From an uncultured Bacillales bacterium (GTDB lineage Bacteria; Bacillota_I; Bacilli_A; RF39; UBA660): a DNA stretch of 64,000 nucleotides. Location of the stretch: positions 435 to 64,434 of the forward strand of contig CAMNCL010000005.1 of the NCBI GenBank assembly GCA_946534345.1, written 5' to 3'. Positions within the stretch are counted from its first letter, which is position 1. Every line of letters begins with the position of its first letter. The notes under the pieces are model-generated. The model did not search any database. It was not told where the DNA came from and saw only the letters and a program-made list of their open reading frames with translations. Position numbers and translations under genes: made by a program. Positions 1 through 64,000 of the stretch are shown here, one piece after another.

Positions 1-278
1 AAATGAATACGATCTTCTAACTGAGTTTTCTTAATATTTTTTATTGCTTCTAAGTAACGTTTTTCATCTCTTTCAATAGTAGTTACTTTTATATCATCAG
101 CTACTCCACACATCATAATAGCTGAATATCCTATCGCTGTACCAACTTCTAAAATATTTTTTATTTTATTTTGCTTAATATATCTTAGTAAATAATGCAT
201 TCCTCCATCAGTCATTATAGGAACATTATTATCTTTAGCATATGTTTTCATTTTCTTTATTATATCACTATTTAACAT
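1..278 (-). CDS. class I SAM-dependent O-methyltransferase (YrrM-like), C-terminal part cut by window edge
   Basis: My translation of the reverse strand from the ATG at 278..276 gives MLNSDIIKKMKTYAKDNNVPIMTDGGMHYLLRYIKQNKIKNILEVGTAIGYSAIMM... EVGTAIGYS is a Rossmann SAM-binding motif I. The gene lies downstream of mltG, as in the Firmicute yrrK-yrzB-yrrL-yrrM block. Confidence 0.7.
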   Translation of the reverse strand, partial: MLNSDIIKKMKTYAKDNNVPIMTDGGMHYLLRYIKQNKIKNILEVGTAIGYSAIMMCGVADDIKVTTIERDEKRYLEAIKNIKKTQLEDRIH

Positions 279-297
279 AAAAATATTTATTTGGTTA

Positions 298-1368
298 TTA
301 CCAAATCCAATCTCCTTTTTCTTTTATTTCTGCTATCTTTTGATCATGTTCTTTATTAGTTCTAGTATAAAAAATATTACCATGTTTATCTGCTACAAAG
401 AATAAATAATCATTATCTGTAGGATATAAGCTTGCTTCTATACTTGATATTCCACTACTACAAATAGGCCCTACTGGCATTTTACCAATCATATTTACAG
501 ATCTAGTATTATATGGATTATCTACTAAGAAATCTGCACTAGCTAAATCACTGGTCATTGGTTTTTGTAATGCATAATATGTAGTAACATCACTACCCAT
601 ATTCATTCCAGAAGACATTCTATTTTCAAAAATACCGACTATCATTTTTCTATTAGTAGCATTAGTACCCTCTAATTCTACTATAGAAGCCATTGTCATA
701 TGATAGTGAATATCTTTAGATAAATCCGCTTTATACTTACTTAGTTTTTTATCAGTTTCATCCAATACTTTTTCAATTATTTCTTTAACATCTACATCTT
801 TATTATCAAAGTGATATGTATCAGGAAACATATATCCTTCTAATGGATAATAAATATTACTATCTAGAATTTTATCAGTCAAAAACCAATATTTATTAAC
901 TAATTCTTTAGCATATTCTCTATCTTTAAAAACATTAATTACATCATCATAATTATTATTAGTCTTATCAGCTATTAATTTAGCATAATCAGTTATTCTT
1001 TTTCCTTCTTTTAAAGTTAATACTAATAAATTAGGATTATAAGTACTTCCCTTTTCTAAATCACTAACTATTTCTCCTAGAGACATACTTTGATTAAATA
1101 AATAAGTAGATGCCTTCAATGAATTAACTGAATTTAAACGAATATACATATTAAACATCAAAGTACTTTTAATTAATTTCTTTTCTTTTAAAACATTTCC
1201 TATTTCTCTAGTACTAGTACCACTCTTTATATCTACTTCAATATTCTCTTTATTACCCCTATTGACTGGTCCTGTTAATGAAAACCAAATAATAATTAAT
1301 AATATTAATAATACTGCCATTACTATTAATATTTTTACTGGTGTTTTTAATTTTTTTGTCTCTTTCAT
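298..1368 (-). CDS. mltG: endolytic murein transglycosylase MltG (YceG family)
   Basis: 356-aa ORF with an N-terminal TM anchor (ILIVMAVLLILLIIIWF). It carries the YceG signatures LEGYMFPDTYHF and MASIVELEG and sits in the conserved position after ruvX/DUF1292. Confidence 0.9.
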   Translation of the reverse strand: MKETKKLKTPVKILIVMAVLLILLIIIWFSLTGPVNRGNKENIEVDIKSGTSTREIGNVLKEKKLIKSTLMFNMYIRLNSVNSLKASTYLFNQSMSLGEIVSDLEKGSTYNPNLLVLTLKEGKRITDYAKLIADKTNNNYDDVINVFKDREYAKELVNKYWFLTDKILDSNIYYPLEGYMFPDTYHFDNKDVDVKEIIEKVLDETDKKLSKYKADLSKDIHYHMTMASIVELEGTNATNRKMIVGIFENRMSSGMNMGSDVTTYYALQKPMTSDLASADFLVDNPYNTRSVNMIGKMPVGPICSSGISSIEASLYPTDNDYLFFVADKHGNIFYTRTNKEHDQKIAEIKEKGDWIW

Positions 1369-1392
1369 ACTACCTCCAGAAAAAATAAAGAG

Positions 1393-1689
1393 CTATTGCT
1401 CATTATTTTCGTCTTTATTCTTTTTGTTTTTTATTTCTTCTTGTAATGTTTCAAGAATTGTTTCAATTACCTTCCATTCTTTTTCAGTTTCAATTGCTTC
1501 TAATCTACTTTCTGGATTCTCAGGATCATAAGTAGATGCATATACTTGAATATTACCAGAATCATCTCTAGTATTATCAGTATAAGCTATATAACTTTTA
1601 CCTGTTTCATCATTATCAAATGTAAATAGTACATCATATACTACTTCATTACCATTTTCATCTAGCATTGAAAAAGTATTCTTTTTCAT
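1393..1689 (-). CDS. DUF1292 family protein (YrzB-like)
   Basis: 98-aa acidic ORF. The pattern DENGNEVVYDVLFTF...YIAYTD is typical of DUF1292 proteins that follow ruvX in Firmicutes. Confidence 0.7.
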   Translation of the reverse strand: MKKNTFSMLDENGNEVVYDVLFTFDNDETGKSYIAYTDNTRDDSGNIQVYASTYDPENPESRLEAIETEKEWKVIETILETLQEEIKNKKNKDENNEQ

Positions 1690-2105
1690 TACTTATCACT
1701 CCTATCTAAATAAGTTTGTAGAATTATAGTTGCTGCTACAGAATCAACCACTTTTTTTCTATTTTTTCTTGATACATTTCCTGATATAAGTACATCAGTC
1801 GCAGCTTTAGTACTTAGTCTTTCATCTTGAAGATAGACTGGAATATCAAGTCTTTCTTCTAACTTTTCTTTAAAACTCAAACTAAGTTCTCCTTTAGGCC
1901 CAATAGTATTGTTCATATTCTTTGGAAAGCCCAAAACTACCCCTTCTATATGCAACTCATCAACTAATTTTACTACTTCTTCTAGAAGCATATCATATTC
2001 TTCATTATGACGAATTGTCTTATAATTACTCGCAATAATCCCTTGTTTATCACTAAGCGCAATTCCCAAAGTCCTACTACCTAAATCTAATCCTAAATAA
2101 CGCAT
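1689..2105 (-). CDS. ruvX: Holliday junction resolvase-like / pre-16S rRNA nuclease RuvX (YqgF)
   Basis: 138 aa. The N-terminus MRYLGLDLGSRTLGIALSD matches the YqgF RNase H-fold motif. It overlaps both neighbouring genes by 1 nt. Confidence 0.9.
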   Translation of the reverse strand: MRYLGLDLGSRTLGIALSDKQGIIASNYKTIRHNEEYDMLLEEVVKLVDELHIEGVVLGFPKNMNNTIGPKGELSLSFKEKLEERLDIPVYLQDERLSTKAATDVLISGNVSRKNRKKVVDSVAATIILQTYLDRSDK

Positions 2106-2356
2106 TACTTCTTATTTTGAAATTCATTTAATAGAATTTCTACTATCTTAGCACGATCTATTCCTTGGATTTTATTTCTAGCTTCTTTATAACTTGAAAT
2201 ATATCCAGGATCTCCACTAATCAAGTAACCAACAATCTGATTTGTTGGATTATATCCTCTCTCTTCTAATGATTCATATACCTCATGTAATACTCTTCTA
2301 GTAAGCTCCGTATCAAGTTCTTTAACATCAAATAGACTTGTTTGTTCTTGTGACAT
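2105..2356 (-). CDS. ireB: IreB family regulatory phosphoprotein (UPF0297)
   Basis: 83 aa. VYESLEERGYNPTNQIVGYLISGDPGYISS is the UPF0297/IreB signature. It lies immediately upstream of ruvX, as in other Firmicutes. Confidence 0.85.
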   Translation of the reverse strand: MSQEQTSLFDVKELDTELTRRVLHEVYESLEERGYNPTNQIVGYLISGDPGYISSYKEARNKIQGIDRAKIVEILLNEFQNKK

Positions 2357-2425
2357 AATTCCACCTCACATTATTACTCACACTTTTATTTTATCATTGA
2401 TACTACTTAAATACAATAAAAACAA

Positions 2426-3577
2426 TTATGCACTATAGACGAAAGCTATATACAAGATAAAGACAGTAAATATAAGAGTCATTATCCAACCATTACCTTT
2501 TTCAAAAGTAGTAGTCTTATCTTTTATACCTAAAGCTCTAGTTATTAAAACACCTCCAAGTAATCCTCCAATATGTCCAAAATTATCTACCCCAGGTAAT
2601 AAGAAACCTAATACTAAATTAAATAATATTAAAGGAATTATTTGACTTTTCAAAACATTTCCTAAATAAACTCTATAATAATAACCAAAGTATAATAATG
2701 CTCCCATTAGTCCAAAGATAGCTCCACTAGCTCCAATAGAAGGAGTACTTCCTCCAAAAATCATCGAAAACAATGATCCCATAATTCCAGAGAAGAAATA
2801 AATAATAATATATTTAGGTTTTCCTAAGAAACTTTCAATCTGAGAACCAATTACATATAAAGCATAACAGTTAAAGAAGATATGCCAAATACTACCATGT
2901 AGAAAAATTCCTGTAAGTAATCTATAATATTGACCATCTCTAATACTTGGTCCATGAATACATCCCCAAGTAAGAGCAGAGTTATATACTCCTAATAATA
3001 AAGGAACTACAAAGAAGATAATATTCACTATAATTAAGAAATATGTAACATAAGGAACTTTACTCTTAAATAATTGTTCTATTCTAGAAGCATCTTTTCT
3101 ATTATGTTCATTAATATCTCCAGTTATTTTCGCAAATAACTCAAAACCTTTTTCACTATATTTCAATTTACTAGATAAATCTGGAAAAACATCACTAATT
3201 AAATCACTCTTCTTAATATCACTTTCATCTTTTACATTAATACATAATAATTTAGGATCACTATTTAATTCTTCTGTAACATTTTCTCCTAAATCTAGAA
3301 ATATACTCATAACTTTTATATTTAAAGAAAAAGTCTTTTTCTTAATCTTTTTTACTATTCTTTTAGTCTTAAAAACATCAAAATTAAATTGTTCATTATT
3401 ATGAATATAATTAGATACTATTCTAACTACTTTACAGTCTTCGTCTAGATTCTCTAACCATATTTCATTCTCTACCCCTTGTAATATAATAGGATTATAG
3501 TTCTTTTCAGTTATAAAATAATGAAGTAATTTCATCACTAATAAATTCTTATCATCAAGTGTTAATTCAGTCTCCAT
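2426..3577 (-). CDS. rhomboid family intramembrane serine protease with cytoplasmic N-terminal domain
   Basis: 383 aa with a multi-TM C-terminal half. It carries HGSIWHIFFNCYALY, the catalytic GASGAIFGLMGA (GxSG) and the HIGGLLGG histidine motif. Confidence 0.85.
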   Translation of the reverse strand: METELTLDDKNLLVMKLLHYFITEKNYNPIILQGVENEIWLENLDEDCKVVRIVSNYIHNNEQFNFDVFKTKRIVKKIKKKTFSLNIKVMSIFLDLGENVTEELNSDPKLLCINVKDESDIKKSDLISDVFPDLSSKLKYSEKGFELFAKITGDINEHNRKDASRIEQLFKSKVPYVTYFLIIVNIIFFVVPLLLGVYNSALTWGCIHGPSIRDGQYYRLLTGIFLHGSIWHIFFNCYALYVIGSQIESFLGKPKYIIIYFFSGIMGSLFSMIFGGSTPSIGASGAIFGLMGALLYFGYYYRVYLGNVLKSQIIPLILFNLVLGFLLPGVDNFGHIGGLLGGVLITRALGIKDKTTTFEKGNGWIMTLIFTVFILYIAFVYSA

Positions 3578-3652
3578 AAAATACCTCCTAAAATATCACT
3601 ATTATTATAATATATATTTAAAAATAATAAAAGAGAGAAATATCTCTCTTTT

Positions 3653-4522
3653 TTATAACCCAAATAATTCCTTTAAAGTTGTTTCAGTTTCTACTTCAGG
3701 ATAGAATTCACTAAACATACCTGTGGTTGCTCCTGTAGTAGTTCTACCTAATCCTTCATAATAACGACTATTCTTTTTCTCATAATAACTAGTTCCTACT
3801 GTCGCATCAAAAATATAATATTTTCCCTTATATTCAACATAATTCCACATATGATCACTAGATAAAACTAAATAAGAATTAACCCCTATATTTTGAAAGA
3901 TAAGTTGTGAAGCTTTCGCAAAACCAGCACAAACAGAAGATTTCTTAGTAAAAAAACTATAGGCTGATTGATTAGATCCAGAGAAAGTAAAAAATCTATC
4001 ATAATTATGAGATGCTACATAGTCATAAACAAATAATATTTTATCTTTTTCAGACATACCCTTGACATCATTACGAATATTTTCCATTTCTCTTTCAATT
4101 CTTTTAGCCCCAAAATAAGCTTTTAACTTACCTAGATTTTCATAATTTCTATAAGAAATTGTATTATTTTGAAAACTATAACTACGTATTCCTAAAAAAC
4201 TAATTAATTCTGGATGATCTAAATATAATGCATAATATGCTTTATTGAAAGTCTCCGTACAATCACCACTACATTGGAATTCAACAGTAGAAAGATCTTC
4301 CATAGTACCTTCCATAATTTTATTATAAATATAATACTCTTCTTCTTTTAACACTTTCTTTTTAAAATATTCATCACTTTTATATAAATCATTAACATAA
4401 GCAGCACTATCTTGATACTTAGGAGTAATTAGTTTATTTCCTTTAATAGGTCTTAAATAAAAATTTACAGCAAATAGAATAAAAACTAATACAAAATATA
4501 ATACTATTCTTTTGATTTTCAT
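3653..4522 (-). CDS. transglutaminase-like (papain-fold) domain protein, membrane anchored
   Basis: 289 aa with an N-terminal TM segment. A Cys-His-Asp arrangement is present: SVCAGFAKASQLIF ... SDHMWNYVEY ... YIFDAT, as in transglutaminase-core proteins. Confidence 0.6.
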   Translation of the reverse strand: MKIKRIVLYFVLVFILFAVNFYLRPIKGNKLITPKYQDSAAYVNDLYKSDEYFKKKVLKEEEYYIYNKIMEGTMEDLSTVEFQCSGDCTETFNKAYYALYLDHPELISFLGIRSYSFQNNTISYRNYENLGKLKAYFGAKRIEREMENIRNDVKGMSEKDKILFVYDYVASHNYDRFFTFSGSNQSAYSFFTKKSSVCAGFAKASQLIFQNIGVNSYLVLSSDHMWNYVEYKGKYYIFDATVGTSYYEKKNSRYYEGLGRTTTGATTGMFSEFYPEVETETTLKELFGL

Positions 4523-5079
4523 AGATAATCACCTACATAATAAAGTTTAGAGTTAATAAAGCGAACTCCTGGCATCAAGAATTGTTTATCCATTAAAGTT
4601 AAATCATTTGAAGCATTCTTTCCCATAACAGATGTTATATCATCAAAAGATGTTTTGTTTTGAAAATAAGTAACATATTTCTGCATCATATTTTGTTCTA
4701 CAAAAGTAGTATGTTTAATAAGATCCAAGTCTATAGAAATTATTCTTTTATTTATTAAAGTCAAATATTCTAAGTATAAAACAATAACTACATATTCTAA
4801 ATTAGTAATATTATAAGAAGCTGCTTCTTTAGAAATAGTACAATCTTTTCCTAGATTTTGAAAATCGTATATTTTTAAAATAGTCTCAGCATTAGCTGTA
4901 GCTTTAATACCATAGAAACTAGCAAACTTAATATATTGATCTATTATAATTAAAGATTTAGCACGTTCTCTAGTTTCCTTTTTCAACTTTTTATCCATTA
5001 ATTTATCATACACAATAAAGAACACAATATATAGTATTGTGAATATTACAATAAATATAATGAATTCTTTTGTCCTCAT
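4519..5079 (-). CDS. hypothetical membrane-anchored protein
   Basis: 186-aa ORF with an N-terminal TM helix (FIIFIVIFTILYIVFFIVY). It has a 4-nt overlap with the downstream transglutaminase-like gene. I recognised no motif. Confidence 0.5.
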   Translation of the reverse strand: MRTKEFIIFIVIFTILYIVFFIVYDKLMDKKLKKETRERAKSLIIIDQYIKFASFYGIKATANAETILKIYDFQNLGKDCTISKEAASYNITNLEYVVIVLYLEYLTLINKRIISIDLDLIKHTTFVEQNMMQKYVTYFQNKTSFDDITSVMGKNASNDLTLMDKQFLMPGVRFINSKLYYVGDYL

Positions 5080-5134
5080 AAAACTACCTCTATTATTGAT
5101 AATTATAGCATAGAAAAAAGCACATTAGGTGCTT

Positions 5135-6517
5135 TTATTTATTATGATTTACATATTCTTTTGCTACTTTGACATATTTATTATATTTTTCTTCTAATTC
5201 AGCAAAATTGTCATTTACAAAAGCAGAATCATTATCTTTACTCTTTAACTCATGTTGATAAGCGACGTCAGCTAAATCCATAAATCCTAAGTATTTACAA
5301 TCACTCTTTAATGAATGAACTAAGATAGCATATTCAGGCATATTATTTTCTTCTTTAAACTTATTGATATCTGCCCATTTAGCATCTATCTCATCAACAA
5401 AGTCAGATATAGTCATATTATACATTTCCATATCACCTAAAAGCTCTAGTCCATGATTAACATCTACTCCATTAGATTCCAAATAACTACGATCATAAAC
5501 TGTATCAGATGATTCTTCAGTCTTCTCTTCTTCCTTTGATTCTTCTTTTACTTCTTCTTTAACTTCAGTCTCTTCCTTTTTTTCTTCAACTGGAGCTTCC
5601 TCAGTCTTCTCTTCTTCCTTAGGTTCTTCTTTTACTTCTTCTTTAACTTCAGTCTCTTCTTTTTTCTCTTCTACTGGAGCCTCTTCAGTCTTTTCTTCTT
5701 CCTTAGGTTCTTCTTTTACTTCTTCTTTTGCTTCAGGTTCTTCTTTTTTTTCTTCGGCAGGAGCTTCTTCAGCCTTTTCTTCTGCCTTCGGCTCTTCTTT
5801 TACTTCTTCTTTTGTCTCAGACTCTTCTTTTTTCTCTTCTACCGGTGCTTCCTCAGTCTTCTCTTCTTCCTTTTGTTCTTCTTTTACTTCTTCTTTAGTC
5901 TCAGTCTCTTCCTTTTTCTCTTCAACTGGAACTTCCTCAGTCTTTTCTTCTTCCTTTGGTTCTTCTTTTACTTCTTCTTTTGTCTCAGTCTCTTCTTTTT
6001 TCTCTTCTACCGGTGCTTCCTCAGTCTTCTCTTCTTCCTTTGATTCTTCTTTTACTTCTTCTTTTGTCTCAGACTCTTCTTTCTTTTCTTCAACTGGTGC
6101 TTCCTCAGTCTTTTCTTCTTCCTTTGGCTCCTCTTTTACTTCTTCTTTTGTCTCAGACTCTTCTTTCTTTTCTTCAACAGGGGCCTCTTCAGTCTTCTCT
6201 TCTTCTTTAGATTCTTCTTTTACTTCTTCTTTAACTTCAGACTCTTCCTTCTTTTCTTCAACTGGAGCTTCCTCAGTCTTCTCTTCTTCCTTTGATTCTT
6301 CTTTTACTTCTTCTTTAACTTCAGTTTCTTCCTTCTTCTCTTCAACTGGAGTCTCCTCAACCTTTTCTTCTATAGGCGCTTCTTCAATTGTTTTTTCCTC
6401 TACAACACTTTTTTCAGAAGAATCTCCATTAGAAGTTTTTATAGTTCCGTTAAATCCATTAATAACAATTCTTGTAGTTGCCTCTGTTTGTTCAACTAAT
6501 TCATTTTCATCAAACAT
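5135..6517 (-). CDS. HPt (histidine phosphotransfer) domain protein with long Glu/Lys-rich repeat region
   Basis: 460 aa. The C-terminal ~110 aa contain AILVHSLKSDCKYLGFMDLA, which matches the HPt H-x-x-K-G/S...G phosphohistidine motif. Residues ~40-336 are 28-aa acidic repeats. Confidence 0.65.
   Translation of the reverse strand: MFDENELVEQTEATTRIVINGFNGTIKTSNGDSSEKSVVEEKTIEEAPIEEKVEETPVEEKKEETEVKEEVKEESKEEEKTEEAPVEEKKEESEVKEEVKEESKEEEKTEEAPVEEKKEESETKEEVKEEPKEEEKTEEAPVEEKKEESETKEEVKEESKEEEKTEEAPVEEKKEETETKEEVKEEPKEEEKTEEVPVEEKKEETETKEEVKEEQKEEEKTEEAPVEEKKEESETKEEVKEEPKAEEKAEEAPAEEKKEEPEAKEEVKEEPKEEEKTEEAPVEEKKEETEVKEEVKEEPKEEEKTEEAPVEEKKEETEVKEEVKEESKEEEKTEESSDTVYDRSYLESNGVDVNHGLELLGDMEMYNMTISDFVDEIDAKWADINKFKEENNMPEYAILVHSLKSDCKYLGFMDLADVAYQHELKSKDNDSAFVNDNFAELEEKYNKYVKVAKEYVNHNK
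5510..6400 (-). repeat. in-frame tandem repeat, 84-bp (28-aa) period, about 10.5 copies
   Basis: The protein unit EEKTEEAPVEEKKEE(S/T)E(V/T)KEEVKEE(S/P)KE recurs 9 times in full, plus a longer first unit and a truncated last one. The nucleotide units are visibly near-identical. Confidence 0.85.
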
Positions 6518-6691
6518 ATTATCCTCCTATCGATAATATATATTATCTTCATATTATTATTTTATATACCCTATTATCAAGTATCATTATAACATACTAT
6601 TTTAATTATTAATATTTAAATATTATAACAGTGTCAACTATTTTACTTTATATCATCTTATATTATTAATATATAACATAAAAAGGCATAA

Positions 6692-8071
6692 TTACTTATA
6701 CCTTTTATTTTCTTTTAAAGATTTTACTTTTATCTTTTTTTCTGTCTGATCATGTATCTTTTGGATATCTAAATCTAAACTATCTATTTCGCTAAAACCA
6801 TCAATTTTATCTGTTAATAATCTACTTTCATCTTCTACTCGTTTTAATTCAACATCTTTTGATCTAACTTCTGCAACTTTCATTTCTAATTCAGCTATTT
6901 TTGATAATGTATCTACTTTTAAGTTCATATAGTTATCTGCTTCCATATCAATAACATTCTTATCCTGATTAATAATTTTATTATATCTATCAGTATACTC
7001 GTTTAATATTTCCTTGGCTTCTTGAAGTAACTCTTTTTTATCCTCTGGATTAAGTAAATTTATTCTATTGATAACTTCATCCAAATTATTCATAATTGTA
7101 TTTTTTAAATTTAATGATTCTAGCTTTTCATCTTCTAAAGTCTTATCAAATTCTTCAATAGAATATGATTTGGCCATAACCATTCTATCAACATTTTCTA
7201 TTTCTCTTAATTTTGATGCTTTTACATCAATTAATCTATTTTCTTCTTTTTTCTCTTTTATTGTTTTTTTAGATTCTTTTACATATTTAATAATATTTGA
7301 ACCATAGAACCAGTAATCGCTACGAGCTATCTTTTTTATACTAAGAATCATATCTTCAATACTTGCGGCTGATAAAGTCATAACAAGTGATGCCTCTAAA
7401 AACTGTTCTGGTGTAGCAGGTAAAAAAGCAGATAATACTGCAGTTGTAGAAACACCTATTGCCACAGGTAAACCAGTTACAGCTGCGATTCCTTTAGTCT
7501 TACCCTTAATAATAGTTGCGTTAGTTCTTTCCATATCTTCTAAATAATCTAAATAAATTCTAGCTTCTGTTGGCGTTAATAAGTCATGACTCGTATTAGT
7601 TTTTTCAATTATTTTGTTTCTTTCATCTTCTTTATTTTTTTCTAATTCATTTCTTTCTTCAATAGACATACTTTTTAAATATAATTTATGTATTTCAGAA
7701 GTTACTTTATTATATTTACCAAAAGCATAATCTTTCATAGTTTCACTATTAATATCTATCTTGTGAACTCTAGTTCTAGGAACATAAGAAGATTCATCTT
7801 TATCAACTAGATAAAAGCAATTACTTTCTTTATCATATTTTACTTTAGCTTCTTCTTGTGAAACTTTTTTTTCAAGATCTCTTATATAATCATCAAACAA
7901 TATTTCTTTTGAATCTTCAGTAAAACCATTACTTCTTGTTATTTCACATACAGTACCAAGTTCAGTAATTACTATTCTATTACCATAATAATCATTATTA
8001 TTATTTATTCTTTCTAATAAATTCTTTTCTTCAGAATCATATTTATCTCTTTCATCCCAATACATAAACAT
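6692..8071 (-). CDS. hypothetical protein, central hydrophobic segment and C-terminal coiled coil
   Basis: 459-aa ORF. It has a central hydrophobic stretch (GIAAVTGLPVAIGVSTTAVLSAFLPA) and a Lys/Glu-rich heptad-like C-terminal half. I recognised no family. Confidence 0.6.
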   Translation of the reverse strand: MFMYWDERDKYDSEEKNLLERINNNNDYYGNRIVITELGTVCEITRSNGFTEDSKEILFDDYIRDLEKKVSQEEAKVKYDKESNCFYLVDKDESSYVPRTRVHKIDINSETMKDYAFGKYNKVTSEIHKLYLKSMSIEERNELEKNKEDERNKIIEKTNTSHDLLTPTEARIYLDYLEDMERTNATIIKGKTKGIAAVTGLPVAIGVSTTAVLSAFLPATPEQFLEASLVMTLSAASIEDMILSIKKIARSDYWFYGSNIIKYVKESKKTIKEKKEENRLIDVKASKLREIENVDRMVMAKSYSIEEFDKTLEDEKLESLNLKNTIMNNLDEVINRINLLNPEDKKELLQEAKEILNEYTDRYNKIINQDKNVIDMEADNYMNLKVDTLSKIAELEMKVAEVRSKDVELKRVEDESRLLTDKIDGFSEIDSLDLDIQKIHDQTEKKIKVKSLKENKRYK

Positions 8072-8119
8072 CCCCTCAAATTGACATGTATCTTATCAGT
8101 TTTATAATTAAAAGTCAAA

Positions 8120-8143
8120 TAAAAAAGTAGTTTTTAACTACTC
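8120..8143 (-). terminator. rho-independent terminator (bidirectional hairpin)
   Basis: Stem agtagtt / aactact (8126..8142) is flanked by an A-run and a T10 run. It lies directly after the stop of the 8152..8889 gene. Confidence 0.6.
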
Positions 8144-8151
8144 TTTTTTTT

Positions 8152-8889
8152 TTAATCAAAATGTACAACTTGATAATCTTTTTCGTTCGGATCATCATTA
8201 CTAGTATTATCTAGTCCATCAGTACAATACATTGGATTAGCAGAACAAGGTATAACTGTAGCTGAATTAGCTCCTCCTGGATTACCATATGAATCAATTA
8301 CTAAAAAATCTCCTGTTGTGACGGTTTCTCTAGTAACACCTTCTTTATAACCTACCACACACAACCAATGTCCTTTACCAGAATTAGAATTTACATGAAT
8401 GACACAAGGTTGTCCATTAGAGATAAGTTCAAAAGCCCTTTGTGCTTGACCTTTTCTTTCACCAGATGGATGTTCTGTTATTCTCTTTAAACCTAAACCA
8501 TCAGCTCCTAAATCTGCAGAAGACACAATTTTTCCTGTTTGCATATAAAGACAATATGCCCTAGCATAATTATCACATAAATCACCACTAACTCCATATC
8601 CTTTAGGCCCCAGATGATCAGCTTGTCCACCAAAAGTATTAACAGCTTCTTGTGGATTACGCTTAAGAATCATGTATCCATCAACAGAAACTAATTTATC
8701 ACTAGTTCCTGTATTTTGATCAAAAAACATATCTGAAAAATCTATTGATTCTGAAGAATTGTAGTCATTCGAAGCATCATAATTTAAACTTCCTCCAGTT
8801 TGCTTAAAATAATTATTACTAATATCTATATTACTTTCTGGTATATCTACTTTAATATTAATATCATCAGGTTTTGAATAGCCTCCCAT
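8152..8889 (-). CDS. putative papain-like cysteine peptidase (C39-like fold), no signal peptide
   Basis: 245 aa. A Cys/His/Asp order typical of papain-like peptidases is present: GDLCDNYARAYCLY ... GKGHWLCVVGY ... LVIDSYG. The N-terminal ~110 aa are low-complexity Asn/Asp/Ser. Confidence 0.5.
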   Translation of the reverse strand: MGGYSKPDDINIKVDIPESNIDISNNYFKQTGGSLNYDASNDYNSSESIDFSDMFFDQNTGTSDKLVSVDGYMILKRNPQEAVNTFGGQADHLGPKGYGVSGDLCDNYARAYCLYMQTGKIVSSADLGADGLGLKRITEHPSGERKGQAQRAFELISNGQPCVIHVNSNSGKGHWLCVVGYKEGVTRETVTTGDFLVIDSYGNPGGANSATVIPCSANPMYCTDGLDNTSNDDPNEKDYQVVHFD

Positions 8890-8933
8890 AATACCACCTC
8901 TATACTGATTATACAGTATCTAAAAAAAAGAAT

Positions 8934-9818
8934 CTACTCAGATTCTCTTAATTCTTCTAGCTTGTCATTAAACTCTTTTGGTGGGTCCACTTGAAAACTC
9001 AACTCTTTTCCAGTTCTTGGATGCTTAAGTTTAATGGAATATGAATGTAACATTTGACCAAACTCAGTACTCTTCTTTCTATTATAAGCTGGATCATTAG
9101 TTACAGGATAACCAATATAAGCTAAATGCACTCTAATTTGATGAGTTCTTCCAGTCTCTAAAATACATTCAATTAAAGTATTATCTTTAAATCTTTCTAA
9201 TACTTTAAAATGAGTAATTGCTTCTTTTGCATTTATATCAGTAACAGCCATCTTTTGTCTATCATTAATATCTCTTCCAATAGGAGCATCTATCTCACCA
9301 GTATCATGTTTAATTAAACCATCTACAATAGCTAAATATTTTCTTTCCACTTTTTTTGTGGAAATCATATTAGATAATTTATCTAACATCTCATCATTTT
9401 TAGCAACTAACATTAATCCACTAGTATCTTTATCTAATCTATGAACAATACCAGGTCTAAGATTTTTAGTAGCTTCTTTTCCTAAATAGAATAATAATGC
9501 ATTAACTAAAGTACCAGTATAATGTCCTGGTGCAGGATGTACAACCATACCACTTGCTTTATTAATAATTAATAAATCATCATCTTCATAGACTATATCT
9601 AGAGGAATATCTTCAGGTTCAACATTAATTTCATAGTTTAAATCATCATTAACAACAATCTCATCATCTAATTTAACAGTATAAGAATTTGATACTTTAT
9701 TGCCATTAACTAATACTAATTCATCTTTAATTAATTTTTGAACTTTACTACGTGATAAATCTAATTCATTTGCCAAGTAACTATCTATTCTTAAACCTTC
9801 ATGATCTTTTACTATCAT
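8934..9818 (-). CDS. rluD: 23S rRNA pseudouridine synthase, RluA/RluD family with S4 domain
   Basis: 294 aa. It has an N-terminal S4-like RIDSYLA...SRSKVQKLI and the catalytic HRLDKDTSGLML motif, plus GRTHQIRVHL. Confidence 0.9.
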   Translation of the reverse strand: MIVKDHEGLRIDSYLANELDLSRSKVQKLIKDELVLVNGNKVSNSYTVKLDDEIVVNDDLNYEINVEPEDIPLDIVYEDDDLLIINKASGMVVHPAPGHYTGTLVNALLFYLGKEATKNLRPGIVHRLDKDTSGLMLVAKNDEMLDKLSNMISTKKVERKYLAIVDGLIKHDTGEIDAPIGRDINDRQKMAVTDINAKEAITHFKVLERFKDNTLIECILETGRTHQIRVHLAYIGYPVTNDPAYNRKKSTEFGQMLHSYSIKLKHPRTGKELSFQVDPPKEFNDKLEELRESE

Positions 9819-9892
9819 ATAGCACCTCCAAATTACATTTATTATATCACAATATAGATAAACATGTTATAATTACATTAGGAGATGATAAT

Positions 9893-10327
9893 ATGGCTTA
9901 TGTTGAAGTACTAGGATTGAATCCTGGGCAAACAGTTAATGATGCGATTGAGACTTTCTTAAATTTACAGCTTCAAGGATTAACTGATGATAATACAATT
10001 GTAGATGTAAATGATCGAGAATATCCAATTGGCTTCTTTAATGATAGTACTATGGACTTATTTAAATTAGGAGTTACTACTATTGACAATATTAGTTTTC
10101 TAATTGGTAAAGGTCATGAAGAATTTGATGAAGCTTATAAACAACAAACCAATTATTTTGTGGAACAATTACTTGAAAAATATGATAAACCTGGAAAAAT
10201 CGGATTAATAATTGATTCTTTCTCAAGGATCGCTGAAGCAAATGGTCAAACTTTGTTAGATCAAGATCAAAAAAGAGTTCTTGAAGAAAAATTAAAAGAA
10301 TCAAGTATAGAAAACAAATCAAAATAA
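9893..10327 (+). CDS. hypothetical protein
   Basis: The ORF track starts at 9752, but a GGAG site at 9881..9884 precedes the ATG at 9893 (MAYVEVLGLNPGQ...). The upstream part would overlap the rluD start. I recognised no motif. Confidence 0.6.
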   Translation: MAYVEVLGLNPGQTVNDAIETFLNLQLQGLTDDNTIVDVNDREYPIGFFNDSTMDLFKLGVTTIDNISFLIGKGHEEFDEAYKQQTNYFVEQLLEKYDKPGKIGLIIDSFSRIAEANGQTLLDQDQKRVLEEKLKESSIENKSK

Positions 10328-10356
10328 AAAAGGAATTATAAAATTCCTTTTTTTTA
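10328..10356. terminator. bidirectional rho-independent terminator between convergent genes
   Basis: aaaggaatt-ataa-aattccttt hairpin with an A-run on one side and a T-run on the other. Confidence 0.7.
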
Positions 10357-10773
10357 ATCACCAATTTCAATGTATTTTTTATTAGATTTCTTTTCTTCTG
10401 GTTTTACTTTAGGTACTTCTAGATTTAAAATACCATTTTTGAAACTAGCTTTAATTTCATCTTCTTTTACATCTTCTCCTACATAGAAGCTACGGCTACA
10501 TTCACCACTAAATCTTTCACGTCTTACGAATTTACCTTTTTCTTTATCTTCTTTTTCTTGAGAAGTTTTTGCATTAATAGTTAAATATCCATCAGTGATA
10601 TCTACTTTAATATCTTCTTTTTTATATCCTGGAAGATCGATATCTAGGATATAACTATCCTCTGTTTCTTTTATATCAGTTTTCATTAGATTGTTTTTTT
10701 CACTTTTGAAAAAATCATCTTTAAAAAAGTCATCACCAAATAAATCGAAATCTCTTCTTGGCATTAACATCAT
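10354..10773 (-). CDS. Hsp20/alpha-crystallin family small heat-shock protein
   Basis: The alpha-crystallin domain pattern is present: DIKETEDSYILDIDLPGYKKEDIKVDI ... SFKNGILNLEVPK. I moved the start to the ATG at 10773, which follows an AGGAAG site. The track start is a TTG adjacent to that site. Confidence 0.9.
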   Translation of the reverse strand: MMLMPRRDFDLFGDDFFKDDFFKSEKNNLMKTDIKETEDSYILDIDLPGYKKEDIKVDITDGYLTINAKTSQEKEDKEKGKFVRRERFSGECSRSFYVGEDVKEDEIKASFKNGILNLEVPKVKPEEKKSNKKYIEIGD

Positions 10774-10819
10774 ATATATCAACTTCCTTTCTTATTACAA
10801 TTTAATACTAACACTATTT

Positions 10820-10846
10820 TTAGCACTTGTCAAGTGTAAGTGCTAA
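10820..10846 (-). promoter_or_regulatory. CIRCE-like HrcA operator overlapping the hsp20 promoter
   Basis: Minus strand reads TTAGCACTT-ACACTTGAC-AAGTGCTAA, against the consensus TTAGCACTC-N9-GAGTGCTAA. The spacer and right arm contain TTGACA, followed 17 nt later by TAGTAT. Confidence 0.8.
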
Positions 10847-10882
10847 AAAATATAAAAATAAAATGTCATTTTACATGACATT

Positions 10883-11590
10883 CTACTTTTCTTTTATTTT
10901 AACTTTAACTCCATTTTCTTTTAAATCGCTTATATCATCAAGATCTACATATTTAGTATCACCATCAATATATAAGTAATCTAAATGTTCTAAGTCATCA
11001 TAATCAATATTTGTATTCTTACTTACACTTAGATATAAATTATGAACATTATTTAGTTTTTCTAAAAAATCATCATCTATATCTAATGGAGCTTCTTCGC
11101 TACCTAGAATAAGATTATTTATTTCTTTAATGTTTTCTAAGAATGGATATCTCTTCTTAGTAAACTTTCTATTATCTTGATTCATAGTAATTGTGATAGA
11201 AACTTTATTATTAAAATTACTACCATCAATATTTCTTAAACTTTTACCACTACTATAATCATCTAAATGTAAGAATTCTAAATTATGTAATTCATTCAAG
11301 AAACTATAATCAAAATCATCATCTATTCTAATAATTAAACTATTAATATGGTCTAAATCATCATAAGTATAAATACTACCTTCAACTGTACGGTAATCAT
11401 AGAAAGTAACTAATTCTACTTTATCTTCTAAATCAATAGTTTGGTTTAATCTAGTTTTTTCTTCTTCACTTAGTTCTTTAACATTATCATGATTAATTAC
11501 TACATCTTTATTCTTTAATAAACCACAACCAGATAATAAAGTAATACTTAATACTATAGTCCCTACTTTAACAGATAATTTCTTTTCCAT
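10883..11590 (-). CDS. lipoprotein with leucine-rich-repeat-like region
   Basis: Signal peptide with a lipobox: LSITLLSGC. LxxLxL-type repeats are present (LHNLEFLHLDD, NVHNLYLSV, LEHLDYLYIDG). I moved the start to the ATG at 11590, downstream of GGAGG. The track TTG lies inside that site. Confidence 0.65.
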   Translation of the reverse strand: MEKKLSVKVGTIVLSITLLSGCGLLKNKDVVINHDNVKELSEEEKTRLNQTIDLEDKVELVTFYDYRTVEGSIYTYDDLDHINSLIIRIDDDFDYSFLNELHNLEFLHLDDYSSGKSLRNIDGSNFNNKVSITITMNQDNRKFTKKRYPFLENIKEINNLILGSEEAPLDIDDDFLEKLNNVHNLYLSVSKNTNIDYDDLEHLDYLYIDGDTKYVDLDDISDLKENGVKVKIKEK

Positions 11591-11607
11591 ATTAATAACC
11601 TCCAATA

Positions 11608-12147
11608 CTATTTCTTTATTAATTGCTTTTTATCTTCAAATGCTGAAATATGTTTTTCAGCAAATTGATCTACTGGATGGAAATTATATTGGTAATCTAA
11701 ATCTTTTGGTTTTTCTCCTCTTGTGACAGCGATTAATTCATCTCTTCTATAATTTAAATAATTAATACTATCTTCATAATTATCTAATAAGAAATTAGTT
11801 AATTTACAAAGTTCTTGAAAATTATCTTCATTAGATACATTTCTAATTCTTTCATAATAACCTAAATTATTAACTATTAATTCACTAGCATCAGTTAATA
11901 ATTCATTATCATAATCATAGAAATCTGTATCTTCCTTTACAAATACAATTGGGAATAAATTTCTTATTGTACTAATTTTTCTCCATCTGATATTCTCAGT
12001 CATTTGTTTAACAACATCTTCCCAATTACTTTGAATATCATCTATTAGTCTACCCATGTAATTATAAAAGTCTTCATAATCAGCTACACGATTATCTCCA
12101 ACATCATACGATGCATAGTCTTCTTCAAGACTAACTACAGTTTTCAC
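11608..12147 (-). CDS. hypothetical cytoplasmic protein
   Basis: 179-aa ORF, 2 nt upstream of the lipoprotein gene. I recognised no motif. Confidence 0.6.
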   Translation of the reverse strand: MKTVVSLEEDYASYDVGDNRVADYEDFYNYMGRLIDDIQSNWEDVVKQMTENIRWRKISTIRNLFPIVFVKEDTDFYDYDNELLTDASELIVNNLGYYERIRNVSNEDNFQELCKLTNFLLDNYEDSINYLNYRRDELIAVTRGEKPKDLDYQYNFHPVDQFAEKHISAFEDKKQLIKK

Positions 12148-12212
12148 AAAAACACCTCTTTTTCGTTTGGTGTCCTATTATAACACAAAAGAGCGTAAAA
12201 ATACACTCTTTT

Positions 12213-12413
12213 TTATTTTTTCTTCTTAGTTGTAGTAGCGTTGTCTACAATTCCGATGATATTATCAATTGTTTTTTGCTTTTTCTTGTCTTTTACATTC
12301 TTTTTTGCAGTTTTTAAAAGACCTTCTACAGCATCTCCTGCTTGTTCAACCTTCTTTTTATCTTTAAGTACTTCTTTAGCTTGTTTTTCTAATTCTTTTA
12401 TTAGATTACCCAT
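12213..12413 (-). CDS. small lysine-rich hypothetical protein
   Basis: 66-aa ORF, strongly basic with a poly-Lys tail. The antisense ORF in the track is its shadow. Confidence 0.45.
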   Translation of the reverse strand: MGNLIKELEKQAKEVLKDKKKVEQAGDAVEGLLKTAKKNVKDKKKQKTIDNIIGIVDNATTTKKKK

Positions 12414-12452
12414 AAAGATTCCTCCTACAATTATTATACCATAATTTTAATA

Positions 12453-13232
12453 TTAGTATAAACCCCATTCTGCTAGTTTTTCAAAACCACCTATTTCATT
12501 AATATAATCTCTAGCAATCTCAACTATCTCAGTGTATGGAATTCCATCTACTTCTTCATCACCTATAGCACAACATAGTTTTATCTCTCTATTTTCTTTT
12601 TGGGCTTTCAAGAATGCATAAATATTTATACTTACATCAGCCTTTGATAAATCTTTTCCATGAAGTCCTCCACCAGTTACAGATTCAGCCATATCAGATC
12701 CAAGTTTTCTATTAGTCGCACCACTATCGGTATTAATACCACCTATCCAGTCTCCTAATGGATTAATTACTGCATCAGGATAATCTTTTCTCAACTCTTC
12801 GCTTGATACATTACTCTGACAAATAATTAATTTATCACTTAAAATATATTTACCATCAAACGGATATTTATTATAAATATCATGAGCAATCTTTGATAAC
12901 TTTTTATCACATTCTTTTAATGGTACACCTTTAAAAATACCATTATCACCACATCTAATTTTATCTTTTTGGTTATTAGCTAAATACTCATCTTGTCTAA
13001 CTACTTGTAGATCAACAACTACTTCTCCTGCAATTCTTTTAACTATTAAATCTATTTCATCTTTTTTAAAATCTTCACTTGTTTCAATAATAATATGACA
13101 ATTACCATGTCCTAATAATACTTCAACTGCAATCTTTGGATTATCATTTTTAGTATAGGCTAAATCAACTATAGCTCCAGCTATCCTATCAGCCTGTTTG
13201 TCCGGATGTGCTGGATTAACTTTTTCTATCAT
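12453..13232 (-). CDS. miniaturised S-adenosylmethionine synthetase (MetK)-like protein
   Basis: 259 aa. PAHPDKQADRIAGAIVD compares with MetK GHPDKICDQISDAILD. CGDNGIFKG compares with GAGDQGLMFGYA. TDSGATNRKLGSDM...GGGLHGKDLSKADVS compares with GDAGLTGRKIIVDTYGG..HGGGAFSGKDPTKVDRS. It is the last gene of the S-box-controlled operon. Confidence 0.6.
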   Translation of the reverse strand: MIEKVNPAHPDKQADRIAGAIVDLAYTKNDNPKIAVEVLLGHGNCHIIIETSEDFKKDEIDLIVKRIAGEVVVDLQVVRQDEYLANNQKDKIRCGDNGIFKGVPLKECDKKLSKIAHDIYNKYPFDGKYILSDKLIICQSNVSSEELRKDYPDAVINPLGDWIGGINTDSGATNRKLGSDMAESVTGGGLHGKDLSKADVSINIYAFLKAQKENREIKLCCAIGDEEVDGIPYTEIVEIARDYINEIGGFEKLAEWGLY

Positions 13233-13233
13233 T

Positions 13234-13434
13234 TTATTCCTCCTTTAAATACTTTGAATAAGCTATTTTTCCAAATATATTATCCATACAATATATCAAA
13301 AAATTTATATCTGCATTAGACATTTTTTTTAAAGCTTTTTCTTTCTCTTTAGATGTTTTATACTCCTTTTGAAATTTTAGTATAATTTCCCTTCTCTCTT
13401 TTTCTGTTAACTCTTGTAATTCACTTAATTTCAT
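13234..13434 (-). CDS. small hypothetical protein (S-box operon gene 2)
   Basis: 66-aa ORF, 1 nt from the MetK-like gene and 9 nt from the upstream ORF. I recognised no motif. Confidence 0.5.
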   Translation of the reverse strand: MKLSELQELTEKERREIILKFQKEYKTSKEKEKALKKMSNADINFLIYCMDNIFGKIAYSKYLKEE

Positions 13435-13443
13435 TTAAACCTC

Positions 13444-13758
13444 CTAATCTAGCATTTTTAATGGATGATTTGTATCATACTTTTTATAAATATTATAGAT
13501 TTGAACAAACTCACTTTTTGTGATTGCATGATTCCCTACTGGAATTGTTAGACCAACTCCTGGTATTCCAAATGCATAAATTTTACTATTTAAATTTACA
13601 TAAATCCAATTTATTCCCGGAAAGTGTCCTTTTCTTCCCCAAGAATTGAATCCTTCTTTTTCTAAAAAAGCAATAAAATTAGAATACCATCCTTTTTTTA
13701 GTTCATCATCTTTTATTAAAAAGGCACTACTTCCAGAAGAGATTCGATTAGAATCCAT
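13444..13758 (-). CDS. hypothetical protein (S-box operon gene 1)
   Basis: 104-aa ORF. GGAGGAT precedes its ATG, directly after the riboswitch terminator. I recognised no motif. Confidence 0.55.
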   Translation of the reverse strand: MDSNRISSGSSAFLIKDDELKKGWYSNFIAFLEKEGFNSWGRKGHFPGINWIYVNLNSKIYAFGIPGVGLTIPVGNHAITKSEFVQIYNIYKKYDTNHPLKMLD

Positions 13759-13788
13759 ATATCCTCCTTCCTACATCTTGCTAGATAC

Positions 13789-13906
13789 AAAAAAAGACTC
13801 AAGATAACCTTGAGTCCTAAAGTTATCTTATAGATCTAGCATTACCACCTAACTTAATAGGTTGGTGTGACTTCATAGGGCTAGTCCCTCCATCACTCTT
13901 TATAAG
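13789..13906 (-). promoter_or_regulatory. SAM-I (S-box) riboswitch with intrinsic terminator
   Basis: Minus strand reads CUUAUAAAGAGUGAUGGAGGGACUAGCCCUAUGAAGUCACACCAACC...GGUGGUAAUGCUAGAUCUAUAAG. It matches the S-box core: CUUAUC.AGAG, GGAGGGA, GCCC.AUGAA, CAACC, GGUG..AAU, AUAAG closing P1. It is followed by GACUCAAG-GUUAU-CUUGAGUC plus U7 (13789..13817). Confidence 0.9.
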
Positions 13907-13946
13907 ATGTAAATTCATTATAACATTATTTTTATTAATATCAAGT

Positions 13947-14330
13947 CTAATTTAAATTATCATTAATTATTAACAAATATGCTTCATATGGAAAAAATAA
14001 CATATATCCAACATATTCATATATTAATATTAAATATTTGCATTTTTCCATTGTATCAGTAGCTTTTTCTAAAGCATCTTCATATTCTTTTAACTTAATA
14101 ATATCACTATTAGTAGCATTATCAAATCTAGTAACATCTAAGATATATTCTTTATATTTTATATCTATTTTTGCTTCTAAATTACTATCATTAAAATACT
14201 TATTTTCATATGCTAATAATTCTTCTTTAGAATTAATCTTATTATTTTTTATAATATCAATTAACTTTTCACAAATATCATCATTATTACTATATTTATG
14301 CTTTTCAAGTTCTTCAATTAATTCTATCAT
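13947..14330 (-). CDS. hypothetical helical protein, translationally coupled to the deaminase gene
   Basis: 127-aa ORF. Its ATG overlaps the upstream stop as ATGA (14327..14330). The C-terminus is hydrophobic/aromatic (YLILIYEYVGYMLFFPYEAYLLII). Confidence 0.55.
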   Translation of the reverse strand: MIELIEELEKHKYSNNDDICEKLIDIIKNNKINSKEELLAYENKYFNDSNLEAKIDIKYKEYILDVTRFDNATNSDIIKLKEYEDALEKATDTMEKCKYLILIYEYVGYMLFFPYEAYLLIINDNLN

Positions 14331-17299
14331 CGTATTTTACCCCCTTTATCAACAACACTTTCAATATATTCATCTAAATCATACTTTTTACTATCTACCG
14401 TTTCCTTTATACTATCAAATTTAGTCTCAATATTTAAATAATCAGCTAAGCTTAAAACTCCCATAACACCATGTCTTAAATCATCATCACTATTATAATA
14501 ATTATCCTTCTCGATTTTTCTAATATAATCATCTATTATAGACATTGTATAATCAACTTTTCCATCTATAAGCTCTAGGTTACTATTTAAAAAATCTTTT
14601 AGTTTTCTATATTCTCCTTTAAGATCATTCAAGCTTATATTACCAAAAATATTATTCCTGTTATTATAATTATTATCAACATCATCAATTCTATATTTAT
14701 TTACTACTTTAGTAGTTAAACATTCTTCAAAGTCAACTCCATAGGCTTCCATTAAATATAAAACTTCTGTTAACTCTATACGATAATTCATAACCCCTTG
14801 TAGTGAAACTAAAAGCATAGCTGCTTTTGTATAACGTTTTTCATCCAAGAATTTTTCTATTCTATCAAATGTTTTACTAATTAGCATTAACTCTGAATTG
14901 TTATAGTATAATTCATTAGATATTAAGTCTACAAAATATCTTTGTGTTTCTATAAATTCTCGTTTTAGTTTACTAATTTCTTCTCTATTTTCATCACCAT
15001 TAATTGAATACAGTTGTTTAAAATAACTTCTGACATATTTCTTTTGACTAGCAGCATTTTCATATTCTGAATAAAACTCATGTTCATCATTTTTAGAAGG
15101 CAAGTAGTCCTTAATAGACATACTCATATCTAATCCAGTATTCTTTCCCTTCTTTTTAGGTGGCTTTACTTTAGGTAAGAACAAATCAAGACATTCATCA
15201 AATTCTCCAGTACCTTTACTTTTTTCTTTACTTTTATCAAGATTTTTTTCCCTCTTTAGTTTTGAAAAAATCAATTTTACTTCTTGAGGTAAGGTCGTTA
15301 AATAAAATCCTCCACCATCAGTTCCTAAAACAACATCTATTCCATGTTTTATATATTTATCATATGGTATCTCTTTTAAAGATTTTAAGTTACCTAGTGA
15401 AAAATTTGAACTAGGACATAATTCCACTGTAACATTAAAATGTTTTAACAATTCATAGTATTCTTTTGTATCTACAAAATGAAGGGCATGTCCAAGTCTA
15501 ATGTTTAATCTATCTCTTAAAGAAAAATTATCTTTTAAATCTTTAATACGCTCTACTTCTCTATCAAAATCATCCAGAGAATGAGTTTCTAAGTATTTAA
15601 TAATTTTATATTCTCTTTTGGCTTTTTCTAATTCAAGGAGTTCACTCTCATCATAACTATAGTCTTTTGAACTAAAATCTCCTACTTTAGACTCATCTCT
15701 TTTAATTTTTTTATTCAAGGTTTCGAGTCTTCTGCTTTGTTTATTTCTCTGGGATTCTGATAGATTCTCTTTTTTTAACATGTTTATTATTTGATCCCGC
15801 TCTACGACCCTTTTCTCATAGTTTTCAATTAAATCTTTCATATCATTTTTACTAGCGTTTAAATAACGATCATGAAGCATACTTTTTCGCTTAAGGTCTT
15901 CCATGAATTCTTCTGTTATCAAGCCTTTTTTATATCTATCCATTAAATCATAGAGTTCTGCATATTCATTTTTTATTTCATCTTCGATTGATTTTAAAAT
16001 CTGTAAAGTTATAAGTGGATTAGAGGCACTCTCATCATAAAACAGTTCACCAGCATGTAATCGTAATGTAGGTTTTTTATCATTATTTCTTGAACCAACT
16101 AACAATTTTGTAGTTAAATACTTTAGTCTTGAGTAAAGTGTATTACACTCTTCTCTACTATCTGTTTTATCTTTTTCTGTAATTAAATTTTCTTCTCCCA
16201 TTAAATCAGCACCAATAACTTCAGTGGGATAATTCTCAAGTAGATCTATTAAAAAATCACAATTTCTACTAAAATCAGTTCCTTCTTGATTACGCTCATG
16301 ACTTTGTAAAAACTTAAACTCTATCTCATCAACTCTACGCTTACCAATTTTTCCAAGTATTCCTTCTATAGTTCTAGAACCAGAGTAACTAAATTCAACA
16401 TAATTAACTCCTTGCTTTTTTAATACCTCTAAACTTGTAAAAAGCAACTCAGAATAAACATCTAGTTTAAACTCATCATATAACTCTTGCTTTTTTTCAT
16501 CTAGCTGCTCCATCATCCTCTTTTTGGTCTCGTATTCAGCAACTTTGCTTTCATCTTTTTTTATTTCTTTTTTTAATTCTTTTGTCTCACTATCTAAGTT
16601 GTCATATTTTTCTTCTATATCTACTAGAAGCTTAAATTGTTTCTCTTCTTTATTTTTAGCGTGATTATAAATCGTATAATTTAACAAAGCTTGTCTAACA
16701 GGAAGTCGGTCCTTCAAATATTGGAAATCAACTTGTCTATCTACAGGAGCTTCTAATTGTTCTAAGATTTTATTATCTTTTATAGCATCATCAATTGGAA
16801 TTTCTACATATTGTGATTTATCATATTCGCCTCTAACATACTTGCGTTCAGTCATACGTGCTATTTTACCAGTTTCTTTATCAACTAGAATATAATCGAT
16901 GTATCCAAATTCTTTTACAAACCTAAGTAATTCTTCTCCACTTAATACTTCTATAAAATGAGTATGTAATTCTTTAGTAGTATCTAAATCAGGATGTGGA
17001 TTATCTTTCTTAAACATTTTCTTATTATCAGCATATTCTTTATCTAAACCCTTGCTAGCTTTATCTGAAGCAGCATTTTTAACTTCAAATGTTGTAAGAT
17101 TAACATAACTATTAAATATGCCGGTATTAATATCTATTTCACCAATAGGGTTTCCATATAATTCTAAAATATACTTGTCTTTTACTTTTCTAAAATAATA
17201 TGAATCTTTTGGAGCTCTATGATCATTAATTATAACTATATTTCCATCTATAATATCATAATCAATATATAAATATTCATTAATATTAATCTTCATCAT
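14327..17299 (-). CDS. large adenosine/AMP-deaminase-fold protein with helical insertions and extra N- and C-terminal domains
   Basis: All adenosine deaminase (ADA) metal/catalytic motifs are present in order: KELHTHF (HxH), VNYVEFSYS, VIGADLMGEE, LRLHAGE, RLGHALH, VELCPSSN, VVLGTDGGG. There are insertions of ~70 aa and ~160 aa of coiled-coil-like sequence and a ~300-aa C-terminal extension. I moved the start to the ATG at 17299, 8 nt after AGGAG. The track GTG lies within that site. Confidence 0.7.
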   Translation of the reverse strand: MMKININEYLYIDYDIIDGNIVIINDHRAPKDSYYFRKVKDKYILELYGNPIGEIDINTGIFNSYVNLTTFEVKNAASDKASKGLDKEYADNKKMFKKDNPHPDLDTTKELHTHFIEVLSGEELLRFVKEFGYIDYILVDKETGKIARMTERKYVRGEYDKSQYVEIPIDDAIKDNKILEQLEAPVDRQVDFQYLKDRLPVRQALLNYTIYNHAKNKEEKQFKLLVDIEEKYDNLDSETKELKKEIKKDESKVAEYETKKRMMEQLDEKKQELYDEFKLDVYSELLFTSLEVLKKQGVNYVEFSYSGSRTIEGILGKIGKRRVDEIEFKFLQSHERNQEGTDFSRNCDFLIDLLENYPTEVIGADLMGEENLITEKDKTDSREECNTLYSRLKYLTTKLLVGSRNNDKKPTLRLHAGELFYDESASNPLITLQILKSIEDEIKNEYAELYDLMDRYKKGLITEEFMEDLKRKSMLHDRYLNASKNDMKDLIENYEKRVVERDQIINMLKKENLSESQRNKQSRRLETLNKKIKRDESKVGDFSSKDYSYDESELLELEKAKREYKIIKYLETHSLDDFDREVERIKDLKDNFSLRDRLNIRLGHALHFVDTKEYYELLKHFNVTVELCPSSNFSLGNLKSLKEIPYDKYIKHGIDVVLGTDGGGFYLTTLPQEVKLIFSKLKREKNLDKSKEKSKGTGEFDECLDLFLPKVKPPKKKGKNTGLDMSMSIKDYLPSKNDEHEFYSEYENAASQKKYVRSYFKQLYSINGDENREEISKLKREFIETQRYFVDLISNELYYNNSELMLISKTFDRIEKFLDEKRYTKAAMLLVSLQGVMNYRIELTEVLYLMEAYGVDFEECLTTKVVNKYRIDDVDNNYNNRNNIFGNISLNDLKGEYRKLKDFLNSNLELIDGKVDYTMSIIDDYIRKIEKDNYYNSDDDLRHGVMGVLSLADYLNIETKFDSIKETVDSKKYDLDEYIESVVDKGGKIR

Positions 17300-17422
17300 T
17301 ATAATCACTCCTATATTAATATAATAACATAAAAATTATTATTAATAATAGATATATTTACTCAATAATATATCTTTTTTTTTATAGCTTTTTCTTGTAT
17401 AATTATTTAAAGGAGAGTGAAT

Positions 17423-18568
17423 ATGAAAAGAATAACCAATTCATTTGCGGGAATTCTAGGGGGATTTGTTTTTGTCGTTATTGGTATCGTGTTGTTGTGG
17501 TGGAATGAAGGAAACAATGTAAAGAATTTAAAAACTACTGGAGAGATGGATAAAGTTGTTGTAGATGTTGGAAGTGATTCTGTAGATTCAAACAACGATG
17601 GTAAATTAATTGCTACTCATGGAAAAGTAATTAATGAACAAGAATTAGTAGATAGTACTTTTAATGTAAAAGTCGTTAGCCCTATTATGAAAAGAGTTGT
17701 AGAAGTATATCAATGGGAAGAAAATTCTTCTACTGATGATGATGGTAATACTACTTACAGTTATAATAAAGTATGGGATTCAGAATTAATAGATTCTAGT
17801 GACTTCCATGATAAAGGAAAAGCTAATCCTAAAACTAAAATGTATGATGATGAAGTATATACTTCAAAAGATGTAGGTGTAGGTGCTTTTAAACTAAGTT
17901 CTAATCAAATAGAAACTTTAAGTACTAAAGCTAACTATAGTGATTTTGATACTGAAACTATTTCTAAATTAAATCTTACTGTATCAACTCATTATTTAAC
18001 TAATTCTAAAAATTTAGAAAATCCTAATATTGGAGATACTCGTATTTCATTTGTTTATAATAACTCAACTGAACTTAGTGTATTAGCAGTTCAACAAGGA
18101 AATACTTTTGTAGACTTTGTATCTTCTGCTGGTAAAAGTGTTAATAGAGTTATGGATGGTACTCATTCAGGTCATGAAATGATTAATGTAATTAAATCAG
18201 AAAATAACTTCTTAAAATGGTTATTAAGATTTATAGGTACAATACTATGTATCGGTGGAATTGGTGCTATATTAAAACCAATTAGTGCAATTACAAGTTA
18301 TATACCAATACTAGGAAGTTTAGTAGGAGCAGCTGTTGGACTAGTATCATTTGTACTAGGACTAGCACTAAGTTTAATAATTATTGCTGTTGCATGGATA
18401 AGATTTAGACCAATACTTGGAATATGCTTATTAGCAATAGTAGCTGCTTTGATAGTATTCTTAATAATGAGAAGTAAAAAACAAAAAGAAAACACTTCAG
18501 TAAGTGTTCCAGAACAACCACAACCTATTCAAGAAAATACTCAATCAGAACAAAATAATCAACAATAA
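17423..18568 (+). CDS. TMEM43/DUF1625 family membrane protein
   Basis: The N-terminus SFAGILGGFVFVVIGIVLLWWNEGNNV is typical of this family. There is a large extracytoplasmic middle region and a C-terminal cluster of TM helices. The start is the ATG 7 nt after AGGAG. Confidence 0.65.
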   Translation: MKRITNSFAGILGGFVFVVIGIVLLWWNEGNNVKNLKTTGEMDKVVVDVGSDSVDSNNDGKLIATHGKVINEQELVDSTFNVKVVSPIMKRVVEVYQWEENSSTDDDGNTTYSYNKVWDSELIDSSDFHDKGKANPKTKMYDDEVYTSKDVGVGAFKLSSNQIETLSTKANYSDFDTETISKLNLTVSTHYLTNSKNLENPNIGDTRISFVYNNSTELSVLAVQQGNTFVDFVSSAGKSVNRVMDGTHSGHEMINVIKSENNFLKWLLRFIGTILCIGGIGAILKPISAITSYIPILGSLVGAAVGLVSFVLGLALSLIIIAVAWIRFRPILGICLLAIVAALIVFLIMRSKKQKENTSVSVPEQPQPIQENTQSEQNNQQ

Positions 18569-18569
18569 G

Positions 18570-18597
18570 AAAAGTAGACTAATTAGTCTACTTTTTT
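18570..18597. terminator. bidirectional rho-independent terminator
   Basis: aagtagacta-att-agtctactt hairpin followed by T7. It lies between the convergent TMEM43-like and DUF47 genes. Confidence 0.7.
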
Positions 18598-19217
18598 TAT
18601 GAGTTCTTCATAATAACATCTTGAATACAATCACTTATTTGTTCACAACTATCAATTGTATTTTCAAAACAGTTATATAGATTAGTCCATTTAATTAATG
18701 AAATAGGATCTTTTTCTTCTTTATATAAATTAGATGTAATCTTTTCATATACCCTATCACCTTGTTCTTCTAATTTATTTACTACTATTACTTTAGATTT
18801 TATAGTCTCTATGTCTTTTAAATTACTAAGTACTTCAAATACCCCTTTAACAGCTTTAGCTGACTTAACTACAATATCTACTATTTCTAAAGAATCTTCT
18901 CTAATCTTTTTAACATTAAATATTCTAATATTAATAGCTATTTCATCTATACCATCTTCAATATCATCTAATTTGTTTACTATAGTTGCGATATCTTCTC
19001 TATCTATTGGAGGTAAAAAATCTTTTATTAAATACTCTCTCATTTTATGAACTACTCTATCTGATGCATGTTCTAACTTATGGATTTCTTCGATACTTTT
19101 ATCTAATTTTTCTAAATTATAATCATCAATCATATTTTTTAAGATATCAGCTGATTTAACTATATAATCAGTTAGATTGATAAATTCATCAAAATAATTA
19201 TACTTTTCTTTTTTCAT
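18597..19217 (-). CDS. DUF47 (PhoU-like, TIGR00153) protein, PiT-associated
   Basis: It is helical with HKLEHASDRVVHKM and DREDI motifs and forms the conserved pairing downstream of a PiT transporter. I moved the start to the ATG at 19217, 7 nt after AAGGAG. Confidence 0.8.
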   Translation of the reverse strand: MKKEKYNYFDEFINLTDYIVKSADILKNMIDDYNLEKLDKSIEEIHKLEHASDRVVHKMREYLIKDFLPPIDREDIATIVNKLDDIEDGIDEIAINIRIFNVKKIREDSLEIVDIVVKSAKAVKGVFEVLSNLKDIETIKSKVIVVNKLEEQGDRVYEKITSNLYKEEKDPISLIKWTNLYNCFENTIDSCEQISDCIQDVIMKNS

Positions 19218-19233
19218 ATTACTACTCCTTATA

Positions 19234-20289
19234 TTAAATAATTCCAATAACTATTTTAGTTAATATATAACCTAATATTCCACAGAATGGGAAAGTTAAA
19301 AACCAAGTTAAGACAATATTTTTAGCCATGTTCCAATTGACATTGGATAATCTTCTAGAGGCTCCTACACCCATCACAGCACAGTTCTTTGTATGATTAG
19401 AACTAACAGGTAAACCTATTAATGACGAAGCAAATAAACAAATTGAACTAGCTATATCAGCAGCGGTACCTTGATATCTTTCTACTTTAGTTACTTTAGT
19501 ACCCATTGTTTTAATTATTCTCATTCCACCTATTAAAGTTCCCATAGATATAATAATAGATGTAAATATCATTAACCATATAGGTATTTGAAAATTAGTA
19601 GCTCCCGGAATAGTACCATTAGAAAGTACTACACCAAGTAATAAGAATGACATAAACTTTTGTCCATCTTGAGCACCATTCATAAAACAAGTAGTCATTG
19701 CACCAATAATTTGTGTATATTTAAAAAACTTATTAGTCTTTCTTCTATCCATTTCTTTACATATTACTTCTATTAACTTAGTAATAATATAACCAATAAT
19801 AAAAGCTAATAAATTGATAAAGATAAGACCATATATTACTTTCTTCCATTCATTAAAGTTAATTGCTGAAAAGTTTCCCATTAAAGCAATAGCTGCTCCT
19901 GAAATACCAGCAATCAAAGCATGTGATTGACTAGATGGAATACCAAACTTCCATGCTAGAAAACACCAAATACTAATACCAACTAAAGCACAACATAAAG
20001 TAATTAAACTAATGGAAGGATTTCCACCAAAATTAACCATATTATAAATAGATTTAGCAACATTAGAACTAATATAAGTCATTAATATTAAACCTAGAGT
20101 ATTACTAATAATTGCGAAGAACAAACCCTTTTTAGGAGTTAAACTTCTAGTAGTTATACAAGTAGCAATAGCATTAGGTATATCAGAACAACCATTTATA
20201 AACATAACTATAGAAATTAATATAGTAGTAATTAATAGACTATAATTAGTAAATAAATTATGTAAAAAAGATAAAAAACTTAATTCCAT
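19234..20289 (-). CDS. inorganic phosphate transporter, PiT (PHO4) family
   Basis: 351 aa, polytopic. It carries PHO4-type motifs: GCSDIPNAIAT, SQSHALIAGISGAA, MNGAQDGQKFM. Confidence 0.9.
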   Translation of the reverse strand: MELSFLSFLHNLFTNYSLLITTILISIVMFINGCSDIPNAIATCITTRSLTPKKGLFFAIISNTLGLILMTYISSNVAKSIYNMVNFGGNPSISLITLCCALVGISIWCFLAWKFGIPSSQSHALIAGISGAAIALMGNFSAINFNEWKKVIYGLIFINLLAFIIGYIITKLIEVICKEMDRRKTNKFFKYTQIIGAMTTCFMNGAQDGQKFMSFLLLGVVLSNGTIPGATNFQIPIWLMIFTSIIISMGTLIGGMRIIKTMGTKVTKVERYQGTAADIASSICLFASSLIGLPVSSNHTKNCAVMGVGASRRLSNVNWNMAKNIVLTWFLTFPFCGILGYILTKIVIGII

Positions 20290-20628
20290 ACCCTCTACCT
20301 CTATTATTAATTATAACATCTAATAAAAAAGCATATATTTATTAAACATATACTTTACATTATTTAACACTATACTCTTTTCAACATTTTATAATATTCC
20401 ATCATACAATTGTAAAACTTTTTATATATTTTTGATTATTTAAATATATTTATAAAAGTAAATATAATTTTTATCTCAGAGAAAAATTGTTTTTTAAATT
20501 CTTTAAACAATAAATTTTATAAATCTAACATTTTACAATTATAATGCATTATGTTATTTTACTCTGGACACATTTGAAATTCAAATGCTTCTCTCATCTT
20601 AGGGGGTTCCTGAGAGGATGTGGATATT

Positions 20629-20706
20629 ATGACCTATAGAGAGAAATCTTTATATCTTGTAATATTACTTTTATTTATTGCAGTCTTTGGACTAATCTTT
20701 AAATAA
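20629..20706 (+). CDS. candidate 25-aa hydrophobic peptide (type I toxin-like); speculative
   Basis: My translation gives MTYREKSLYLVILLLFIAVFGLIFK. A TTTACA-17-TATTTT promoter with an extended TG lies upstream. The GAGAGGA site sits in a ctctca/tgagag hairpin. The ORF is too short for the ORF track. Confidence 0.3.
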   Translation: MTYREKSLYLVILLLFIAVFGLIFK

Positions 20707-20801
20707 AAAAAGCATTTGAATCAATCTGATTCGAATGCACTCAAAACATTGAGAAGCATTTGACAGAACTCAAATGTGTCTCTAATTAATATATATCATA
20801 C

Positions 20802-21317
20802 TTAATTATTTATATCAAGTATTTCTCTATACTCTTTATCTGAATATGCGCATACTAATACTTCTATATTATAATCTTTATTCTCTTTTATAAATGTATT
20901 ATAAGCTTTTATACATTGATCTAGAGACGTTTTAGCAGGATGTGGATTATTACCTCCAAATATACCTGAACTAATTAATGGAAAAGCTACACTATGTAGA
21001 TTATTATCTTTTAGTACTTTTAATGAATTATAATAAGCATTATATAAATCATCTAATCTATCACTTCTATTAAAATCAGGTCCTACTGCATGGATTATAT
21101 ACTTACAATTACTTATATTAAAAGAATCAGTAATTACTGCATCACCATCATTTAATGGTGTTTTTAATTGACTACAAGCCTCATTTAATTCTTTATAACC
21201 TGCTCTTTTATATATTTCTCCACATACTCCAGATCCAGACATTAAATATTCATTAGCAGCATTAACAATAGCATCTACTTCTTGATTTACACAAGAGTCT
21301 TTAATAATTTTTATCAT
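20802..21317 (-). CDS. macro domain protein (MacroD-type ADP-ribose/O-acetyl-ADP-ribose hydrolase)
   Basis: 171 aa. It carries VDAIVNAANEYLMSGSGVCGEIYKRAG, IIHAVGPDF and VAFPLISSGIFGG, the canonical macro-domain motifs. Confidence 0.9.
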   Translation of the reverse strand: MIKIIKDSCVNQEVDAIVNAANEYLMSGSGVCGEIYKRAGYKELNEACSQLKTPLNDGDAVITDSFNISNCKYIIHAVGPDFNRSDRLDDLYNAYYNSLKVLKDNNLHSVAFPLISSGIFGGNNPHPAKTSLDQCIKAYNTFIKENKDYNIEVLVCAYSDKEYREILDINN

Positions 21318-21318
21318 A

Positions 21319-22164
21319 TTACATATTACCTACTATTACTTTTCCATCTAGATTACATATATAACAATCAGGTAATTTATCTTTTATATATTCAAGCGCC
21401 TTTGTGTCTTTTTCTATCTTTCTACCAACAAATATTCCTTCTATTAAGCAATTTGGTAATCCAAACATAATAGCTGATTCTCTATCTGTAGTAGATGCAT
21501 CTCTATTAAATCTCTCATTATCAATAAATTTATCTACGTAACGATAATCTAAAAAATTTTCTAATATTTCTCTATCAAAATCCAAATTCCAAACATCATT
21601 ATACGCAAGCTCTTTAGCATAATCACTTTCCATATTTAAAATAAATGCAATCTGTCTTTTATTAGATACCCAGCTTGGAATAAAACTTACTTCTTTTGTC
21701 TTATTACCCCAATACATCCAAATTTCTTCACTATCATTTATTCTTTCCGTTACTTCATCAAACTTATGATAAGGAATTAATTCACTTACATTAGTAGCTT
21801 CTGGGCCTCTACCAATACTATAAGTAATAGTAAAACCACTATATTGCTCTATATAATCTCTTAATAAAATATCTTCTTTAATATTCCACATACCTACACT
21901 ATTAGATATCTTATTAGCTCTAGCTTGATTTGTAAAATCTACTGCAATAAACCCATTATTAATGGTATAATCAAAGTTTTCTAATTCGCCAAATATACCA
22001 TGTATAAATGTACCTTTTTTGAGTTTTACATCTTCTCCCACATTATACTTATTCTTAATAATATTTTGATTATCTTTATAAAACAAATCTACTTGTTTTA
22101 ATAATATATCTTTTGTTTTACCATTAAATCTATTATTAATATTTTCAATATATTTATCTTTCAT
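21319..22164 (-). CDS. hypothetical protein tightly coupled to the macro domain gene
   Basis: 281-aa ORF. There is 1 nt between its stop and the macro ATG. I recognised no motif. Confidence 0.65.
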   Translation of the reverse strand: MKDKYIENINNRFNGKTKDILLKQVDLFYKDNQNIIKNKYNVGEDVKLKKGTFIHGIFGELENFDYTINNGFIAVDFTNQARANKISNSVGMWNIKEDILLRDYIEQYSGFTITYSIGRGPEATNVSELIPYHKFDEVTERINDSEEIWMYWGNKTKEVSFIPSWVSNKRQIAFILNMESDYAKELAYNDVWNLDFDREILENFLDYRYVDKFIDNERFNRDASTTDRESAIMFGLPNCLIEGIFVGRKIEKDTKALEYIKDKLPDCYICNLDGKVIVGNM

Positions 22165-22304
22165 CTACGTCTCCCATAGTTATTCTCTTCTTCATCTTCT
22201 TTTTCATCTTCATCATCTTGTTCTGTCTTTGGATTTAGATTTTCATCTACTTGTCCTGTTACTATTAAATATTCTAAAAAATCATCAAAATTAATATTAT
22301 TCAT
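22161..22304 (-). CDS. candidate 47-aa highly acidic protein
   Basis: My translation gives MNNINFDDFLEYLIVTGQVDENLNPKTEQDDEDEKEDEEENNYGRRR. GGAGG lies 4 nt upstream. Its stop overlaps the next ATG as ATGA. It is below the ORF-track size cutoff. Confidence 0.4.
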   Translation of the reverse strand: MNNINFDDFLEYLIVTGQVDENLNPKTEQDDEDEKEDEEENNYGRRR

Positions 22305-22312
22305 AAAACCTC

Positions 22313-22930
22313 CTAATACTTAAAATATAAATATTTTAATCCTAAATCTTTATAAATACCAGTAGCTTTTGGTAAACCAAATAAACTTGGGAATATTAAA
22401 TTATATACTTCATCTATTAAAAATATACTACATAAAACTATACTTACTATAAATACAATATTCTTATATTTGCTTTTAACTAATTTTACTAACATTGGTA
22501 TTATTACATACATTAATAATAATCCAGATAGTCCAAATATTAAGACACTTCTTAAACATACATAGCCATCTATATTACCAAAATTTAATATTTCCTGATT
22601 ATAATCCCAACACTTAATCCAATGTAATTTACCATATAAAATATATCCTGAAATATATTCTAGTATACCAGTAGATACCATACTTATTAAAAATACTTGT
22701 AGTGGATGTTTCTTTCTCTTATAAGTTAAAAATAATATTAAGAAAGCACCATATGCATAGATATTAATCCAAGGTAAGAAATTACCTCCACGCATATAGA
22801 AAGTCTTCATACCACTATTAAAATAATAAAATATGAATTCATATAACCAGCCAAATACTCCTGATATTACTATTATTAAACTTATTACACTTATTATTTG
22901 TTTCTTATTTAATTTATATTCTTTAAACAT
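22313..22930 (-). CDS. polytopic membrane protein (possibly DUF1113/CmpB-like)
   Basis: 205 aa with about 6 TM helices. The motif FGWLYEFIFYYF near the first helix is reminiscent of the putative ABC-transporter type IV family. The family assignment is tentative. Confidence 0.55.
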   Translation of the reverse strand: MFKEYKLNKKQIISVISLIIVISGVFGWLYEFIFYYFNSGMKTFYMRGGNFLPWINIYAYGAFLILFLTYKRKKHPLQVFLISMVSTGILEYISGYILYGKLHWIKCWDYNQEILNFGNIDGYVCLRSVLIFGLSGLLLMYVIIPMLVKLVKSKYKNIVFIVSIVLCSIFLIDEVYNLIFPSLFGLPKATGIYKDLGLKYLYFKY

Positions 22931-22931
22931 A

Positions 22932-23618
22932 TTACTCTTCCCTTTCTATTACTTTTAATATTTCATCAGCAATTATTCTATGCCCTTCTTCACTAGGATG
23001 TATTCCATCTATAAATAATTCACTATGATTCTTAGTAATCCTATATAGATCTATTACTTTTATATTATCATATTCTTTACTTAATCTATTTATAATTGGA
23101 ATTACTCCATTCTCTAAATTCTTTCTATTAGGTCTATCTTCTCCTATGTCATCTATAAATAATTGAGGTGGTATCATTAGATAGATTTTTTCATTAGGTT
23201 TATTTTTCAATAACTTGTTTATTAATTCTCTATATTCTTTCTCAAATCTATTATAATTCCAATTAATATCTTTTGTATCATTAGTACCTAACATAATAAT
23301 AATTATATCTTCTTTATTTTTCCAAAACTCATTAATAATATCTTCACTAAAATAAGGATAATCCCCAGTAGAAAGTAATGTTCTACTTACTAGTCCATAA
23401 TTAATAGTTTGATAATTACTATTCATCTTGGGTAATAGTGCTGTCCAGATATCATCATTTGATACTTTAAATCCATGTGTAATACTATCTCCTAAACAAG
23501 CTATTTTTATATTACCATCTCCAACTACTTTTATTTTGCTTTTTTCTGGAACAAATATTTTTATTCCAATAATAGTAATTAAAAATACTACTATAATTAT
23601 GCCAATCGTTTTTTTCAT
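22932..23618 (-). CDS. SGNH/GDSL hydrolase, membrane anchored
   Basis: Block I is ACLGDSITHG, block III is MLGTNDT, and block V is DGIHPSEEGH. It has an N-terminal TM anchor. Confidence 0.85.
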   Translation of the reverse strand: MKKTIGIIIVVFLITIIGIKIFVPEKSKIKVVGDGNIKIACLGDSITHGFKVSNDDIWTALLPKMNSNYQTINYGLVSRTLLSTGDYPYFSEDIINEFWKNKEDIIIIMLGTNDTKDINWNYNRFEKEYRELINKLLKNKPNEKIYLMIPPQLFIDDIGEDRPNRKNLENGVIPIINRLSKEYDNIKVIDLYRITKNHSELFIDGIHPSEEGHRIIADEILKVIEREE

Positions 23619-23659
23619 AAGTCATCACATTTAGATTATATCATAATAAAAACTGATTA

Positions 23660-24133
23660 TTAATCAGTTTTTATATCTTCTTTAAACTCTTCTTCAAATA
23701 CTTTATCCATTGCTTGTATTGCTTTTGTGAAATATAAAGGATATTTCATATAACCTTTAGCTTCTATTTCTTTATTATCTTGAATAGTCATTTTAAAACT
23801 AAAAGATCCTACATTAGTATTACTTCTACTTTCATTAAAACCATTCCATAATCTTACATAATATCTATTACAAATTTCTACTAATTTATTAATTGTCTTT
23901 TTATCTATTTCATGTGATAATTCATCTTTTATTTTATCAGTCTTAATAGTCGCAACACATTTCTTATTACATTCTATTTTATAGTGTTTATGATTATTAC
24001 CTAAACTATCTATATATTCAAAATCTAAATTTTTTATATCTGTTACTTCAGATACATTTTGTAATATGACATAGCCTACTCCTATTACAACACCAATTAT
24101 AAGTATAATTAATAGTAATTTTTTTATATTCAT
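23660..24133 (-). CDS. hypothetical membrane-anchored protein
   Basis: 157-aa ORF with an N-terminal TM helix. I recognised no motif. Confidence 0.55.
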   Translation of the reverse strand: MNIKKLLLIILIIGVVIGVGYVILQNVSEVTDIKNLDFEYIDSLGNNHKHYKIECNKKCVATIKTDKIKDELSHEIDKKTINKLVEICNRYYVRLWNGFNESRSNTNVGSFSFKMTIQDNKEIEAKGYMKYPLYFTKAIQAMDKVFEEEFKEDIKTD

Positions 24134-24181
24134 ATAATCACCTACTATTTAAAGTATAACATATAAAAATAAAAAACTAAA

Positions 24182-24454
24182 TTATACTTTAGTTTTTATT
24201 AACAGCTTTACAGTTTCTTTTTTTAGTTCAGTAGCGCCTTTTCTTACATATTCAAAATAATCTTCTTCTGGTCCATATAATCCATCTATATAACCTTCTA
24301 AATACGCTTTATCTCTTTCTTCTTGTAAAAGTATTTCATAATACTCTTGTAATGTTTCTATTTTATCTTGTTCTATCTTATGAATTAAAGCAGCAGGTGT
24401 TACTGCTAAAGCTACTGCTAAAAAAGTAGCAGTTACTTTTTCTTTTGTTTCCAT
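24182..24454 (-). CDS. small hypothetical protein with N-terminal hydrophobic segment
   Basis: 90-aa ORF. VTATFLAVALAVTPAAL is signal/anchor-like. I recognised no motif. Confidence 0.5.
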   Translation of the reverse strand: METKEKVTATFLAVALAVTPAALIHKIEQDKIETLQEYYEILLQEERDKAYLEGYIDGLYGPEEDYFEYVRKGATELKKETVKLLIKTKV

Positions 24455-24531
24455 ATTATCCCCCTATAAGTGTCTCATATTATAAATTAAATTACTTATT
24501 TTGTCAAAAAAAGACTTAGTCTTACTAAGTC

Positions 24532-26418
24532 TTATTTAAAATATTTATGAATTAATAAATCTAATTCTACTAAATCTATAGGTTTTGATAAATAATCATC
24601 AAATCCCTCTTTTATATACATTTCTTTAGAACCAGTAAATGCATTAGCAGTAATTGCGACTACTGGTGGTGCTTTATAATCTTTAAGTTTTCTAATAACT
24701 CTAATTACATCTATACCACTCATTTCAGGCATTCTATGATCAATTAGAATCATATCGTATTGTTCACCTTTTTTATACTTAAAGATACAATCTCTACCAT
24801 TAGTACTAGTATCTATTTGGAATCCATATCTTCCAAATAATCTTTTAGATACTTCTAGATTCATATAATCATCTTCTACAATTAGAATTCTATATTTAGA
24901 GCAATCCATAACTGAAATATCAGCAGCAGCTTTCTTTTCTCTAACCTTATAATTACCAACTGTAGGTGTTAATTCAACTATTTGTTGTGGTATTTCTACA
25001 TGGAAAGTACTTCCTGCACCATAAACACTATCTACTTTTATATTTCCTCCTAATAAGTCAATATACTTTTTAGAAATAGCTAATCCTAATCCAGAACCAT
25101 CTATTCCTTTTTCAATAGCATCTTCCAATCTAGAATACTTTTCAAATATCTTATCATAATCTTCTTCTCTAATACCTATACCAGTATCACTAATTTTAAA
25201 CATTAAACTTACTTTAGAATTCTTCATTTCTTTAGATAAAGTTAATGTTACTTTACCAACTTCAGTATATTTAATCGCATTAGAAATAATATTAGAAATA
25301 ATTTGAAAAATCTTAGTTGAATCACCATATAATTTATTTGGAATAGAATTATCAATATTAATTATTAATTCTATCTTCTTATTAACTAACTTTTCTCTTA
25401 TATCATCTATTAAGTCATTTAATACTGATACTAATGAGTAATTAGCTTCATATAGTTTATCTTGATCATTCTCTACATTAGAAATATCTACTGCATTATC
25501 TAATACCTCTAAGAATTCTTTACTAGATGCTTCTATTTGTTTTATATTATCAATTAATTCTTGTCCTTCAATTTCAGTATTAGTTAGTATTCCTTTACTT
25601 AATGTAGATATAGCATTAATAGGAGGTACCATTTCTTTAGATACATTTGATAAGAAATCCAATTTAGTATGATTAGTCTGTTCTATTTCTCCAGTTAAAG
25701 ACTCTATTTGTTCAACCATTTCTAAGTCTGGATTTTCTAATAAGAAATATAATCCTAAAACATAAATAGCTGAAACAAGTCCCATTATAGCTATATCACT
25801 AAATAATGGTTGGAATACTAATATTATAATCATCAAACTAAATAACCAAATTAAACTTGCTCTTTCAGTAAAATTAATCTTCTTCCTTACTACAAATAGA
25901 ATTATAAAGATAGTTTCCATAGTAGTAATTACACAATAAAGAATTGTTGCGTAGAAAGCTAGTCCTCCAAAAGCTAGATTAATTGTTTCCTTTGTAGCAT
26001 ACTCATATGGTAAGAATAAATGTACTACTATAAATATTATTGTAAATATAAAGTGAGGAAGTAACTTTTTACTTGTAAATATCTCTCCTTTTAACATTTC
26101 CACAGCATTTTTATATTGCTTATCATTAACTGCTGAATAGTAATAGAATAATAAACTTGAAAAGAATAATACCATACTTAAATCTCTTAATTGTAAAGCA
26201 ATAGTACAAATATTAAATGGTAAATCAAAACCAAAAGCTAACATGATCATTATTTCTATAAGTAATATTCCTGTATTAGCACTAATTAATAATGCATACA
26301 TTTTATGTTTAGTTTTATCACTAATCTTTGGCTTAGTAAAATATAAAACATCTATCATTATAATGATTATTGTAGCTGCTAGAGTTAAGATATATCTTGA
26401 ATACATTATATTATTCAT
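24532..26418 (-). CDS. hybrid sensor kinase/response regulator paralogue lacking the H-box histidine
   Basis: It has a multi-TM N-terminus. The DHp region reads KLDFLSNVSKEMVPPINAI, with SKE where SHE is expected. The N, G1 and G2 boxes are intact (ISNAIKYT, ISDTGIGI, GSGLGLAISKKY). The REC domain is canonical (IVEDD, MILIDHRMP, AITA, LSKP). I moved the start to the ATG at 26418, after AAGGAGGTG. Confidence 0.85.
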   Translation of the reverse strand: MNNIMYSRYILTLAATIIIIMIDVLYFTKPKISDKTKHKMYALLISANTGILLIEIMIMLAFGFDLPFNICTIALQLRDLSMVLFFSSLLFYYYSAVNDKQYKNAVEMLKGEIFTSKKLLPHFIFTIIFIVVHLFLPYEYATKETINLAFGGLAFYATILYCVITTMETIFIILFVVRKKINFTERASLIWLFSLMIIILVFQPLFSDIAIMGLVSAIYVLGLYFLLENPDLEMVEQIESLTGEIEQTNHTKLDFLSNVSKEMVPPINAISTLSKGILTNTEIEGQELIDNIKQIEASSKEFLEVLDNAVDISNVENDQDKLYEANYSLVSVLNDLIDDIREKLVNKKIELIINIDNSIPNKLYGDSTKIFQIISNIISNAIKYTEVGKVTLTLSKEMKNSKVSLMFKISDTGIGIREEDYDKIFEKYSRLEDAIEKGIDGSGLGLAISKKYIDLLGGNIKVDSVYGAGSTFHVEIPQQIVELTPTVGNYKVREKKAAADISVMDCSKYRILIVEDDYMNLEVSKRLFGRYGFQIDTSTNGRDCIFKYKKGEQYDMILIDHRMPEMSGIDVIRVIRKLKDYKAPPVVAITANAFTGSKEMYIKEGFDDYLSKPIDLVELDLLIHKYFK

Positions 26419-28306
26419 TAGAAACACCTCCTTCATTTAGAGAAGTTTCATTTTCTAAAATCTTAGTTAATACTTTCTTTATTTCATTCTCTTCAATTGG
26501 TTTTACTAAACAATCTGAGAAGCCTTTACTATTATATAATTCTTTATCTTCAGTAGTTAAGGTATCAACCATAAGTATTGCTTTAGGAATATCTAATTTT
26601 AAATCTTTAATTTTATCATAAGCAAGTACTCCATCAAATACCGGTAATTGATCAGCTAAGAAAATAACATCATAATGATTATTTTTAACAGTATCAACTG
26701 CTTCTTCACCATTTTTACATACATCAACTTTAGCATTATACTTTTCTAATATTATCTTAACTAAATTTCTCTTAGTTTCATTCTCTTCTGCCACTAGAAT
26801 TCTCTTACCTGCTAAATCAAATGGTTTTTCTTCTTCTTTTTCTACTTTTGCTGTCTTAGGATCAAGCTTTTCTTCTGATTGTTGTTCTAGAGTGAACAAA
26901 TATCCATTTTCTTCTTTTAAATACTCTAATTTTCCATTCATTGCTTCAGCTAAGTTCTTCGCAACTAACATACCTAATGACTCACTATCCATGTTTAATC
27001 CAAATGCTGATTCAGCATTATCAACATCTAAAGATTCACGTGATTTACCAGGTAATTTAATAGTAAATACATATTCAAAAATATCATTCTTTTTTGGATT
27101 TCCTGTTACTTCTAATTGTACTTGTCCGCTTTTTGTATTAGCTAGAGCACTAGTTAATACATTAAATAATACTTTAGCTATTCTTTCTGAATCTCCTACT
27201 AATTCATTAGGAACACTCTTACTTACATTACAACTAAAACTAACATCATCACTTTTTATTTTCTCTTCTACATTACTGTTAACTTCAAATATCATTTGTC
27301 TAACATCATATTTCTTATTAACTATTTCTTCTTTTTCAGATAATACATGTGAATAGTCAGATATATTATTAATTAGCGATAATAATGAAACAGATGCTTC
27401 ATGAATATTAGTTATGTCTTCTCTTACACTTTCTTTAGTAATATTATCTTGTTCTAACAATAATTGACTAAGTCCCATAATAGTATTCATTGGAGAACGT
27501 ATTTGATGAGACATATTAGCTAAGAAATCTTTTTGTGAAGTAGTTGCATTTTCAGCATCTTCTTGTTTTTGCTTAGCCATATTTAATAATACATAATCTT
27601 GATTTTCTATAGTAAAGAAAATTCCTAATGCAAATATAGTTAATTGGAATGTTTCAATATTAATATCTATTCCTGTAATTAATCTGTGTGCTAAAAACAA
27701 AACTACTATTACTAATGATACAACACTAGGATATAAATCTCTTCTAGTAATACTGTCATTTTTTGCATATAAAAGAGCAACGAACATAGATGTTGAGACA
27801 AATACATAAATAAGAGTTACAGTTATCGGTACACTCTTAAAAGCATAAATACCATAATTTGTATATATTTCAACTGGCATTACAAATAATAATACAACTA
27901 TTACTACTTCTATTAGAACTATTAATGCAAAAAATATACGTTTTAAAACATTTCTCTTAGGATCACTCGAATTAAGAAATAATCGATATGTAATAACAAA
28001 TGCCCATGAAAAGAAAGTAGTAAACAAAATACTAATAAAGTATAACTGATATAATAAAGTAGCATACCTTCCATCTTCTCCTACATTTAAGTAATATAGT
28101 ACATATCCAATTTCAACTAAACTCATAACTATAATTGAACATAATACTAATATAAAATAACGACTTCTTTCTTCTAGTTTTTCTTTACGATTCTTAAAAA
28201 AATAAGAAAATATAACACATAAACAAATACAAATTGCACTTATTGAAAAACCTGTATTTGTAAAAAATAAAAGCACTGTATTCACATTATCAATCCTCTC
28301 TATCAT
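26411..28306 (-). CDS. hybrid sensor kinase/response regulator paralogue with intact H box but degenerate ATP-binding boxes
   Basis: It has a multi-TM N-terminus and the H box DFLANMSHQIRSPMNTIMG. In the CA region, G1 (DxGxG) is absent (FTIKLPGKS) and G2 is degenerate (SESLGMLVAKNL). The REC domain has EE instead of DD but retains Asp (FLADQLP) and Lys (LVKP). Confidence 0.8.
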   Translation of the reverse strand: MIERIDNVNTVLLFFTNTGFSISAICICLCVIFSYFFKNRKEKLEERSRYFILVLCSIIVMSLVEIGYVLYYLNVGEDGRYATLLYQLYFISILFTTFFSWAFVITYRLFLNSSDPKRNVLKRIFFALIVLIEVVIVVLLFVMPVEIYTNYGIYAFKSVPITVTLIYVFVSTSMFVALLYAKNDSITRRDLYPSVVSLVIVVLFLAHRLITGIDINIETFQLTIFALGIFFTIENQDYVLLNMAKQKQEDAENATTSQKDFLANMSHQIRSPMNTIMGLSQLLLEQDNITKESVREDITNIHEASVSLLSLINNISDYSHVLSEKEEIVNKKYDVRQMIFEVNSNVEEKIKSDDVSFSCNVSKSVPNELVGDSERIAKVLFNVLTSALANTKSGQVQLEVTGNPKKNDIFEYVFTIKLPGKSRESLDVDNAESAFGLNMDSESLGMLVAKNLAEAMNGKLEYLKEENGYLFTLEQQSEEKLDPKTAKVEKEEEKPFDLAGKRILVAEENETKRNLVKIILEKYNAKVDVCKNGEEAVDTVKNNHYDVIFLADQLPVFDGVLAYDKIKDLKLDIPKAILMVDTLTTEDKELYNSKGFSDCLVKPIEENEIKKVLTKILENETSLNEGGVSNE

Positions 28307-28370
28307 AATAATTCTAACACAATTGTTTCGTTATTTCTACTATAATTTTACGTAATTTTTTTGAATACAA

Positions 28371-28393
28371 AAGATTCGGCATAACCGAATCTC
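28371..28393 (-). terminator. rho-independent terminator after the DUF218 gene
   Basis: Minus strand reads agattcgg-ttatg-ccgaatct followed by a T-rich tail. Confidence 0.55.
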
Positions 28394-28397
28394 TAAA

Positions 28398-29825
28398 TCA
28401 TATATTATTTGCTAAGAAAGATATAAAAATCATACATATAATAAATACAAGAATAATTGTAAATACAAGTAAATGTTTCTTCTTTTCATTAAATAATGTA
28501 CCTATAAATTCTCTAATAAAGGCATTAATCCAGTAATAAGTTTTAGTTTTACTTCCTATTCCCTCTATATATAATCCCTGTGAAGAAGCAATTAATCCTG
28601 CTCTTAAGACATGATAATTAGTTGTAGAAAAAATAATATTAGATTTCTTATTCTTAATTAGTTTATTTGAATATTTAATATTTTCATATGTATTAGTAGA
28701 TTTATCTTCTACAATAATATTCTTTTCTTTAATACCATTTTCTAATAAATAATTATTTATTGCTTCAGCCTCAAATATAATTTCATCATTACCTTTACCA
28801 CCTGATGGTATAAATACTAAATCTTTTTTAGTCTTTTTAAGTTGTTCCAGTCTAAATTCTAAAGCCCTATCTACTCTACCCTTAAGTAATGGAGTTAGAC
28901 TTCCATCATTTCTTATCTTACATCCTAAGATAATTATATAATCCTTATCATATACTATTTTCTTTCGAGTAGCTTTTATTGCGATAACGACTGTCCCTAT
29001 TAGAATACACTCTAAATATACTACAATTAAATACACAACTGATTCTATAAAATTATATAAATATGGTCCAATACTATTTAAATCAAATATATTAATAGTT
29101 TGAGAAATTAGTAATTGTTTATATACAAAATCTGGTAATAAAGATAAAGTACAAAGAATTATTCCTAAGAAAAATGCCAATAGATTTCTTAATGATTTTC
29201 CTTCCCTCTTAATAAGAACAATACTACTTATAGTAACTAAAACAAATATAATGAAAGCTACTGGTAATAAGAATAATGAAAACATTCCAAATGAAGAAAT
29301 CATATTATTAACCGTACCATATAAACCATTATATCTAAATATTGATCTAATATTTATAAATAACATATTAAATGTAAAAATAATTATACCTAAATAAGCT
29401 ATATTTTTATATTGATATAGATTCTCTCTAATAGAAGTTCTATATCTTTTTATTAATATAACTAGTAAATAAATTAGAATTATAGAAATAGATATGGGTA
29501 TAGTTTCTGATCCTTTTGTATATCCAACAATATAATCAGAAGTAATTATTCCTGTTTTATGAATATATAATAACTTTATATTTTGAGTATCACCATCATC
29601 TGCGATTAAATATACTTTACCTGGGTTAATACCTTTTACTTTTACAATATATTTATTATTAACTTTCTTCTCATTTATTATTTTTGCTTTTCCAGTACTA
29701 TTTTCAATATGAATACTATAATTATCACTAACATTATAACTAGTCTCATATGTTCTACCCATAACTAGAATTGTTATTGTTGAAATAATTATTAAAAAAA
29801 ATGTTAATAAAGTGATTTTTTTCAT
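28398..29825 (-). CDS. membrane protein with C-terminal YdcF/DUF218 (SanA/ElyC-like) domain
   Basis: The C-terminal domain carries IIILGCKI..DGSLTPLLKGRVDRALEF ... FIPSGGKG ... EDKSTNTYENIKYS ... STTNYHVLRA, typical of DUF218. It is preceded by about 7 TM helices. I moved the start to MKKITLL (ATG at 29825). Confidence 0.8.
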   Translation of the reverse strand: MKKITLLTFFLIIISTITILVMGRTYETSYNVSDNYSIHIENSTGKAKIINEKKVNNKYIVKVKGINPGKVYLIADDGDTQNIKLLYIHKTGIITSDYIVGYTKGSETIPISISIILIYLLVILIKRYRTSIRENLYQYKNIAYLGIIIFTFNMLFINIRSIFRYNGLYGTVNNMISSFGMFSLFLLPVAFIIFVLVTISSIVLIKREGKSLRNLLAFFLGIILCTLSLLPDFVYKQLLISQTINIFDLNSIGPYLYNFIESVVYLIVVYLECILIGTVVIAIKATRKKIVYDKDYIIILGCKIRNDGSLTPLLKGRVDRALEFRLEQLKKTKKDLVFIPSGGKGNDEIIFEAEAINNYLLENGIKEKNIIVEDKSTNTYENIKYSNKLIKNKKSNIIFSTTNYHVLRAGLIASSQGLYIEGIGSKTKTYYWINAFIREFIGTLFNEKKKHLLVFTIILVFIICMIFISFLANNI

Positions 29826-29894
29826 TCTATCATTCCTTTTATACTTATAATATATCACAAAGAAAAATTATATATAGCAAAATAGATTATATTT

Positions 29895-30917
29895 CTATAA
29901 TCTATTTTTATACCAATCCATGAATTCTGATTCACTTGGTGTTTGTATTTTAATTGTTTTATCATCATGTGTTTTCACTTTAATTACATAGAAACCACCA
30001 TCATCATTATGATCAACTGACAATACTTCTTTAATCAAATCTATTTTTATTACAGAATAGATACATCCACTTTCAGTTATAAACCAATCTTTGTTATGAA
30101 AAGGAACTCTGTTAGCACCTATTTTCTTCATTTCCTCATTAAAATTAATATTTAATGCTTTTTCAACATATCTTATATGTAAGTAAGATGGAAATAATAA
30201 AAAAACAGCTAATACTATAAAAAAGGCACTCATAACACCAACAATTTCAAAAAACATTATTAAACTTGAGACTATACCACTTTCATTGAATACCTTTGCA
30301 GCTTCAACTACACCAACTATTACACCTAAACCAACGAATAGTCCCCCTATAGCTAATAAGTTAGAGTTTCTAGTTATAATCCAACTTTTACTAACAGTTT
30401 TAGTTTTTTCTCCATCCTGTGAAAATTTAATATTTTCCTCTTCTAGTCTTTTTTTCATATTTTGATATCCAGTCATATCACTGTCTAATGAAAAAATCTT
30501 TTTCTTATTATTAAATACAGTTAATGTAGACCCATACTCATAGTAATGGGTTATATTTTTAAAATTATATTTTCTTATACATGGAAATGGTAAAATTTGT
30601 GAAACAGTAATTATGTCTTCAGAAACAGTAATCTTTTTTAAAGAATAAATACCAAATAATACTGAAAAAACTGCTGCAAGAGCAAAACCTATCCAAACAT
30701 AATATCCATTTTCAACAGTAGCTGTCTCATGAATAATGATAGCAACGGCTCCAAATATTAGTCCACATACAGATATAATTATTGATTCAATTTTTTCTAA
30801 ATTAACAGTAAAATTTTTAGTTGATGCTTGATATGAAGCCTGCTTAGCCCTAACATATGAAAGAAACAATCCAACTACATCTAATACCAAAAATAATGAA
30901 AACATTTTAAACAACAT
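29895..30917 (-). CDS. hypothetical polytopic membrane protein
   Basis: The ORF has several TM helices and two soluble beta-rich segments. I moved the start to the ATG at 30917, after GGAGG. The track TTG lies inside that site. Confidence 0.6.
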   Translation of the reverse strand: MLFKMFSLFLVLDVVGLFLSYVRAKQASYQASTKNFTVNLEKIESIIISVCGLIFGAVAIIIHETATVENGYYVWIGFALAAVFSVLFGIYSLKKITVSEDIITVSQILPFPCIRKYNFKNITHYYEYGSTLTVFNNKKKIFSLDSDMTGYQNMKKRLEEENIKFSQDGEKTKTVSKSWIITRNSNLLAIGGLFVGLGVIVGVVEAAKVFNESGIVSSLIMFFEIVGVMSAFFIVLAVFLLFPSYLHIRYVEKALNINFNEEMKKIGANRVPFHNKDWFITESGCIYSVIKIDLIKEVLSVDHNDDGGFYVIKVKTHDDKTIKIQTPSESEFMDWYKNRL

Positions 30918-31145
30918 AATAACAACCTCCAATTACAATTTATTTTAAATTTAAAAGCAAATCTTTCATCTATATATTTATAATTCTTAATCTAACCAGA
31001 ATACAGTATAGCATCAAATAGTTTTTCTTTATTCTTTTTATCATCTAAAAAGTTCTTTACTTCTGTTTCACTCTTAAATGTTACATCATACATATCAAAT
31101 TATATAATAGAAAACAAAATAAAACTAGACTATATACAAAAAAAT

Positions 31146-31167
31146 AACACTGTCTTACGACAGTGTT
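31146..31167 (-). terminator. rho-independent terminator, copy 1 of the ACACTGTC-N4-GACAGTGT stem
   Basis: aacactgtc-ttac-gacagtgtt, with an A7 run on the plus strand that reads as T7 on the minus strand. Confidence 0.7.
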
Positions 31168-31256
31168 TTTAATAATATTCTAAATTATACTTTTGGGTTT
31201 CTTTACAAGATCCATCTCCATAAGAATAACATGAATATATATGTTATTCTCCTCTT

Positions 31257-32096
31257 CTAAATTACTAAATCAACTAATAAACCAATAATAACTCCCACGA
31301 AGTATATAATTGATAAAACTGTAATGTTTTCTTTCATGTTTTTATTTGTTCTAAATAATAATAGAATACCTAGTCCACTACCTGATAATAATCCCGCAAG
31401 CATTGTCCCTACTGTAATCATCTGAGCTAAGTATAATTCAGTTATAATTACACTACCAGCACAATTTGGTATTAATCCAACTAAACTAGATAAGAAATAA
31501 GTAAGTATATTATTATGTAATAATATATTAGAAACATTTTCTTCTCCTACTTCAAAGATTATTACATTGATTATTAAATTAGCTAATAAAACAAATAATC
31601 CTATTTTTAAAGTATGTTTTAAACTTGAAACAATAATTCCATCATGATCACAACTACAATGATCATGATCACATATTTCTTTTATTTCGTTCTTTTTTGA
31701 TACTTCTTTACGATAAACTAAATCAATAATAAATCCAATGATAATTCCTACTACAACTTTAAAAGATAGTATCTTAAGTAGAATCATAATATCTACTTTT
31801 TCACTTATCATTATAGGTAACATTTCATCACTTGTCGATAAGAATACAGCTATTAAAGTACCCATAGTTATAACTCTAGCCGAAAATAAATTTGCAGCCA
31901 TAGAACTAAATCCACATTGTGGTAAAGCTCCTAATATTCCTCCAACTAAAGGACCATATTTTTTGTTTTTAGTTAATATCTTTTGATTCTTTTTACTAAG
32001 TTTGTGTTCAATTAACTCTAATATAACAAAAGTAATAAACAAATATGGTAATAACTTCAATGTATCTATTAAACCATCTGTTAAACAATCTATCAT
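31257..32096 (-). CDS. putative heavy-metal permease (ArsP_2 / 10-TM exporter-like) with Cys/His-rich loop
   Basis: The N-terminus LIDTLKLLPYLFITFVILELIEHK and the GALPQCGFS motif resemble the PF11449 family as I remember it. The central loop is CDHDHCSCDHDG. It lies 3 nt downstream of the Fur-family gene. Confidence 0.65.
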   Translation of the reverse strand: MIDCLTDGLIDTLKLLPYLFITFVILELIEHKLSKKNQKILTKNKKYGPLVGGILGALPQCGFSSMAANLFSARVITMGTLIAVFLSTSDEMLPIMISEKVDIMILLKILSFKVVVGIIIGFIIDLVYRKEVSKKNEIKEICDHDHCSCDHDGIIVSSLKHTLKIGLFVLLANLIINVIIFEVGEENVSNILLHNNILTYFLSSLVGLIPNCAGSVIITELYLAQMITVGTMLAGLLSGSGLGILLLFRTNKNMKENITVLSIIYFVGVIIGLLVDLVI

Positions 32097-32099
32097 TTT

Positions 32100-32501
32100 T
32101 TACCTCCTAGTTTGTATGCATTTTTCACAAATACCATTAATAATTATATGTTCTTTACTTGGCCTAAAATTATGTTTCTTAAATAGATGATCTGACAATT
32201 CCCCTATACAATCACAATCTACATGAATCATATTTCCACATTTTTCACATTTTAAATAAAAATGATTGTCTTCAGAACACTCTTCTAAATATTGATAATA
32301 AGTAGTATTATCTTTACCAATATTTTTACTCAATCTTCCATCATCTACTAACTTATCTACCAATCTATAAATAGTAGTTAATCCTATTGTATTATCTAAT
32401 TGATTATAAATATCTTTAATAGTAAATTCTTGCTTTTCTTTTTTTATAATATTTAGAACAATAGCTTTTTGTTTTGTATTATATGATTCTCTTTTTGCCA
32501 T
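32100..32501 (-). CDS. Fur family transcriptional repressor (Zur/PerR-like)
   Basis: 133 aa. It has a winged-helix N-terminus (TTIYRLVDKLVDDG), an HFYLKCEKCG ... CEKC pair of CxxC motifs and a His/Cys-rich metal site. Confidence 0.85.
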   Translation of the reverse strand: MAKRESYNTKQKAIVLNIIKKEKQEFTIKDIYNQLDNTIGLTTIYRLVDKLVDDGRLSKNIGKDNTTYYQYLEECSEDNHFYLKCEKCGNMIHVDCDCIGELSDHLFKKHNFRPSKEHIIINGICEKCIQTRR

Positions 32502-32516
32502 ATAATCACTCCAATT

Positions 32517-32531
32517 TGAAAATGATTTTCA
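32517..32531. promoter_or_regulatory. Fur-box-like 7-1-7 palindrome
   Basis: TGAAAAT-G-ATTTTCA is a perfect palindrome 16 nt upstream of the fur-family ATG. It has the same architecture as Fur/PerR/Zur 7-1-7 boxes. Confidence 0.6.
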
Positions 32532-32572
32532 TATTAGATTATATATGATTATGATGATTTATGCAATAAAAA

Positions 32573-32600
32573 AATAACACTGTCTTTAGACAGTGTTATT
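32573..32600 (-). terminator. rho-independent terminator, copy 2 of the ACACTGTC stem
   Basis: aataacactgtc-ttta-gacagtgttatt, with T7 on the minus strand. It lies just after the stop of the 32602 gene. Confidence 0.7.
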
Positions 32601-32601
32601 T

Positions 32602-32931
32602 CTATTTCTTTTTAAGTTTTTTTATCTCTTTATCAGCAGCTTCATACTGTTTCTTTAATGATTCAACTTCCCATACTCCATCATCAGGTCCTAGTGGTGA
32701 AGTCACAACTCTATCATTATTATAAATATTATAATTATGAATAGCGGTTCCAATACCAGCAACAGCTCCTGCAATTGAACCTACTAATAAATAGTTATTA
32801 TCCATAACTACACCTAATGTAAGTAATCCAGTACTAGTAATTAACATAGTGGGAGCAGTTCCCATTATTAAATTAACTTTGTGCTTTATTCTTTCATTCT
32901 TTTTAATTTTTTTATTCATATCATTATTCAT
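32602..32931 (-). CDS. small membrane protein
   Basis: It has two Gly-rich TM helices (GTAPTMLITSTGLLTLGVV, VGSIAGAVAGIGTAI). I moved the start to the ATG at 32931, 6 nt after GAGGGG. Confidence 0.5.
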   Translation of the reverse strand: MNNDMNKKIKKNERIKHKVNLIMGTAPTMLITSTGLLTLGVVMDNNYLLVGSIAGAVAGIGTAIHNYNIYNNDRVVTSPLGPDDGVWEVESLKKQYEAADKEIKKLKKK

Positions 32932-33048
32932 ATATAACCCCTCAATGTGCACATATTATACCATATTTATCGATAATAGTCAAATAAATCAACCTTAGAT
33001 CATATTAAATAAAAAGCTTAGCAAAGAAAAAAGACTATTTCTAGTCTT

Positions 33049-34359
33049 TTAATTACCACTATATTTATATATAATCCATTGGCTATTCATATAATTATCA
33101 GTAACAAAATATGTAAATTTATATCCACTATTTGTAGTAAACTTAATAGCATCTTGTTCATCAAATGAATTAATTGCTGTTCCTACTGTATATGTTCCAT
33201 CTTCATCTATATTTCTAGTTTCACCTGAAGATTGTTCAAAATTAGTTTTAATATGAAATTTACCATTAGGCTTTAAAGTAATTGTTCCATATAATTGTCC
33301 TCCATCAGGACCAATTTGATTAGAAGTAGTATAATTACCAAATTTCAAATTATGACTTCCTACAGTTAATCCTTTAGCATATAATGCTGCTTCTGCTTCT
33401 TTAGCTTTTTTCTCTTCATCCGCTTTTATTTCATTTTTTGCATTTTCAATATCTTGTTTAACTTTTTCAATTAAATCAATTTGTTCTTTAACTATTTTTT
33501 TAATAGATTTATTTAATAAATCATCTATGTTTTTACATTCATCTACTTCATCAACAACTTCTTGTCTTAATTTAATAACATCCATATCTTTTTTATAATT
33601 GATATATTCTGGTTCAACATTTGTATCAACTATTAACTCATCAATTTTATCATATTCTAATACTTTACCATCTAATGTCTTTTGTTCTACCTTTTGTTCA
33701 GTAACAGGTAAATTTATAACATCTCTACTAGTATCACTATCTTTCTTTTTAGAAATTTCATCATATAAATCTTTAAATTCTTTTGAATCAAAATCAGTAA
33801 TACCTCTCTTCTTAGCTTCTTTTTCTACATTATAATTATCAAAATCATATTTCATAGTATCTAAAGAAAAATAATAATCAAAACCATTTTCGTTTTCTAA
33901 ATGAAGATAATACTTATAATCTTTCTTTTCAATATTATAGTATAATTTAACTTCTGCCTTTTCTGCACTATCTCCCTGTATAAATTTAACAGAATCATCT
34001 TCTATACCAAATATATTATATTCTTCACATTTTGTTTTTCCATCACTACAATCTCTATCAGACTTCACTAACATCATAGGATCTTCCGTATTTTTAGTCT
34101 TAACAAAGCTTACTTCAGCTTTTCCATTAAATGGATAATTTGCTTGTTTTGATTTATTTTGCTCTTTTAAAAACTTATAATATATATCAGACCAATCACT
34201 ACCGGTAGTTTTATTTTCTAAACTATTTCTATATACAAGAAAACCTATTACTCCAAGTAGACTTAGTACTATTATTGATAATATTACAATAATTATAATT
34301 AACTTTTTCTTAGACTTCTTATTATCTTTTCCTTTCTTATTTTTCTTTTTTGTAGCCAT
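33049..34359 (-). CDS. hypothetical membrane-anchored protein with coiled-coil segment
   Basis: It has a Lys-rich N-terminus, then a TM helix (LIIIIVILSIIVLSLLGVIGFLV) and an extracytoplasmic region. I moved the start to the ATG at 34359, after AAAGGTGGG. Confidence 0.6.
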   Translation of the reverse strand: MATKKKNKKGKDNKKSKKKLIIIIVILSIIVLSLLGVIGFLVYRNSLENKTTGSDWSDIYYKFLKEQNKSKQANYPFNGKAEVSFVKTKNTEDPMMLVKSDRDCSDGKTKCEEYNIFGIEDDSVKFIQGDSAEKAEVKLYYNIEKKDYKYYLHLENENGFDYYFSLDTMKYDFDNYNVEKEAKKRGITDFDSKEFKDLYDEISKKKDSDTSRDVINLPVTEQKVEQKTLDGKVLEYDKIDELIVDTNVEPEYINYKKDMDVIKLRQEVVDEVDECKNIDDLLNKSIKKIVKEQIDLIEKVKQDIENAKNEIKADEEKKAKEAEAALYAKGLTVGSHNLKFGNYTTSNQIGPDGGQLYGTITLKPNGKFHIKTNFEQSSGETRNIDEDGTYTVGTAINSFDEQDAIKFTTNSGYKFTYFVTDNYMNSQWIIYKYSGN

Positions 34360-34450
34360 GTTATTCCCACCTTTCAAAAAAATTATACAAATAAAAAGCA
34401 ATTTTATCAATACATTAATATATTTTATTTACTAATATATATTTTTTTAT

Positions 34451-34553
34451 AAAAAAAGTGACACTGTCTCACGACAGTGTCTTCAGGGGGTTCGGTTGAA
34501 TATACTCTAACATTAGATCGTTAGAGATATCGGCGTGATATGCATCACGCATC
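34451..34553 (-). ncRNA. candidate ~100-nt sRNA with a C-rich single-stranded motif
   Basis: The minus strand has TTGACA-17-TATGAT (34585..34557). Then come hairpins GCGUGAU-GCAU-AUCACGC and CUCUAAC-N8-GUUAGAG, an unpaired CAACCGAACCCCCUGAAG, and the terminator GACACUGUC-GUGA-GACAGUGUC plus U7. No ORF or RBS is present. Confidence 0.5.
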
Positions 34554-34605
34554 TTAATCATAAAGTATATTTTATAAATTGTCAATTGAGTTTGAATAAT
34601 TTATT

Positions 34606-35010
34606 TTATTTTTTAGTTCCTTTAACTTCTGTATTTTCTTTTTCTTTAGCTTTTGCATTAAAGTATTTACCAAATCTTAAAGCAGCTTTTTCTATTGTAT
34701 TATCTTCTTCAAATACTGGTGCTTCTTTAGAATACTCTTCGTCTTTTTCTCCTCTAGTAGTTCTTAAAAATTCAAAAATACTTTCCTTATATTTTCCTCT
34801 TCCTACATCAAAAACTAAACTAGCTTCATCTATCATACTTCCAGGTATTCTTCTTTCCAATAATTCTTCATCTGAAAATCCTTCATTTAAATCCATACGA
34901 ACATCTTGAAGTAAACTAAAGAAGTATTTAGCTCCTTCTAATCTAGTATCATATCCTAATTTGTTAAATACATAAAAATAATTTGCATATTCTGACTTTG
35001 CAGTTTCCAT
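34606..35010 (-). CDS. hypothetical protein
   Basis: 134-aa ORF with a Lys/Glu-rich tail. I recognised no motif. The overlapping plus-strand track ORF is its shadow. Confidence 0.55.
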   Translation of the reverse strand: METAKSEYANYFYVFNKLGYDTRLEGAKYFFSLLQDVRMDLNEGFSDEELLERRIPGSMIDEASLVFDVGRGKYKESIFEFLRTTRGEKDEEYSKEAPVFEEDNTIEKAALRFGKYFNAKAKEKENTEVKGTKK

Positions 35011-35096
35011 AATCTTGTTTTCCTCCCATAAAAAATATGAAATATTCTTTCATATTTTTATTATATTATTTTAATTATTTAAGTGTCAATTAACCA

Positions 35097-37094
35097 TTAA
35101 TTTACATTTGTTATTGACGAAATTAATTCTTTCTTTAGTTTATCTTTATCAGTACTTTCATCTTCTAAATAGGCTTTAGAATCTTTTCTTGCTTGTAGAA
35201 GTATTTTGTAATCATTTCTAATAGAAGCAATCTTAAATGTCATATCACCACTTTGTTTTACACCAAATAAGTCTCCATGACCTCTTAATTTAAAATCTTC
35301 TTCAGCAATGACAAATCCATCATCTTCTTTTTCCATTATTTTTAATCTTTCAGTATCACTATCACTTATTAATATACATCTACTTTTACTAGTACCTCTA
35401 CCTACTCTTCCTCTTAATTGATGAAGTGTAGATAAACCAAATCTATCAGCATCAAATATTACCATTGTAGTAGCATTAGGTACATCTACTCCTACTTCTA
35501 CTACTGTAGTTGAGATTAATATTTGTACTTTATTATCTTTAAACTGTTCCATTATTAAGTCTTTTGCTCCACCAGCCATTTTACCATGAACAATATCAAT
35601 ACGATATTTATCTTTAAAAGCTAGTTTCATTTGATCTTTTAATTCATTAACAGTAGTTAGATCACTATTTTCACTCTCTTCTATTAATGGAGCAATTACA
35701 TATACTTGATGTCCATCTTGTAGTTCTTTATACATCATTTCTAGAACATCTTTTATTTCACTATTCTTTTTTACATAAGTTGCTATTTTTTGTCTACCTT
35801 TAGGTTTTTCTTTTATTGTTGAAACATCCATATCACCAAATATAGTCAAGGCATATGTTCTAGGTATTGGAGTAGCACTCATATATAAAACATCTGGTTT
35901 TATACCTTTGTTTTGTAAATTAGCTCTTTGATGTACTCCAAAACGATGTTGTTCATCTGTTATTACTAAACCTAAATTATTGTATATAACTTCATCTTGA
36001 ATTAGTGCATGAGTACCAATAACAATATTAATAGTACCTAACATTAATCCTTTATAAATATCATTCTTTTCCTTTTTAGGAGTAGATCCTGTTAGTAAAG
36101 CAACTTTTACATCAGTATCTTTTAATAATTCAACTAAATTATTATAGTGTTGAGTAGCTAATATTTCAGTAGGTGCCATTAAAGCGCTTTGATAACCACA
36201 TAAGTAATTAGCATACATTCCTGTAAAAGCAACTATTGTTTTTCCACTACCAACATCTCCTTGTAGTAATCTATTCATTCTTGAAGGAGATTCTAAATCA
36301 TTTAATATTTCATCCAGTGCTTTCAATTGATCATTAGTTAATTTAAATGGAATTTTCTTGATAAATATATTTACTTCATCACGATCTATTTGTCTATTTA
36401 AACCATTCTTTTCTTTTTTATTTTGTTGTTTCAAATAATTAATCTTAAACATAAATCCAAATAACTCTTCATACTTTAATCTAATAGTTACTTCTTTTAA
36501 CTTTTCACTAGTACTTGGATTATGTATTATATTTAGAGCTGTCTTTTTATTTACAAAATTATACTTTTCTCTAAATTCTTCTGGTATATAATCAGGTATT
36601 TCTTTTCCAAATTGTAATAGAGCCATATTTATATAATTAGACATATTTTTATTAGTTAATCCACTAGTACAATGATATACTGGTTCTATTTTTACTTTAT
36701 TAGATAATACATCTAATTTTATATCACTCGCAGTAATTACATTTTTACCTTTATCTAATTTTCCTATTACTATTACATCAGTACCTACTAATAATTTACT
36801 CTTTAAAAATGCTCTATTAAAGATAGATACTCCTACTACTCCAGATTGTGTAACCAATCTAAAATTCATTTTATTTAGTCCTGCTTTAAAACGCATTAAA
36901 ATAGGAACACTTTCTATTTTTCCATCTATAATAATCTTTTCACCATCTTCTACTTTAGATAGATCATCTCTTTTTAAAACATCATATCTAAAGGGATAAT
37001 GAGTTACTAAGTCTTCTACATCATTTATATTAATTTTATTAAGTAAAGAAAGAGACTTGGGACCTATTCCCTTAACATCTTTTAAACTAGCCAT
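35097..37094 (-). CDS. recG: ATP-dependent DNA helicase RecG
   Basis: 665 aa. It has an OB/wedge N-terminus, Walker A GDVGSGKT, DEQHRFG (DEAH-type), QLRGRVGRG and the C-terminal TRG motif region. Confidence 0.95.
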   Translation of the reverse strand: MASLKDVKGIGPKSLSLLNKININDVEDLVTHYPFRYDVLKRDDLSKVEDGEKIIIDGKIESVPILMRFKAGLNKMNFRLVTQSGVVGVSIFNRAFLKSKLLVGTDVIVIGKLDKGKNVITASDIKLDVLSNKVKIEPVYHCTSGLTNKNMSNYINMALLQFGKEIPDYIPEEFREKYNFVNKKTALNIIHNPSTSEKLKEVTIRLKYEELFGFMFKINYLKQQNKKEKNGLNRQIDRDEVNIFIKKIPFKLTNDQLKALDEILNDLESPSRMNRLLQGDVGSGKTIVAFTGMYANYLCGYQSALMAPTEILATQHYNNLVELLKDTDVKVALLTGSTPKKEKNDIYKGLMLGTINIVIGTHALIQDEVIYNNLGLVITDEQHRFGVHQRANLQNKGIKPDVLYMSATPIPRTYALTIFGDMDVSTIKEKPKGRQKIATYVKKNSEIKDVLEMMYKELQDGHQVYVIAPLIEESENSDLTTVNELKDQMKLAFKDKYRIDIVHGKMAGGAKDLIMEQFKDNKVQILISTTVVEVGVDVPNATTMVIFDADRFGLSTLHQLRGRVGRGTSKSRCILISDSDTERLKIMEKEDDGFVIAEEDFKLRGHGDLFGVKQSGDMTFKIASIRNDYKILLQARKDSKAYLEDESTDKDKLKKELISSITNVN

Positions 37095-37245
37095 ACATCC
37101 ACTTCCTTCCTCAGAAGATATGTAGTTCTTCCTTGCATATTATAACATAATTACCTATTTTTTCCAACAAAAAATCTTTTGAAAAAAAAGTTAATTTTTT
37201 TTCGTTTTTTTGTTGACAAATTGACACTTTTCGATTAGTATAAGT

Positions 37246-37384
37246 ATCACCAATTCGGAATTAGGCGAATTGGTCGCTAGTATCACACTAGCCAACCCCT
37301 TTTTATTCTTTTTGGAAGCAGGCCTCAGGGGGTCCTGCTTCTTAGATAAAAAATAAAAAAAGATGTTTGCCGACATCTTTTTTT
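37246..37384 (+). ncRNA. candidate ~140-nt structured sRNA (strand assignment tentative)
   Basis: The plus strand has TTGACA-17-TAGTAT (37213..37241). Then come hairpins ACCAAUUCG-N8-CGAAUUGGU and GCUAGU-N5-ACUAGC, an unpaired CCAACCCCUUUUU, the hairpin GAAGCAGG-N10-CCUGCUUC, and the terminator AGAUGU-N6-ACAUCU plus U6. The 61-aa track ORF on the opposite strand has no RBS. Confidence 0.4.
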
Positions 37385-37390
37385 GTTTTA

Positions 37391-37651
37391 TTAATTTGAA
37401 TCTACTAATTTATCTAATAAAAACATAAATCCGTATCCAAAGAAATATGCAACTACTAAACCTAATAAGAATAATAATCCTGTGGTTGCTTTACCGCTAA
37501 TAATATAATATACAAATAAGATTACTGCGATTACTAATCCAATACGAATAAACCATTTAGAAATAAAAGCTAAAACACTAATAAATTGACTATCATTTTC
37601 ATCATCATAGTATTCTTCAAATTCTTCATCGTAGTTTTGTAAATCTTTCAT
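37391..37651 (-). CDS. small membrane protein
   Basis: It has an acidic N-terminus and two TM helices. I moved the start to the ATG at 37651, after AGGGGTGA. Confidence 0.5.
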   Translation of the reverse strand: MKDLQNYDEEFEEYYDDENDSQFISVLAFISKWFIRIGLVIAVILFVYYIISGKATTGLLFLLGLVVAYFFGYGFMFLLDKLVDSN

Positions 37652-37745
37652 AAAATCACCCCTGTTTAAAAAGATGTATAGATTATACCACAAAAGTTAA
37701 AAAAAATAAAGTTTTTTATGTTATAATTTGGAAAAGGTGATTAAA

Positions 37746-39002
37746 ATGAAGATAATAAAAAATATTGGAATTATATTTTCTGTTATATGTTCATTATTAA
37801 TATTATTATATTTTTCTACATATATTTCTAGAGATAGTATTAAATCTAATGTAGTTAAATCTGCTAATATTTTACATAAACAAGGCCCAGATTTTATAAA
37901 AAAATCTTTAGGAACTTATGTTTTTCTTCATAATCATACTGATGCATTAATGATAAATATTACTTACGGAATAGATCCAAATAATAAACTTGAATCTATT
38001 CTAATTAATAAAAGAAATTATAATCCAAATGTTAAAGCACCTATTGATAAAGAAGCTCTTGGTAATTTAAAAGGTTCTACAAAAAACTATGATTTAACAA
38101 TAGACCTTTTAAAAACTGTTAATAATAAAAAAATACGGGCTTCTGAATATATGAAATACTGGCATGGTTATATTATTATACTTAAACCATTACTATTATT
38201 TCTTGATATCACTGGCATTAGAATATTAATTACTATTTTATTACTTATAAGTTTATCTCTATTATGTTTCTTAATTTATAAAGAAAAAGACTGGATGACT
38301 AGTTTAGCAGTTTTTCTATCAATTATTTCAGCCAATTTAGTCACAACAGCATTATTCAATATACAAGGAATGTTTGTATTCTTGATTGCGATTATATCTT
38401 CAATTATAGTAATGAAAAAAGATTTAACAGATAATGACTTTTACATGTTAATAATTATAAATGGTATTTTAACTGCCTTCTTTGATTTCTTAACTACTCC
38501 AATAATTACTTTACTAATACCTGTAATAATTAGAAATCTAAAAGATAAAGAAAAGAGAGATAAGAAACAAATAGTCATATATTTTACAAAGTGCTTTATA
38601 ATATTTTTTGTTAGTTATATTGGATTTTGGTTTTTAAAATGGTTAATAGTTGATTTAATATATCATAGAAATATGATAAGAATAGGAATTGAAGAAATAT
38701 TTTTTAGAACAGGAGTAAAATATAGAAAGCCTTCTATTCTATCAGCTTTTGTGAATAATATACTTGGTGCGATAAATATAATTACTATAGCTATGTTAAT
38801 TCTATATCTAATAAATATCAAAAAGATTAGATATAAAGAAAATATAATCTATAATTTATCTATCTTAGCTATTATTCTTTGGTATATAGTTACAAGTCAA
38901 CATGCTACTCAACATCCATTTTTTACATATAGAAATATGGTAGTTATAACTCTTGCGATAGCGCTTACTACAGTTAGTAAAAATAAAAAAAAGAAAAGGT
39001 AA
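37746..39002 (+). CDS. hypothetical polytopic membrane protein
   Basis: About 10 TM helices with a ~130-aa loop after the first helix. I moved the start to the ATG at 37746 (MKIIKNIG), after AAAGGTGA. I recognised no family. Confidence 0.6.
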   Translation: MKIIKNIGIIFSVICSLLILLYFSTYISRDSIKSNVVKSANILHKQGPDFIKKSLGTYVFLHNHTDALMINITYGIDPNNKLESILINKRNYNPNVKAPIDKEALGNLKGSTKNYDLTIDLLKTVNNKKIRASEYMKYWHGYIIILKPLLLFLDITGIRILITILLLISLSLLCFLIYKEKDWMTSLAVFLSIISANLVTTALFNIQGMFVFLIAIISSIIVMKKDLTDNDFYMLIIINGILTAFFDFLTTPIITLLIPVIIRNLKDKEKRDKKQIVIYFTKCFIIFFVSYIGFWFLKWLIVDLIYHRNMIRIGIEEIFFRTGVKYRKPSILSAFVNNILGAINIITIAMLILYLINIKKIRYKENIIYNLSILAIILWYIVTSQHATQHPFFTYRNMVVITLAIALTTVSKNKKKKR

Positions 39003-39005
39003 TGA

Positions 39006-42000
39006 TTAATCATTATCTTTTTCTTCTTCATTAACTTCAAGTGATTTATAGAATTCATATGTTTCTTCTGCTTGTTTTTTATTTTGATCTAATAGTTTAT
39101 CTCCTTCTTTATTAATATTCTTTAGAGATCTATATCTATCTTCACCTTCCATGAATTCTTTATATTTACTAAAGTCTGCTTTACTATCTACTTTGAATTC
39201 TCTATTCTCAGGATTATAGTGGAATAATGGGAAGTAACCTGATTCAGTAGCAGCTTTTTCTTCGTTGATACTATTCTTCATTCCTTTAATTATTCCTTGA
39301 GCAATACATGGTGCATAAGCAATTATAATAGATGGTCCATTATAAGCTTCTGCTTCTTTCATAATTTTAATAGCTTGCATTGCATTAGCTCCTAAGGAAA
39401 TAGTTCCTACATAAACATGTGGATAGCTTAAAGCCATCTTAGCTAAGTTCTTTTTAGCAGTTTCTTTTCCACCAGCAGTGAATTTGGCAACTGCTCCTGT
39501 TCTAGTAGATTTAGATGCTTGACCACCAGTATTTGAATATACTTCTGTATCAAGTACTAAAATATTTATATTTTCTTTATTTGCTAGAACATGATCTATT
39601 CCATTATAACCAATATCATATGCCCAACCATCTCCACCAATCATCCATACTGATTTAGGAGCAATAAAGTCTTTTAATTCTAATAATCCTTCAATCTTAG
39701 TTTCATCAATTACTTCAAGTAATGCATCAGCAGTTTCTTCAGTTACATTTTCACAATATGCTTTATAAATATCTTTTTCACTCTTCTTAACATCACTCAT
39801 ATTATTTTTAATAAGAGTTACTATTTGATTCTTCATACTGTTGTCTGCTACACGCATACCAAAACCAAATTCAGCATTATCTTCAAATAGTGAATTAGCC
39901 CATGGAATTGAATATGGCATAGATGGAGTACTAGCTCCATAAATAGAAGAACATCCAGTTGCATTCGCAACTATCATTCTATCGCCAAATAACTGTGTTA
40001 ATAACTTAATATAAGGTGTTTCTCCACATCCTGCGCATGCCCCACTAAATTCAAACTTAGGAGTCTTAAATTGACTACCTTTTACAGTGTTATCTGGCAT
40101 AACATTTTTCTTTTCTTTTACTTCTTCAAATAGATATTTATATTCTTCATCTCTCTTATCATCTAATAATTCTTGTTTCATTTTCATGACAAGAGCTTTA
40201 GCACCTTTCTTACCAGGACATACATCTGCACATAAACCACAACCTGTACAATCTGGTAAACTAACACCTACAGTGAACTTATAATTTTGATCTTTGATAT
40301 TAGCATCTGTTAAATGTCTAGTTACTGATTCAGGAGCATCCATCTGTTCTTTTTCATCTAATAGGAATGGTCTAATTACTCCATGAGGACATACTAAACT
40401 ACACATATTACAATTAATACAATTTTCAGAATCATAGCAAGGAGCTACATCACTAGCATCTCTCTTATCTAATTTAGAAGTAGCTGCAGGGAATTCTCCA
40501 TTAGGCATATTAACAAATGTACTAACAGGTAATTTATCTCCCTCCATAGCATTAATTGTATCAATCATACTCTTCTTATGAGTTATTTCATTATCAAAAT
40601 CAACATAAGGTACTTTTACAGATACTAAACAATCTAGTGAATTATCAATTGCTTGAATATTCTTTTCAACTACATTTCCACCTTTATTAGCAAACTTAGT
40701 AGTTAAATTCTCTTTAATCTTTTGAATAGCAAAATCAAAGTCAACTATCTTACCTAGTTTAAAGATAACAGTCTCCATAATAGTACTAATCTTACCAGGT
40801 AATCCTGCATCACTAGCTATCTTATTAGCATTTAAAATATACATTTTAACATGTTTATTTTGTAATATCTTTTTATCATGATTAGACATTTCAGCTAATG
40901 CTTCATCTGCAGTCTTATTAGTATTTAGAATAAATATACCTTTATCAGCAATCTTTTCTAACATCTTAATTCTTTTTAAATAACTATCTTTTGTACATAC
41001 TACAATATTTGCTTTTTCTACATAATAAGAACTTGTGATTGGTTCTTTACCAAAACGTAGATTAGCTATTGTTACTCCTCCACTCTTCTTAGAGTCATAT
41101 TGGAAATAACCTTGTACATAGGCATTTGTATAAGTACCAGTAATCTTCATTAAGTCCTTTGAGGCTGATACCATACCATCACTACCATATCCATAGATTA
41201 AGAATTCTACATTGTTTGCTGGTAACATAAATTTCTCATCATATGGAATACTAAGATTAGTAATATCATCATTAATACCTACAGTAAAATTATTATGAAC
41301 TTCTCTAGTATCTAAGAAATCAAATACTCCTTTAATCATTGCAGGTGTAGTATTCTTAGAAGATAATCCATATCTACCACCATATACTCTTACACGTGCA
41401 TCTGCTTCTTTAATAGTTTGTACTACATCTAAGTATAATGGTTCTCCAGCACTACCTGGTTCTTTAGTACGATCTAATACTGCAATCTTCTTAACACTCT
41501 TTGGTAATTCATTTAAGAAGTATTTTGCACTAAATGGTCTATATAGATGTACTTCCATTAATCCTACTTCTTGATGTTTTTCTTTTATTAAATATTCTAC
41601 AGTTTCACGTACTGTATCACATACTGATCCCATAGCAACTATTACTTTAGTAGCATTAGGACTTCCATAATAATTAAATGGTTTATAATCTTTACCAGTA
41701 ATCTTATTAATTTCTTTCATATATTTATTAACAATATCTGGTATTTTATCATAATATTTATTTCTTACTTCTGTTGCCTGAAAGTAAATATCTTCATTTT
41801 GAGCAGTACCTCTAATAGATGGATTATTAGGATTCATTCCTCTCTTACGGAATTCTAATAATGCTTTTTCATCTATTAATTCTTTTAATTTATCAGTATC
41901 TATTAATTCTACTTTTTGTAGTTCATGACTTGTTCTAAAACCATCAAAGAAGTTTATAAAAGGTACACTTCCTTTAATAGCACTTAGATGAGCTACTCCT

Positions 42001-42449
42001 GTTAAATCCATTACTTGTTGAACAGAACTTGATGCAAGCATTGCAAAACCTGTACTACGACATGCATAAATATCTTGATGATCTCCAAAGATAGATAAAG
42101 CATGTGTAGCTAAACTTCTTGCTGCTACATTTATTACTCCTGGTAATAATTCTCCAGCAATCTTATACATATTTGGAATCATTAATAATAATCCTTGAGA
42201 AGCAGTATATGTAGTAGTAAGTGCTCCTGCTTGTAACGATCCATGTACCATACCAGCAGCTCCAGCTTCACTCTCCATTTCTACTACTTTTACAGGAACT
42301 CCAAAATAGTTTAATTTACCTTCACTACTCCATTTATCAGTTAATTCTGCCATTGGACTAGCTGGTGTAATAGGATAAATTCCTGCTACTTCAGTAAAAT
42401 TATATGAGACATAAGCCGCAGCTTCATTACCATCCATTATTTTATTCAT
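39006..42449 (-). CDS. nifJ: pyruvate:ferredoxin (flavodoxin) oxidoreductase
   Basis: ~1147 aa. The N-terminus reads MDGNEAAAYVSYNFTEVAGIYPITPASPMAE. Two 4Fe-4S motifs are present (CINCNMCSLVCPHG, CTGCGLCADVCPG), along with a TPP-binding GGDGWAYDIG. I moved the start to the ATG at 42449, after GGAGG. Confidence 0.95.
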   Translation of the reverse strand: MNKIMDGNEAAAYVSYNFTEVAGIYPITPASPMAELTDKWSSEGKLNYFGVPVKVVEMESEAGAAGMVHGSLQAGALTTTYTASQGLLLMIPNMYKIAGELLPGVINVAARSLATHALSIFGDHQDIYACRSTGFAMLASSSVQQVMDLTGVAHLSAIKGSVPFINFFDGFRTSHELQKVELIDTDKLKELIDEKALLEFRKRGMNPNNPSIRGTAQNEDIYFQATEVRNKYYDKIPDIVNKYMKEINKITGKDYKPFNYYGSPNATKVIVAMGSVCDTVRETVEYLIKEKHQEVGLMEVHLYRPFSAKYFLNELPKSVKKIAVLDRTKEPGSAGEPLYLDVVQTIKEADARVRVYGGRYGLSSKNTTPAMIKGVFDFLDTREVHNNFTVGINDDITNLSIPYDEKFMLPANNVEFLIYGYGSDGMVSASKDLMKITGTYTNAYVQGYFQYDSKKSGGVTIANLRFGKEPITSSYYVEKANIVVCTKDSYLKRIKMLEKIADKGIFILNTNKTADEALAEMSNHDKKILQNKHVKMYILNANKIASDAGLPGKISTIMETVIFKLGKIVDFDFAIQKIKENLTTKFANKGGNVVEKNIQAIDNSLDCLVSVKVPYVDFDNEITHKKSMIDTINAMEGDKLPVSTFVNMPNGEFPAATSKLDKRDASDVAPCYDSENCINCNMCSLVCPHGVIRPFLLDEKEQMDAPESVTRHLTDANIKDQNYKFTVGVSLPDCTGCGLCADVCPGKKGAKALVMKMKQELLDDKRDEEYKYLFEEVKEKKNVMPDNTVKGSQFKTPKFEFSGACAGCGETPYIKLLTQLFGDRMIVANATGCSSIYGASTPSMPYSIPWANSLFEDNAEFGFGMRVADNSMKNQIVTLIKNNMSDVKKSEKDIYKAYCENVTEETADALLEVIDETKIEGLLELKDFIAPKSVWMIGGDGWAYDIGYNGIDHVLANKENINILVLDTEVYSNTGGQASKSTRTGAVAKFTAGGKETAKKNLAKMALSYPHVYVGTISLGANAMQAIKIMKEAEAYNGPSIIIAYAPCIAQGIIKGMKNSINEEKAATESGYFPLFHYNPENREFKVDSKADFSKYKEFMEGEDRYRSLKNINKEGDKLLDQNKKQAEETYEFYKSLEVNEEEKDND

Positions 42450-42487
42450 TTTTATAGCCTCCAATCATATTAATTATAACACAATTA

Positions 42488-44077
42488 TTATAAATTCTCA
42501 CAAGAGATATCTTCTTTAGTAATTGTACGTAATATATCTCTTCTCTTCTTATCTTTAACATTACTTGCATGTTTAACAATACTCTTTTCATAGACATTAC
42601 GAACAAATCTAGCATTACCAAAGTTCTTATCATCTTTATGCTCTTTAATAATCTCTCTAAGTTTTACAATTGCTTCATCTTTAACAATAAATCCAGCTTT
42701 CTTCATCATACCTTCAAAGATCTTAACTAATTCATCTTCTGTATAATCATCAAATTCTAATGTATATCCTATACGTGATACTATACCTGAATTAGAATCT
42801 AAGAAAGCTTGCATTTCTTTTGTATATCCTGCAAATATTACTACTAAATTATCTCTATAATCTTCCATTGCCTTAATTAATGTAGCAATTGCTTCATCAT
42901 TATAACTATTTTGATTACCTACACTAGCTAGTGCATAAGCTTCATCTACAAATAGAATTCCACCTAGTGCTCTTTCAACCACAGCCATTGTCTTAGGAGC
43001 AGTTTGTCCGACATATTCTGCTACTAAATCTTTACTAGATACTTCTATTAATTTATTTTGCTTAATATAACCTAAATTATATAAAATACCTACTATAATT
43101 CTAGCTACTGTAGTTTTACCAGTTCCAGGATTTCCTAAGAATACCATATGTAGGTTAACATTCTTTAAATCTAGATCATCACTCTTCTTACGTAGTTGCA
43201 TATAATCTACTAATTCATGAAGAGTCTTTTTAACTTTCTCTAATCCTACTAATTCATTTAATTCAGCAAATATCTCATCAATAGTTTTTTCAGTTTCTAT
43301 CTTAGGTATTTCTTTATTAAATAATAATTCTCTACATAAAGTGTCTCTATAAGTAGGATAATCATATTCACTCTTAGGATAAGTTTCAGTAATATAATCT
43401 AGTATTTTAACTGTAAACTCTTCATCAAATTTATTATTCTCATTAACTATACTTAATACTTCATTATAAATATCTTGAATATCAGGATTAATACCTTCAA
43501 TTATAAAAGGAAAATACTTATCTCTCATACCATTATTAAGTTCAAAGAAATAATCTATTTCTTCTTTATTACCTTCTAAGATAATAATATTTTTATTAGT
43601 AAGATTTTCTTCTAATAAATGAGAAAACTTTTCTTGGAATTCATTATCCTTTAGATCAATCCCTTTAATATCTTTAAATATAATTATCTTATTGTCAGTA
43701 AATATATTCTTAGTAGTATCAATATCTTTTAAATCATAGAAAGATACTTCACTAGTTTTAACACTATCTAAATAATTGTATTTAGTAATAGCTCCTTTTA
43801 TTATTTCTTCTACTTTATTAATAGTTTCTTTATTATCACTTTGTATTAGTAAATGAAAATTTAAGTATCTAGTCTCTTCTTTAGAATTATACTTTTTCAT
43901 ATAATCTACTACTTTATGTAATAATTCTTTTGATTTATCTTCTATTAATAATTTATCTATATCTTCCTCTTCTAATTCTTTTAATTCTTCCTTTGATTCT
44001 AGTGCTTCATACTTAGCTTTTCCTTCTTCTTCTCCAAAAAAGTCTTTATATAATTCTCCTAAATATTCTTCGTACAT
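42488..44077 (-). CDS. AAA+ ATPase, SpoVK/CbbX-like, with long N-terminal extension
   Basis: The C-terminal half carries LHMVFLGNPGTGKTTVARI (Walker A) and GGILFVDEAYAL (Walker B), with the family-typical GLEKVK..L preceding them. The N-terminal ~290 aa show no nucleotide-binding motifs. Confidence 0.85.
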   Translation of the reverse strand: MYEEYLGELYKDFFGEEEGKAKYEALESKEELKELEEEDIDKLLIEDKSKELLHKVVDYMKKYNSKEETRYLNFHLLIQSDNKETINKVEEIIKGAITKYNYLDSVKTSEVSFYDLKDIDTTKNIFTDNKIIIFKDIKGIDLKDNEFQEKFSHLLEENLTNKNIIILEGNKEEIDYFFELNNGMRDKYFPFIIEGINPDIQDIYNEVLSIVNENNKFDEEFTVKILDYITETYPKSEYDYPTYRDTLCRELLFNKEIPKIETEKTIDEIFAELNELVGLEKVKKTLHELVDYMQLRKKSDDLDLKNVNLHMVFLGNPGTGKTTVARIIVGILYNLGYIKQNKLIEVSSKDLVAEYVGQTAPKTMAVVERALGGILFVDEAYALASVGNQNSYNDEAIATLIKAMEDYRDNLVVIFAGYTKEMQAFLDSNSGIVSRIGYTLEFDDYTEDELVKIFEGMMKKAGFIVKDEAIVKLREIIKEHKDDKNFGNARFVRNVYEKSIVKHASNVKDKKRRDILRTITKEDISCENL

Positions 44078-44089
44078 CTAATCACCTCG

Positions 44090-44116
44090 AAAATAAGCCG
44101 ACGATTATCGGCGGCC
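44090..44116 (-). terminator. GC-rich intra-operon hairpin (attenuator/terminator candidate)
   Basis: Minus strand reads GCCGCCGA-UAA-UCGUCGGC, with one mismatch, followed by UUAUUUU. It lies between the TelA stop and the AAA+ RBS. Confidence 0.35.
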
Positions 44117-44118
44117 TA

Positions 44119-45267
44119 TTATTTTTCTATTTTAATTTCTTGCATTTTAGCTTTTAATTCTTTTTCAATTTGTACTAACTCAGCTTCAGCCTGTTGTCTT
44201 TGAATACGACCATTCTTATGAATTTCTAATACTGAATCTAATGTTTCAATAATATCAGCATTTGTCTTCTTAAGTGTTTCAATATCAATAATAGCTCTTT
44301 CACTCTCTTTAGCTATATCGATAGAACCTTGTTTAAGTGTTTCACTATTCTTCTTTAACATTTCATTAGTTAAATTAGAAACAGCTTGTTGGTTCTTTAA
44401 AGCATTTTTAGCATTAGTAATACCCAAGGCTAATACCATTTGATTCTTCCATAATGGAATTGTATTAGTAATAGAACTTTGAATCTTCTCTACTAATTCA
44501 GCTTCATTATTTTGAAGTAATCTAATTTGTGGAGCCATTTGAATAGAAATTACTCTAGTAGTTTTTAAGTCATAAATCTTCTTTTCAAAACGGTTAATAG
44601 TATTTTCCATATCTTGAACTTTTTGAGCATCCATTTGTTCTCCAGACTCTTTAGCTTTCTTTTGTAATTCTGGTAGAACTTCTTCTCTTAATTGTTTTAA
44701 TTTTCTATCTCCAGCAATTATATATAGAGATATTTCTTTAAAATAATCTAAGTTCTTTTCATACATAGTATCAAAAATAGCAATGTCTTTTAACATTTGA
44801 ATTTTATCTTTCTCTAATCCTTTTTCAATACTATCAATATTTTTTTCAATCTTAGTATATTTAGCAATTAACTTTTCTATTTCTTTTTTAGCATTATAGA
44901 ATATTTTTTCTAATCCTTTTGGATCTTTATTAACAGCTCCATCAAAAGCTTTAATTTCAGCTACTAAGTTAGCTAATAATTCTCCTGCTTCTCCAGTGTT
45001 TTTAGTTTTAACATCTTCAAGTACAGAATCAGAAAACTCTGATATTTTAGCTTGTGAACTTGAACCAAATTGAAGTACTTGAGTAGCATCAAATACATCA
45101 ATCTTTTCAATAAACTCATCAATTGCCTTCTTTTCTTTTTCAGTAAGTAAATCATAATTTAAAGATTCTTCAATCTTCTCATCAGTTACTTTCTCTTCAC
45201 TAGTTACTAAACTTTCAACCTCTTTTTCTGCTTTAGCACTTTCTAATTTTAATTCTAAACCTTCCAT
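44119..45267 (-). CDS. TelA/YaaN family toxic-anion-resistance-like protein
   Basis: 382 aa, all-helical. LTEKEKKAIDEFIEKIDVFDATQVLQFGSSSQAKISEFSD and later conserved blocks match the TelA family as I remember it. Confidence 0.85.
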   Translation of the reverse strand: MEGLELKLESAKAEKEVESLVTSEEKVTDEKIEESLNYDLLTEKEKKAIDEFIEKIDVFDATQVLQFGSSSQAKISEFSDSVLEDVKTKNTGEAGELLANLVAEIKAFDGAVNKDPKGLEKIFYNAKKEIEKLIAKYTKIEKNIDSIEKGLEKDKIQMLKDIAIFDTMYEKNLDYFKEISLYIIAGDRKLKQLREEVLPELQKKAKESGEQMDAQKVQDMENTINRFEKKIYDLKTTRVISIQMAPQIRLLQNNEAELVEKIQSSITNTIPLWKNQMVLALGITNAKNALKNQQAVSNLTNEMLKKNSETLKQGSIDIAKESERAIIDIETLKKTNADIIETLDSVLEIHKNGRIQRQQAEAELVQIEKELKAKMQEIKIEK

Positions 45268-46478
45268 TAATTACTACCTCCATTTTTTAAATAATCAATT
45301 AATTTATTATAAGTATCCATTTTTAAACTAGATACAGTGCTTGATATTGTTTGAGGAACTCCGATTCCAATACTTGAAACATCATAACTTCCACCAGTAA
45401 TTCCTGTTCTAAATCCATATCTATCCCAAGCTATTTGTTGTATTTCTTTATCATCAAATGCTTCAAATAACTTTTTACCATTATCATTAAAGTAAGCAAA
45501 GCAATGTGAATTCCAAATAGTTGGAGATGGATAAAGTATTCTTAAATCATCTTTTACTTGTTCAAAGCCATCTTTATTTGAATTAGCAAAATCTATAATA
45601 CTCTTTTCATAATCAACAATCATTGGTTGTCCACCCATACCTGTTTTTAAATATCTATCAAATAAATCAGCTGGTGTATTATTCATATATCCTGATTTAA
45701 TATAGAATTGATTTAATTTAGGTAAATTATTTTGAATATTTTCATCTAATACTTGTCCTTCACTTAGAATAGCAAGTAATAATCCATAGTAAGTAGCTCC
45801 TGGTGAAGAAGTAACTGGATCAGTAGAAGCAATATTTATTTTTCCATATAATTCAGGAAGACCAATATCACTCCACTTCTTACCTTCAAGAATATAATTC
45901 ATTAATTTATTCATATCAGTAATGTAGAATACTCCTTCTTTTTCAGTAACTATTCCTTCTTTTACAAAAGCATCTACTATTTTTTTCCAACTATAAATAA
46001 CAATTGGTGTATTAAGAGTAAGGCTTCCTCCACCTACACTATAACGATCAGCTTCACCTAATTCTTTATTAGGAGCTAATTTATAATAATCATAGAATCT
46101 TTGATCTGAAGTAAATAAAGCATCATACTTAGTAACATCAGATGAATGAATATTATAACTAGTATCTCCATTAGCAATCTTTTCAGAAATGGTACTATTA
46201 CCTAGTCCTACTTGTTCACGAATTAATGGCCATAGAACTGTTTTACCATTACTCCAGTTATCAAATACTACATTTAGTTTATATTTCTTTCTTAGTATTT
46301 TTTGAACATCTTCATCGGCTAAGAAATCTTCTTTTCCACCACCAGTAGCAACATAAACGGTAGTAAGTCCTCTAATATTACCATCATTATCAGATCCACC
46401 AGTAAATACTTTTAATCCAACAATTAACAGAACTAAGGCTACAAATATTCCAATACCTATAATTTGTTTCTTATTCAT
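45267..46478 (-). CDS. membrane-anchored periplasmic-binding-protein-like (SBP-like) protein
   Basis: 403 aa with an N-terminal TM helix. STDPVTSSPGATYYGLLLAILSEG is paralogous to SNPVTTNSGASAYLGILTTLAGN in the N-terminal half of the vWA protein at 47105..48718. Confidence 0.6.
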   Translation of the reverse strand: MNKKQIIGIGIFVALVLLIVGLKVFTGGSDNDGNIRGLTTVYVATGGGKEDFLADEDVQKILRKKYKLNVVFDNWSNGKTVLWPLIREQVGLGNSTISEKIANGDTSYNIHSSDVTKYDALFTSDQRFYDYYKLAPNKELGEADRYSVGGGSLTLNTPIVIYSWKKIVDAFVKEGIVTEKEGVFYITDMNKLMNYILEGKKWSDIGLPELYGKINIASTDPVTSSPGATYYGLLLAILSEGQVLDENIQNNLPKLNQFYIKSGYMNNTPADLFDRYLKTGMGGQPMIVDYEKSIIDFANSNKDGFEQVKDDLRILYPSPTIWNSHCFAYFNDNGKKLFEAFDDKEIQQIAWDRYGFRTGITGGSYDVSSIGIGVPQTISSTVSSLKMDTYNKLIDYLKNGGSN

Positions 46479-47097
46479 CTTTTACTTCCTCCTTTTCAGA
46501 ATGTAAATCATCATGATATCCATCTGCTTTAAGTAATGAATTAAATACTTTCATTTCAGCATCCATATCTACTAATTCTTTCTTGTATAGATTAGCCAAT
46601 ATTTTTTTATAAGCTTTATTTATTTCTTTAACCATTTTATCAGTTGAAGCAAAGAACTTTTTACTTTCAGCTGAAGATAATTTTTGATTTTCTATCTCAT
46701 CATATCTATCTACTAATTTAACTGTTATTGGTAAATAGTAATCAAAGAAATTATCTGTTTGATCAACTTTCTTAGGATCTTTAGAAATAGTATCAATTAT
46801 CTTAGTAATTGAATCGTTTATTTCATTTAATTCCTTTTGTATTGACTGATCTTCTATCATAGGGATCATATCTAAAATATGTTTATTCTTACTTTTAGCA
46901 TCTTCTAATACTTGATATAAGCTTCTATTAGTTTCTTTTAGAGTTAATTTATAATCTCCAAATACTAATTCTCCAGCACCAAAAGCAGCTGCTCCTATCA
47001 ATACTGAAGGTAAAATAGGAACTGATAAAGCTAAGTATGGTACAGCGAAAAATGTTCCACCTATTAAGGCTGATACAACTTCTTTATTCTTCATCAT
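46471..47097 (-). CDS. XpaC-like (5-bromo-4-chloroindolyl phosphate hydrolysis family) membrane protein
   Basis: It has two N-terminal TM helices followed by a helical domain. This family classically pairs with TelA/YaaN in Firmicutes. I moved the start to the ATG at 47097, after AGAGGTGA. Confidence 0.55.
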   Translation of the reverse strand: MMKNKEVVSALIGGTFFAVPYLALSVPILPSVLIGAAAFGAGELVFGDYKLTLKETNRSLYQVLEDAKSKNKHILDMIPMIEDQSIQKELNEINDSITKIIDTISKDPKKVDQTDNFFDYYLPITVKLVDRYDEIENQKLSSAESKKFFASTDKMVKEINKAYKKILANLYKKELVDMDAEMKVFNSLLKADGYHDDLHSEKEEVKDE

Positions 47098-47104
47098 ATC
47101 ACCT

Positions 47105-48718
47105 CTAATTGTATCCTCTAACTTCAGTAAATGCATCAACTAAACTCATACTACCATCAAATACTTTTCCGTTTGATAATTTAGCCATTGCATTTAACTG
47201 TCTCTCTTCAGCATTACCAAATTTAATAGAATAAATTGGTATAGTTAATACATTATTTGTATAGTAATACTCCAATGAACCAAAATCGCCAATATTTCCT
47301 GCTCCATCAGTCATAACAATAACTGAAGTATTATACTTAGTTTTATCTTCATCCTTCAATAATTCTAATGCTTCTTGAGCTGCTGGATATAGAGCTGTTC
47401 CTCCACCTGGTTCCCTATTTTTTATTTTTGTAAGTATATCAGCTATTTCTTTTTCACTATGGGCATGCCATGAATAAGTATAATTTGAAGAGAATGGAAT
47501 AACATCAATAATATCTTCTCCTGTGAATTGTAACATATCTTCTGCTGCTCTATCAGTTAAGATATAATCCATCGCATCTCTTAATTCTTCAATTCTTTCT
47601 CCAAACATACTGCCAGAATAATCAAGACAGAATACTACATGTACTGGCTTTCTTAAAGCTTCTTGATAAAGTTTTAAAGCTTCCTTTATAACAGCAGTAG
47701 AAGGATATTTAAGAGGTGAAATATACTTATTAGTATTAATTCCCCAATCTGGATTAAATACTTTTTTATTTGCTTTATCTGTTATTCCTCCATACCATGT
47801 TCTTCTACCCTTACTAGCTAATAAATCTTGACCTTTATTACTTAATAAGAAATTAACAAGTTTATCATAAGTTTCTTTTTTCTTTTCATTCTTTTGATCA
47901 ATATAACCAATTGGACTATCAGAAATAGATACACCATCTACTGGATATATTGCATATAAAGTTTCACCTTTATTCTTTTCTATCTTTTTATTTATATTTA
48001 TAATTGATGATTCATAAGTAAATACTGCTTCATAATCACCCTTAACAAACATCTCTTCTAGATAATCTTCATCTCCAGAAGATCTTTCAAGACCAGTAAA
48101 GAAAGTTTTTAATTTACTTTTTAATTCTTCATTCTTTAACATATCACTAGTTAATACTTCAGGATTACCAGCTAAAGTAGTAAGTATTCCTAAATAAGCA
48201 CTAGCTCCACTATTAGTAGTTACTGGATTAGACATACTGAACTTTAACTTTCCATTTTGAACAGCATCAACAATATCTTTAGTATAAATATCTTTACCTA
48301 CAAACCCTAATTCTTGAGCTTTATTCTTTTTAATACCAAATATTATTGGATTAATACTTGTAGATTTAGTATCTGATATTTTAACTTTATTACTATCTAC
48401 TGCATACATCCAAATAGAATTAGATAACCATACTGCATCAAATTCTTCTCCACTATTAAGACGTTTAGTAATTTTTTGAGTATCATCATATTCAATATCA
48501 ATATCTATATTTTCTTTATCTGCAAACTCCCTTATTTCCGAATCTAACACTTCATTTTCTGAACTAGATATTATACTAAAAATTCTATCAGAATATTGAT
48601 AATCATTATTATCCACATCATATTTAATAGAATCTAAACTAGAAAAAGCTACTAATAATGCTGCGACAATAACAACTATTAACCATCCGTTTTTATCTTT
48701 ATTATTAGAATTCATCAA
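47105..48718 (-). CDS. SBP-like domain fused to a von Willebrand factor A (vWA) domain, membrane anchored
   Basis: 537 aa with an N-terminal TM helix. The C-terminal vWA domain has a MIDAS motif (VVFCLDYSGSM ... VMTDGAGN). The N-terminal ~330 aa are SBP-like. Confidence 0.8.
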   Translation of the reverse strand: MMNSNNKDKNGWLIVVIVAALLVAFSSLDSIKYDVDNNDYQYSDRIFSIISSSENEVLDSEIREFADKENIDIDIEYDDTQKITKRLNSGEEFDAVWLSNSIWMYAVDSNKVKISDTKSTSINPIIFGIKKNKAQELGFVGKDIYTKDIVDAVQNGKLKFSMSNPVTTNSGASAYLGILTTLAGNPEVLTSDMLKNEELKSKLKTFFTGLERSSGDEDYLEEMFVKGDYEAVFTYESSIININKKIEKNKGETLYAIYPVDGVSISDSPIGYIDQKNEKKKETYDKLVNFLLSNKGQDLLASKGRRTWYGGITDKANKKVFNPDWGINTNKYISPLKYPSTAVIKEALKLYQEALRKPVHVVFCLDYSGSMFGERIEELRDAMDYILTDRAAEDMLQFTGEDIIDVIPFSSNYTYSWHAHSEKEIADILTKIKNREPGGGTALYPAAQEALELLKDEDKTKYNTSVIVMTDGAGNIGDFGSLEYYYTNNVLTIPIYSIKFGNAEERQLNAMAKLSNGKVFDGSMSLVDAFTEVRGYN

Positions 48719-48807
48719 ACCAACCTTTCTACGCTATTATGCCTAATAATATTTTATCATTTTTCAACTATCAAAACAATAAAAAAAGTAGTAATTATTT
48801 ACTACTC

Positions 48808-49737
48808 CTAGTCTACATACAATTCTTTAATCAATCTTTTGTTTTTTAGACCATTATTATCATAATCATGATTAATATAAGACCTTTCCTTGTTCAAATC
48901 TATTTCTGATAATTTTACTAGTTCTCCATCATAGAAATAGCCATCTATTATTTCATTATTATGATTAAAGATTAAGAATTTTAAATAGTAATCTCCTACT
49001 TCTACTAATGGTACATGATCAAATTCAAAATGACCAAAGCAATATATTGAACATCCTCCATCTATATTGAAATAATTCTCAATGTCATCATAGTTAAATC
49101 CTATAGGATTAGTTGTAGGGGTATGACCAATTATTCCTAAATATCCTTCTTTACCTATTCTATTTCTACCAATAACATCTCCTAAACCAAACAAAACCGG
49201 TACTCTTATCTCTGATCTTGTCCATACTGCATCGAATACATCTCTATTATTATCCCCTATTTTTAGATTAGCTACTTCTTTAGGATATTCTGGTATTTGA
49301 GCATGTACCAAGTATAGTTTATTTTTATTAATCATCTCTTCAAACTCATGACATATTTTTAAGTCTGCTAAAAAGTCTTTAAATTCTTCACATTTTTCTT
49401 CAAAGTCATCTCGCATATCTAATTCACCTTCAATGACCCATCCACCATTACGCATCCATCTACTGTTTCTATCAAAAACTCTCCCTGTTTGTCTGTCTAA
49501 AAGAGCTTGATACATACTTAACTCATGATTACCAGCCAAATAGTTTATTTTTACTTTACCTTTTCCATTTATTCTTTCTATTACATCTTCAAATATTCTA
49601 AAAGAATTTAATCCTCTATCAATTAAATCTCCATTTATATATAATTCTACTTCATCATCTATATTTTCTAAATATGCCATTATAGAATCATATACTTCTC
49701 CATTACCATGTAAATCACTAACTATAAATTTTCTCAT
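48808..49737 (-). CDS. PPP-family metallophosphoesterase (PrpE/ApaH-like Ser/Thr phosphatase)
   Basis: SDLHGN, NGDLIDRG and AGNHE motifs occur in the canonical order. Confidence 0.85.
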   Translation of the reverse strand: MRKFIVSDLHGNGEVYDSIMAYLENIDDEVELYINGDLIDRGLNSFRIFEDVIERINGKGKVKINYLAGNHELSMYQALLDRQTGRVFDRNSRWMRNGGWVIEGELDMRDDFEEKCEEFKDFLADLKICHEFEEMINKNKLYLVHAQIPEYPKEVANLKIGDNNRDVFDAVWTRSEIRVPVLFGLGDVIGRNRIGKEGYLGIIGHTPTTNPIGFNYDDIENYFNIDGGCSIYCFGHFEFDHVPLVEVGDYYLKFLIFNHNNEIIDGYFYDGELVKLSEIDLNKERSYINHDYDNNGLKNKRLIKELYVD

Positions 49738-49784
49738 ATACCCCTCCTAGAACTATGTATTTTAATGCAAAAAAAGACTATTGT

Positions 49785-50630
49785 CTAGTCTTTATATTCA
49801 TATTTAGAACTTAATTTTTCTTCCAATAATTCTGGTTTGTTTGCTATTTCTTGAGCCATATTAACACTCTTAGCAAAATAGAAGCCATCTGCTATTCTCT
49901 CATCTAGAGTAAATGTTATATCTACCATTCTTTTACCATTAATTTTTTTAATAGTACCAATAGTAATAACAATTGAGTTAGTACCATATTCATTTAAATG
50001 ATGATAACAAGAATTAGATTTAATACTACCTAGATTACTAAATATAACAGTAGAATAATTAGTATCTCCTTCAGTAATAAATTTAGGATTCCAACCATGT
50101 CTATCTAAGAATTTAACAAATTTAACTATTAATCCTAATAACCATTTAGGTAGATTAGTGAATATTTTTAATGTATCATCAAAATCATTCTTACCTTCAT
50201 TTTTTGATTTAAACACATCAATTGCCATTTTATGACTCATATCTAAAGCATTATCTTTAGGATCTAATTCTAGACAAATAATTTTTTCATCAGCATTATC
50301 AGTCATTTTATCTTTAGCGATGAATGCAAAAGTAATCTTATCTCTTTCATATAATCTTTTGTTTTGAATAAATCTATTTAATCTATTACGATTAAAAAAT
50401 ACCTTTCCAAAGCAAGCTAAAATTGCATGAAAATAAGTCATTTTATACTCTAAATTACCACTTTTATTTTGTTTATCTACCCAAGAACATAATTCTTCTA
50501 AATCAAAATCTATTGTGCTTGAGACTTCAGCTTGTGTTCTTTTATCAAATATAAATGGAAATAATACTGCGATTGAGCCTTGTGGTTTAATATATTTTCC
50601 ATCTCTTCTATCTTTACTAAATAATCCCAT
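49785..50630 (-). CDS. 2-oxoacid dehydrogenase E2 catalytic-domain-like (CAT-fold) acyltransferase homologue
   Basis: 281 aa with no lipoyl domain. The C-terminal LDERIADGFYFAKS aligns with the DHRxxDG active-site motif, with Glu in place of His. Confidence 0.5.
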   Translation of the reverse strand: MGLFSKDRRDGKYIKPQGSIAVLFPFIFDKRTQAEVSSTIDFDLEELCSWVDKQNKSGNLEYKMTYFHAILACFGKVFFNRNRLNRFIQNKRLYERDKITFAFIAKDKMTDNADEKIICLELDPKDNALDMSHKMAIDVFKSKNEGKNDFDDTLKIFTNLPKWLLGLIVKFVKFLDRHGWNPKFITEGDTNYSTVIFSNLGSIKSNSCYHHLNEYGTNSIVITIGTIKKINGKRMVDITFTLDERIADGFYFAKSVNMAQEIANKPELLEEKLSSKYEYKD

Positions 50631-50671
50631 AGTATCACCTTTTTCATTATAACAAAAAAGTAGAGAAATCT

Positions 50672-51739
50672 CTACTTATATTCTTTCTTTACAGGAGCAA
50701 GTGCTGGTTTATTTTGTTTATTTGTAACTATCCAAGCATTTGATACAGTTCTTCCTCCATATTCAGCTCCAGCTGATGGTCTATTCCATAGTTTACCTTC
50801 AATACTCATAGTAGAAGATGCTCCACCATCTAAGTTAGCAGCATTATATGCTTTATATCTTACTAAGATATCAATAACATCATTTAATGTAGCTCCTACA
50901 CTATATCCTGGTAATCTACCTTCAATAATTAGGAATAATACTACTCCATCTTTTCTTTGAGCAATTACACTACGAGGTGCAGTTCCCCAACCACCATCAC
51001 CATGGATCTTACTAGTTTTACCATTAACTATTAAGAATGGTCCAAATTCTACTGCAGCTTCCATTCCATTCGCAATAGCTTCTTTTGGAGTTTCATAAGT
51101 TAAATACATTTTATGATCTTTAGTGAAACCAATTAATCCTCCAGATCCACCAGAATGAGTCCAGATAAGTTTACTATCTTGAATAATAGCTCCATATGGA
51201 ATAGAACCATTACCCCAACCATCTAAATCTTCAAATCCTCCACCATTAATACCTACTAAAGCATCATTATTAAGAACTAATTTATTAACAGATTGACCGG
51301 CTTTACCAAGTTTATTACTAACAGCTAATTCAACATTACTAGGATCATAAATACCTATTAACCAACCCTTAAACTTAGGTTCATTTATTCTAATAGTTTT
51401 ATAAATATCATTACCTTTATCTTTAGTAAATAACTCTCTTTCATATTTATTAGAATAATGTTTCTTAGTACCATCACTAATAACTATATCATCTAAATTA
51501 ATCTTTTCAGTATTCTTTTCAATATAGTTTTCACTCATAACTTTATTAACTACATCTTCATCATATAAAGTATAAGCTAAATATTTGTGAGACATAGTAG
51601 TCATTGCGGTAGGTATCCAAAAACTCTTAAATCTATAATTATGAATAACTAATAATCCTGCAATAACTGATAAGTCTAAGAAAAAGACAAATACCGTAAA
51701 TAAACTAATTTTTAAACGAATTTTTCTTTTCTTTTTCAT
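50672..51739 (-). CDS. phosphodiester glycosidase (NAGPA-like) family protein, membrane anchored, paralogue 1
   Basis: GINGGGFED, FGPFLIVNGK and APRSVIAQRKDGVVLFLIIEGR...AANLDGGASSTM match the NAGPA/DUF2233-type family. Confidence 0.75.
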   Translation of the reverse strand: MKKKRKIRLKISLFTVFVFFLDLSVIAGLLVIHNYRFKSFWIPTAMTTMSHKYLAYTLYDEDVVNKVMSENYIEKNTEKINLDDIVISDGTKKHYSNKYERELFTKDKGNDIYKTIRINEPKFKGWLIGIYDPSNVELAVSNKLGKAGQSVNKLVLNNDALVGINGGGFEDLDGWGNGSIPYGAIIQDSKLIWTHSGGSGGLIGFTKDHKMYLTYETPKEAIANGMEAAVEFGPFLIVNGKTSKIHGDGGWGTAPRSVIAQRKDGVVLFLIIEGRLPGYSVGATLNDVIDILVRYKAYNAANLDGGASSTMSIEGKLWNRPSAGAEYGGRTVSNAWIVTNKQNKPALAPVKKEYK

Positions 51740-51743
51740 TCAT

Positions 51744-53090
51744 TCACCCCATTATATATGGATTATCAACAGTTCCTTTTCCATCTTTTATAATATTTTT
51801 ATTGATTGTAATAACTGGAATAATATGTTTTTCTTCAGTAATTTCTTCTTCAGCTATTAATCCATTCTTAAATTTAATATATTGAAGATCACCTTGATAA
51901 GTATTTATTAAATAAATATCATCAAAATTATTATCGTCATAATCAAACATGTTTAATAAACCAACTTTACAATTAACTTTATCTTTATAAATATTATTAT
52001 ATGAATAACCCGCTTCTATACTTAATTCTCCTATATAATAATCATTATTTATAATTGAATCTTTATAACTTAAACTATTTAAATAACTATTGTTTAAATA
52101 TACTGCTAGTCCATTCCAATCTTCTAAATCAAATGACTTTTCTTTCTTACTAAATCTATATTTAAACTCTTTATTATCTACTTTTATATAATCTGTCTTT
52201 ACTAATCTTAATAACTCATTATCTTCTTTATATACTTTCCAAGTATCATTACCTAGTTTAACAATAGAATTAATATAATTTGTATTTTTACCTTGATCAA
52301 TAGTATAAGGATTATCTACAGTACCATCTCCATATGCTGAAATAATATTCTTCTTTAGAGTTATTACTGCTCTTACACCATATCCACTTAAATTATCACT
52401 TTCTGATACTGTTCCATCATCTTCTACATATAATGTGGATTTATCACTATTTAAACCTAATATATAGAAGATTTTACCAGTATTTAAATAACTATTTTTT
52501 CCATTAGCTATTACATAATCATTAATACCTAATGTAGTAACATAAGAATCATATGTCTTTTTAGATTTAAGTACTTTATCATCCTTTAGGATATCTTCAG
52601 AGTATTTAGTCTTTACTAAGAATTTATCAATATTAGGAATAGTATTATAATAAATACCTGAATTTTCTTGATCAGTTTTATCTAACCAATTATTTAAATT
52701 AGATTTTAAATAAGTAGTATCTTCTCCCCACATAAATGACCCTACTGTATTATCTGTGATTAATTTAATAGAACCATCATTATTAATTCTTATAACTCGA
52801 TATAATCTATTTGCGAATCTTACATAATTATTATTAACATGGCCTTTAAAATAATGTCCTTCTTTATCTTGATGAAAGCCATCTCCAGTTGAGACTAATT
52901 TATTACTATTAATAATAACTTCAGATAGATTTTGATTATTACCTTCATGAGCTATATTTTGTTTACTATAATAATAGAGACTACGATATCCAAAATATAT
53001 TCCTATACCCATAACAATTAATAAACTAAATATATTGAATAAGAATTCTCCTCTAGTATATAGATGTCTTCGTTTATTTTTCTTTGCCAT
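51744..53090 (-). CDS. hypothetical single-pass membrane protein with two G-x-G-T-V-D-N-P-Y motifs
   Basis: It has an N-terminal TM helix and a large extracytoplasmic region. The motifs are GDGTVDNPYTI and GKGTVDNPYIMG, the second at the C-terminus. I moved the start to the ATG at 53090, after GGAGAA. Confidence 0.6.
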   Translation of the reverse strand: MAKKNKRRHLYTRGEFLFNIFSLLIVMGIGIYFGYRSLYYYSKQNIAHEGNNQNLSEVIINSNKLVSTGDGFHQDKEGHYFKGHVNNNYVRFANRLYRVIRINNDGSIKLITDNTVGSFMWGEDTTYLKSNLNNWLDKTDQENSGIYYNTIPNIDKFLVKTKYSEDILKDDKVLKSKKTYDSYVTTLGINDYVIANGKNSYLNTGKIFYILGLNSDKSTLYVEDDGTVSESDNLSGYGVRAVITLKKNIISAYGDGTVDNPYTIDQGKNTNYINSIVKLGNDTWKVYKEDNELLRLVKTDYIKVDNKEFKYRFSKKEKSFDLEDWNGLAVYLNNSYLNSLSYKDSIINNDYYIGELSIEAGYSYNNIYKDKVNCKVGLLNMFDYDDNNFDDIYLINTYQGDLQYIKFKNGLIAEEEITEEKHIIPVITINKNIIKDGKGTVDNPYIMG

Positions 53091-53177
53091 AATCATATTC
53101 TCCATCTTAAAAAATTATACCAAATAAAAAGAATAAGTACAAGACTTACTCTTCATTTTATATTCTTCTAAAATACA

Positions 53178-54224
53178 TTATTTAACTACCCAGAAGGTAG
53201 ACATATCTCTTAAACCATTAGATCCTCCAGCAACTGGAGTATTAATTATTTTATTATTAATTACTAGTTCGGATGAAGATCCACCATCTAAATTAGCAGC
53301 ATTATATGCACCATAATTTTCCATTACATCACATAAATCTACCATATCAGCACCAATACTTGTAGTTAGTCGACCATTTATTACTAAGAATAGTACTATT
53401 CCATCTTGTCTTTGTCCAATAGCAGTTCTAGGAGCTATTCCCCAACCACCATTACCACGAATGAAACTTCTTTTTCCATTAACTATTAAGAATGGTCCAA
53501 ACTCTACAGCATCACGAATACCCATACTCATTGCTTTTTCTTTACTCATGTTTCCTAAAACAAGTTTATTCTCATCAGTAAAACCAATAAATCCTCCACC
53601 CATACGAGCATCATAATAATCACTAACAACTTTTCCATTAGATATTACAGTTCCATGTGGAAGAGCTCCATTACTATTCCAATCAGGATCATAGAATCCT
53701 CCAGCATTCATTGCAATAATAGCCTTTTCTCTTTTACTAACTGTTAGAATAGATTCTCCAGCTACTCCTAACTTAGAAGTAGTTGCGATTGAAACTCTAG
53801 ATGGATCATAGATTGCGACTAAATAACCTTGATAACCCTTTCCAGAAATATTAATTAATTTGTATAAATCATTACCTGGGTCTTTAGATAATATTTCTTT
53901 CTCATACTTATTACGATAAATAGTAGTGGTATATTTTCTAAACTTAATCATATCTGGATTAGTAATTTCATCAACCTCAATAATACTATTTTGTTTTAAT
54001 ACTTTTTGAATATATTCATCACTATATAAAGCTGTAGCCAAATACTGATGAGACATAGTAGTCATAGCACTTGTAATCCAAAACTCTTTAAAACTATTAA
54101 TTGGTCCATAAAAAAGAAATAAAAAAACAGAAAAACCCAGAATATATGTTATACATATTCCAGCAATTACTTTTCTACCAAAAGGCCATCTATATTTATT
54201 TATTTTCTTTTTTTTATTAAACAT
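53178..54224 (-). CDS. phosphodiester glycosidase (NAGPA-like) family protein, membrane anchored, paralogue 2
   Basis: It has the same block structure as 50672..51739: MNAGGFYD, FGPFLIVNGK, APRTAIGQRQDGIVLFLVINGR...AANLDGGSSSEL. Confidence 0.75.
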   Translation of the reverse strand: MFNKKKKINKYRWPFGRKVIAGICITYILGFSVFLFLFYGPINSFKEFWITSAMTTMSHQYLATALYSDEYIQKVLKQNSIIEVDEITNPDMIKFRKYTTTIYRNKYEKEILSKDPGNDLYKLINISGKGYQGYLVAIYDPSRVSIATTSKLGVAGESILTVSKREKAIIAMNAGGFYDPDWNSNGALPHGTVISNGKVVSDYYDARMGGGFIGFTDENKLVLGNMSKEKAMSMGIRDAVEFGPFLIVNGKRSFIRGNGGWGIAPRTAIGQRQDGIVLFLVINGRLTTSIGADMVDLCDVMENYGAYNAANLDGGSSSELVINNKIINTPVAGGSNGLRDMSTFWVVK

Positions 54225-54226
54225 AA

Positions 54227-54793
54227 TTAGTCCTCTTTGCCTTCTATTTTATTATCTCCATTATAATCAATATAATCTCTTTTAGTCTTATATTTATCAA
54301 TAATTAAAGTAGATTTTTTACTTTCTTGATCTTTATTATATTTATCAACATTCTTATTATATACAGCAATATCCCCTACAAAATAATTATTTACTTGTTC
54401 ATAAATACTTTTATAATTAGAACATTTAGTATTAGTTTCCATATCAGGATAATATACATCTTTACATAAATCATTTAGCTTTAAAGTAGTCTTTTCTAAT
54501 TCATCAACTAAGTTTTCATAGTTAGATAGTTTTTCTTTTACTTTTTCATCATCTTTATAAAAAGTATCATAATAAACATTACTCAATACTTTATTGTATA
54601 ATTCATCTCTAACATTTTCAAAAACAGTTGTATTAGTACTTAACACTTCAAATTCATTATTGACAACTGATATTCTCTTTTGTGTTTCTAATCTATCTTC
54701 TTTTAAACCCAATACAAAAGAAGATACTCCTCCTGCCATTATCATTATAAAACTAAGTGTCATCAATACATGTGCTAGTTTAGTACCATTCAT
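54227..54793 (-). CDS. hypothetical single-pass membrane protein
   Basis: It has a TM helix (VLMTLSFIMIMAGGVSSFVLGL) followed by a helical Asn/Lys/Tyr-rich domain. I moved the start to the ATG at 54793 (MNGTK), after AGGTGA. Confidence 0.55.
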   Translation of the reverse strand: MNGTKLAHVLMTLSFIMIMAGGVSSFVLGLKEDRLETQKRISVVNNEFEVLSTNTTVFENVRDELYNKVLSNVYYDTFYKDDEKVKEKLSNYENLVDELEKTTLKLNDLCKDVYYPDMETNTKCSNYKSIYEQVNNYFVGDIAVYNKNVDKYNKDQESKKSTLIIDKYKTKRDYIDYNGDNKIEGKED

Positions 54794-54887
54794 ATTATCA
54801 CCTATATTAATTTTAACAAAGCATATGTAAAATGTACATAAATACAAAAAAAGAAAGAGCAAGTTTACTCTTTCCTTTACACATTAT

Positions 54888-55373
54888 TTACTTCACAATA
54901 TTCTTTCTTTCACTCTTAGATAGTTTCTCAATTGTATAATCTGTGGCATCTTGTAGACTTCCACCCTTAAATTGAGCAACTACTTTAGAACTATCTTCTG
55001 GTGAAATATCAGTATAATGAACTACTACTCCTTTTTCACCAAATTTTAATCTTAAATATCCTGAAGCTGATTCTTCTCCTTTGTTAGTTACAGTACACTC
55101 AATTCTACCTTCGCTTTCTGTACTATATACTGTAACATCAGTAATACAAATAGTATCTAAACAATGTTCTGCTTTTAATTCATCAGTAGATATTTCTTTT
55201 GTACCTGGAAGTTCAACTACCTTATCTTCAAAAATATATTCGTTACCCATATTTTCTACTTCATTTTGAAGTTTTTTACTAGTTAGAGCAACTATTATTA
55301 TAGCAAGTAAGAAGGCTAGAACAGTAGCGAACAGTATTAATGAATCTTTATTTTCTTTAACAAATTTTTCCAT
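54888..55373 (-). CDS. hypothetical single-pass membrane protein with small beta-rich ectodomain
   Basis: 161-aa ORF, 15 nt downstream of the giant pilin-like gene. It has a TM helix (LILFATVLAFLLAIIIVAL). Confidence 0.55.
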   Translation of the reverse strand: MEKFVKENKDSLILFATVLAFLLAIIIVALTSKKLQNEVENMGNEYIFEDKVVELPGTKEISTDELKAEHCLDTICITDVTVYSTESEGRIECTVTNKGEESASGYLRLKFGEKGVVVHYTDISPEDSSKVVAQFKGGSLQDATDYTIEKLSKSERKNIVK

Positions 55374-55388
55374 ATATTTTACCCCTTT

Positions 55389-58300
55389 CTAGTCTCTTAT
55401 TCTTACATAATTAACAGTATTTGATGGATTATAAATATAAGGACTATTTGCTGCTTCCATCTCAGATACTGGAATCTTTTTACCTGTTGGAGTAATTGTT
55501 GGATTACCAGAATATCCATCATAAGTAACGGAATATACAGCATAATAATCTTGTCCATCATAAGTAGTTGAGGTTAATAAATCAGTAACAGGAATAGATT
55601 CAGTACGAGGCATTGTTCTCTTTCTTAACCCAATTGCCATCATATATCTAACAGGTTGTCCACTTACTTCTGGATACTTAAAGCAATCAATAAATGAACA
55701 ATTCTTAGTAACTTCACTTGTTTCCTCTACTGTTATGTCATTACCATTAGCATCTTGTGATGTAATTTTTTTAGGACATAATTTTTCAGGTTTAAATCTA
55801 TCTTGATATTTCAATTTTTGTGTATATAAACCAACTATACCAGAAGTATCATATACTCTTTCTGATTTTAAAGCATCTTTATCATTAGGATCAGTTACTT
55901 CAGAAGCTTGAGCATAATAACACAATCCTGCAACTGTACCATTAGAACATGTACTTGCACTAATCTTTGTACCGGTAATACCTGTACCATCAGTTGTAGG
56001 AACTTGTTTATTTAAGAATGTAAAACTTCCTGCGCTTTCATCCTCTTCTATTTCAGCACAGTCATTAACAGTATGTCCTAATACAGGAGTTCCTTCAGAA
56101 ATATTTCCATAAGAATCTTGAACGAAAACATAATACTCTGTATATGTTGTTCCTACACCTTCCTCATCTACAAAGTATTGTAAATATTCATTTTTATCTT
56201 TAACATAATATACCATTCCTGAAGTAACATCATCTGCTGAAAAACCTTCTCCATTAGCTTTACCAACAAATTTTCCAGTACATTTACTCTTATTATTTTC
56301 TTGAGCAACGCATATTTTATAAGTGTCAAACTTATCATCAACATCAACACTAACTATTATTTTAGGTTTGTCTGGACTTGATCCAACAGCTTGTGTTACA
56401 CCTTCCGGTTCAGTAAAGTTTTCTTCTTCATCATCAACCAAACCATTATGATTGATATCTCTTCCCCATACTGCAGTATATGTAATTACATTTTGACTAT
56501 TGGCATTAGTGCCAGAAACATATTCTTCCACTACTGGATTCCAGTAAGAGAACACATAGTTATTATCTCTAGAGCTTGGTAGAGTAAGGCCTCCACTATA
56601 TTCAGTTGTTTCTCCCGCATATGGTGGCGTAGAATCACCCGCAGATAAATTAGAGAAAAGTGTTTTTCCTTCTACATTTTCTGTGAAATTACCATACCTT
56701 CTATTACCAGTATTACCAGTTACATATTTTACTGTATAAGTTCCAGTATCTTCACTTGGGTCAGTTGATGGGGTTGGCTCAGGTATATCCGTTCCTTCAC
56801 CTTCACCTTCATCGTTCATATCAATTTCTAATCCACCTTGGTATGTTGCAACAGCAGACTTAATAACTGGTGCTGTATCAGTATATAATTTATAAGTCTG
56901 TGCAGCCAAGTATTTACTTTGATCTGTTGATGTAACTTTTCCTAAACTATCTTTAATTCTTGCATATATAACAAAATCATGATTAGCTGATCTTGCATAT
57001 GATGCTGAATCCAATGTAATTGGATATTCATGATCATAAGTATAATCCATATAGTTTGTACATGCTATAGCACTATTTGCACTACTACTCTTTGCTCTAT
57101 AACATACTTGTACTTGTAAATTTAGTGGTAACTCATAATCATCAGTTGCGTCGACTTTATATTTAACATTTTTGGAATTGTAATATGTTGTAGATATTAC
57201 TTCACCTGCTTCATTTTTCTCTTCATAAGGTGCTACTGTTGATTCTACTGATATAGAATCTTCAACAATTGTAGGAGCTTCATTTTTGTAAACAGTATAC
57301 TCTTGTGAAACACGTGTAGTAGATTCTTCTGAGTCCATAGCATATACGTATAAAGTATGTTTAGAACCATCATAAACATTATTAATACTTTTTCCTATAT
57401 TAAATTCAAAAGTCTTTTCTGCTTCAGTAAATTTAGAATATCTAAAATACTTTCCATCTAATATACAGTCATGTACATATTCTTTAGCAGAAGTCTTTGT
57501 AGATGTACAAACTTGCTTTCTCTCACATTTACTAGCATCCTCAGTTAAACATATTAATAAATCGTCTAAATCAGGATCTTCTGAATCAATATCATCTTCT
57601 ATATCAAAATCAACTGTAACATTAGGATTTCCACTATTTAAATAAGGACAAGTATAATTAGCATGACAGTTTCCAGTTTTTGGAGTTATTTTAAAGTATC
57701 CTGTTCTTACTTCTTCTTCATCAGGAATTCCATTTCCATCTACATCTTCTTTATATTCTGCAACATAAACAATTTCACATTGGTTAGTATCCGTAGCATT
57801 AACAGATCCACAATTAGTTCTAGTAGCCATCTCAGCTTGAATAGTATCTGATAAATAAGGTTTCCATCTAGTAAATACCCAACCTTGTTGAGCTTTTGGC
57901 TTTTCAAACACTTGAGGTTCTACAGGCACTGTAGGTTCTTCAGAAGTACCTTCACCATCTTCACCAGTTTCAGGTTCTGGTTCATCCTGCTTTTCAACAT
58001 ATATTGATTTATCTCCAGCAAATTCTGGTGTTGTTGTATCTAAAGAACATCCTCTAAATAATGTTTTCCCTTCTTCACCTTCTATGAAATCACCATGTTC
58101 ACCTTTCATATACTTAACTGTGAATTTTTCATCTGCATCAGGAATATTATTCTCATTTCTATCATCTTCATGTGCTTCATCAAATTCAAATGGCTGATCA
58201 TCTACTTCTGCTGCAGGTGTACCCATAGCAAAAATTGTAGGTGGTTGATTAGCATATAATTTGTAAGTTGCCTCTAAATTTTTTGTAGCTTCATTATATG

Positions 58301-60551
58301 TATCATATACTTCTAAAACTATTTTTTTAGTTTTACCATCATGTTTACCAGGTATACGATATTCTATTCCAGATTCGTTGTTCTCAACTTTTTTAAATGT
58401 ATTATCTTGATACTCAACAGCTCCTGATTCACTAAGTATTTTAACTTTATATCTTAAATCGTCTACTTTATCAATATCATCCTTAACATTAAAGAATATT
58501 CTTGTATCCAATGAACCAGTAACTGTGTAAGACTTTGATTCTGATTTTACTTCATAGTTTGTAACTGCTGGTGCTTTATTTTTGTATAGCTTATAAGTAA
58601 CTTTATTACCAGTAGTAGCATCATAATTTGTACTACCATTACTATCTTTAGCAATAATGTAAAGTGTTTTAGTTGTACCATCATATGGAGCTGTAGTTTT
58701 ATTCTTATTGAATACATATTCATGTCCACTTACATAATTTGAGAATGGTTCAAAATTAGCAGTATTTTCAGGTCTACAGTCTGCTTTATTTTCTGACATA
58801 CAAACTTTTATTTTTCTTTCAATATCATCGTAATCTAGGTCATCATCAACAGCAAAAGAAACTGTTGCCTTTTGATTACCACCTGAACTTAAAGGACATT
58901 GTTCTTCATCATTACAAGCAAACCCATTACTCTCTACATTAATATTTGATAATACCGGAGGTTTATTTTGATATACTTTATATGCTTTAGTAACATCTTT
59001 ATAAACTCCACATTCATCAGTAAGTCTTACTGTTATATTTCTATTTTGTCCATCATATTGACCATTAATAGTAAATGGAGTTTCTGCACTTGTATCTAGC
59101 ATATCTAATTTCTTAGTAGTACTATTAGGTTCTTTTATCTCTACTTTAATTTTAGAGTTAGTTGAAACATCATCAGAGCCAACTGTTTTAACTCGAATAT
59201 TTAAACTTCCAGAAGTAACTGAATTATCCATAAATGCTTCTTTTTCAGAAGTTATTGTTACTGAATCTATTACAGGTGGATTATTTTTAGCTATAGTATA
59301 ACTAAAGACATTTTCTTTATTTATTAATCCCTTTGTATCTCTAACAAATACTCTAACATTTTTTGTTTGACCATTCATAACACATTCATTTGACTCAAAA
59401 GAATATAACATTTCATTATCTTCTTCAAACAAATCTCTATAAGGCTTATAATCTTTGCAGGTTTCTTCGCTAGTATTTTCATTGAAACATACTTCAAGAT
59501 TTCTATAATCATCAATATCATCAGAAACACTTAGTCTGAAGACTGCAGTTGGTCTATTAACTTTATCACCTACCTGTTTAGAGAAACCTGATTCTTCTTT
59601 AACAACTGTAGGTGCCCCATTTTCATGAAGTCTATAAACTATATTAGTACGGTCTTCATTTTTTTCCTTATCTCGAACAACTATAAATAAATTTACTATT
59701 GAATTATTTTCATAATTGAAATTATATGGTTTTTGATCAAAATTAAACTTTTTTGTGAAAGAATTGTTTATACCATAAGATTCACCAGTACATGTAGCAC
59801 ATAAAGCATCACTATAACTAGTTGTAGATATATATACCTTTAAAGAACTACCAGGAGAATCTTCATCTTCAACTGTTAATGTTAATGTTGCGTCTAGTGA
59901 ATTGAATGGTTTTCCTGATGTAGAAGTCAAAGTAGCTTTAGTAATAACTGGTGGTTCTAATCCTCCAGAAGATGCATCATCATCTAATTTAGGTTCATTG
60001 TATACTTTTTCAATTGAATCTACATATTGACCACCTAATCTACCATTAATATAAGTAGAATTATCAAAATGCGAATCATCAGTTACTTTAACTATATAAT
60101 TAATACCCTTTACGTACTTAGAAGCCGCATTTCTTTCATGTAATTTGGAACTGCTAGTCAATTCTATTCCTTTGTAGCCACCCTTTGGCATTTTTTCAAC
60201 TATTGCTCCAGAGTATTCTAATCTACCTCCATCGTTTTTAACAACTACATATGAGGCTTCTTTAACATATTCTCCTCTATTAGGCGCTGTATCAAAATCA
60301 CTATCATCTAAATAAACCAAACTGATTACAATACAATTTCCATCAGAAGGTTTTTCGATATCTGTATTTGCCGCTTTCATTTTATACTCTGCTTGAGCCA
60401 TTAGTTTTTGAACATCAGTAACATACATTTTATCTCTATTGCTACCTACCATTCCAGTAATCGCTGGTGCAGCAAACATAAAAATAATTCCTAATATTAC
60501 TATTGTTGCCAAAAGCTCAATTAATGTAAAACCTTTATTACCCTTTTTCAT
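55389..60551 (-). CDS. giant modular type IV pilin/pseudopilin-like surface protein (1720 aa)
   Basis: The N-terminus MKKGNKG|FTLIELLATIVILGIIFMFAAPAI is a prepilin cleavage/methylation signal with Glu at +5. About 8 repeated acidic modules end in Y-x-x-Y-x-N-x-P-P-x-I/V. Two Flg_new-like inserts are at nt ~57708..58127 and ~56421..56741. The C-terminal domain is Cys-rich. Confidence 0.8.
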   Translation of the reverse strand: MKKGNKGFTLIELLATIVILGIIFMFAAPAITGMVGSNRDKMYVTDVQKLMAQAEYKMKAANTDIEKPSDGNCIVISLVYLDDSDFDTAPNRGEYVKEASYVVVKNDGGRLEYSGAIVEKMPKGGYKGIELTSSSKLHERNAASKYVKGINYIVKVTDDSHFDNSTYINGRLGGQYVDSIEKVYNEPKLDDDASSGGLEPPVITKATLTSTSGKPFNSLDATLTLTVEDEDSPGSSLKVYISTTSYSDALCATCTGESYGINNSFTKKFNFDQKPYNFNYENNSIVNLFIVVRDKEKNEDRTNIVYRLHENGAPTVVKEESGFSKQVGDKVNRPTAVFRLSVSDDIDDYRNLEVCFNENTSEETCKDYKPYRDLFEEDNEMLYSFESNECVMNGQTKNVRVFVRDTKGLINKENVFSYTIAKNNPPVIDSVTITSEKEAFMDNSVTSGSLNIRVKTVGSDDVSTNSKIKVEIKEPNSTTKKLDMLDTSAETPFTINGQYDGQNRNITVRLTDECGVYKDVTKAYKVYQNKPPVLSNINVESNGFACNDEEQCPLSSGGNQKATVSFAVDDDLDYDDIERKIKVCMSENKADCRPENTANFEPFSNYVSGHEYVFNKNKTTAPYDGTTKTLYIIAKDSNGSTNYDATTGNKVTYKLYKNKAPAVTNYEVKSESKSYTVTGSLDTRIFFNVKDDIDKVDDLRYKVKILSESGAVEYQDNTFKKVENNESGIEYRIPGKHDGKTKKIVLEVYDTYNEATKNLEATYKLYANQPPTIFAMGTPAAEVDDQPFEFDEAHEDDRNENNIPDADEKFTVKYMKGEHGDFIEGEEGKTLFRGCSLDTTTPEFAGDKSIYVEKQDEPEPETGEDGEGTSEEPTVPVEPQVFEKPKAQQGWVFTRWKPYLSDTIQAEMATRTNCGSVNATDTNQCEIVYVAEYKEDVDGNGIPDEEEVRTGYFKITPKTGNCHANYTCPYLNSGNPNVTVDFDIEDDIDSEDPDLDDLLICLTEDASKCERKQVCTSTKTSAKEYVHDCILDGKYFRYSKFTEAEKTFEFNIGKSINNVYDGSKHTLYVYAMDSEESTTRVSQEYTVYKNEAPTIVEDSISVESTVAPYEEKNEAGEVISTTYYNSKNVKYKVDATDDYELPLNLQVQVCYRAKSSSANSAIACTNYMDYTYDHEYPITLDSASYARSANHDFVIYARIKDSLGKVTSTDQSKYLAAQTYKLYTDTAPVIKSAVATYQGGLEIDMNDEGEGEGTDIPEPTPSTDPSEDTGTYTVKYVTGNTGNRRYGNFTENVEGKTLFSNLSAGDSTPPYAGETTEYSGGLTLPSSRDNNYVFSYWNPVVEEYVSGTNANSQNVITYTAVWGRDINHNGLVDDEEENFTEPEGVTQAVGSSPDKPKIIVSVDVDDKFDTYKICVAQENNKSKCTGKFVGKANGEGFSADDVTSGMVYYVKDKNEYLQYFVDEEGVGTTYTEYYVFVQDSYGNISEGTPVLGHTVNDCAEIEEDESAGSFTFLNKQVPTTDGTGITGTKISASTCSNGTVAGLCYYAQASEVTDPNDKDALKSERVYDTSGIVGLYTQKLKYQDRFKPEKLCPKKITSQDANGNDITVEETSEVTKNCSFIDCFKYPEVSGQPVRYMMAIGLRKRTMPRTESIPVTDLLTSTTYDGQDYYAVYSVTYDGYSGNPTITPTGKKIPVSEMEAANSPYIYNPSNTVNYVRIRD

Positions 60552-60565
60552 AATACATCCTCCAA

Positions 60566-61447
60566 TTATTTTCTAAAAATTATTAATTTACTAGCTAAAT
60601 AATTAAATATGATAACTAAAATATTAGCTATTATTTTGGAGATAGTTTCATTCATATCTAGAATATCTATCATAACAAACATAGATCCAGTATCACATAC
60701 AACAAAAGATACAATTCTAAATATAATAAAACTTAGACATTCTTTAAGCATTGCTTTTTTGCTATTGCTTTTTTTATCAAAAACATATAGTTTGTTTGTA
60801 ACATAAGCAAATAAAACAGCTACACACCAAGCGATTGTATTACTTAAATATAATTCAACCCCAAAATATCGTAATAAGCAAAAAGCAAAAATATTTAACA
60901 GTGTTGTACATCCTCCAAAGAATAAATATAAAATAACTTCTTTATAGCGATTATACCAAGATGTACTGTTCGTATTTTCTATATAATTCTCTAATAATTT
61001 TATCATATTTTGTGTATTACTTACAAACTTTTTTGGCTTAAATTTATTAATTTTTTTAATTATTTTTCCCAATTCATCAAAATCTTCTAATTCAACAATA
61101 TAACCTTGCTTAGTAAACTCACCAATAATTTGTTTTTGATGATCATTATGATGCTCTTTATACTTTGCTAATCTAGCGGCTGCAATAACCTTTTTATTCT
61201 TTTTTATAGCAGATAAAATACTTCCAACCCCACCATGAGTAATTACTAGGTTGGCTTCATCCATTAACTTTTCAAATTCTGGTGCTGGTAATAAATCAAA
61301 TATTTCCATATTAGGAGATGAATACTTAGTTTGTCCTGCTTGAACAACAACTTTTTCTTTTATATCTCCATTGTCAATCGCCCTATCAACTGCTTTTAAT
61401 AATCTGGAAAAATCTTTATCTTGAGTTCCTAAAATAACTAATATCAT
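60566..61447 (-). CDS. Alg13-like glycosyltransferase subunit (Glyco_tran_28_C, PssE/Cps14G-like) fused to a GtrA-like membrane domain
   Basis: The N-terminal half carries MILVILGTQDKDF ... VITHGGVGSILSAI. The C-terminal ~125 aa have 4 TM helices with YLFFGGCTTLLNIFAF ... VTNKLYVF, which is GtrA-like. The start ATG at 61447 overlaps the upstream stop (TAATG). Confidence 0.75.
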   Translation of the reverse strand: MILVILGTQDKDFSRLLKAVDRAIDNGDIKEKVVVQAGQTKYSSPNMEIFDLLPAPEFEKLMDEANLVITHGGVGSILSAIKKNKKVIAAARLAKYKEHHNDHQKQIIGEFTKQGYIVELEDFDELGKIIKKINKFKPKKFVSNTQNMIKLLENYIENTNSTSWYNRYKEVILYLFFGGCTTLLNIFAFCLLRYFGVELYLSNTIAWCVAVLFAYVTNKLYVFDKKSNSKKAMLKECLSFIIFRIVSFVVCDTGSMFVMIDILDMNETISKIIANILVIIFNYLASKLIIFRK

Positions 61448-61923
61448 TAGTAAATCCACCCCCCAAATTCTGCATCAGGGTATAGATCCTTCATACTTTC
61501 CCATTGAACAATAAATTTATCTGCAATAGGATATATCAATTTACCTGTCGCAGTTTTAGTAACCATATTCGCAAATGTTTCTATATAGATTATCTTAGTT
61601 CCAAATATTTTACCAATACAGCACATTGGCCCAGCAGTATGAACACCAGTAGTAATTATATAATCTGGTCTAAATTTCAAATAATAATACAAACTAATAA
61701 AACAATTTGCTAATAATTTAAAGGGATACGAAAAGATATGGTGTTTTGTTCCATAGATTAAAAATCTTACTCGGTCACCATATTTTTTCTTTAAATATAG
61801 ATTAGACTTAGTCTTTTCAGTAATTAAAGAATAATCATATTTCTTAAACATCTTTTCTAGCTGTAATAATTCATTTAAATGTCCACCAGTTGAAGAAATA
61901 AACATAACTCTTCTTTTAGTCAT
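61447..61923 (-). CDS. Alg14-like glycosyltransferase membrane-anchor subunit (PssD/Cps14F-like)
   Basis: ~158 aa. VMFISSTGGHLNELLQL and ITTGVHTAGPMC motifs are present. It pairs with the Alg13-like gene. Confidence 0.75.
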   Translation of the reverse strand: MTKRRVMFISSTGGHLNELLQLEKMFKKYDYSLITEKTKSNLYLKKKYGDRVRFLIYGTKHHIFSYPFKLLANCFISLYYYLKFRPDYIITTGVHTAGPMCCIGKIFGTKIIYIETFANMVTKTATGKLIYPIADKFIVQWESMKDLYPDAEFGGWIY

Positions 61924-63064
61924 AAATATCACTCTCTTCTATTAGTGTAATCCATTCTTCTCCAACTATATCACTTGTGTATTTCTTCACACTATTTCTA
62001 GCTTGTTTACCAATTCTTATTCTTTCACTTTTATTATTAATTAAATCTTCTATTTTCATTATCATAGCATCAAAATTTCGATTTTTAATTAAATAACCAT
62101 TATCTCCACTATTTATAATTTCTCTTGCTCCTTCTGCAGAATCAAATGCAATACAAGGAACACCATGACTCATAGCTTCAATCAATACAATTCCAAATGA
62201 TTCAGTATATGATGTCATCAAGTAAATAGCAGAATCATCTAGTATTTTATCAATATAATCTTTTCCTTGAAAACCATGAAGTATAACTTTACCATTAAGA
62301 TTATTATCTTCAATATACTTCTTTAATTTGTCTTTTTGTACCCCATCTCCAATAATATCTAGAACCCAATCAGGATTCTTTTTACTTAAACGATTAAATA
62401 TTTTAAGTAAATCCAAATAACCTTTTTCAGGAGATAGTCTTCCTACAGAAACAAGTCTTTTATTAGTCAAGGTTGCACTTTTTTTAGGTAATTTATCAAT
62501 AGAATTAGGTATGTATATACACATACAATTACTATTACGTAATTTTTCAGCATAGAATTTTTGTAACTCAGAAGAAACTAATACTAAATAATCTAAGTTC
62601 TTTGCACTATTAGATACTTTTTCTGCATACTTCATATTTTCATGGAAATGATTATGTTCCCATCCAATTTTTAAAATTCCATCCTGACAATAACCACTTA
62701 CCCAATAATTAAAAATATCTCTAGTTGAAATAATTACATCACAATCAGTATTCCTTATATAATCAACCATTGTTTTTTTTCGATAATATAAGACTTTTGT
62801 AGAAAATATTAATTCTCTTATAATTTTAATAATATTTTTACTCTTTAAAGCATTTCTTAAAGATTCATGATTTGGCTTCAAATTCTTATTTAAATATTTT
62901 ACTTTTACTTTATCTTTTAATTCAAAAACACTATTATCATAAAGCTTGTAACATACAGCTATTTCTACTTCATATTTTTCACACAAGGTATTGGCCAAAT
63001 TAACAACACACTTTTCAATTCCTCCATACCCTAAATGTAAGGCTAAAATAGAGATTTTTTTCAT
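61916..63064 (-). CDS. glycosyltransferase family 4 (GT-B, Glycos_transf_1)
   Basis: 382 aa. VGRLSPEKGYLDLLKIF and SYTESFGIVLIEAMSHGVPCIAFDSAEGAREII form the EX7E region. Confidence 0.9.
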   Translation of the reverse strand: MKKISILALHLGYGGIEKCVVNLANTLCEKYEVEIAVCYKLYDNSVFELKDKVKVKYLNKNLKPNHESLRNALKSKNIIKIIRELIFSTKVLYYRKKTMVDYIRNTDCDVIISTRDIFNYWVSGYCQDGILKIGWEHNHFHENMKYAEKVSNSAKNLDYLVLVSSELQKFYAEKLRNSNCMCIYIPNSIDKLPKKSATLTNKRLVSVGRLSPEKGYLDLLKIFNRLSKKNPDWVLDIIGDGVQKDKLKKYIEDNNLNGKVILHGFQGKDYIDKILDDSAIYLMTSYTESFGIVLIEAMSHGVPCIAFDSAEGAREIINSGDNGYLIKNRNFDAMIMKIEDLINNKSERIRIGKQARNSVKKYTSDIVGEEWITLIEESDIYD

Positions 63065-63081
63065 ATTATCACCCTATTCAT

Positions 63082-63109
63082 ATTATAGCATTATTTATTA
63101 TTAATTCAA
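63082..63109 (-). promoter_or_regulatory. sigma-A-type promoter of the glycosyltransferase/giant-pilin block
   Basis: The minus strand has TTGAAT (63109..63104), a 16-nt spacer and TATAAT (63087..63082), followed by AGGGTGA and the GT4 ATG. Confidence 0.5.
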
Positions 63110-63122
63110 AGAAAATACAAAT

Positions 63123-63147
63123 AAAAAAAGCATTCATAGAATGCTTT
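63123..63147 (-). terminator. rho-independent terminator after the Pro/Ala/Met-rich gene
   Basis: Minus strand reads AAAGCAUUC-UAU-GAAUGCUUU followed by U7. Confidence 0.65.
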
Positions 63148-64000
63148 ATTGAACTGGTGTTACAGGTGCTTCCACCATTGCTGGTTGTTCTACAGCTGGT
63201 GCTACTTCAGGAACTACTGGAGCAACTCCTTGCATTGTAGGATCAGCAGCTGGCGCCATTTCTGGCATTGCAGGTTCACTAGCAACTGGTTGTTCTACAG
63301 CTGGTGTTTCTACCATTGCTGGTTCTTGAACAACTGGTTCTGCTGCAGGAGCTACTTCTGGAACTGCAGGTTGTTCTACCATAACAGGTTCTGGAGCAGC
63401 TGCAGGTGCAACTGAAGGCATAGTTTGGGTATTTTCTAATGGATCTGCACCACCATAAATTTGGTGATTAGTTTCCTGATTAACATTAATATTATCAACA
63501 GCTGGACTAGCTCCTCCATAAATTACTGGAGCTTCTTGAGCAACTGGCTCTGCTGCTGGTGCCATTTCTGGCATTGCAGGTTCTGCTGCTGGTGCAGCTT
63601 CTGGCATTGCAGAATCTACTGCTGGTGCAATTGGTTCAACTGCTGGTGCAACTTCTGGCATTGCAGGTTCTGCTGCTGGTGCCATTGGTTCAACTGCTGG
63701 CGCCATTTCTGGCATTGCAGGTTCTGCTGCTGGTGCAATTGGTTCAACTGCTGGTGCAACTTCTGGCATTGCAGGTTCTACTGCAGGTGCTGCCATCGGA
63801 TCAACTACTGGAGCTGCCATAGCGTCCATTGGTTGTTCTACAGCTGGCATTTCTGGCATTGCAGGAGCCATAGGGTCAACTGCTGGTGCAACTTCTGGCA
63901 TTGCAGGTTCTACTGCAGGTGCTGCCATTGGTTCAACTGCTGGAGCTGCCATAGCATCCATTGGTTGTTCTACTGGTGTTGCGATATCTGCTGGCATTGC
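63146..64000 (-). CDS. C-terminal part of a Pro/Ala/Met/Glu/Val-rich repetitive protein (5' end outside window)
   Basis: The frame is open to the window edge (855 nt, in frame). It has degenerate units such as APAVEPMAPAAEPAMPEMA, and a central non-repeat segment with two IYGGA(S/D)P motifs. Confidence 0.7.
   Translation of the reverse strand, partial: AMPADIATPVEQPMDAMAAPAVEPMAAPAVEPAMPEVAPAVDPMAPAMPEMPAVEQPMDAMAAPVVDPMAAPAVEPAMPEVAPAVEPIAPAAEPAMPEMAPAVEPMAPAAEPAMPEVAPAVEPIAPAVDSAMPEAAPAAEPAMPEMAPAAEPVAQEAPVIYGGASPAVDNINVNQETNHQIYGGADPLENTQTMPSVAPAAAPEPVMVEQPAVPEVAPAAEPVVQEPAMVETPAVEQPVASEPAMPEMAPAADPTMQGVAPVVPEVAPAVEQPAMVEAPVTPVQ
63744..63973 (-). repeat. imperfect 98-nt direct repeat at 132-bp spacing within a shorter degenerate repeat field
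   Basis: By manual alignment, 63744..63841 recurs at 63876..63973 with about four substitutions. The motif ctggtgcaacttctggcattgcaggttc occurs at least four times between 63640 and 63910. Confidence 0.7.

What the first reader, a model, noticed from the sequence alone, without database searches (positions are those of the whole stretch)
12453..13906. SAM-I riboswitch controls an operon ending in a 259-aa mini-MetK homologue
Seen in sequence: a well-formed S-box aptamer plus terminator (13789..13906, minus strand) precedes three tightly packed ORFs of 104, 66 and 259 aa. The 259-aa protein keeps the hallmark MetK blocks. AHPDKQADRIAGAIVD corresponds to GHPDKICDQISDAILD. CGDNGIFKG corresponds to GAGDQGLMFGYA. 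TDSGATNRKLGSDM...GGGLHGKDLSKADVS corresponds to GDAGLTGRKIIVD...HGGGAFSGKDPTKVDRS. It is roughly one third shorter than canonical bacterial MetK, which is about 380-400 aa. Established knowledge: S-box riboswitches repress methionine/SAM biosynthesis and transport genes, including metK, when SAM is abundant. Inference: this is either a minimised methionine adenosyltransferase or a MetK-derived enzyme with another SAM-related activity. It works together with two unknown small proteins that share the same SAM-responsive control.
Basis: partly seen in the sequence, partly recalled or inferred. Interest (0 to 1): 0.65.

Follow-up and report, generated by a model that had tools for sequence, protein, structure and literature searches.

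The report
SAM riboswitch controlling a miniature SAM synthetase
A SAM-sensing RNA switch that lacks one of its usual four helices controls a 259-residue version of the enzyme that makes SAM; it keeps every catalytic residue, is about a third smaller than any studied form, and belongs to a family otherwise carried mainly by phages next to their DNA methylases.

Summary
A SAM-I (S-box) aptamer lies at 13825-13908(-), scoring 66.7 bits against Rfam's threshold of 44.4. It has a strong promoter upstream and an intrinsic terminator downstream, and it precedes tightly packed ORFs of 104, 66 and 259 aa.

The 259-aa protein is a true MetK homologue:
- The AlphaFold model (pLDDT 95.5) matches only methionine adenosyltransferases in the PDB (TM 0.68-0.77).
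- All 18 positions matching E. coli catalytic or ligand residues are invariant in 167 family members.
- dN/dS is 0.1-0.2.

The family (phrog_1569) is large and has two settings. In phages and prophages it sits beside DNA methyltransferases with no riboswitch. In chromosomes of uncultured gut and rumen Firmicutes it sits behind the same P4-less S-box.

In most loci the mini-MetK follows the riboswitch directly, so the two small ORFs are not obligate partners. Their families do recur behind this riboswitch, with or without MetK, so the shared SAM control is real.

The most likely function is a compact SAM synthetase under SAM feedback. I could not test whether it is the organism's only MetK. Verdict: a new variant of a known kind, of moderate interest.

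The parts
13917..13944 (-). Sigma-70-type promoter with extended -10 (TTGATA, 16 nt, TGnTATAAT)
   Evidence: Best promoter match in the region, 11 of 12 positions with TG before the -10. It ends 9 nt upstream of the aptamer. This is a consensus match only; the transcription start was not tested.
13825..13908 (-). SAM-I (S-box) riboswitch aptamer, an 84-nt form without helix P4
   Evidence: Rfam RF00162 at 66.7 bits against a threshold of 44.4. Homologous aptamers lie upstream of mini-MetK in 38 of 80 genome loci. P1-P3 show covariation: 95.4% of cells are paired against 32-51% in slid controls, and 11 of 25 pairs have compensatory changes.
13822..13829 (-). Candidate antiterminator strand AAGAUAAC (3' strand of P1 plus linker)
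   Evidence: Perfectly complementary to GUUAUCUU (13801-13808) inside the terminator. The complementarity is kept in the Bacilli-type relatives and is replaced by a GAUGGG/CCCAUC/GAUGGG arrangement in the Clostridia-type relatives. This is inferred; the minimum-energy fold favours the terminator.
13787..13818 (-). Intrinsic terminator of the riboswitch expression platform
   Evidence: 11-bp stem (AGGACUCAAGG/CUUGAGUCUU) followed by a U-run.
13444..13758 (-). ORF of 104 aa, small family of unknown function (f104)
   Evidence: ORF with a ribosome-binding site. The family has 15 members. Members are preceded by the same riboswitch in a conjugative element (L173/L174), a prophage (L175) and other chromosomes (L178/L180). 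No hit in Pfam, NCBIfam, PHROGs, PADLOC or the PDB.
13234..13434 (-). ORF of 66 aa, small family of unknown function (f66, probably related to f74)
   Evidence: ORF with a ribosome-binding site. It has 18 homologues at 70-98% identity, found in the same position before mini-MetK in L025, L178 and L180. Profile comparison with the 74-aa family gives probability 72%, E 3e-5.
12453..13232 (-). Mini-MetK: 259-aa compact methionine adenosyltransferase homologue (phrog_1569)
   Evidence: Family and sequence matches. Model: pLDDT 95.5. Foldseek returns only MATs, TM 0.68-0.77. hhalign to E. coli MetK gives probability 97.7%. 18 catalytic-equivalent residues are invariant in 167 sequences. dN/dS is 0.11-0.19.
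12213..12413 (-). Lys-rich 66-aa ORF downstream; probably the last gene of the unit or a separate small gene
   Evidence: It starts 39 nt after mini-MetK. It is conserved at this position in syntenic relatives (L001, L008, L009, L011; also L186, L284). A promoter-like site lies just upstream at 12462-12433, so co-transcription is not certain.
12187..12212 (-). Hairpin after the Lys-rich ORF, likely terminator at the end of the unit
   Evidence: 11-bp stem, -14.2 kcal/mol, z-score -5.5 against shuffles. The U-tract lies partly within the stem, so this assignment is tentative.

Best explanation
The locus is a SAM-feedback unit.

How the switch works: transcription starts at the promoter at about 13917. 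The nascent 84-nt, P4-less SAM-I aptamer binds SAM when SAM is plentiful. Binding closes helix P1, which frees the downstream hairpin to terminate transcription at about 13790. When SAM is scarce, the 3' strand of P1 (AAGAUAAC) pairs instead with GUUAUCUU inside the terminator. Polymerase then reads through the 104-aa ORF, the 66-aa ORF and the 259-aa gene.

What the enzyme does: the 259-aa protein is a catalytically competent but pared-down methionine adenosyltransferase that makes SAM from methionine and ATP. It keeps the three-domain MAT fold and all active-site residues. It has lost about 125 residues of peripheral loops, a beta-hairpin and the C-terminal ~43 residues.

Where the lineage lives: in temperate phages of Firmicutes it sits next to DNA methyltransferases, presumably supplying their cofactor. 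The copy here is a chromosomal, vertically inherited version under S-box control.

The small ORFs: the two upstream ORFs belong to small families that are repeatedly placed under this same riboswitch. They are variable, co-regulated cargo, not required partners of the enzyme.

Basis of each step:
- Shown: the aptamer, terminator and ORFs; homology; the predicted fold; residue conservation; the genomic distribution.
- Inferred: SAM binding, the antiterminator mechanism, enzymatic activity, dimer formation, and the role in the cell.
For: Riboswitch:
- Rfam score above threshold; promoter and terminator present.
- Alternative pairing is conserved, in two different sequence solutions, across relatives.
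- P1-P3 covary.

Enzyme:
- Pfam N domain, and HMMER hits to about 45 solved MetK sequences.
- AF2 model at pLDDT 95.5 and pTM 0.93.
- The top 50 PDB fold matches are all MATs (E down to 5e-18, TM 0.68-0.77).
- hhalign to E. coli MetK gives probability 97.7%. The E. coli sequence was verified as identical to PDB entry 7ll3.
- Residue mapping (window = E. coli): H9=H14, D11=D16, K12=K17, E37=E42, E50=E55, Q80=Q98, D96=D118, W162=F230, D169=D238, R175/K176=R244/K245, K193=K265, K197=K269, D199=D271. All are 100% invariant in 167 sequences that are only 66-86% identical overall.
- Purifying selection, dN/dS 0.11-0.19.

Context:
- 38 of the 80 best genome loci carry the riboswitch directly upstream. 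None of 80 IMG/VR loci, none of 3 GenBank phages and none of 18 prophage-type genome loci do.
- In phages the same slot, between the helicase/HNH genes and the DNA methyltransferases, holds either this 260-aa protein or a 345-353-aa three-domain MetK (PMC4260502).
- The same P4-less riboswitch precedes a ~340-aa three-domain MetK in 16 metagenome loci and the 260-aa form in 30.
- Synteny with HSP20 and RluD is kept across relatives at 80-86% identity, so the chromosomal copy is vertically inherited.
Against: - No activity, SAM-binding or termination assay exists for this family in the library I searched. Only annotation-level mentions were found (PMC11283538).
- The protein fails the curated metK equivalog threshold by a wide margin (46.6 against 309 bits), and the Pfam central domain is not detected.
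- The equivalent of E. coli K165 (here K128 in the FDGK motif) rests on motif and predicted strand topology. Both sequence aligners place that motif one hairpin later.
- MAT active sites form at a dimer interface, and I could not model an oligomer.
- The aptamer lacks P4, so its affinity and specificity for SAM are assumed.
- The antiterminator is only 8 AU-rich base pairs, and thermodynamic folding favours the terminator.
Confidence: 0.72

Rival explanations
1. Sole housekeeping enzyme. In this clade of small-genome rumen and gut Bacilli, the mini-MetK has displaced the canonical metK. It is the only SAM synthetase and occupies the usual S-box-controlled metK slot.
For: - No other MetK-like ORF in the 64 kb window.
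- Conserved chromosomal synteny and purifying selection.
- In Firmicutes the S-box classically controls metK (established knowledge; PMC2864571).
- Related metagenomic lineages carry the same P4-less riboswitch in front of either a ~340-aa MetK or the 260-aa form, never both on one locus.
- One carrier MAG has a 1.04 Mb contig, which fits a reduced genome.
Against: - Not testable here.
- Riboswitch-linked copies also occur in MAGs labelled Agathobacter, Oscillospiraceae and Clostridium CAG:217. From general knowledge these lineages normally have a canonical metK, so an auxiliary role is at least sometimes likely.
- L300 shows that a full-length, P4-containing S-box with a 347-aa MetK can coexist with a P4-less unit in one genome.
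Confidence: 0.3
2. MetK-derived enzyme with a different activity. Candidates are a tripolyphosphatase, a SAM-cleaving enzyme, or an adenosyltransferase acting on another thioether or nucleotide. It would be used by mobile elements to manipulate the SAM pool.
For: - Strong divergence from the metK equivalog model.
- Loss of about a third of the protein.
- Origin in mobile elements, where SAM-manipulating enzymes are known. T3 SAM lyase, solved in complex with MetK, appears among the fold hits as entry 8bb1.
Against: - The methionine-contacting equivalents (E55, Q98, D238), the adenine-stacking aromatic, and all triphosphate and metal ligands are invariant.
- OFF-regulation by SAM fits a SAM producer, not a SAM degrader.
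- In phages it replaces a three-domain MetK positionally, next to SAM-consuming methyltransferases.
Confidence: 0.1
3. Non-catalytic MetK mimic. The protein heterodimerises with, or titrates partners of, the host MetK and so acts as a regulator or anti-defence decoy rather than making SAM.
For: - MAT active sites are built at subunit interfaces, so a trimmed paralogue could in principle poison or modulate host MetK (inference).
- The family has a phage origin.
Against: - Complete invariance of catalytic residues over 167 sequences is not expected for a decoy.
- Chromosomal copies are vertically inherited under purifying selection and under product feedback.
Confidence: 0.05
4. Functional module. 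The small proteins (104 aa and 66 aa) are accessory subunits or chaperones that the truncated enzyme needs for stability or activity.
For: - Tight operon spacing of 9 nt and 1 nt.
- The 104-66-MetK order recurs in a different chromosomal context (L178, L180, L278).
- The f66/f74 family is the commonest ORF found immediately before mini-MetK.
Against: - Most mini-MetK genes, including all phage copies, have none of these ORFs nearby.
- The small families occur behind the riboswitch without MetK: f82/84 is first in 27 loci (3 of them run on into mini-MetK), f74 in 9 (4 do), and f66 in 4 (none do).
- The 104-aa family occurs in a conjugative element with no MetK on the contig held.
Confidence: 0.08

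Closest known systems
Canonical bacterial MetK / methionine adenosyltransferase (E. coli MetK, 384 aa; PDB 1fug, 7ll3)
   Same: Same predicted three-domain fold (TM 0.74-0.77 normalised to the query) and the same motifs (HPDK, GDxG, DxGxTxRK, GGGxxxGKDxxKxD). All mapped catalytic, metal, methionine and adenine ligands are retained.
   Different: It is about 125 residues shorter. The losses are peripheral loops (E. coli about 77-90, 128-138, 147-160 and parts of 192-222), the 309-323 hairpin and the last ~43 residues. Identity is 19-26%. It scores 46.6 bits against the 309-bit TIGR01034 cut-off, and the Pfam central domain is not recognised. The shortest MAT among the solved chains matched is 377 aa.
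Compact three-domain phage MetKs (Streptococcus prophage Phi1207.3 orf29, 353 aa; Javan20, 345 aa) and the ~340-aa MetKs behind the same riboswitch
   Same: Same position in the phage replication and modification module, upstream of adenine and cytosine DNA methyltransferases (PMC4260502). The ~340-aa chromosomal forms sit behind the same P4-less S-box.
   Different: Those proteins keep all three Pfam domains at significant scores (PMC4260502). They are only about 26% identical to the mini form. The mini form is a further 80-90 residues shorter.
S-adenosylmethionine synthetase auxiliary gene of Ca. Heliusvirales gut phages (KEGG K00789)
   Same: GenBank Heliusvirales phages (the NatCom records) carry 65-70% identical homologues. 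The published survey reports K00789 in 58.9% of genomes, alongside a cytosine-5 methyltransferase (PMC11283538).
   Different: That is annotation only; its small size and its activity were not examined. The phage copies have no riboswitch, whereas the window copy is chromosomal and S-box controlled.
Classical S-box (SAM-I) leaders of Firmicute metK and methionine genes (Rfam RF00162)
   Same: Conserved P1-P3 core. Terminator and antiterminator competition involves the 3' strand of P1. OFF regulation of a SAM-synthesis gene.
   Different: Helix P4 is missing altogether, giving an 84-nt aptamer. In this lineage the regulon also includes four families of small proteins of unknown function. Other SAM-clan classes (SAM-IV, SAM-I/IV) also depart from P4, but that comparison is from my own knowledge. 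Here Rfam's clan competition assigned RF00162.

Membership tests
Methionine adenosyltransferase (MetK; TIGR01034; Pfam PF00438+PF02772+PF02773) | Scores above the curated family thresholds for a full-length metK | tested here: not met
   TIGR01034 scores 46.6 bits against a cut-off of 309.4. Pfam N domain scores 40.2 (cut-off 33.1, met). C domain scores 14.7 (cut-off 25, not met). Central domain is not detected.
Methionine adenosyltransferase (MetK; TIGR01034; Pfam PF00438+PF02772+PF02773) | Three-domain MAT fold | tested here: met
   AF2 model at pLDDT 95.5. All 50 top PDB matches are MATs, E 5e-18 to 1e-15, TM (query-normalised) 0.66-0.77. This rests on a predicted structure, not a solved one.
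Methionine adenosyltransferase (MetK; TIGR01034; Pfam PF00438+PF02772+PF02773) | Catalytic and ligand residues (E. coli H14, D16, K17, E42, E55, Q98, D118, K165, F230, D238, R244, K245, K265, K269, D271) | tested here: met
   All have equivalents in the profile alignment and are invariant in 167 family sequences. The K165 equivalent (K128) is assigned from the FDGK/PDAK motif and predicted strand topology, not by the aligners.
Methionine adenosyltransferase (MetK; TIGR01034; Pfam PF00438+PF02772+PF02773) | Active site formed between two subunits of a dimer or tetramer | not testable with these tools
   No multimer prediction was available.
Methionine adenosyltransferase (MetK; TIGR01034; Pfam PF00438+PF02772+PF02773) | Makes SAM from methionine and ATP | not testable with these tools
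   Needs an enzyme assay or complementation test. None was found in the literature searches.
SAM-I riboswitch (S-box, Rfam RF00162) | Covariance-model score at or above the gathering threshold | tested here: met
   66.7 bits against 44.4. Relatives score 46.6-68.5 bits.
SAM-I riboswitch (S-box, Rfam RF00162) | Four-helix junction P1-P4 | tested here: not met
   The 17 model positions of P4 are deleted in the window and in 84-nt relatives. P1, P2 and P3 are present and covary.
SAM-I riboswitch (S-box, Rfam RF00162) | Expression platform with mutually exclusive terminator and antiterminator involving the P1 3' strand | tested here: met
   Terminator found. AAGAUAAC/GUUAUCUU complementarity is conserved, and a different compensating solution appears in Clostridia-type loci. 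Function is not assayed.
SAM-I riboswitch (S-box, Rfam RF00162) | Binds SAM selectively | not testable with these tools
   Needs in-line probing or ITC.
PHROGs family phrog_1569 (phage proteins, function listed as unknown) | Full-length profile match | tested here: met
   E 1.3e-67, 229.7 bits, residues 1-258 against profile positions 4-336 of 346.
Phage SAM-synthetase plus DNA-methyltransferase module | Adjacent DNA methyltransferase genes within a phage replication or packaging region | tested here: not met
   The window neighbours are cellular or unknown genes (HSP20, RluD, PhoU/PHO4, a TMEM43-like gene) with no methyltransferase. The module is present in about 40 non-riboswitch loci.

The most novel reading that the evidence does not exclude
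A phage-derived 259-aa enzyme is the only SAM synthetase in a clade of reduced-genome rumen and gut Bacilli. It has displaced the near-universal ~385-aa MetK and taken over S-box control, which would make it the smallest natural MAT. In addition, the P4-less S-box defines a SAM-starvation regulon that includes four unknown small-protein families (f104, f82/84, f74/f66). These families are shared with conjugative elements and prophages and would act as new SAM-related effectors, for example in anti-restriction or cofactor economy.
Probability: 0.25. Interest if true: 0.75.

Novelty: new variant of a known kind. Interest (0 to 1): 0.55.

Why it matters
MAT is one of the most conserved enzymes in biology. 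The smallest matched solved forms are about 377 residues.

If a 259-residue protein is active, three things follow:
- It would define the minimal catalytic core of the fold.
- It would be a compact SAM or SAM-analogue generator for biocatalysis.
- It would show how phages pare down a housekeeping enzyme and how such a gene is later domesticated under host-type riboswitch control.

The family is common. It was found in at least 554 species genomes and at least 586 viral contigs, and it is reported as an auxiliary gene in most Heliusvirales gut phages. Its real activity therefore affects how gut phage 'metK' genes are interpreted.

The 84-nt S-box without P4 is a naturally minimised SAM sensor. 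Its small-protein regulon points to unknown players in the SAM-limitation response.

Tried and rejected
- **Single-sequence AlphaFold model:** unusable (pLDDT 50). It was replaced by a 23-sequence alignment.
- **Foldseek against viral predicted structures (BFVD):** no meaningful hit (best E 0.014, TM 0.26).
- **PADLOC:** no defence-system match for the mini-MetK or the small ORFs.
- **Literature:** ten searches found no biochemical study of a short MetK and no description of a P4-less S-box.
- **Small ORFs as one conserved pair:** rejected by BLASTP between relatives. Profile comparison later linked only f66 with f74. The f82/84 to f104 similarity is a short C-terminal motif only (probability 13%).
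- **Small ORFs as phage genes:** no tblastn hit in 50,697 phage records.
- **A conserved downstream partner:** in Clostridia-type loci an ECF transporter follows, in others a B12/radical-SAM protein or ABC transporters. Nothing is consistent.
- **Direction of transfer:** a neighbour-joining tree does not make the riboswitch-linked copies monophyletic, so direction of phage-to-chromosome transfer is left open.
- **A second, canonical metK in the same genome:** none in the window. The wider genome could not be read.
- **Exact-pattern scan for the aptamer in IMG/VR:** zero hits.
Full report
**1. Observation**

- Rfam finds one RNA family in the 64 kb window. It is SAM-I (RF00162) at 13825-13908 on the minus strand, 66.7 bits against a gathering score of 44.4.
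- The alignment shows an intact P1-P3 core, but the 17 model positions of helix P4 are deleted, giving an 84-nt aptamer.
- A near-consensus extended -10 promoter (TTGATA-16-TGnTATAAT) lies at 13944-13917 and ends 9 nt before the aptamer.
- An 11-bp hairpin with a U-run follows at 13818-13794 (folds).
- Three ORFs of 104, 66 and 259 aa follow, with 9-nt and 1-nt spacers and GGAGG-type ribosome-binding sites.
- A Lys-rich 66-aa ORF (12213-12413) and a strong hairpin (12187-12212, z = -5.5) end the unit.

**2. The 259-aa protein**

*Sequence.* Pfam detects the MetK N-terminal domain above threshold, the C domain weakly, and not the central domain. NCBI's metK equivalog scores 46.6 bits against a cut-off of 309. 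HMMER aligns residues 3-60 and 141-210 to about 45 solved MetK sequences.

*Structure.* A single-sequence AlphaFold model was useless. A 23-sequence family alignment gave pLDDT 95.5 and pTM 0.93. Foldseek against the PDB returned only methionine adenosyltransferases: E down to 5e-18, query-normalised TM 0.66-0.77, alignments spanning about 350 target columns. The whole three-domain fold is therefore kept, with shortened elements.

*Catalytic residues.* A profile alignment to E. coli MetK gives probability 97.7%. I had typed the E. coli sequence from memory and verified it as 100% identical to PDB entry 7ll3. The mapping, using literature numbering for E. coli, is:

| Window | E. coli |
|---|---|
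| H9 | H14 |
| D11 | D16 |
| K12 | K17 |
| E37 | E42 |
| E50 | E55 |
| Q80 | Q98 |
| D96 | D118 |
| W162 | F230 |
| D169 | D238 |
| R175 / K176 | R244 / K245 |
| K193 | K265 |
| K197 | K269 |
| D199 | D271 |

D126/K128 (FDGK) most likely equal D163/K165 (PDAK). I infer this from the motif and from the predicted helix-strand-strand topology. The aligners place that motif one hairpin later, so this one assignment is inferred.

*Conservation.* All 18 positions are invariant in 167 family sequences that are only 66-86% identical overall. dN/dS between orthologues is 0.11-0.19.

*What is missing.* The losses are peripheral loops, a hairpin (E. coli about 309-323) and the last ~43 residues.

**3. 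The family and its two settings**

*Size.*
- The protein matches phrog_1569, listed as 'unknown function', at E 1e-67.
- It has more than 8000 word-sharing relatives in the 5.8-billion-protein set.
- There are 206 clusters (50% identity) at E below 1e-30.
- At least 554 species genomes encode a relative, as do at least 586 IMG/VR contigs.

*Phage setting.* In GenBank phages (Streptococcus Javan prophages, Heliusvirales gut phages, a Gardnerella phage) it lies between helicase/HNH genes and adenine and cytosine DNA methyltransferases. Related phages have a 345-353-aa three-domain MetK in the same slot (PMC4260502). A published survey lists 'S-adenosylmethionine synthetase K00789' in 58.9% of Heliusvirales genomes (PMC11283538).

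*Chromosomal setting.* I clustered neighbouring ORFs in the 80 best genome loci. They split cleanly into about 40 prophage-type loci with methyltransferases and no riboswitch, and 38 loci with the P4-less S-box immediately upstream and unrelated cellular neighbours.

*Controls for riboswitch absence.* No riboswitch was found in 80 viral loci with my model. Rfam found none in 17 viral loci, 18 prophage-type loci or 3 GenBank phage loci.

*Inheritance.* The window copy shares synteny (Lys-rich ORF, 179-aa and 240-aa ORFs, HSP20, RluD) with relatives at 80-86% identity. It is a vertically inherited chromosomal gene of rumen and gut 'Bacilli / Erysipelotrichaceae' MAGs.

**4. The riboswitch**

Across 39 aptamers, 95.4% of cells are paired against 32-51% for slid controls, and 11 of 25 pairs show compensatory changes. 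The alignment was fitted to the model, which is a caveat.

The expression platform is conserved. In Bacilli-type loci the P1 3' strand plus linker (AAGAUAAC) is complementary to GUUAUCUU inside the terminator. In Clostridia-type loci the same logic uses GAUGGG/CCCAUC/GAUGGG. This is the classical S-box OFF switch. The antiterminator is weak thermodynamically, so the mechanism remains inferred.

**5. The small ORFs**

They are real genes but not fixed partners.
- In most riboswitch-linked loci the aptamer ends about 65 nt before the mini-MetK start.
- Elsewhere the gap holds a 74-aa, an 82-aa, a 66-aa, or 104+66-aa ORFs, with no BLAST similarity between them.
- The 104-aa family has 15 members. 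It is itself preceded by the same riboswitch in a conjugative element with no MetK (L173/L174), in a GC-rich prophage divergent from the MetK-methyltransferase module (L175), and in other chromosomes as 104-66-MetK (L178/L180).

An exact-pattern scan for the aptamer found at least 120 metagenome loci. In the 108 that were readable, the first gene after the aptamer was:

| First gene after the aptamer | Loci |
|---|---|
| Mini-MetK (~260 aa) | 30 |
| Three-domain MetK (~340 aa) | 16 |
| Partial MetK | 6 |
| f82/84 | 27 |
| f74 | 9 |
| f66 | 4 |
| f104 | 2 |
| Other | 12 |
| No ORF within 200 nt | 2 |

f66 and f74 are probably one divergent family. None of the small families has a hit in any library searched. 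Shared SAM control is therefore confirmed and general. A functional link to the enzyme is not.

**6. What could not be settled**

I could not determine whether the carrier genomes also have a canonical metK. There is none in the window. I had only one genome scan, and only about 9 kb is held per hit.

- *For displacement:* related lineages place the same riboswitch before either a ~340-aa or a 260-aa MetK.
- *Against displacement:* riboswitch-linked copies occur in MAGs labelled as Clostridia lineages that normally have metK. L300 also shows a P4-containing S-box with a 347-aa MetK coexisting with a P4-less unit.

**7. Verdict**

The finding is real. The best reading is a compact, probably active SAM synthetase under SAM feedback. 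It belongs to a large, mostly phage-borne family that is uncharacterised biochemically and only generically annotated. It is a new variant of a known kind. Interest is moderate (0.55), and would be higher if it proves to be the sole MAT of these organisms or if the small S-box-controlled proteins turn out to have SAM-related functions.

Noticed in passing
window 13825-13908(-); also L007, L009, L011, L013-L080 (38 loci), and L173-L181: Every aptamer linked to the mini-MetK is a SAM-I variant with helix P4 deleted outright (84-91 nt), yet it scores above Rfam's threshold and covaries in P1-P3. My literature searches found no paper describing a P4-less S-box.
   Followed up: partly
L173 3851-4318, L174 384-851, L175 3845-4342: The same riboswitch precedes a homologue of the window's 104-aa ORF in two other settings. 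One is a conjugative element (TraG/VirD4, TrbL, PrgI) with no MetK. The other is a GC-rich prophage, where it is divergently placed next to the mini-MetK and methyltransferase module.
   Followed up: partly
metagenome loci L182-L301: In 108 readable loci, the P4-less riboswitch of this sequence type is followed first by small proteins of unknown function in 42 cases: f82/84 (motif FPFVVD..K..CESITCCA..EFKK) in 27, f74 in 9, f66 in 4 and f104 in 2. This amounts to an unrecognised small-protein part of the S-box regulon.
   Followed up: partly
L300 2043-2126 and 8931-10139: One contig carries both a full-length, P4-containing S-box (81 bits) before a 347-aa three-domain MetK and a P4-less S-box (61 bits) before a 78-aa f74 gene.
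   Followed up: partly
L011 5409-5492 and 5600-5683: Two tandem P4-less SAM-I aptamers precede an 82-aa ORF and the mini-MetK in a close relative (86% identical protein).
   Followed up: no
window 13947-17308(-): There is a 993-aa protein whose only recognisable part is an adenosine-deaminase-like segment (residues ~600-684; Pfam PF00962 4e-11; weak PADLOC CARF_ADA hit), plus a 127-aa ORF. The pair lies between a TMEM43-like gene and the riboswitch. It is present in the window and in L014 but absent from syntenic relatives L008, L009 and L011, so it looks like an accessory insertion and possibly a defence gene.
   Followed up: partly
L029 4914-8050, L039 3767-6928, L050 4887-8052: In Clostridia-type MAGs the riboswitch-linked mini-MetK is followed, after a gap of 104-131 nt, by a complete ECF transporter: an S component of the riboflavin-type family (PRK13661), a fused EcfA/A' and EcfT.
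   Followed up: partly
window 12213-12413(-): A Lys-rich 66-aa ORF immediately downstream of the mini-MetK is conserved in the syntenic relatives and is followed by a strong hairpin. Its function is unknown.
   Followed up: no
L031 3557-3746(-): A T-box leader (116.6 bits) lies divergently about 100 nt upstream of the S-box and mini-MetK unit in an Erysipelotrichaceae MAG.
   Followed up: no

What the first reader, a model, noticed from the sequence alone, without database searches (positions are those of the whole stretch)
13947..17299. Orphan RdrB-like giant adenosine deaminase translationally coupled to a 127-aa ORF
Seen in sequence: the ~990-aa protein carries every adenosine/AMP deaminase motif in order: KELHTHF, VNYVEFSYS, GADLMGEE, LRLHAGE, RLGHALH, VELCPSSN, LGTDGGG. 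The fold is interrupted by a ~70-aa and a ~160-aa Lys/Glu-rich helical insertion. It is flanked by a ~100-aa N-terminal domain and a ~300-aa helical C-terminal domain. Its stop overlaps the start of a 127-aa ORF as ATGA. Established knowledge: housekeeping Add enzymes are ~330-350 aa. Very large insertion-bearing adenosine deaminases are known from anti-phage systems: RADAR RdrB, which needs the RdrA ATPase, and CARF-fused Cad1. Both deaminate ATP/dATP. No RdrA-like ATPase, CARF domain or CRISPR/CBASS gene lies in the window. The flanks are a SAM-riboswitch operon and a TMEM43-like gene. Inference: this could be a two-gene (deaminase plus small partner) nucleotide-depletion or defence module distinct from RADAR.
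Basis: partly seen in the sequence, partly recalled or inferred. Interest (0 to 1): 0.7.

Follow-up and report, generated by a model that had tools for sequence, protein, structure and literature searches.

The report
Giant deaminase with obligate small partner
A 990-residue adenosine-deaminase-type enzyme and a 127-residue helical protein form a conserved, so far undescribed gene module in low-GC gut bacteria; it is not a RADAR-type system, nothing ties it to phage defence, and its substrate is unknown.

Summary
A 990-aa ORF (14327-17299, minus strand) carries all seven listed deaminase motifs in order. Its stop overlaps the start of a 127-aa ORF as ATGA.

The RdrB-like defence reading is not supported. 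No RdrB or RdrA profile matches. No RdrB structure appears among sequence or fold matches. The largest insertion lies where RdrB has none. The family is absent from the phage, plasmid and viral-contig collections searched. Neighbours in about 11 contexts are housekeeping genes. GC content is native and no mobile-element marks flank the locus.

What is there is a new multi-part enzyme module. The small partner follows the deaminase in every locus examined. In three distant relatives the about 270-aa C-terminal domain is a separate gene lying between deaminase and partner. The enzyme belongs to a large unnamed clade of the adenosine/AMP deaminase superfamily (signature LHTH...RxHxGE...SSN...TDGxGxY). 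This clade lacks the second active-site Asp of the characterised enzymes I recall.

The module lies next to a SAM riboswitch in three different arrangements. Elsewhere it adjoins purA, a YfbR-like nucleotidase or a NUDIX gene.

Most likely it is a regulated adenine-nucleoside/nucleotide deaminase complex. A new defence or growth-arrest system is not excluded, because the enzyme evolves unusually fast.

The parts
14327..17299 (-). Giant deaminase CDS (990 aa plus stop). It is identical to database protein P0001. A different cluster (P0003/P0191, 36% identical) is named 'hypothetical protein [Bacilli bacterium]' at NCBI; P0001 itself carries no name.
   Evidence: Pfam PF00962 hit at residues 604-678
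17308..17312 (-). AGGAG ribosome-binding site, 8 nt upstream of the ATG at 17299
   Evidence: read directly from the sequence
16985..17299 (-). N-terminal beta-rich domain (residues 1-105). It is family-specific and optional in the wider family.
   Evidence: no PDB sequence match
16664..16984 (-). Catalytic segment a (residues 106-212), containing the metal-binding H112-x-H114 (ELHTHF)
16454..16663 (-). Insertion 1 (residues 213-282): Lys/Glu-rich long helices, absent in P0004, P0005 and P0007
16028..16453 (-). Catalytic segment b (residues 283-424): YVEFSYS, DLMGEE, and RLHAGE with H415 and E418
15524..16027 (-). Insertion 2 (residues 425-592): six-helix insertion between the HAGE and GH histidines, absent in P0007, P0031 and L007
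15260..15523 (-). Catalytic segment c (residues 593-680): GHALH (H604), ELCPSSN and GTDGGG (D661). This is the only part that reaches significance against ADA profiles.
14330..15133 (-). Helical C-terminal domain (residues 723-990) with the conserved KAAxLLVSLQ motif. It is encoded as a separate gene in L014, and by position also in L022 and L023.
   Evidence: no PDB sequence match
13947..14330 (-). 127-aa all-helical partner. Its start overlaps the deaminase stop (ATGA), with a GGGGG ribosome-binding site at 14340-14344.
13794..13818 (-). First intrinsic terminator downstream of the partner. It is the terminator of the adjacent SAM riboswitch, so read-through transcripts of the module would end here (inferred).
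13825..13908 (-). Neighbouring SAM riboswitch, with its own promoter-like site at 13917-13944. It is a separate transcription unit but a recurrent neighbour of the module.

Best explanation
The locus encodes a catalytically competent, metal-dependent purine aminohydrolase of the adenosine/AMP deaminase superfamily. It belongs to an uncharacterised clade with the signature [DE]LHTH...RxH[AS]GE...N/C-x-[ST]SN...TDGxGxY.

It works as an obligate multi-part enzyme with these parts:
- a TIM-barrel deaminase core;
- an optional N-terminal beta domain;
- optional coiled-coil 'stalk' insertions;
- a helical C-domain, fused here but a separate gene in some relatives;
- a 127-aa helical subunit made by translational coupling.

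Shown: the domain anatomy, the intact catalytic residues, the strict gene linkage, the fusion/fission of the C-domain, and the chromosomal, syntenic, non-mobile context.

Inferred: the C-domain and partner bind the enzyme and control its assembly or activity. The substrate is an adenine nucleoside or nucleotide tied to adenylate/SAM by-product turnover (candidates: AMP/dAMP, 5'-methylthioadenosine, S-adenosylhomocysteine, 5'-deoxyadenosine). The module serves metabolite-pool control in these small-genome, very low-GC gut Bacilli rather than mobile anti-phage defence.
For: Catalytic residues. H112, H114, H415, E418, H604 and D661 are invariant in all seven family members. They are kept across about 170 relatives.

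Superfamily. PF00962 scores 43 bits against a cut-off of 27. The best PDB sequence matches are Plasmodium ADA (1.6e-8; 2e-9 with the profile) and plant N6-mAMP deaminase. The best fold matches are ADGF/snail AMP deaminase, ADAL and ADA2.

Linkage.
- In every locus where the upstream DNA was held, the partner lies -4 to +7 nt after the deaminase gene. In the split forms it follows a 'middle' gene, usually just as closely (one 35-nt overlap as the ORFs were called).
- The partner is 67-69% identical between syntenic relatives, with dN/dS 0.18-0.22.
- The partner model has pLDDT 94.

Fusion/fission. L014 encodes 508-aa, 242-aa and 132-aa proteins. The 242-aa protein matches the C-domain part of the family profile (E 1.6e-9) and the 132-aa protein matches the partner profile (E 1.4e-19). 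L022 and L023 show the same three-gene order. Fused forms appear in at least two places in the core tree.

Non-mobile context.
- The same TMEM43...module...SAM-riboswitch/MetK...HSP20...RluD order recurs in several lineages.
- Module GC is 0.262 against 0.272 for the window.
- The window has no tRNA and the module has no flanking repeats.
- There are no hits in viral contigs, phages or plasmids.
- No defence family recurs among 135 neighbour proteins. The few PADLOC hits I traced were generic HTH, ABC ATPase and HSP90 domains.

Metabolic neighbours. A SAM riboswitch adjoins the module in three arrangements: the window clade, L019, and L012 with a full-length MetK. Other neighbours are purA (L018), Inositol_P plus a YfbR-like HD nucleotidase, NUDIX and a PLP enzyme.
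Against: - No substrate assignment is possible. The Asp that binds purine N7 in ADA is replaced by an invariant Gly, so the substrate may not be a plain adenine nucleoside.
- Metabolic neighbours are recurrent but not universal. Promoter and terminator scans indicate that the riboswitch/MetK units are transcribed separately.
- The enzyme is the fastest-evolving gene of its syntenic block: 36-37% identity against 54-95% for neighbours, with dN/dS 0.37. Its tree position disagrees with synteny. That is unusual for a housekeeping enzyme and typical of conflict genes.
- A 3-kb enzyme with coiled-coil stalks and two orphan helical parts is extravagant for simple salvage.
- Physical interaction of the parts was not modelled or tested.
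Confidence: 0.45

Rival explanations
1. A new RADAR-independent anti-phage or abortive-infection system. The giant deaminase depletes ATP/dATP (or makes ITP/dITP) when the C-domain and small partner sense infection and release or assemble the enzyme.
For: - By analogy with RdrB and Cad1, very large ADA-family enzymes with extra domains do act in defence (PMC9994260, PMC11645235).
- The deaminase is the most divergent gene in its block, and its dN/dS of 0.37 is higher than that of most neighbours.
- The insertions vary in length between relatives.
- The deaminase tree is incongruent with synteny.
- A recombination tract ends exactly at the deaminase start in L002/L005.
- The wider TDG clade includes multidomain giants. 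One of them has a nucleoside 2-deoxyribosyltransferase-like domain, a type of domain I recall, from memory, being discussed for conflict systems.
Against: - There is no RdrB, RdrA or other specific defence profile hit.
- No defence neighbours recur in about 11 contexts.
- The family is absent from IMG/VR, phage and plasmid collections.
- The chromosomal position is fixed across lineages and the composition is native.
- One exact sequence of a relative was seen on 37 contigs, which suggests a stable species gene.
- The partner is under strong purifying selection.
Confidence: 0.25
2. The enzyme does not deaminate an adenine nucleoside or nucleotide at all. The Asp-to-Gly change after the metal-binding Asp re-tunes the pocket for another amino-heterocycle, for example guanine-like, 7-deazapurine, pterin or a modified base. 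The accessory parts deliver that substrate.
For: - TDG replaces the TDDP motif of the characterised ADA, AMPD and ADAL enzymes I recall, in every family member and about 70 relatives.
- Weak hits to guanine deaminase TIGR02967 (3.5e-4), 2i9u (1.9e-6) and TM0936 (7e-4) fall on the same segment.
- From memory, guanine and MTA/SAH deaminases of COG0402 carry GTDG-type motifs.
Against: - The DLxGxE and ExCPxSN motifs and the Pfam and Foldseek matches place it in the ADA/AMPD family, not COG0402.
- The neighbours point to adenine compounds.
Confidence: 0.15
3. A toxin-antitoxin-like pair. The deaminase is a growth-arresting toxin and the translationally coupled small protein is its antidote.
For: - A small gene is tightly coupled to a potentially toxic nucleotide-modifying enzyme.
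- The linkage is strict.
Against: - The partner has no DNA-binding domain and no family or fold match.
- It is more conserved than the enzyme, whereas antitoxins usually are not.
- The module is not patchy or mobile.
- A third part, the C-domain or middle protein, is always present.
- The toxin would be 990 aa.
Confidence: 0.08

Closest known systems
RADAR RdrB (ATP/dATP deaminase, dodecameric shell, works with the RdrA AAA+ ATPase)
   Same: Both are ADA-superfamily TIM barrels with the His set plus Glu, about 90-115 kDa. Both have an N-terminal extension and helical insertions, and both come with a second protein.
   Different: - There is no RdrB profile or PDB sequence match, and no RdrB structure appears in the top 50 fold matches.
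- No RdrA was found in the window or in 14 related loci.
- The largest insertion sits between the HAGE and GH histidines, where RdrB has 32 residues.
- It has a ~270-aa C-domain and a 127-aa partner instead of RdrA.
- The context is not a defence context.
Cad1 / CAAD (CARF-fused ATP deaminase of type III CRISPR)
   Same: The deaminase domain is fused to regulatory domains. The PADLOC CARF_ADA model hits the C-terminal catalytic segment (E 8e-10).
   Different: The hit covers only the deaminase part (profile positions 473-554 of 605). There is no CARF domain and no CRISPR genes. PDB E-values are only 0.008-0.1.
Housekeeping adenosine deaminase Add and Plasmodium ADA
   Same: These are the best sequence matches (1.6e-8; 2e-9 with the profile), with the same catalytic residues and motif order. 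From memory, Plasmodium ADA also accepts 5'-methylthioadenosine.
   Different: - This protein is three times longer.
- TIGR01430 scores 43.6 bits against a cut-off of 216.55.
- The second Asp of TDDP is Gly.
- It has extra N- and C-domains, insertions and a partner.
AMP deaminase / ADGF-type AMP deaminase / ADAL (N6-mAMP deaminase)
   Same: These are the top Foldseek matches (9ntk, 9nte, 8qch). They are large regulated enzymes acting on nucleotides. The purA neighbour in L018 would complete a purine nucleotide cycle.
   Different: No AMP deaminase model was listed in the NCBIfam scan. The DD motif is missing. Fold scores are weak (E ~5e-3, TM 0.3-0.35 on the target).
Kongming KomA (dAMP deaminase with KomB HAM1 and KomC SIR2)
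   Same: A three-gene operon built around a PF00962 deaminase (bioRxiv 10.1101/2024.12.20.629578).
   Different: KomA's catalytic HxH lies at H15/H17, so it has no N-terminal extension. The partners here have no HAM1 or SIR2 domain, and the gene order and sizes differ.
MtaD/DadD (MTA, SAH and 5'-deoxyadenosine deaminases, COG0402)
   Same: Both link to SAM by-products (here through gene neighbourhood). As I recall, those enzymes also carry a GTDG-type motif after the metal-binding Asp.
   Different: They belong to a different amidohydrolase family. NF005557 scores 15.5 bits against a cut-off of 522, and TM0936 only 7e-4.

Membership tests
Adenosine/AMP deaminase superfamily (Pfam PF00962) | Profile match above the gathering score | tested here: met
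   43 bits against a cut-off of 27, E 4.2e-11, residues 604-678
Adenosine/AMP deaminase superfamily (Pfam PF00962) | HxH, HxxE, catalytic His and metal-binding Asp, in order | tested here: met
   H112/H114, H415/E418, H604 and D661 are invariant in alignment A1
Adenosine/AMP deaminase superfamily (Pfam PF00962) | Second Asp after the metal Asp (TDDP), which binds purine N7 | tested here: not met
   The motif is GTDGGG. Aligned to Plasmodium ADA SDDPG, the second Asp is Gly. TDG occurs in about 70 relatives.
RADAR RdrB | Match to RdrB-specific profiles or to solved RdrB | tested here: not met
   The PADLOC scan returned only CARF_ADA, and the same held for 10 wider-family proteins. I assumed, but did not check, that PADLOC 2.0.0 holds RdrB models. 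The PDB profile search at E<=10 lists no chain named RdrB or RADAR, and none is in the top 50 Foldseek hits.
RADAR RdrB | Encoded next to the RdrA AAA+ ATPase | tested here: not met
   No RdrA hit among the module's neighbours or the large ORFs of the window, nor among 135 neighbours in 13 loci. The rest of the genome could not be searched.
RADAR RdrB | Insertion topology: N-extension, insertion between HxH and the HAGE His, insertion after the last catalytic His (PMC9994260) | tested here: not met
   The N-extension and an insertion after HxH are present. However, the main 168-aa insertion lies between H415 and H604, where RdrB has H498 to H530. After the barrel comes an independent C-domain that can be a separate gene.
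RADAR RdrB | Dodecameric shell; ATP/dATP to ITP/dITP conversion | not testable with these tools
   Needs biochemistry or cryo-EM
Cad1 / CARF-ADA | N-terminal CARF domain and type III CRISPR neighbourhood | tested here: not met
   The PADLOC CARF_ADA hit is limited to profile positions 473-554 of 605. There is no CARF Pfam hit and no cas genes in the neighbourhoods.
Housekeeping Add (TIGR01430 and NF0068xx equivalogs) | Score above the curated equivalog cut-off | tested here: not met
   43.6 bits against a cut-off of 216.55; the others score 20-40 bits against 412-530
AMP deaminase | AMP deaminase profile match and the SLSTDDP motif | tested here: not met
   No AMP deaminase model was listed in the NCBIfam scan at E<=0.01. 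PDB snail AMPD scores 0.016, or 3.9e-5 with the profile. The motif is GTDGGG.
MtaD/DadD (COG0402) | Profile match above cut-off | tested here: not met
   NF005557 scores 15.5 bits against a cut-off of 522
Kongming | komA with HAM1-like komB and SIR2 komC in one operon | tested here: not met
   The partner and middle proteins have no Pfam hit. A Ham1 gene in L012 lies 3.6 kb away in an HD-Ham1 operon without SIR2.
Type II toxin-antitoxin | Small antitoxin with a DNA-binding fold; patchy, mobile distribution | tested here: not met
   The partner has no family or fold match. The module keeps a fixed syntenic position.
New 'deaminase + C-domain + small partner' module (defined here) | A partner homologue directly downstream of a TDG-type deaminase or of its split C-domain gene | tested here: met
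   True of every partner-bearing locus where the upstream DNA was held, across about 11 distinct contexts

The most novel reading that the evidence does not exclude
The module is a previously unrecognised three-component nucleotide-deaminating immune or growth-arrest system of low-GC Firmicutes. An orphan helical sensor pair, the C-domain and the 127-aa partner, would gate a giant ATP/dATP (or SAM-related) deaminase. It would be mechanistically parallel to RADAR and Cad1 but evolutionarily independent of them.
Probability: 0.2. Interest if true: 0.8.

Novelty: new variant of a known kind. Interest (0 to 1): 0.5.

Why it matters
This would define a new, sizeable branch of the adenosine/AMP deaminase superfamily. 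The exhaustive profile search found 891 protein clusters at E<=0.001. The few members whose database names I looked up are unnamed or called 'hypothetical protein'.

Two features stand out:
- an altered purine-binding motif (TDG instead of TDDP);
- two orphan accessory parts with no sequence match, and for the partner no fold match, to anything known.

If the enzyme proves to be an AMP or SAM-by-product deaminase complex, it would fill a gap in purine and methyl-cycle metabolism of uncultured small-genome gut Bacilli. If it proves to be a triggered ATP/dATP deaminase, it would be a third, independent invention of nucleotide-deamination immunity.

Either way, the strict three-part linkage and the gene fusion/fission make a complex that can be tested directly in the laboratory.

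Tried and rejected
1. RdrB kinship is rejected. PADLOC, a PDB phmmer search, a PDB profile search at E<=10 and Foldseek against the PDB all failed to return RdrB.
2. Partner homologous to the C-domain repeats. By eye I saw a shared K-x-x-L-[IL]-x-[SI]-L...[FL]P motif, but hhalign gave probability 0.2% and E 0.35, so I dropped it.
3. Remote homology of the N-domain, C-domain and partner to solved structures returned only coiled-coil noise. The partner fold matched nothing in the PDB or BFVD.
4. Phage or plasmid carriage. There were no IMG/VR hits with the partner profile. tblastn against phages and plasmids found nothing for the partner, and only generic add genes for the deaminase. No PHROG family matched.
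5. Defence-island context. PADLOC on 135 neighbour proteins gave single hits only. Those I traced were generic HTH, SufC-type ABC ATPase and HSP90 domains. The PDC-S07 hit (E 3.9e-37) was not traced.
6. Co-transcription with MetK under the SAM riboswitch is not supported. A terminator-like hairpin follows metK in L012. A strong promoter-like site lies between the partner and the riboswitch in the window.
7. A search for the C-domain fused to other effectors returned only P0030, so it is uninformative.
8. Cad1 and Kongming papers were read for active-site motif information. Neither reports the residue after the metal Asp.
9. A first hmmalign-based tree failed because of a bad alignment. It was replaced by a motif-anchored MAFFT/NJ tree, which is rough and has no support values.
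10. The first dN/dS script timed out and was rewritten.

Full report
**1. Observation**

The two ORFs exist as described.
- The ORF listing gives 14327..17308(-), 993 aa from a GTG, and 13947..14330(-), 127 aa.
- The real start of the large gene is almost certainly the ATG at 17299. It is preceded by AGGAG (17312-17308) with an 8-nt spacer. This gives the 990-aa protein P0001 found in public data.
- The junction reads AAA ATA CGA TGA TAG. The stop and the start share ATGA, and a GGGGG Shine-Dalgarno lies 9 nt upstream.
- All seven motifs occur in the order given, at residues 109, 298, 363, 412, 601, 625 and 658.
- Only residues 604-678 reach significance against adenosine deaminase models: Pfam PF00962 E 4e-11, TIGR01430 E 2e-11, Plasmodium ADA 1.6e-8.
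- The HxH, HAGE-Glu, GH and Asp positions are invariant across the family.
- The AlphaFold model has mean pLDDT 69, with 75-93 over most of the barrel and its helical insertions but below 50 in parts of the last catalytic segment. It retrieves ADGF/snail AMP deaminase, ADAL, ADA2 and Plasmodium ADA as best folds.

**2. Anatomy**

The protein has these parts:
- an N-terminal beta-rich domain (1-105);
- barrel segment a (106-212);
- a Lys/Glu-rich helical insertion (213-282, K+E 43%);
- barrel segment b (283-424);
- a six-helix insertion (425-592);
- barrel segment c (593-680);
- a linker;
- a helical C-domain (723-990) with a conserved KAAxLLVSLQ motif.

Both insertions are dispensable in evolution. 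P0004/P0005 lack the first one, and P0007 and P0031 lack both.

**3. The partner and a hidden third part**

The 127-aa protein has 20 homologues in 5.8 billion proteins, nearly all 122-141 aa with a few shorter fragments.
- In every locus where the upstream DNA was held, it lies -4 to +7 nt after the deaminase gene, or after a gene that follows the deaminase.
- It is all-helical, with pLDDT 94.
- It has no Pfam, NCBIfam, PADLOC or PHROG family.
- It has no fold match in the PDB or BFVD.
- The broadly conserved element is the C-terminal [FL]PY[EH]AYxxI helix.

In L014 a 508-aa protein (N-domain plus barrel) is followed by a 242-aa protein and then a 132-aa protein. The 242-aa protein matches the C-domain region of the family profile (positions 768-841, E 1.6e-9). 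The 132-aa protein is a partner homologue (E 1.4e-19).

L022 (366 + 309 + 142 aa) and L023 (382 + 151 + 129 aa) show the same three-gene order with a barrel-only deaminase. Their middle proteins share the motif by eye but are not significant by profile. L012 (784 + 137 aa) and L025 (997 + 134 aa) are distant fused forms.

The unit is therefore deaminase core plus C-domain protein plus small partner. The C-domain has been fused or split at least twice in a rough tree of catalytic cores.

**4. A larger clade**

An exhaustive profile search of 1.84 billion representatives found 891 proteins at E<=0.001 and 54 at E<=1e-30.
- The relatives share the signature [DE]LHTH...RxH[AS]GE...N/C-x-[ST]SN...TDGxGxY.
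- Aligned to Plasmodium ADA, the Gly replaces the second Asp of SDDPG. From established knowledge of mouse ADA, that residue is D296, which binds purine N7.
- The clade also holds undescribed 700-1800-aa proteins.
- The members whose database names I looked up are unnamed or called 'hypothetical protein'.

**5. Is it RdrB-like?**

No.
- PADLOC returns only the CARF_ADA model, on the generic catalytic segment. This holds for the query and for ten large relatives.
- A profile of the family against all PDB sequences at E<=10 lists ADAs, ADAL, ADGF/AMPD, TM0936 and Cad1 (0.008), but no chain named RdrB or RADAR.
- No such entry is among the top 50 fold matches.
- According to PMC9994260, RdrB has an N-extension, an insertion between H154 and H498, and an insertion after H530, with only 32 residues between H498 and H530. 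Here the largest insertion (168 aa) lies exactly between the equivalent histidines (H415 and H604).
- The C-terminal extension here is an autonomous domain that can be a separate gene.
- No RdrA-like profile matches the neighbours or the ten largest ORFs of the window.

**6. Is it a defence module?**

I found no positive evidence.
- The window is ordinary chromosome of an anaerobic low-GC bacterium: PFOR, RecG, PHO4/PhoU, two-component systems, HSP20 and RluD.
- The module has the same GC as its surroundings (0.262 against 0.272). No tRNA was found in the window and no repeats flank the module.
- The same gene order recurs in several lineages: CmpB, Macro, TMEM43, (LysR, ~190-aa ORF), deaminase, partner, SAM riboswitch, short MetK, HSP20, RluD.
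- Other clades place the module among unrelated housekeeping genes.
- Of 135 neighbour proteins from 13 loci, no PADLOC family recurs. The hits I traced are generic HTH, SufC-type ABC ATPase and HSP90 domains.
- The partner profile finds nothing in IMG/VR. tblastn finds no family member on 72,556 plasmids or 50,697 phage records.
- One exact sequence of a relative was seen on 37 contigs, the longest 1.07 Mb. That fits a stable gene of a small genome.

**7. Hints to function**

A SAM riboswitch lies next to the module in three different arrangements:
- downstream, leading a short MetK (window clade);
- downstream after a 175-aa gene, leading an 89-aa ORF (L019);
- upstream, leading a full-length MetK that directly precedes the deaminase (L012).

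Promoter and terminator scans suggest separate transcription units, so the link is positional only.

Other neighbours are:
- adenylosuccinate synthetase (L018);
- an inositol-monophosphatase-family protein plus a YfbR-like HD nucleotidase;
- NUDIX;
- a PLP enzyme.

Sister lineages of the window clade have a divergent LysR regulator and a ~190-aa ORF directly upstream of the deaminase. That layout is typical of metabolite-controlled operons.

Together these favour an adenine nucleoside/nucleotide or SAM-by-product substrate. They do not prove it.

**8. What does not fit a simple housekeeping enzyme**
- Between the window and syntenic relatives the deaminase is 36-37% identical. Its neighbours are 54-95% identical and the partner 67-69%.
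- Even the catalytic segments are only 38-61% identical.
- In two closer pairs dN/dS is 0.37 for the deaminase, against 0.18-0.21 for the partner and mostly 0.07-0.2 for neighbours.
- The window enzyme groups with a clade from a different gene context rather than with its syntenic counterparts.
- L002 and L005 share a 99-100% identical 1-kb tract that ends exactly at the deaminase start, while the flanks have dS 0.8-1.0.

These features keep a conflict-type role alive.

**9. Verdict**

My ranking of the explanations:
- Best: a regulated multi-subunit purine deaminase of a new TDG clade, chromosomal and probably tied to adenylate or SAM by-product turnover (confidence 0.45).
- Rival: a new anti-phage or growth-arrest nucleotide deaminase (0.25).
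- Rival: an altered, non-adenine substrate (0.15).
- Rival: a toxin-antitoxin pair (0.08).

Novelty is a new variant of a known kind. Interest is 0.5.

Noticed in passing
window 12453-13232 (-), with 13234-13434 and 13444-13758: A 259-aa 'short MetK' lies behind the SAM riboswitch and two small ORFs. Only the N-terminal SAM-synthetase domain is recognised (TIGR01034 scores 46.6 bits against a cut-off of 309). It matches phage family phrog_1569 (function unknown) end to end at E 1.3e-67. It is 80% conserved in relatives, with dN/dS 0.10.
   Followed up: partly
window 13794-13944 (-): A compact SAM riboswitch unit. A near-consensus extended -10 promoter (TTGATA-16-TGtTATAAT) begins 3 nt after the partner's stop codon. 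The aptamer is at 13825-13908 and the terminator at 13794-13818. No terminator separates it from the deaminase operon.
   Followed up: yes
L002 4434-5482 versus L005 (LysR 5' end plus 194-aa gene): A 1-kb tract is 99-100% identical at nucleotide level between two lineages whose flanking genes have dS 0.8-1.0. The tract ends exactly at the deaminase start codon, which looks like recent recombination.
   Followed up: partly
L002, L004, L005, L007, L009, L010 upstream of the deaminase; absent from the window: A divergent LysR regulator plus a ~190-aa ORF with no known family sit directly 5' of the deaminase in sister lineages. tblastn finds neither anywhere in the 64-kb window.
   Followed up: partly
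window 21319-22164 (-) and 20802-21317 (-): A 281-aa ORF with no Pfam, PADLOC or PHROG match abuts a Macro-domain gene. The 281-aa gene is missing at this position in relatives L005 and L007.
   Followed up: no
proteins P0085, P0098 (1779 aa), P0101, P0110: The wider TDG-type deaminase clade contains many 700-1800-aa multidomain proteins that match no defence-system model other than the generic CARF_ADA deaminase segment. P0110 carries a nucleoside 2-deoxyribosyltransferase-like C-terminal domain (E 1.5e-5).
   Followed up: no
window 55389-60551 (-): A 1720-aa protein whose only recognisable feature is an N-terminal pilin-type methylation motif.
   Followed up: no
window 63001-64000: GC rises to 0.456 against about 0.27 elsewhere. 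No Rfam family reached its gathering score there. It could be the edge of an rRNA or another conserved RNA gene.
   Followed up: no
L012 12012-13653: An HD, Ham1-like (ITPase family) and 165-aa operon lies 3.6 kb downstream of a distant module. It is probably housekeeping, but it would be relevant if the deaminase makes ITP/dITP.
   Followed up: no

Follow-up and report, generated by a model that had tools for sequence, protein, structure and literature searches.

A putative split hybrid histidine kinase encoded by a pair of overlapping genes in an uncultured gut bacterium

Two adjacent genes on the minus strand of the 64,000-nucleotide stretch of DNA analyzed here (the window) encode sister 7-TM hybrid histidine kinases that divide a kinase's working parts between them. 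A HisKA kinase is defined by an acceptor His and by the N, G1, and G2 nucleotide-binding boxes, and neither protein alone has both: protein A carries the nucleotide-binding boxes and a hybrid receiver but lacks the phospho-His, and protein B has the phospho-His (His267) without intact N, G1, and G2 boxes. At the level of motifs, the acceptor His and the catalytic ATP site thus appear on separate proteins in ~30 lineages, as in a split kinase. Because the arrangement is kept in these related lineages, A and B most likely function only as a pair. We propose, with a probability of roughly 0.6, that they constitute a hard-wired split hybrid kinase, in which the catalytic (CA) domain of A would phosphorylate the His of B, and the phosphoryl group would return to the receiver of A before passing to an HPt domain.

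Two genes overlapping by 8 nt in one operon

The host of the pair is an uncultured gut bacterium with a small, reduced genome of 1.29 Mb. Both open reading frames lie where the preliminary description had placed them, B upstream and A downstream, and coordinates and junction sequence alike bear out its claim of two paralogous hybrid kinases overlapping by 8 nt. The operon contains the following elements:

26411..28306, minus strand, gene B (P0002, 631 aa), the upstream paralogue, phospho-His kept and ATP site dead (ORF, Pfam, and AF2)
24532..26418, minus strand, gene A (P0001, 628 aa), the downstream paralogue, active-looking CA domain and receiver, no phospho-His (ORF and Pfam)
26411..26431, minus strand, B-A coupling junction, with GGAGG at 26427..26431, an 8-nt spacer, the A start codon ATG at 26416..26418, and the B stop codon TAA at 26411..26413
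24511..24533, minus strand, terminator-like hairpin of 10 bp followed by a T-run, directly after the A stop codon and closing the two-gene operon
28311..28339, minus strand, promoter-like site just 5' of the B start (TAGAAA-17-TAGAAT with TG), a weak candidate

The sequence at the junction reads GAAGGAGGTGTTTCTAATGAATAA. We set the start of A at 26418 because the ribosome-binding site favors this position, although the longest open reading frame for A begins at 26436. Terminator-like sites were more frequent in the scan than expected (4 found against 0.4); promoter-like sites, with 30 against an expected 36.8 in this AT-rich region, were not. The next gene beyond the A terminator is preceded by a perfect TTGACA-17-TATAAT at 24507..24479.

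Catalytic and acceptor motifs of A and B

The two proteins share a layout of membrane domain, DHp, CA or CA-like domain, and receiver, and their membrane domains are homologous to one another. As HisKA-family hybrid kinases, A and B score best against BarA, ArcB, and TorS-type models. The domains of B are:

27605..28306, minus strand, membrane domain (aa 1–234), 7 predicted helices (AF2), ending in the family motif ENQD
27338..27598, minus strand, DHp (aa 237–323), a HisKA match with H box FLANMSHQIRSPMN, His267 codon at 27506..27508
26867..27328, minus strand, CA-like pseudokinase domain (aa 327–480), N box NVLTSALANT, G1 changed to KLPGKS, G2 changed to SESLGM
26444..26803, minus strand, degenerate receiver (aa 502–621), EE for the DD pair, Asp kept (FLADQLP), Val for Thr, Lys kept

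Those of A are:

25723..26418, minus strand, membrane domain (aa 1–232), ending in the family motif ENPD, with conserved His38, His122, and His133
25459..25701, minus strand, His-less DHp (aa 240–320), FLSNVSKEMVPP, Lys261 codon at 25636..25638
24964..25458, minus strand, catalytic CA domain (aa 321–485), N box NIISNAIKYT, G1 DTGIGI, G2 GSGLGL
24544..24894, minus strand, canonical receiver (aa 509–625), VEDD, LIDHRMP, ITANAF, SKPI

In A, Pfam assigns 92.7 bits to HATPase_c and 77.7 to Response_reg, and the motifs, read directly, agree with the intact N, G1, and G2 boxes and canonical receiver described earlier. HisKA reaches only 14.1 bits against a cut-off of 26.9, and when A is aligned to solved kinases with phmmer, Lys261 falls in the phospho-His column, FLSNVSKEM lining up with FLATVSHEI (7p8e) and FLANMSHEI (7z8n). 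The preliminary description had read Lys at this position and named a profile alignment of the H-box column as a check; Lys stands there, and no His. A scan of the A DHp for another conserved His found none. The DHp does retain Glu at H+1 and, often, Ser, Thr, or Asn at H+4, residues with which it might keep a phosphatase-type function that the split-kinase model does not require.

Protein B presents the converse state, as had been claimed. HisKA scores 52.6 bits, HATPase_c falls below threshold at 23.0 (cut-off 26.4), and Response_reg scores 55.4. In the AF2 model (mean pLDDT 76.7), 7 TM helices precede a DHp of two helices and a CA-like fold whose lid is modeled with low confidence; the receiver is folded as well, at a pLDDT of about 90. 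The alignment of B to the solved chains 7p8e and 7z8n ends past the N-box region, and family alignment A1 shows neither a G1 DxGxG, replaced by KLPGKS, nor a G2 GxGxGL, replaced by SESLGM. Two further lesions went unmentioned in the preliminary description: the N box is degenerate as well (NVLTSALANT), with the Mg-binding Asn changed to Ser and Lys to Ala, and the receiver, in which EE does replace DD, has Val at the conserved Thr position (ILMVDTL).

Structure comparison of the B kinase core placed ShkA and GacS closest by E-value; the most consistent match was RetS, a hybrid kinase that forms heterodimers, which speaks for the split-kinase model, and DivL matched as well. The matches also suit a different reading, in which B would be a pseudokinase with a regulatory role like that of RetS or DivL: it would bind A or other A-type paralogues and modulate or drain phosphoryl flow, without being the obligatory phospho-acceptor, and A would chiefly be a module with receiver or phosphatase function, charged by other kinases via HPt proteins. 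Both the RetS-GacS heterodimers and the DivL-CckA complex are established precedents (PMC12189002), and the H+1 and H+4 residues of A fit such a role. So does a related pair, P0033/P0184, whose open reading frames are both kept despite two degenerate ATP sites. We nonetheless consider this reading quite unlikely: it explains neither why the ATP-binding motifs of A are among its best-conserved parts, in 29/30 lineages, nor why an invariant His in B sits beside a dispensable receiver.

Conservation of the complementary pattern in relatives

Among 30 orthologues of A (55–67% identity), the acceptor column contains Lys in 19, Arg in 7, Gln in 2, Thr in 1, Glu in 1, and His in 0/30. It varies more than any other position in an H box whose flanks, F-L-S-N-V-S-x-E-M-x-x-P, are nearly invariant. 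The N, G1, and G2 boxes and the DD/D/T/K residues of the receiver are conserved in these orthologues, and the ATP-site motifs are kept in 29/30 lineages. A conserved ATP site requires a substrate His, and since A has none of its own, its conservation counts for A acting on B. The acceptor His of B is invariant in 35/35 B-type sequences, 31 of them orthologues, and a search of the same 35 for DxGxG or a Gly-rich G2 found either in none, so that no ATP lid is left. In most B orthologues a Glu/Lys-rich low-complexity tail replaces the receiver, and 3 of those that keep a receiver have Glu at the phospho-Asp; the losses are dispersed over the B clade. With the B receiver degenerate or replaced, the receiver of A is the sole acceptor.

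Constraint is partitioned in the same way. Mean pairwise identity in A is 57% for the membrane domain, 56% for the DHp, 62% for the CA domain (68% in its lid half), and highest, at 70%, for the receiver. In B the DHp is the best conserved at 61%, followed by the membrane domain at 57%, and the CA-like domain falls to 37% (33% in the lid half), the level of linkers. The division of labor in the original complementary-pair framing is therefore matched by the pattern of constraint, but the dead ATP lid proved not to be unique to this pair. In each of the genome's three kinase clusters, a dead-lid B comes first and its A partner second, which marks the dead-lid B type as ancestral, and in the other clusters the partner is a His-bearing A kinase. 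Peculiar to the lineage of this pair are the loss of the His from A and the decay or loss of the B receiver; the dead lid is an old trait of the B subfamily.

The gene coupling is equally persistent. At every locus examined, B and A lie next to each other and the overlap with the ribosome-binding site and start is kept. The DNA of this ribosome-binding site and start of A also encodes the C-terminus of B, which nearly all B orthologues conserve as EEGGVSN(V/A/E), and this shows that the order B then A is conserved. In the tree, A and B are reciprocally monophyletic, and the His-less A clade and the B-partner clade sit on long stems (0.63 and 0.89, respectively), as joint specialization of the two proteins would predict. 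Tyr occupies the acceptor column in P0036–P0038, a sister group of A.

These data bear directly on whether A and B are duplicates decaying into pseudogenes, their complementarity being a coincidence. Each protein does fall under the Pfam threshold in one domain, the genome is small and reduced, and the catalytic motifs of A have decayed further in one lineage. That lineage is P0033 (A type, partner P0184), whose N, G1, and G2 boxes are degenerate as well, yet both open reading frames are intact; kinase activity of the pair is thus not kept everywhere, and its persistence hints at a second, kinase-independent role. Strain-specific decay, raised in the preliminary description, is countered by ~30 A and ~30 B clusters (42–67% identity) in which the complementary states, intact open reading frames, adjacency, and start overlap all persist, with the same states found down to 42–49% identity. 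Each refuting condition of that description which can be checked in silico came out in its favor. The remaining domains are strongly conserved, as are the overlap and ribosome-binding site. Because the acceptor loss, the catalytic motifs, and the invariant B His are all stable across orthologues, we regard decay as extremely unlikely.

Proposed phosphorelay and comparison with known systems

In the split-kinase model, one bicistronic, translationally coupled mRNA would yield B and A, and their homologous 7-TM domains would insert both proteins in the membrane, where association is most simply pictured as a DHp heterodimer. The complex would hold one working His (from B), one working CA domain, and one working receiver (both from A). 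The intact CA domain of A would phosphorylate His267 of B in trans, from where the phosphoryl group would move to Asp560 of A, the complex's only competent receiver, then to an HPt domain and onward to a response regulator. The assembly may be an obligate heterodimer rather than a higher-order A2:B2 complex. If the autophosphorylation geometry were cis-only, the CA domain of A could not reach the His of B within a simple DHp heterodimer.

The separation of the two functions recalls laboratory complementation of EnvZ, NtrB, and CheA, where a His-mutant and an ATP-site-mutant subunit together restore trans phosphorylation. Those are engineered homodimer mutants; A and B are a natural, evolutionarily stable arrangement specified by two genes. 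Adjacent kinase genes of Mycobacterium tuberculosis, Rv0600c and Rv0601c, are likewise reported to split the ATP-binding and phospho-acceptor parts, but these are single-domain, non-hybrid fragments, unlike full-length paralogues that each bear a degenerate domain. They form, with TcrA, a system of two sensor kinases and one regulator (PMC3544749), and domain splitting of EnvZ is cited elsewhere (PMC3591291). In the founding split kinase, CheA3/CheA4 of Rhodobacter sphaeroides, neither protein autophosphorylates alone, and the catalytic CheA4 phosphorylates the His of CheA3 (PMC3591291, PMC6829392). There, the His lies on a separate P1 domain, whole domains are absent, and the proteins are soluble and non-hybrid; A and B are membrane hybrid kinases that differ by point degeneration of full-length paralogues.

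A close parallel is FasB/FasC of group A Streptococcus, adjacent membrane sensor-kinase paralogues that gave heterodimers but no homodimers in two-hybrid assays. In FasC, a proposed pseudokinase, His246 of the DHp is required and the kinase domain is dispensable; FasB supplies the kinase domain (PMC12675982). A and B agree with this pair in gene arrangement and motif states, and by analogy B would supply the essential His and A the kinase domain. However, the Fas kinases are not hybrids and act directly on a ComE-like (LytTR-type) regulator, whereas A and B are HisKA-type 7-TM hybrids, and a search of the genome's receiver proteins for a LytTR regulator found none. FasB also still has its DHp His (H284), so that cis phosphorylation is not excluded there, whereas both defects are hard-wired in A and B, and a third function, the receiver, is likewise confined to one subunit. 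By their sequences, A and B are an analogue of FasBC-type kinases, not a member of that group.

CheA3/CheA4 and FasB/FasC also pull in opposite directions on how A would reach B. Homodimers of A and of B could associate, for instance via their 7-TM domains, with the CA domain of A phosphorylating the His of B between dimers, as CheA4 does on CheA3 P1. The DHp of A, still 56% conserved without its His, would suit homodimerization; CheA3/CheA4 phosphorylation between proteins needs no common helical bundle (PMC3591291); and all of the conservation evidence fits equally well. We judge this arrangement unlikely, as a HisKA-type CA domain is tethered near its own bundle and the His of another dimer is sterically harder to reach, the FasB/FasC two-hybrid data gave heterodimer and no homodimer signals (PMC12675982), and translational coupling favors nascent-chain co-assembly.

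Among hybrid kinases, DHp heterodimers occur in the RetS-GacS network of Pseudomonas aeruginosa, which also includes PA1611 and LadS (PMC12189002; PDB 6dk7, 6dk8, 7n0e). RetS inhibits GacS by blocking and draining it, each can homodimerize, and their genes are not adjacent reciprocal-defect paralogues, as those of A and B are. The pseudo-histidine kinase DivL of Caulobacter, with Tyr at the His position, acts via a partner kinase (PMC12189002; PDB 4q20) and resembles A in having a kinase fold without a phospho-His. In DivL, however, catalytic activity is dispensable and CckA is regulated allosterically; in A, the catalytic motifs are strongly conserved and the partner has no ATP site.

Downstream of A, the split-kinase model calls for an HPt domain. 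No DNA-binding response regulator is present in the window, as had been noted, the contig's sole receiver matches being A and B themselves. The HPt protein reported earlier is also borne out:

5135..6517, minus strand, candidate phosphotransfer protein P0183 (460 aa), whose HPt domain (22.8 to 26.1 bits) comes after ~330 aa of Glu/Lys-rich repeats

Further HPt domains occur in an HPt-receiver protein on contig C2 and in a paralogue, C17_d, and these two and P0183 are the candidate acceptors for the phosphoryl group of A; P0183 may be linked to the A/B pair. The genome encodes Spo0A and, as kinases, only seven A/B family members and one classical two-component pair. Four other paralogues are His-bearing and three are CA-active, making cross-pair partnerships possible.

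This inventory also suits a reading in which B would be a membrane-anchored histidine phosphotransferase that takes the phosphoryl group from the receiver of A, itself charged by another kinase, and passes it to a regulator such as Spo0A. Spo0B and ChpT, soluble proteins that accept from a receiver, combine a DHp-like His bundle with a CA-like domain unable to bind ATP, a layout that the His and dead CA domain of B resemble, and in the other clusters the ancestral dead-lid B has a His-bearing A kinase as its partner. We find this very unlikely here: A has no His, so its conserved CA domain would be without a role; the genome already has separate HPt domains; and B is a 7-TM protein, a recent paralogue of A-type kinases unrelated to Spo0B and ChpT.

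Extending the split-kinase model to the whole family is a tentative step that we rate as rather doubtful. The A/B family may comprise naturally asymmetric, obligate heterodimeric hybrid kinases, with this pair as an end state of one His, one catalytic domain, and one receiver, in which phosphorylation could proceed only in trans, A to B and then back. The seven members would then be the whole sensor layer of a hybrid kinase-HPt-Spo0A relay in reduced-genome gut Bacilli, replacing the KinA-Spo0F-Spo0B route. The HPt motif of P0183 reads VHSLKSDCKYLGF, and the domain is closely similar to the C-terminal HPt of C17_d.

Gene layout and motif states of the two kinases

Both kinase ORFs described earlier were recovered on the minus strand of the window, together with their 8-nt overlap (junction GAAGGAGGTGTTTCTAATGAATAA), which contains the B stop codon TAA.

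26411..28306, minus strand: gene B (protein P0002), upstream ORF of 631 aa
24532..26418, minus strand: gene A (protein P0001), downstream ORF of 628 aa

A GGAGG sequence lies 8 nt ahead of the A start ATG at this junction which, with the B stop inside the overlap, suggests that the two genes are translationally coupled. The A stop is followed by a 10-bp hairpin with a T-run and then, ahead of the next gene, by a promoter matching the consensus perfectly, an arrangement predicting that B and A are a two-gene operon; the window is very AT-rich (~26% GC), promoter-like sites were not enriched in such DNA here in a promoter scan, and the terminator alone is informative. A small protein encoded 3' of A (24182..24454, minus strand) has its own perfect consensus promoter in the window. 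Small proteins of 90–116 aa occupy this place in this genome and in the related genomes G017 and G043 (loci L011 1077..1418 and L070 8035..8385), with the motif TPAA-V-KIEQDK...YYE-LLEEE...Y-G-DGL-G; G045 and L104 lack the protein, which may be an accessory factor.

The two proteins have complementary profiles in Pfam, with A below the cut-off for the domain bearing the phospho-His (DHp; HisKA) and B below that for the ATP-binding domain (CA; HATPase_c).

Table. Pfam scores of A and B, in bits
Family; cut-off; A; B
HisKA; 26.9; 14.1 (below cut-off); 52.6
HATPase_c; 26.4; 92.7; 23.0 (below cut-off)
Response_reg; 30.2; 77.7; 55.4

The Lys reported at the phospho-His position of A was found again: Lys261 falls in the His column of solved kinases (FLSNVSKEM versus FLATVSHEI in 7p8e and FLANMSHEI in 7z8n), and neither the HMM nor the solved-kinase alignments place a His there. 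A second acceptor His in A was ruled out, as its conserved His residues lie only in the membrane domain and receiver. The N, G1 and G2 boxes and the receiver of A carry canonical residues in the family alignment, consistent with their description as intact. The same alignment bears out the lesions ascribed to B, namely KLPGKS in place of G1, a degenerate G2 (SESLGM), and EE for the acidic pair of the receiver. It adds two more: the N box, NVLTSALANT, has both the Mg-binding Asn and the Lys substituted, which the preliminary description lacked, and the conserved receiver Thr is Val. Alignment of B to the solved-kinase chains ends at the N-box region. Three His residues of the 7-TM sensor domain of A (His38, His122 and His133; window 25723..26418, minus strand), a domain matching no Pfam family, are kept in 26–30 of 30 orthologues and may be ligand or metal contacts.

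Conservation of the complementary pattern

The source genome (1.29 Mb, 35 contigs, ~96% completeness) has uncultured gut 'Bacilli bacterium' MAGs as its nearest named relatives, and a scan of named genomes returned distant relatives only (the best, a MAG labelled 'uncultured Bacilli bacterium', shares 38% identity), with no orthologues. Orthologous A–B pairs are present in three genomes of the same genus (G017, G043 and G045); in a fourth relative, G054, the B orthologue is present and the contig stops before any A gene. In a large protein database, the A orthogroup comprises about 30 clusters at 49–67% identity. Across 30 A sequences (P0001 plus P0004–P0032, 55–67% identity; P0033 was left out and is treated below as an exception), the acceptor column holds Lys in 19, Arg in 7, Gln in 2, Thr in 1, Glu in 1 and His in none, within almost invariant flanks (F-L-S-N-V-S-x-E-M-x-x-P). 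The N, G1, G2 and receiver motifs are conserved, and the DHp contains no other conserved His. The complementary pattern is kept in about 30 lineages. A more distant A sister group (P0036–P0038) has Tyr at the acceptor column and may have lost its His a second time, independently; in the tree it forms a polytomy with the His-bearing paralogues C3_dn and C17_d, and the starred branches force just one change. Tyr is also the residue found in DivL; in one such locus (L105 3128..6851, GCA_051872765.1 contig JBJEED010000088.1), a B partner with a dead lid, P0124, lies ahead of the Tyr-variant A, and its receiver motifs look almost intact.

The B orthogroup comprises about 40 clusters at 42–54% identity. 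Its alignment comprises 35 sequences (31 orthologues plus four remoter ones, B-type and related); the His is invariant (35/35), and both a DxGxG G1 and a Gly-rich G2 are missing from every B-type sequence. The receiver is gone from most, with a Glu/Lys-rich tail in its place, and the few remaining receivers are degenerate, three with Glu at the phospho-Asp. These losses recur at separate places in the B clade, a pattern indicative of selection that has been relaxed from the origin of the clade onward. In every A-orthologue neighbourhood read, the gene directly upstream is a B gene: a Lys-variant A follows a tailed, receiver-less B in L103, a Glu-variant A follows a B with degenerate receiver in L104, the Tyr-variant A of L105 follows a B with SNTGHAM as G1, and in L107 A is likewise directly preceded by B. 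A conserved B C-terminus, EEGGVSN(V/A), is encoded by the same DNA as the A ribosome-binding site and start, suggesting that the coupling itself is conserved.

The genome encodes seven paralogous 7-TM hybrid kinases, A and B among them, spread over three clusters. Four are of the A type, with N, G1 and G2 boxes intact (C5_dn, which is A, C3_dn, C17_b and C17_d), and three of the B type (C5_up, which is B, C3_up and C17_c), retaining the His, with NTGHE, NSGHL or KLPGK as G1 and without the G2 glycines. In all three clusters an A comes directly after each B, and only the A of the window is missing its His. In a tree of 76 sequences, the two types are reciprocally monophyletic with support 100, which suggests that one old duplication made the dead-lid partner type and that A–B pairs were duplicated later.

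Constraint was measured as mean pairwise identity per domain in place of dN/dS, since the closest orthologue for which DNA was available is 63% identical and synonymous sites are saturated.

Table. Mean pairwise identity per domain
Domain; A; B
Membrane domain; 57%; 57%
DHp; 56%; 61%
CA or CA-like; 62% (lid half 68%); 37% (lid half 33%)
Linker (A); 37%
Receiver; 70%; mostly absent

The CA and receiver are the best conserved domains of A; in B it is the DHp, and the CA-like domain evolves at the linker rate. The constraint on the His-less DHp of A is as expected if this domain were needed structurally for pairing and docking. Substitutions of this kind might also be read as decaying genes, to which we give almost no credence: strain-specific decay into pseudogenes is ruled out by the conserved motifs in A and B orthologues and by the per-domain identities.

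A putative split kinase and its alternatives

The conserved ATP site of A needs a His that A lacks, and the invariant His of B calls for a kinase, a part that B itself is unable to play. The preliminary reading reconciles the two most simply, and we propose, with a probability of roughly 60%, that the two proteins form a split kinase. A and B would come together, in the simplest case as a DHp heterodimer; the CA of A would phosphorylate His267 of B in trans; the phosphoryl group would pass to Asp560 in the receiver of A, the sole competent receiver, and from there to an HPt domain. An A acting in trans beside a dead-lid B could never have its own His charged, which would leave that His free to drift, and the B receiver would become redundant and decay. 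As far as sequence evidence goes, the preliminary reading of the pair is supported. An A2:B2 arrangement, which would leave the chemistry unchanged, is rather unlikely.

In the AF2 model of B (mean pLDDT 77), seven helices form the membrane domain, the DHp consists of two helices, the receiver is well folded, and the CA-like fold has a lid of low confidence. Foldseek places ShkA and GacS closest to the kinase core of B by E-value; the most consistent match is the RetS kinase region, with TM-scores reaching 0.75, and DivL is matched too. These matches would suit B as a regulator in the manner of RetS or DivL, a role we consider unlikely beside an invariant His. That His would also suit a phosphotransferase resembling Spo0B or ChpT, a still more doubtful reading that leaves the conserved CA domain of A without a role. 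The main counter-evidence to the split kinase comes from the P0033/P0184 lineage (L107 2128..5875), in which the N, G1 and G2 motifs of A are degenerate too, both ORFs are intact, and the B His and A receiver persist. Nothing in its motifs suggests that this pair is itself an active kinase, and its persistence suggests that A/B pairs may have an additional, kinase-independent function.

Precedents and a possible downstream relay

Histidine kinases are usually taught as symmetric homodimers, and the origin of their asymmetry, half-of-sites reactivity and cis or trans autophosphorylation is still debated, mostly through engineered mutants. CheA3/CheA4 are an established split kinase, and HisKA-only proteins are predicted to follow the same concept (PMC3591291); textbook examples include RetS–GacS heterodimers and DivL, a pseudokinase (PMC12189002). 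Closest of all is FasB/FasC, for which heterodimers are the only form detected: FasC must have its His246 and can do without its own kinase domain, and FasB provides the kinase domain (PMC12675982, 2025). A and B have no specific homology to the Fas kinases. Unlike them, they are HisKA-type 7-TM hybrid kinases with both defects hard-wired, partition a third function, the receiver, and come in about 30 natural variants. Literature searches for complementary degenerate hybrid kinases found no identical system and no published description of the A/B family.

The pair would carry the FasBC logic over to HisKA-type hybrid kinases as a natural, evolutionarily stable system in which two full-length paralogues share out three chemistries: B carries the His acceptor, and A the ATP catalysis and the receiver Asp. 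With its roughly 30 natural sequence variants, it would offer a ready heteromer for structural and kinetic work. It would also lay out an evolutionary path: duplication, a dead-lid partner, loss of the useless His in the catalytic partner, and loss of the useless receiver in the other. 'Degenerate' kinases of gut metagenomes should accordingly not be written off as pseudogenes in annotation, and the A/B system may be the main sensory input of this little-known group of small-genome gut Bacilli.

No regulator is linked by position to the A/B pair in the genome. The only kinases of the genome are the seven hybrid kinases and one classical histidine kinase, which is paired with an OmpR-type regulator; the genome further encodes a truncated copy of a regulator, a protein joining HPt and receiver, and Spo0A. 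The latter is bona fide (Spo0A_C 124.9 bits; contig C20 about 9026..9790, outside the window), and its presence alongside this kinase set raises a possible relay from hybrid kinase through HPt to Spo0A. The HPt protein noted in the window proved to carry one of three HPt domains in the genome (P0183, 5135..6517, minus strand). Another candidate relay node is a 268-aa protein on contig C2 (about 14.9..15.75 kb, outside the window) with an N-terminal HPt (VHSLTSDANYFGF), a C-terminal receiver and no output domain. The truncated OmpR-type copy (154 aa; C2 about 153606..153827, likewise outside the window) is reduced to the N-terminal three quarters of its receiver and is probably a pseudogene fragment; the regulator that it copies is encoded at C2:164247.

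Long Glu/Lys-rich repeats (e.g. EEKKEETEVKEEVKEESKEEEKTEEAPV) make up ~330 aa of P0183, the receiver–HPt linker of the paralogue C17_d (contig C17 8661..11921), and the tails replacing the receiver in B orthologues (L070 3922..6087, L072 and L103). In one assembly a repeat of this kind is interrupted by an N-gap; the repeats resemble ER/K-type single-helix spacers.
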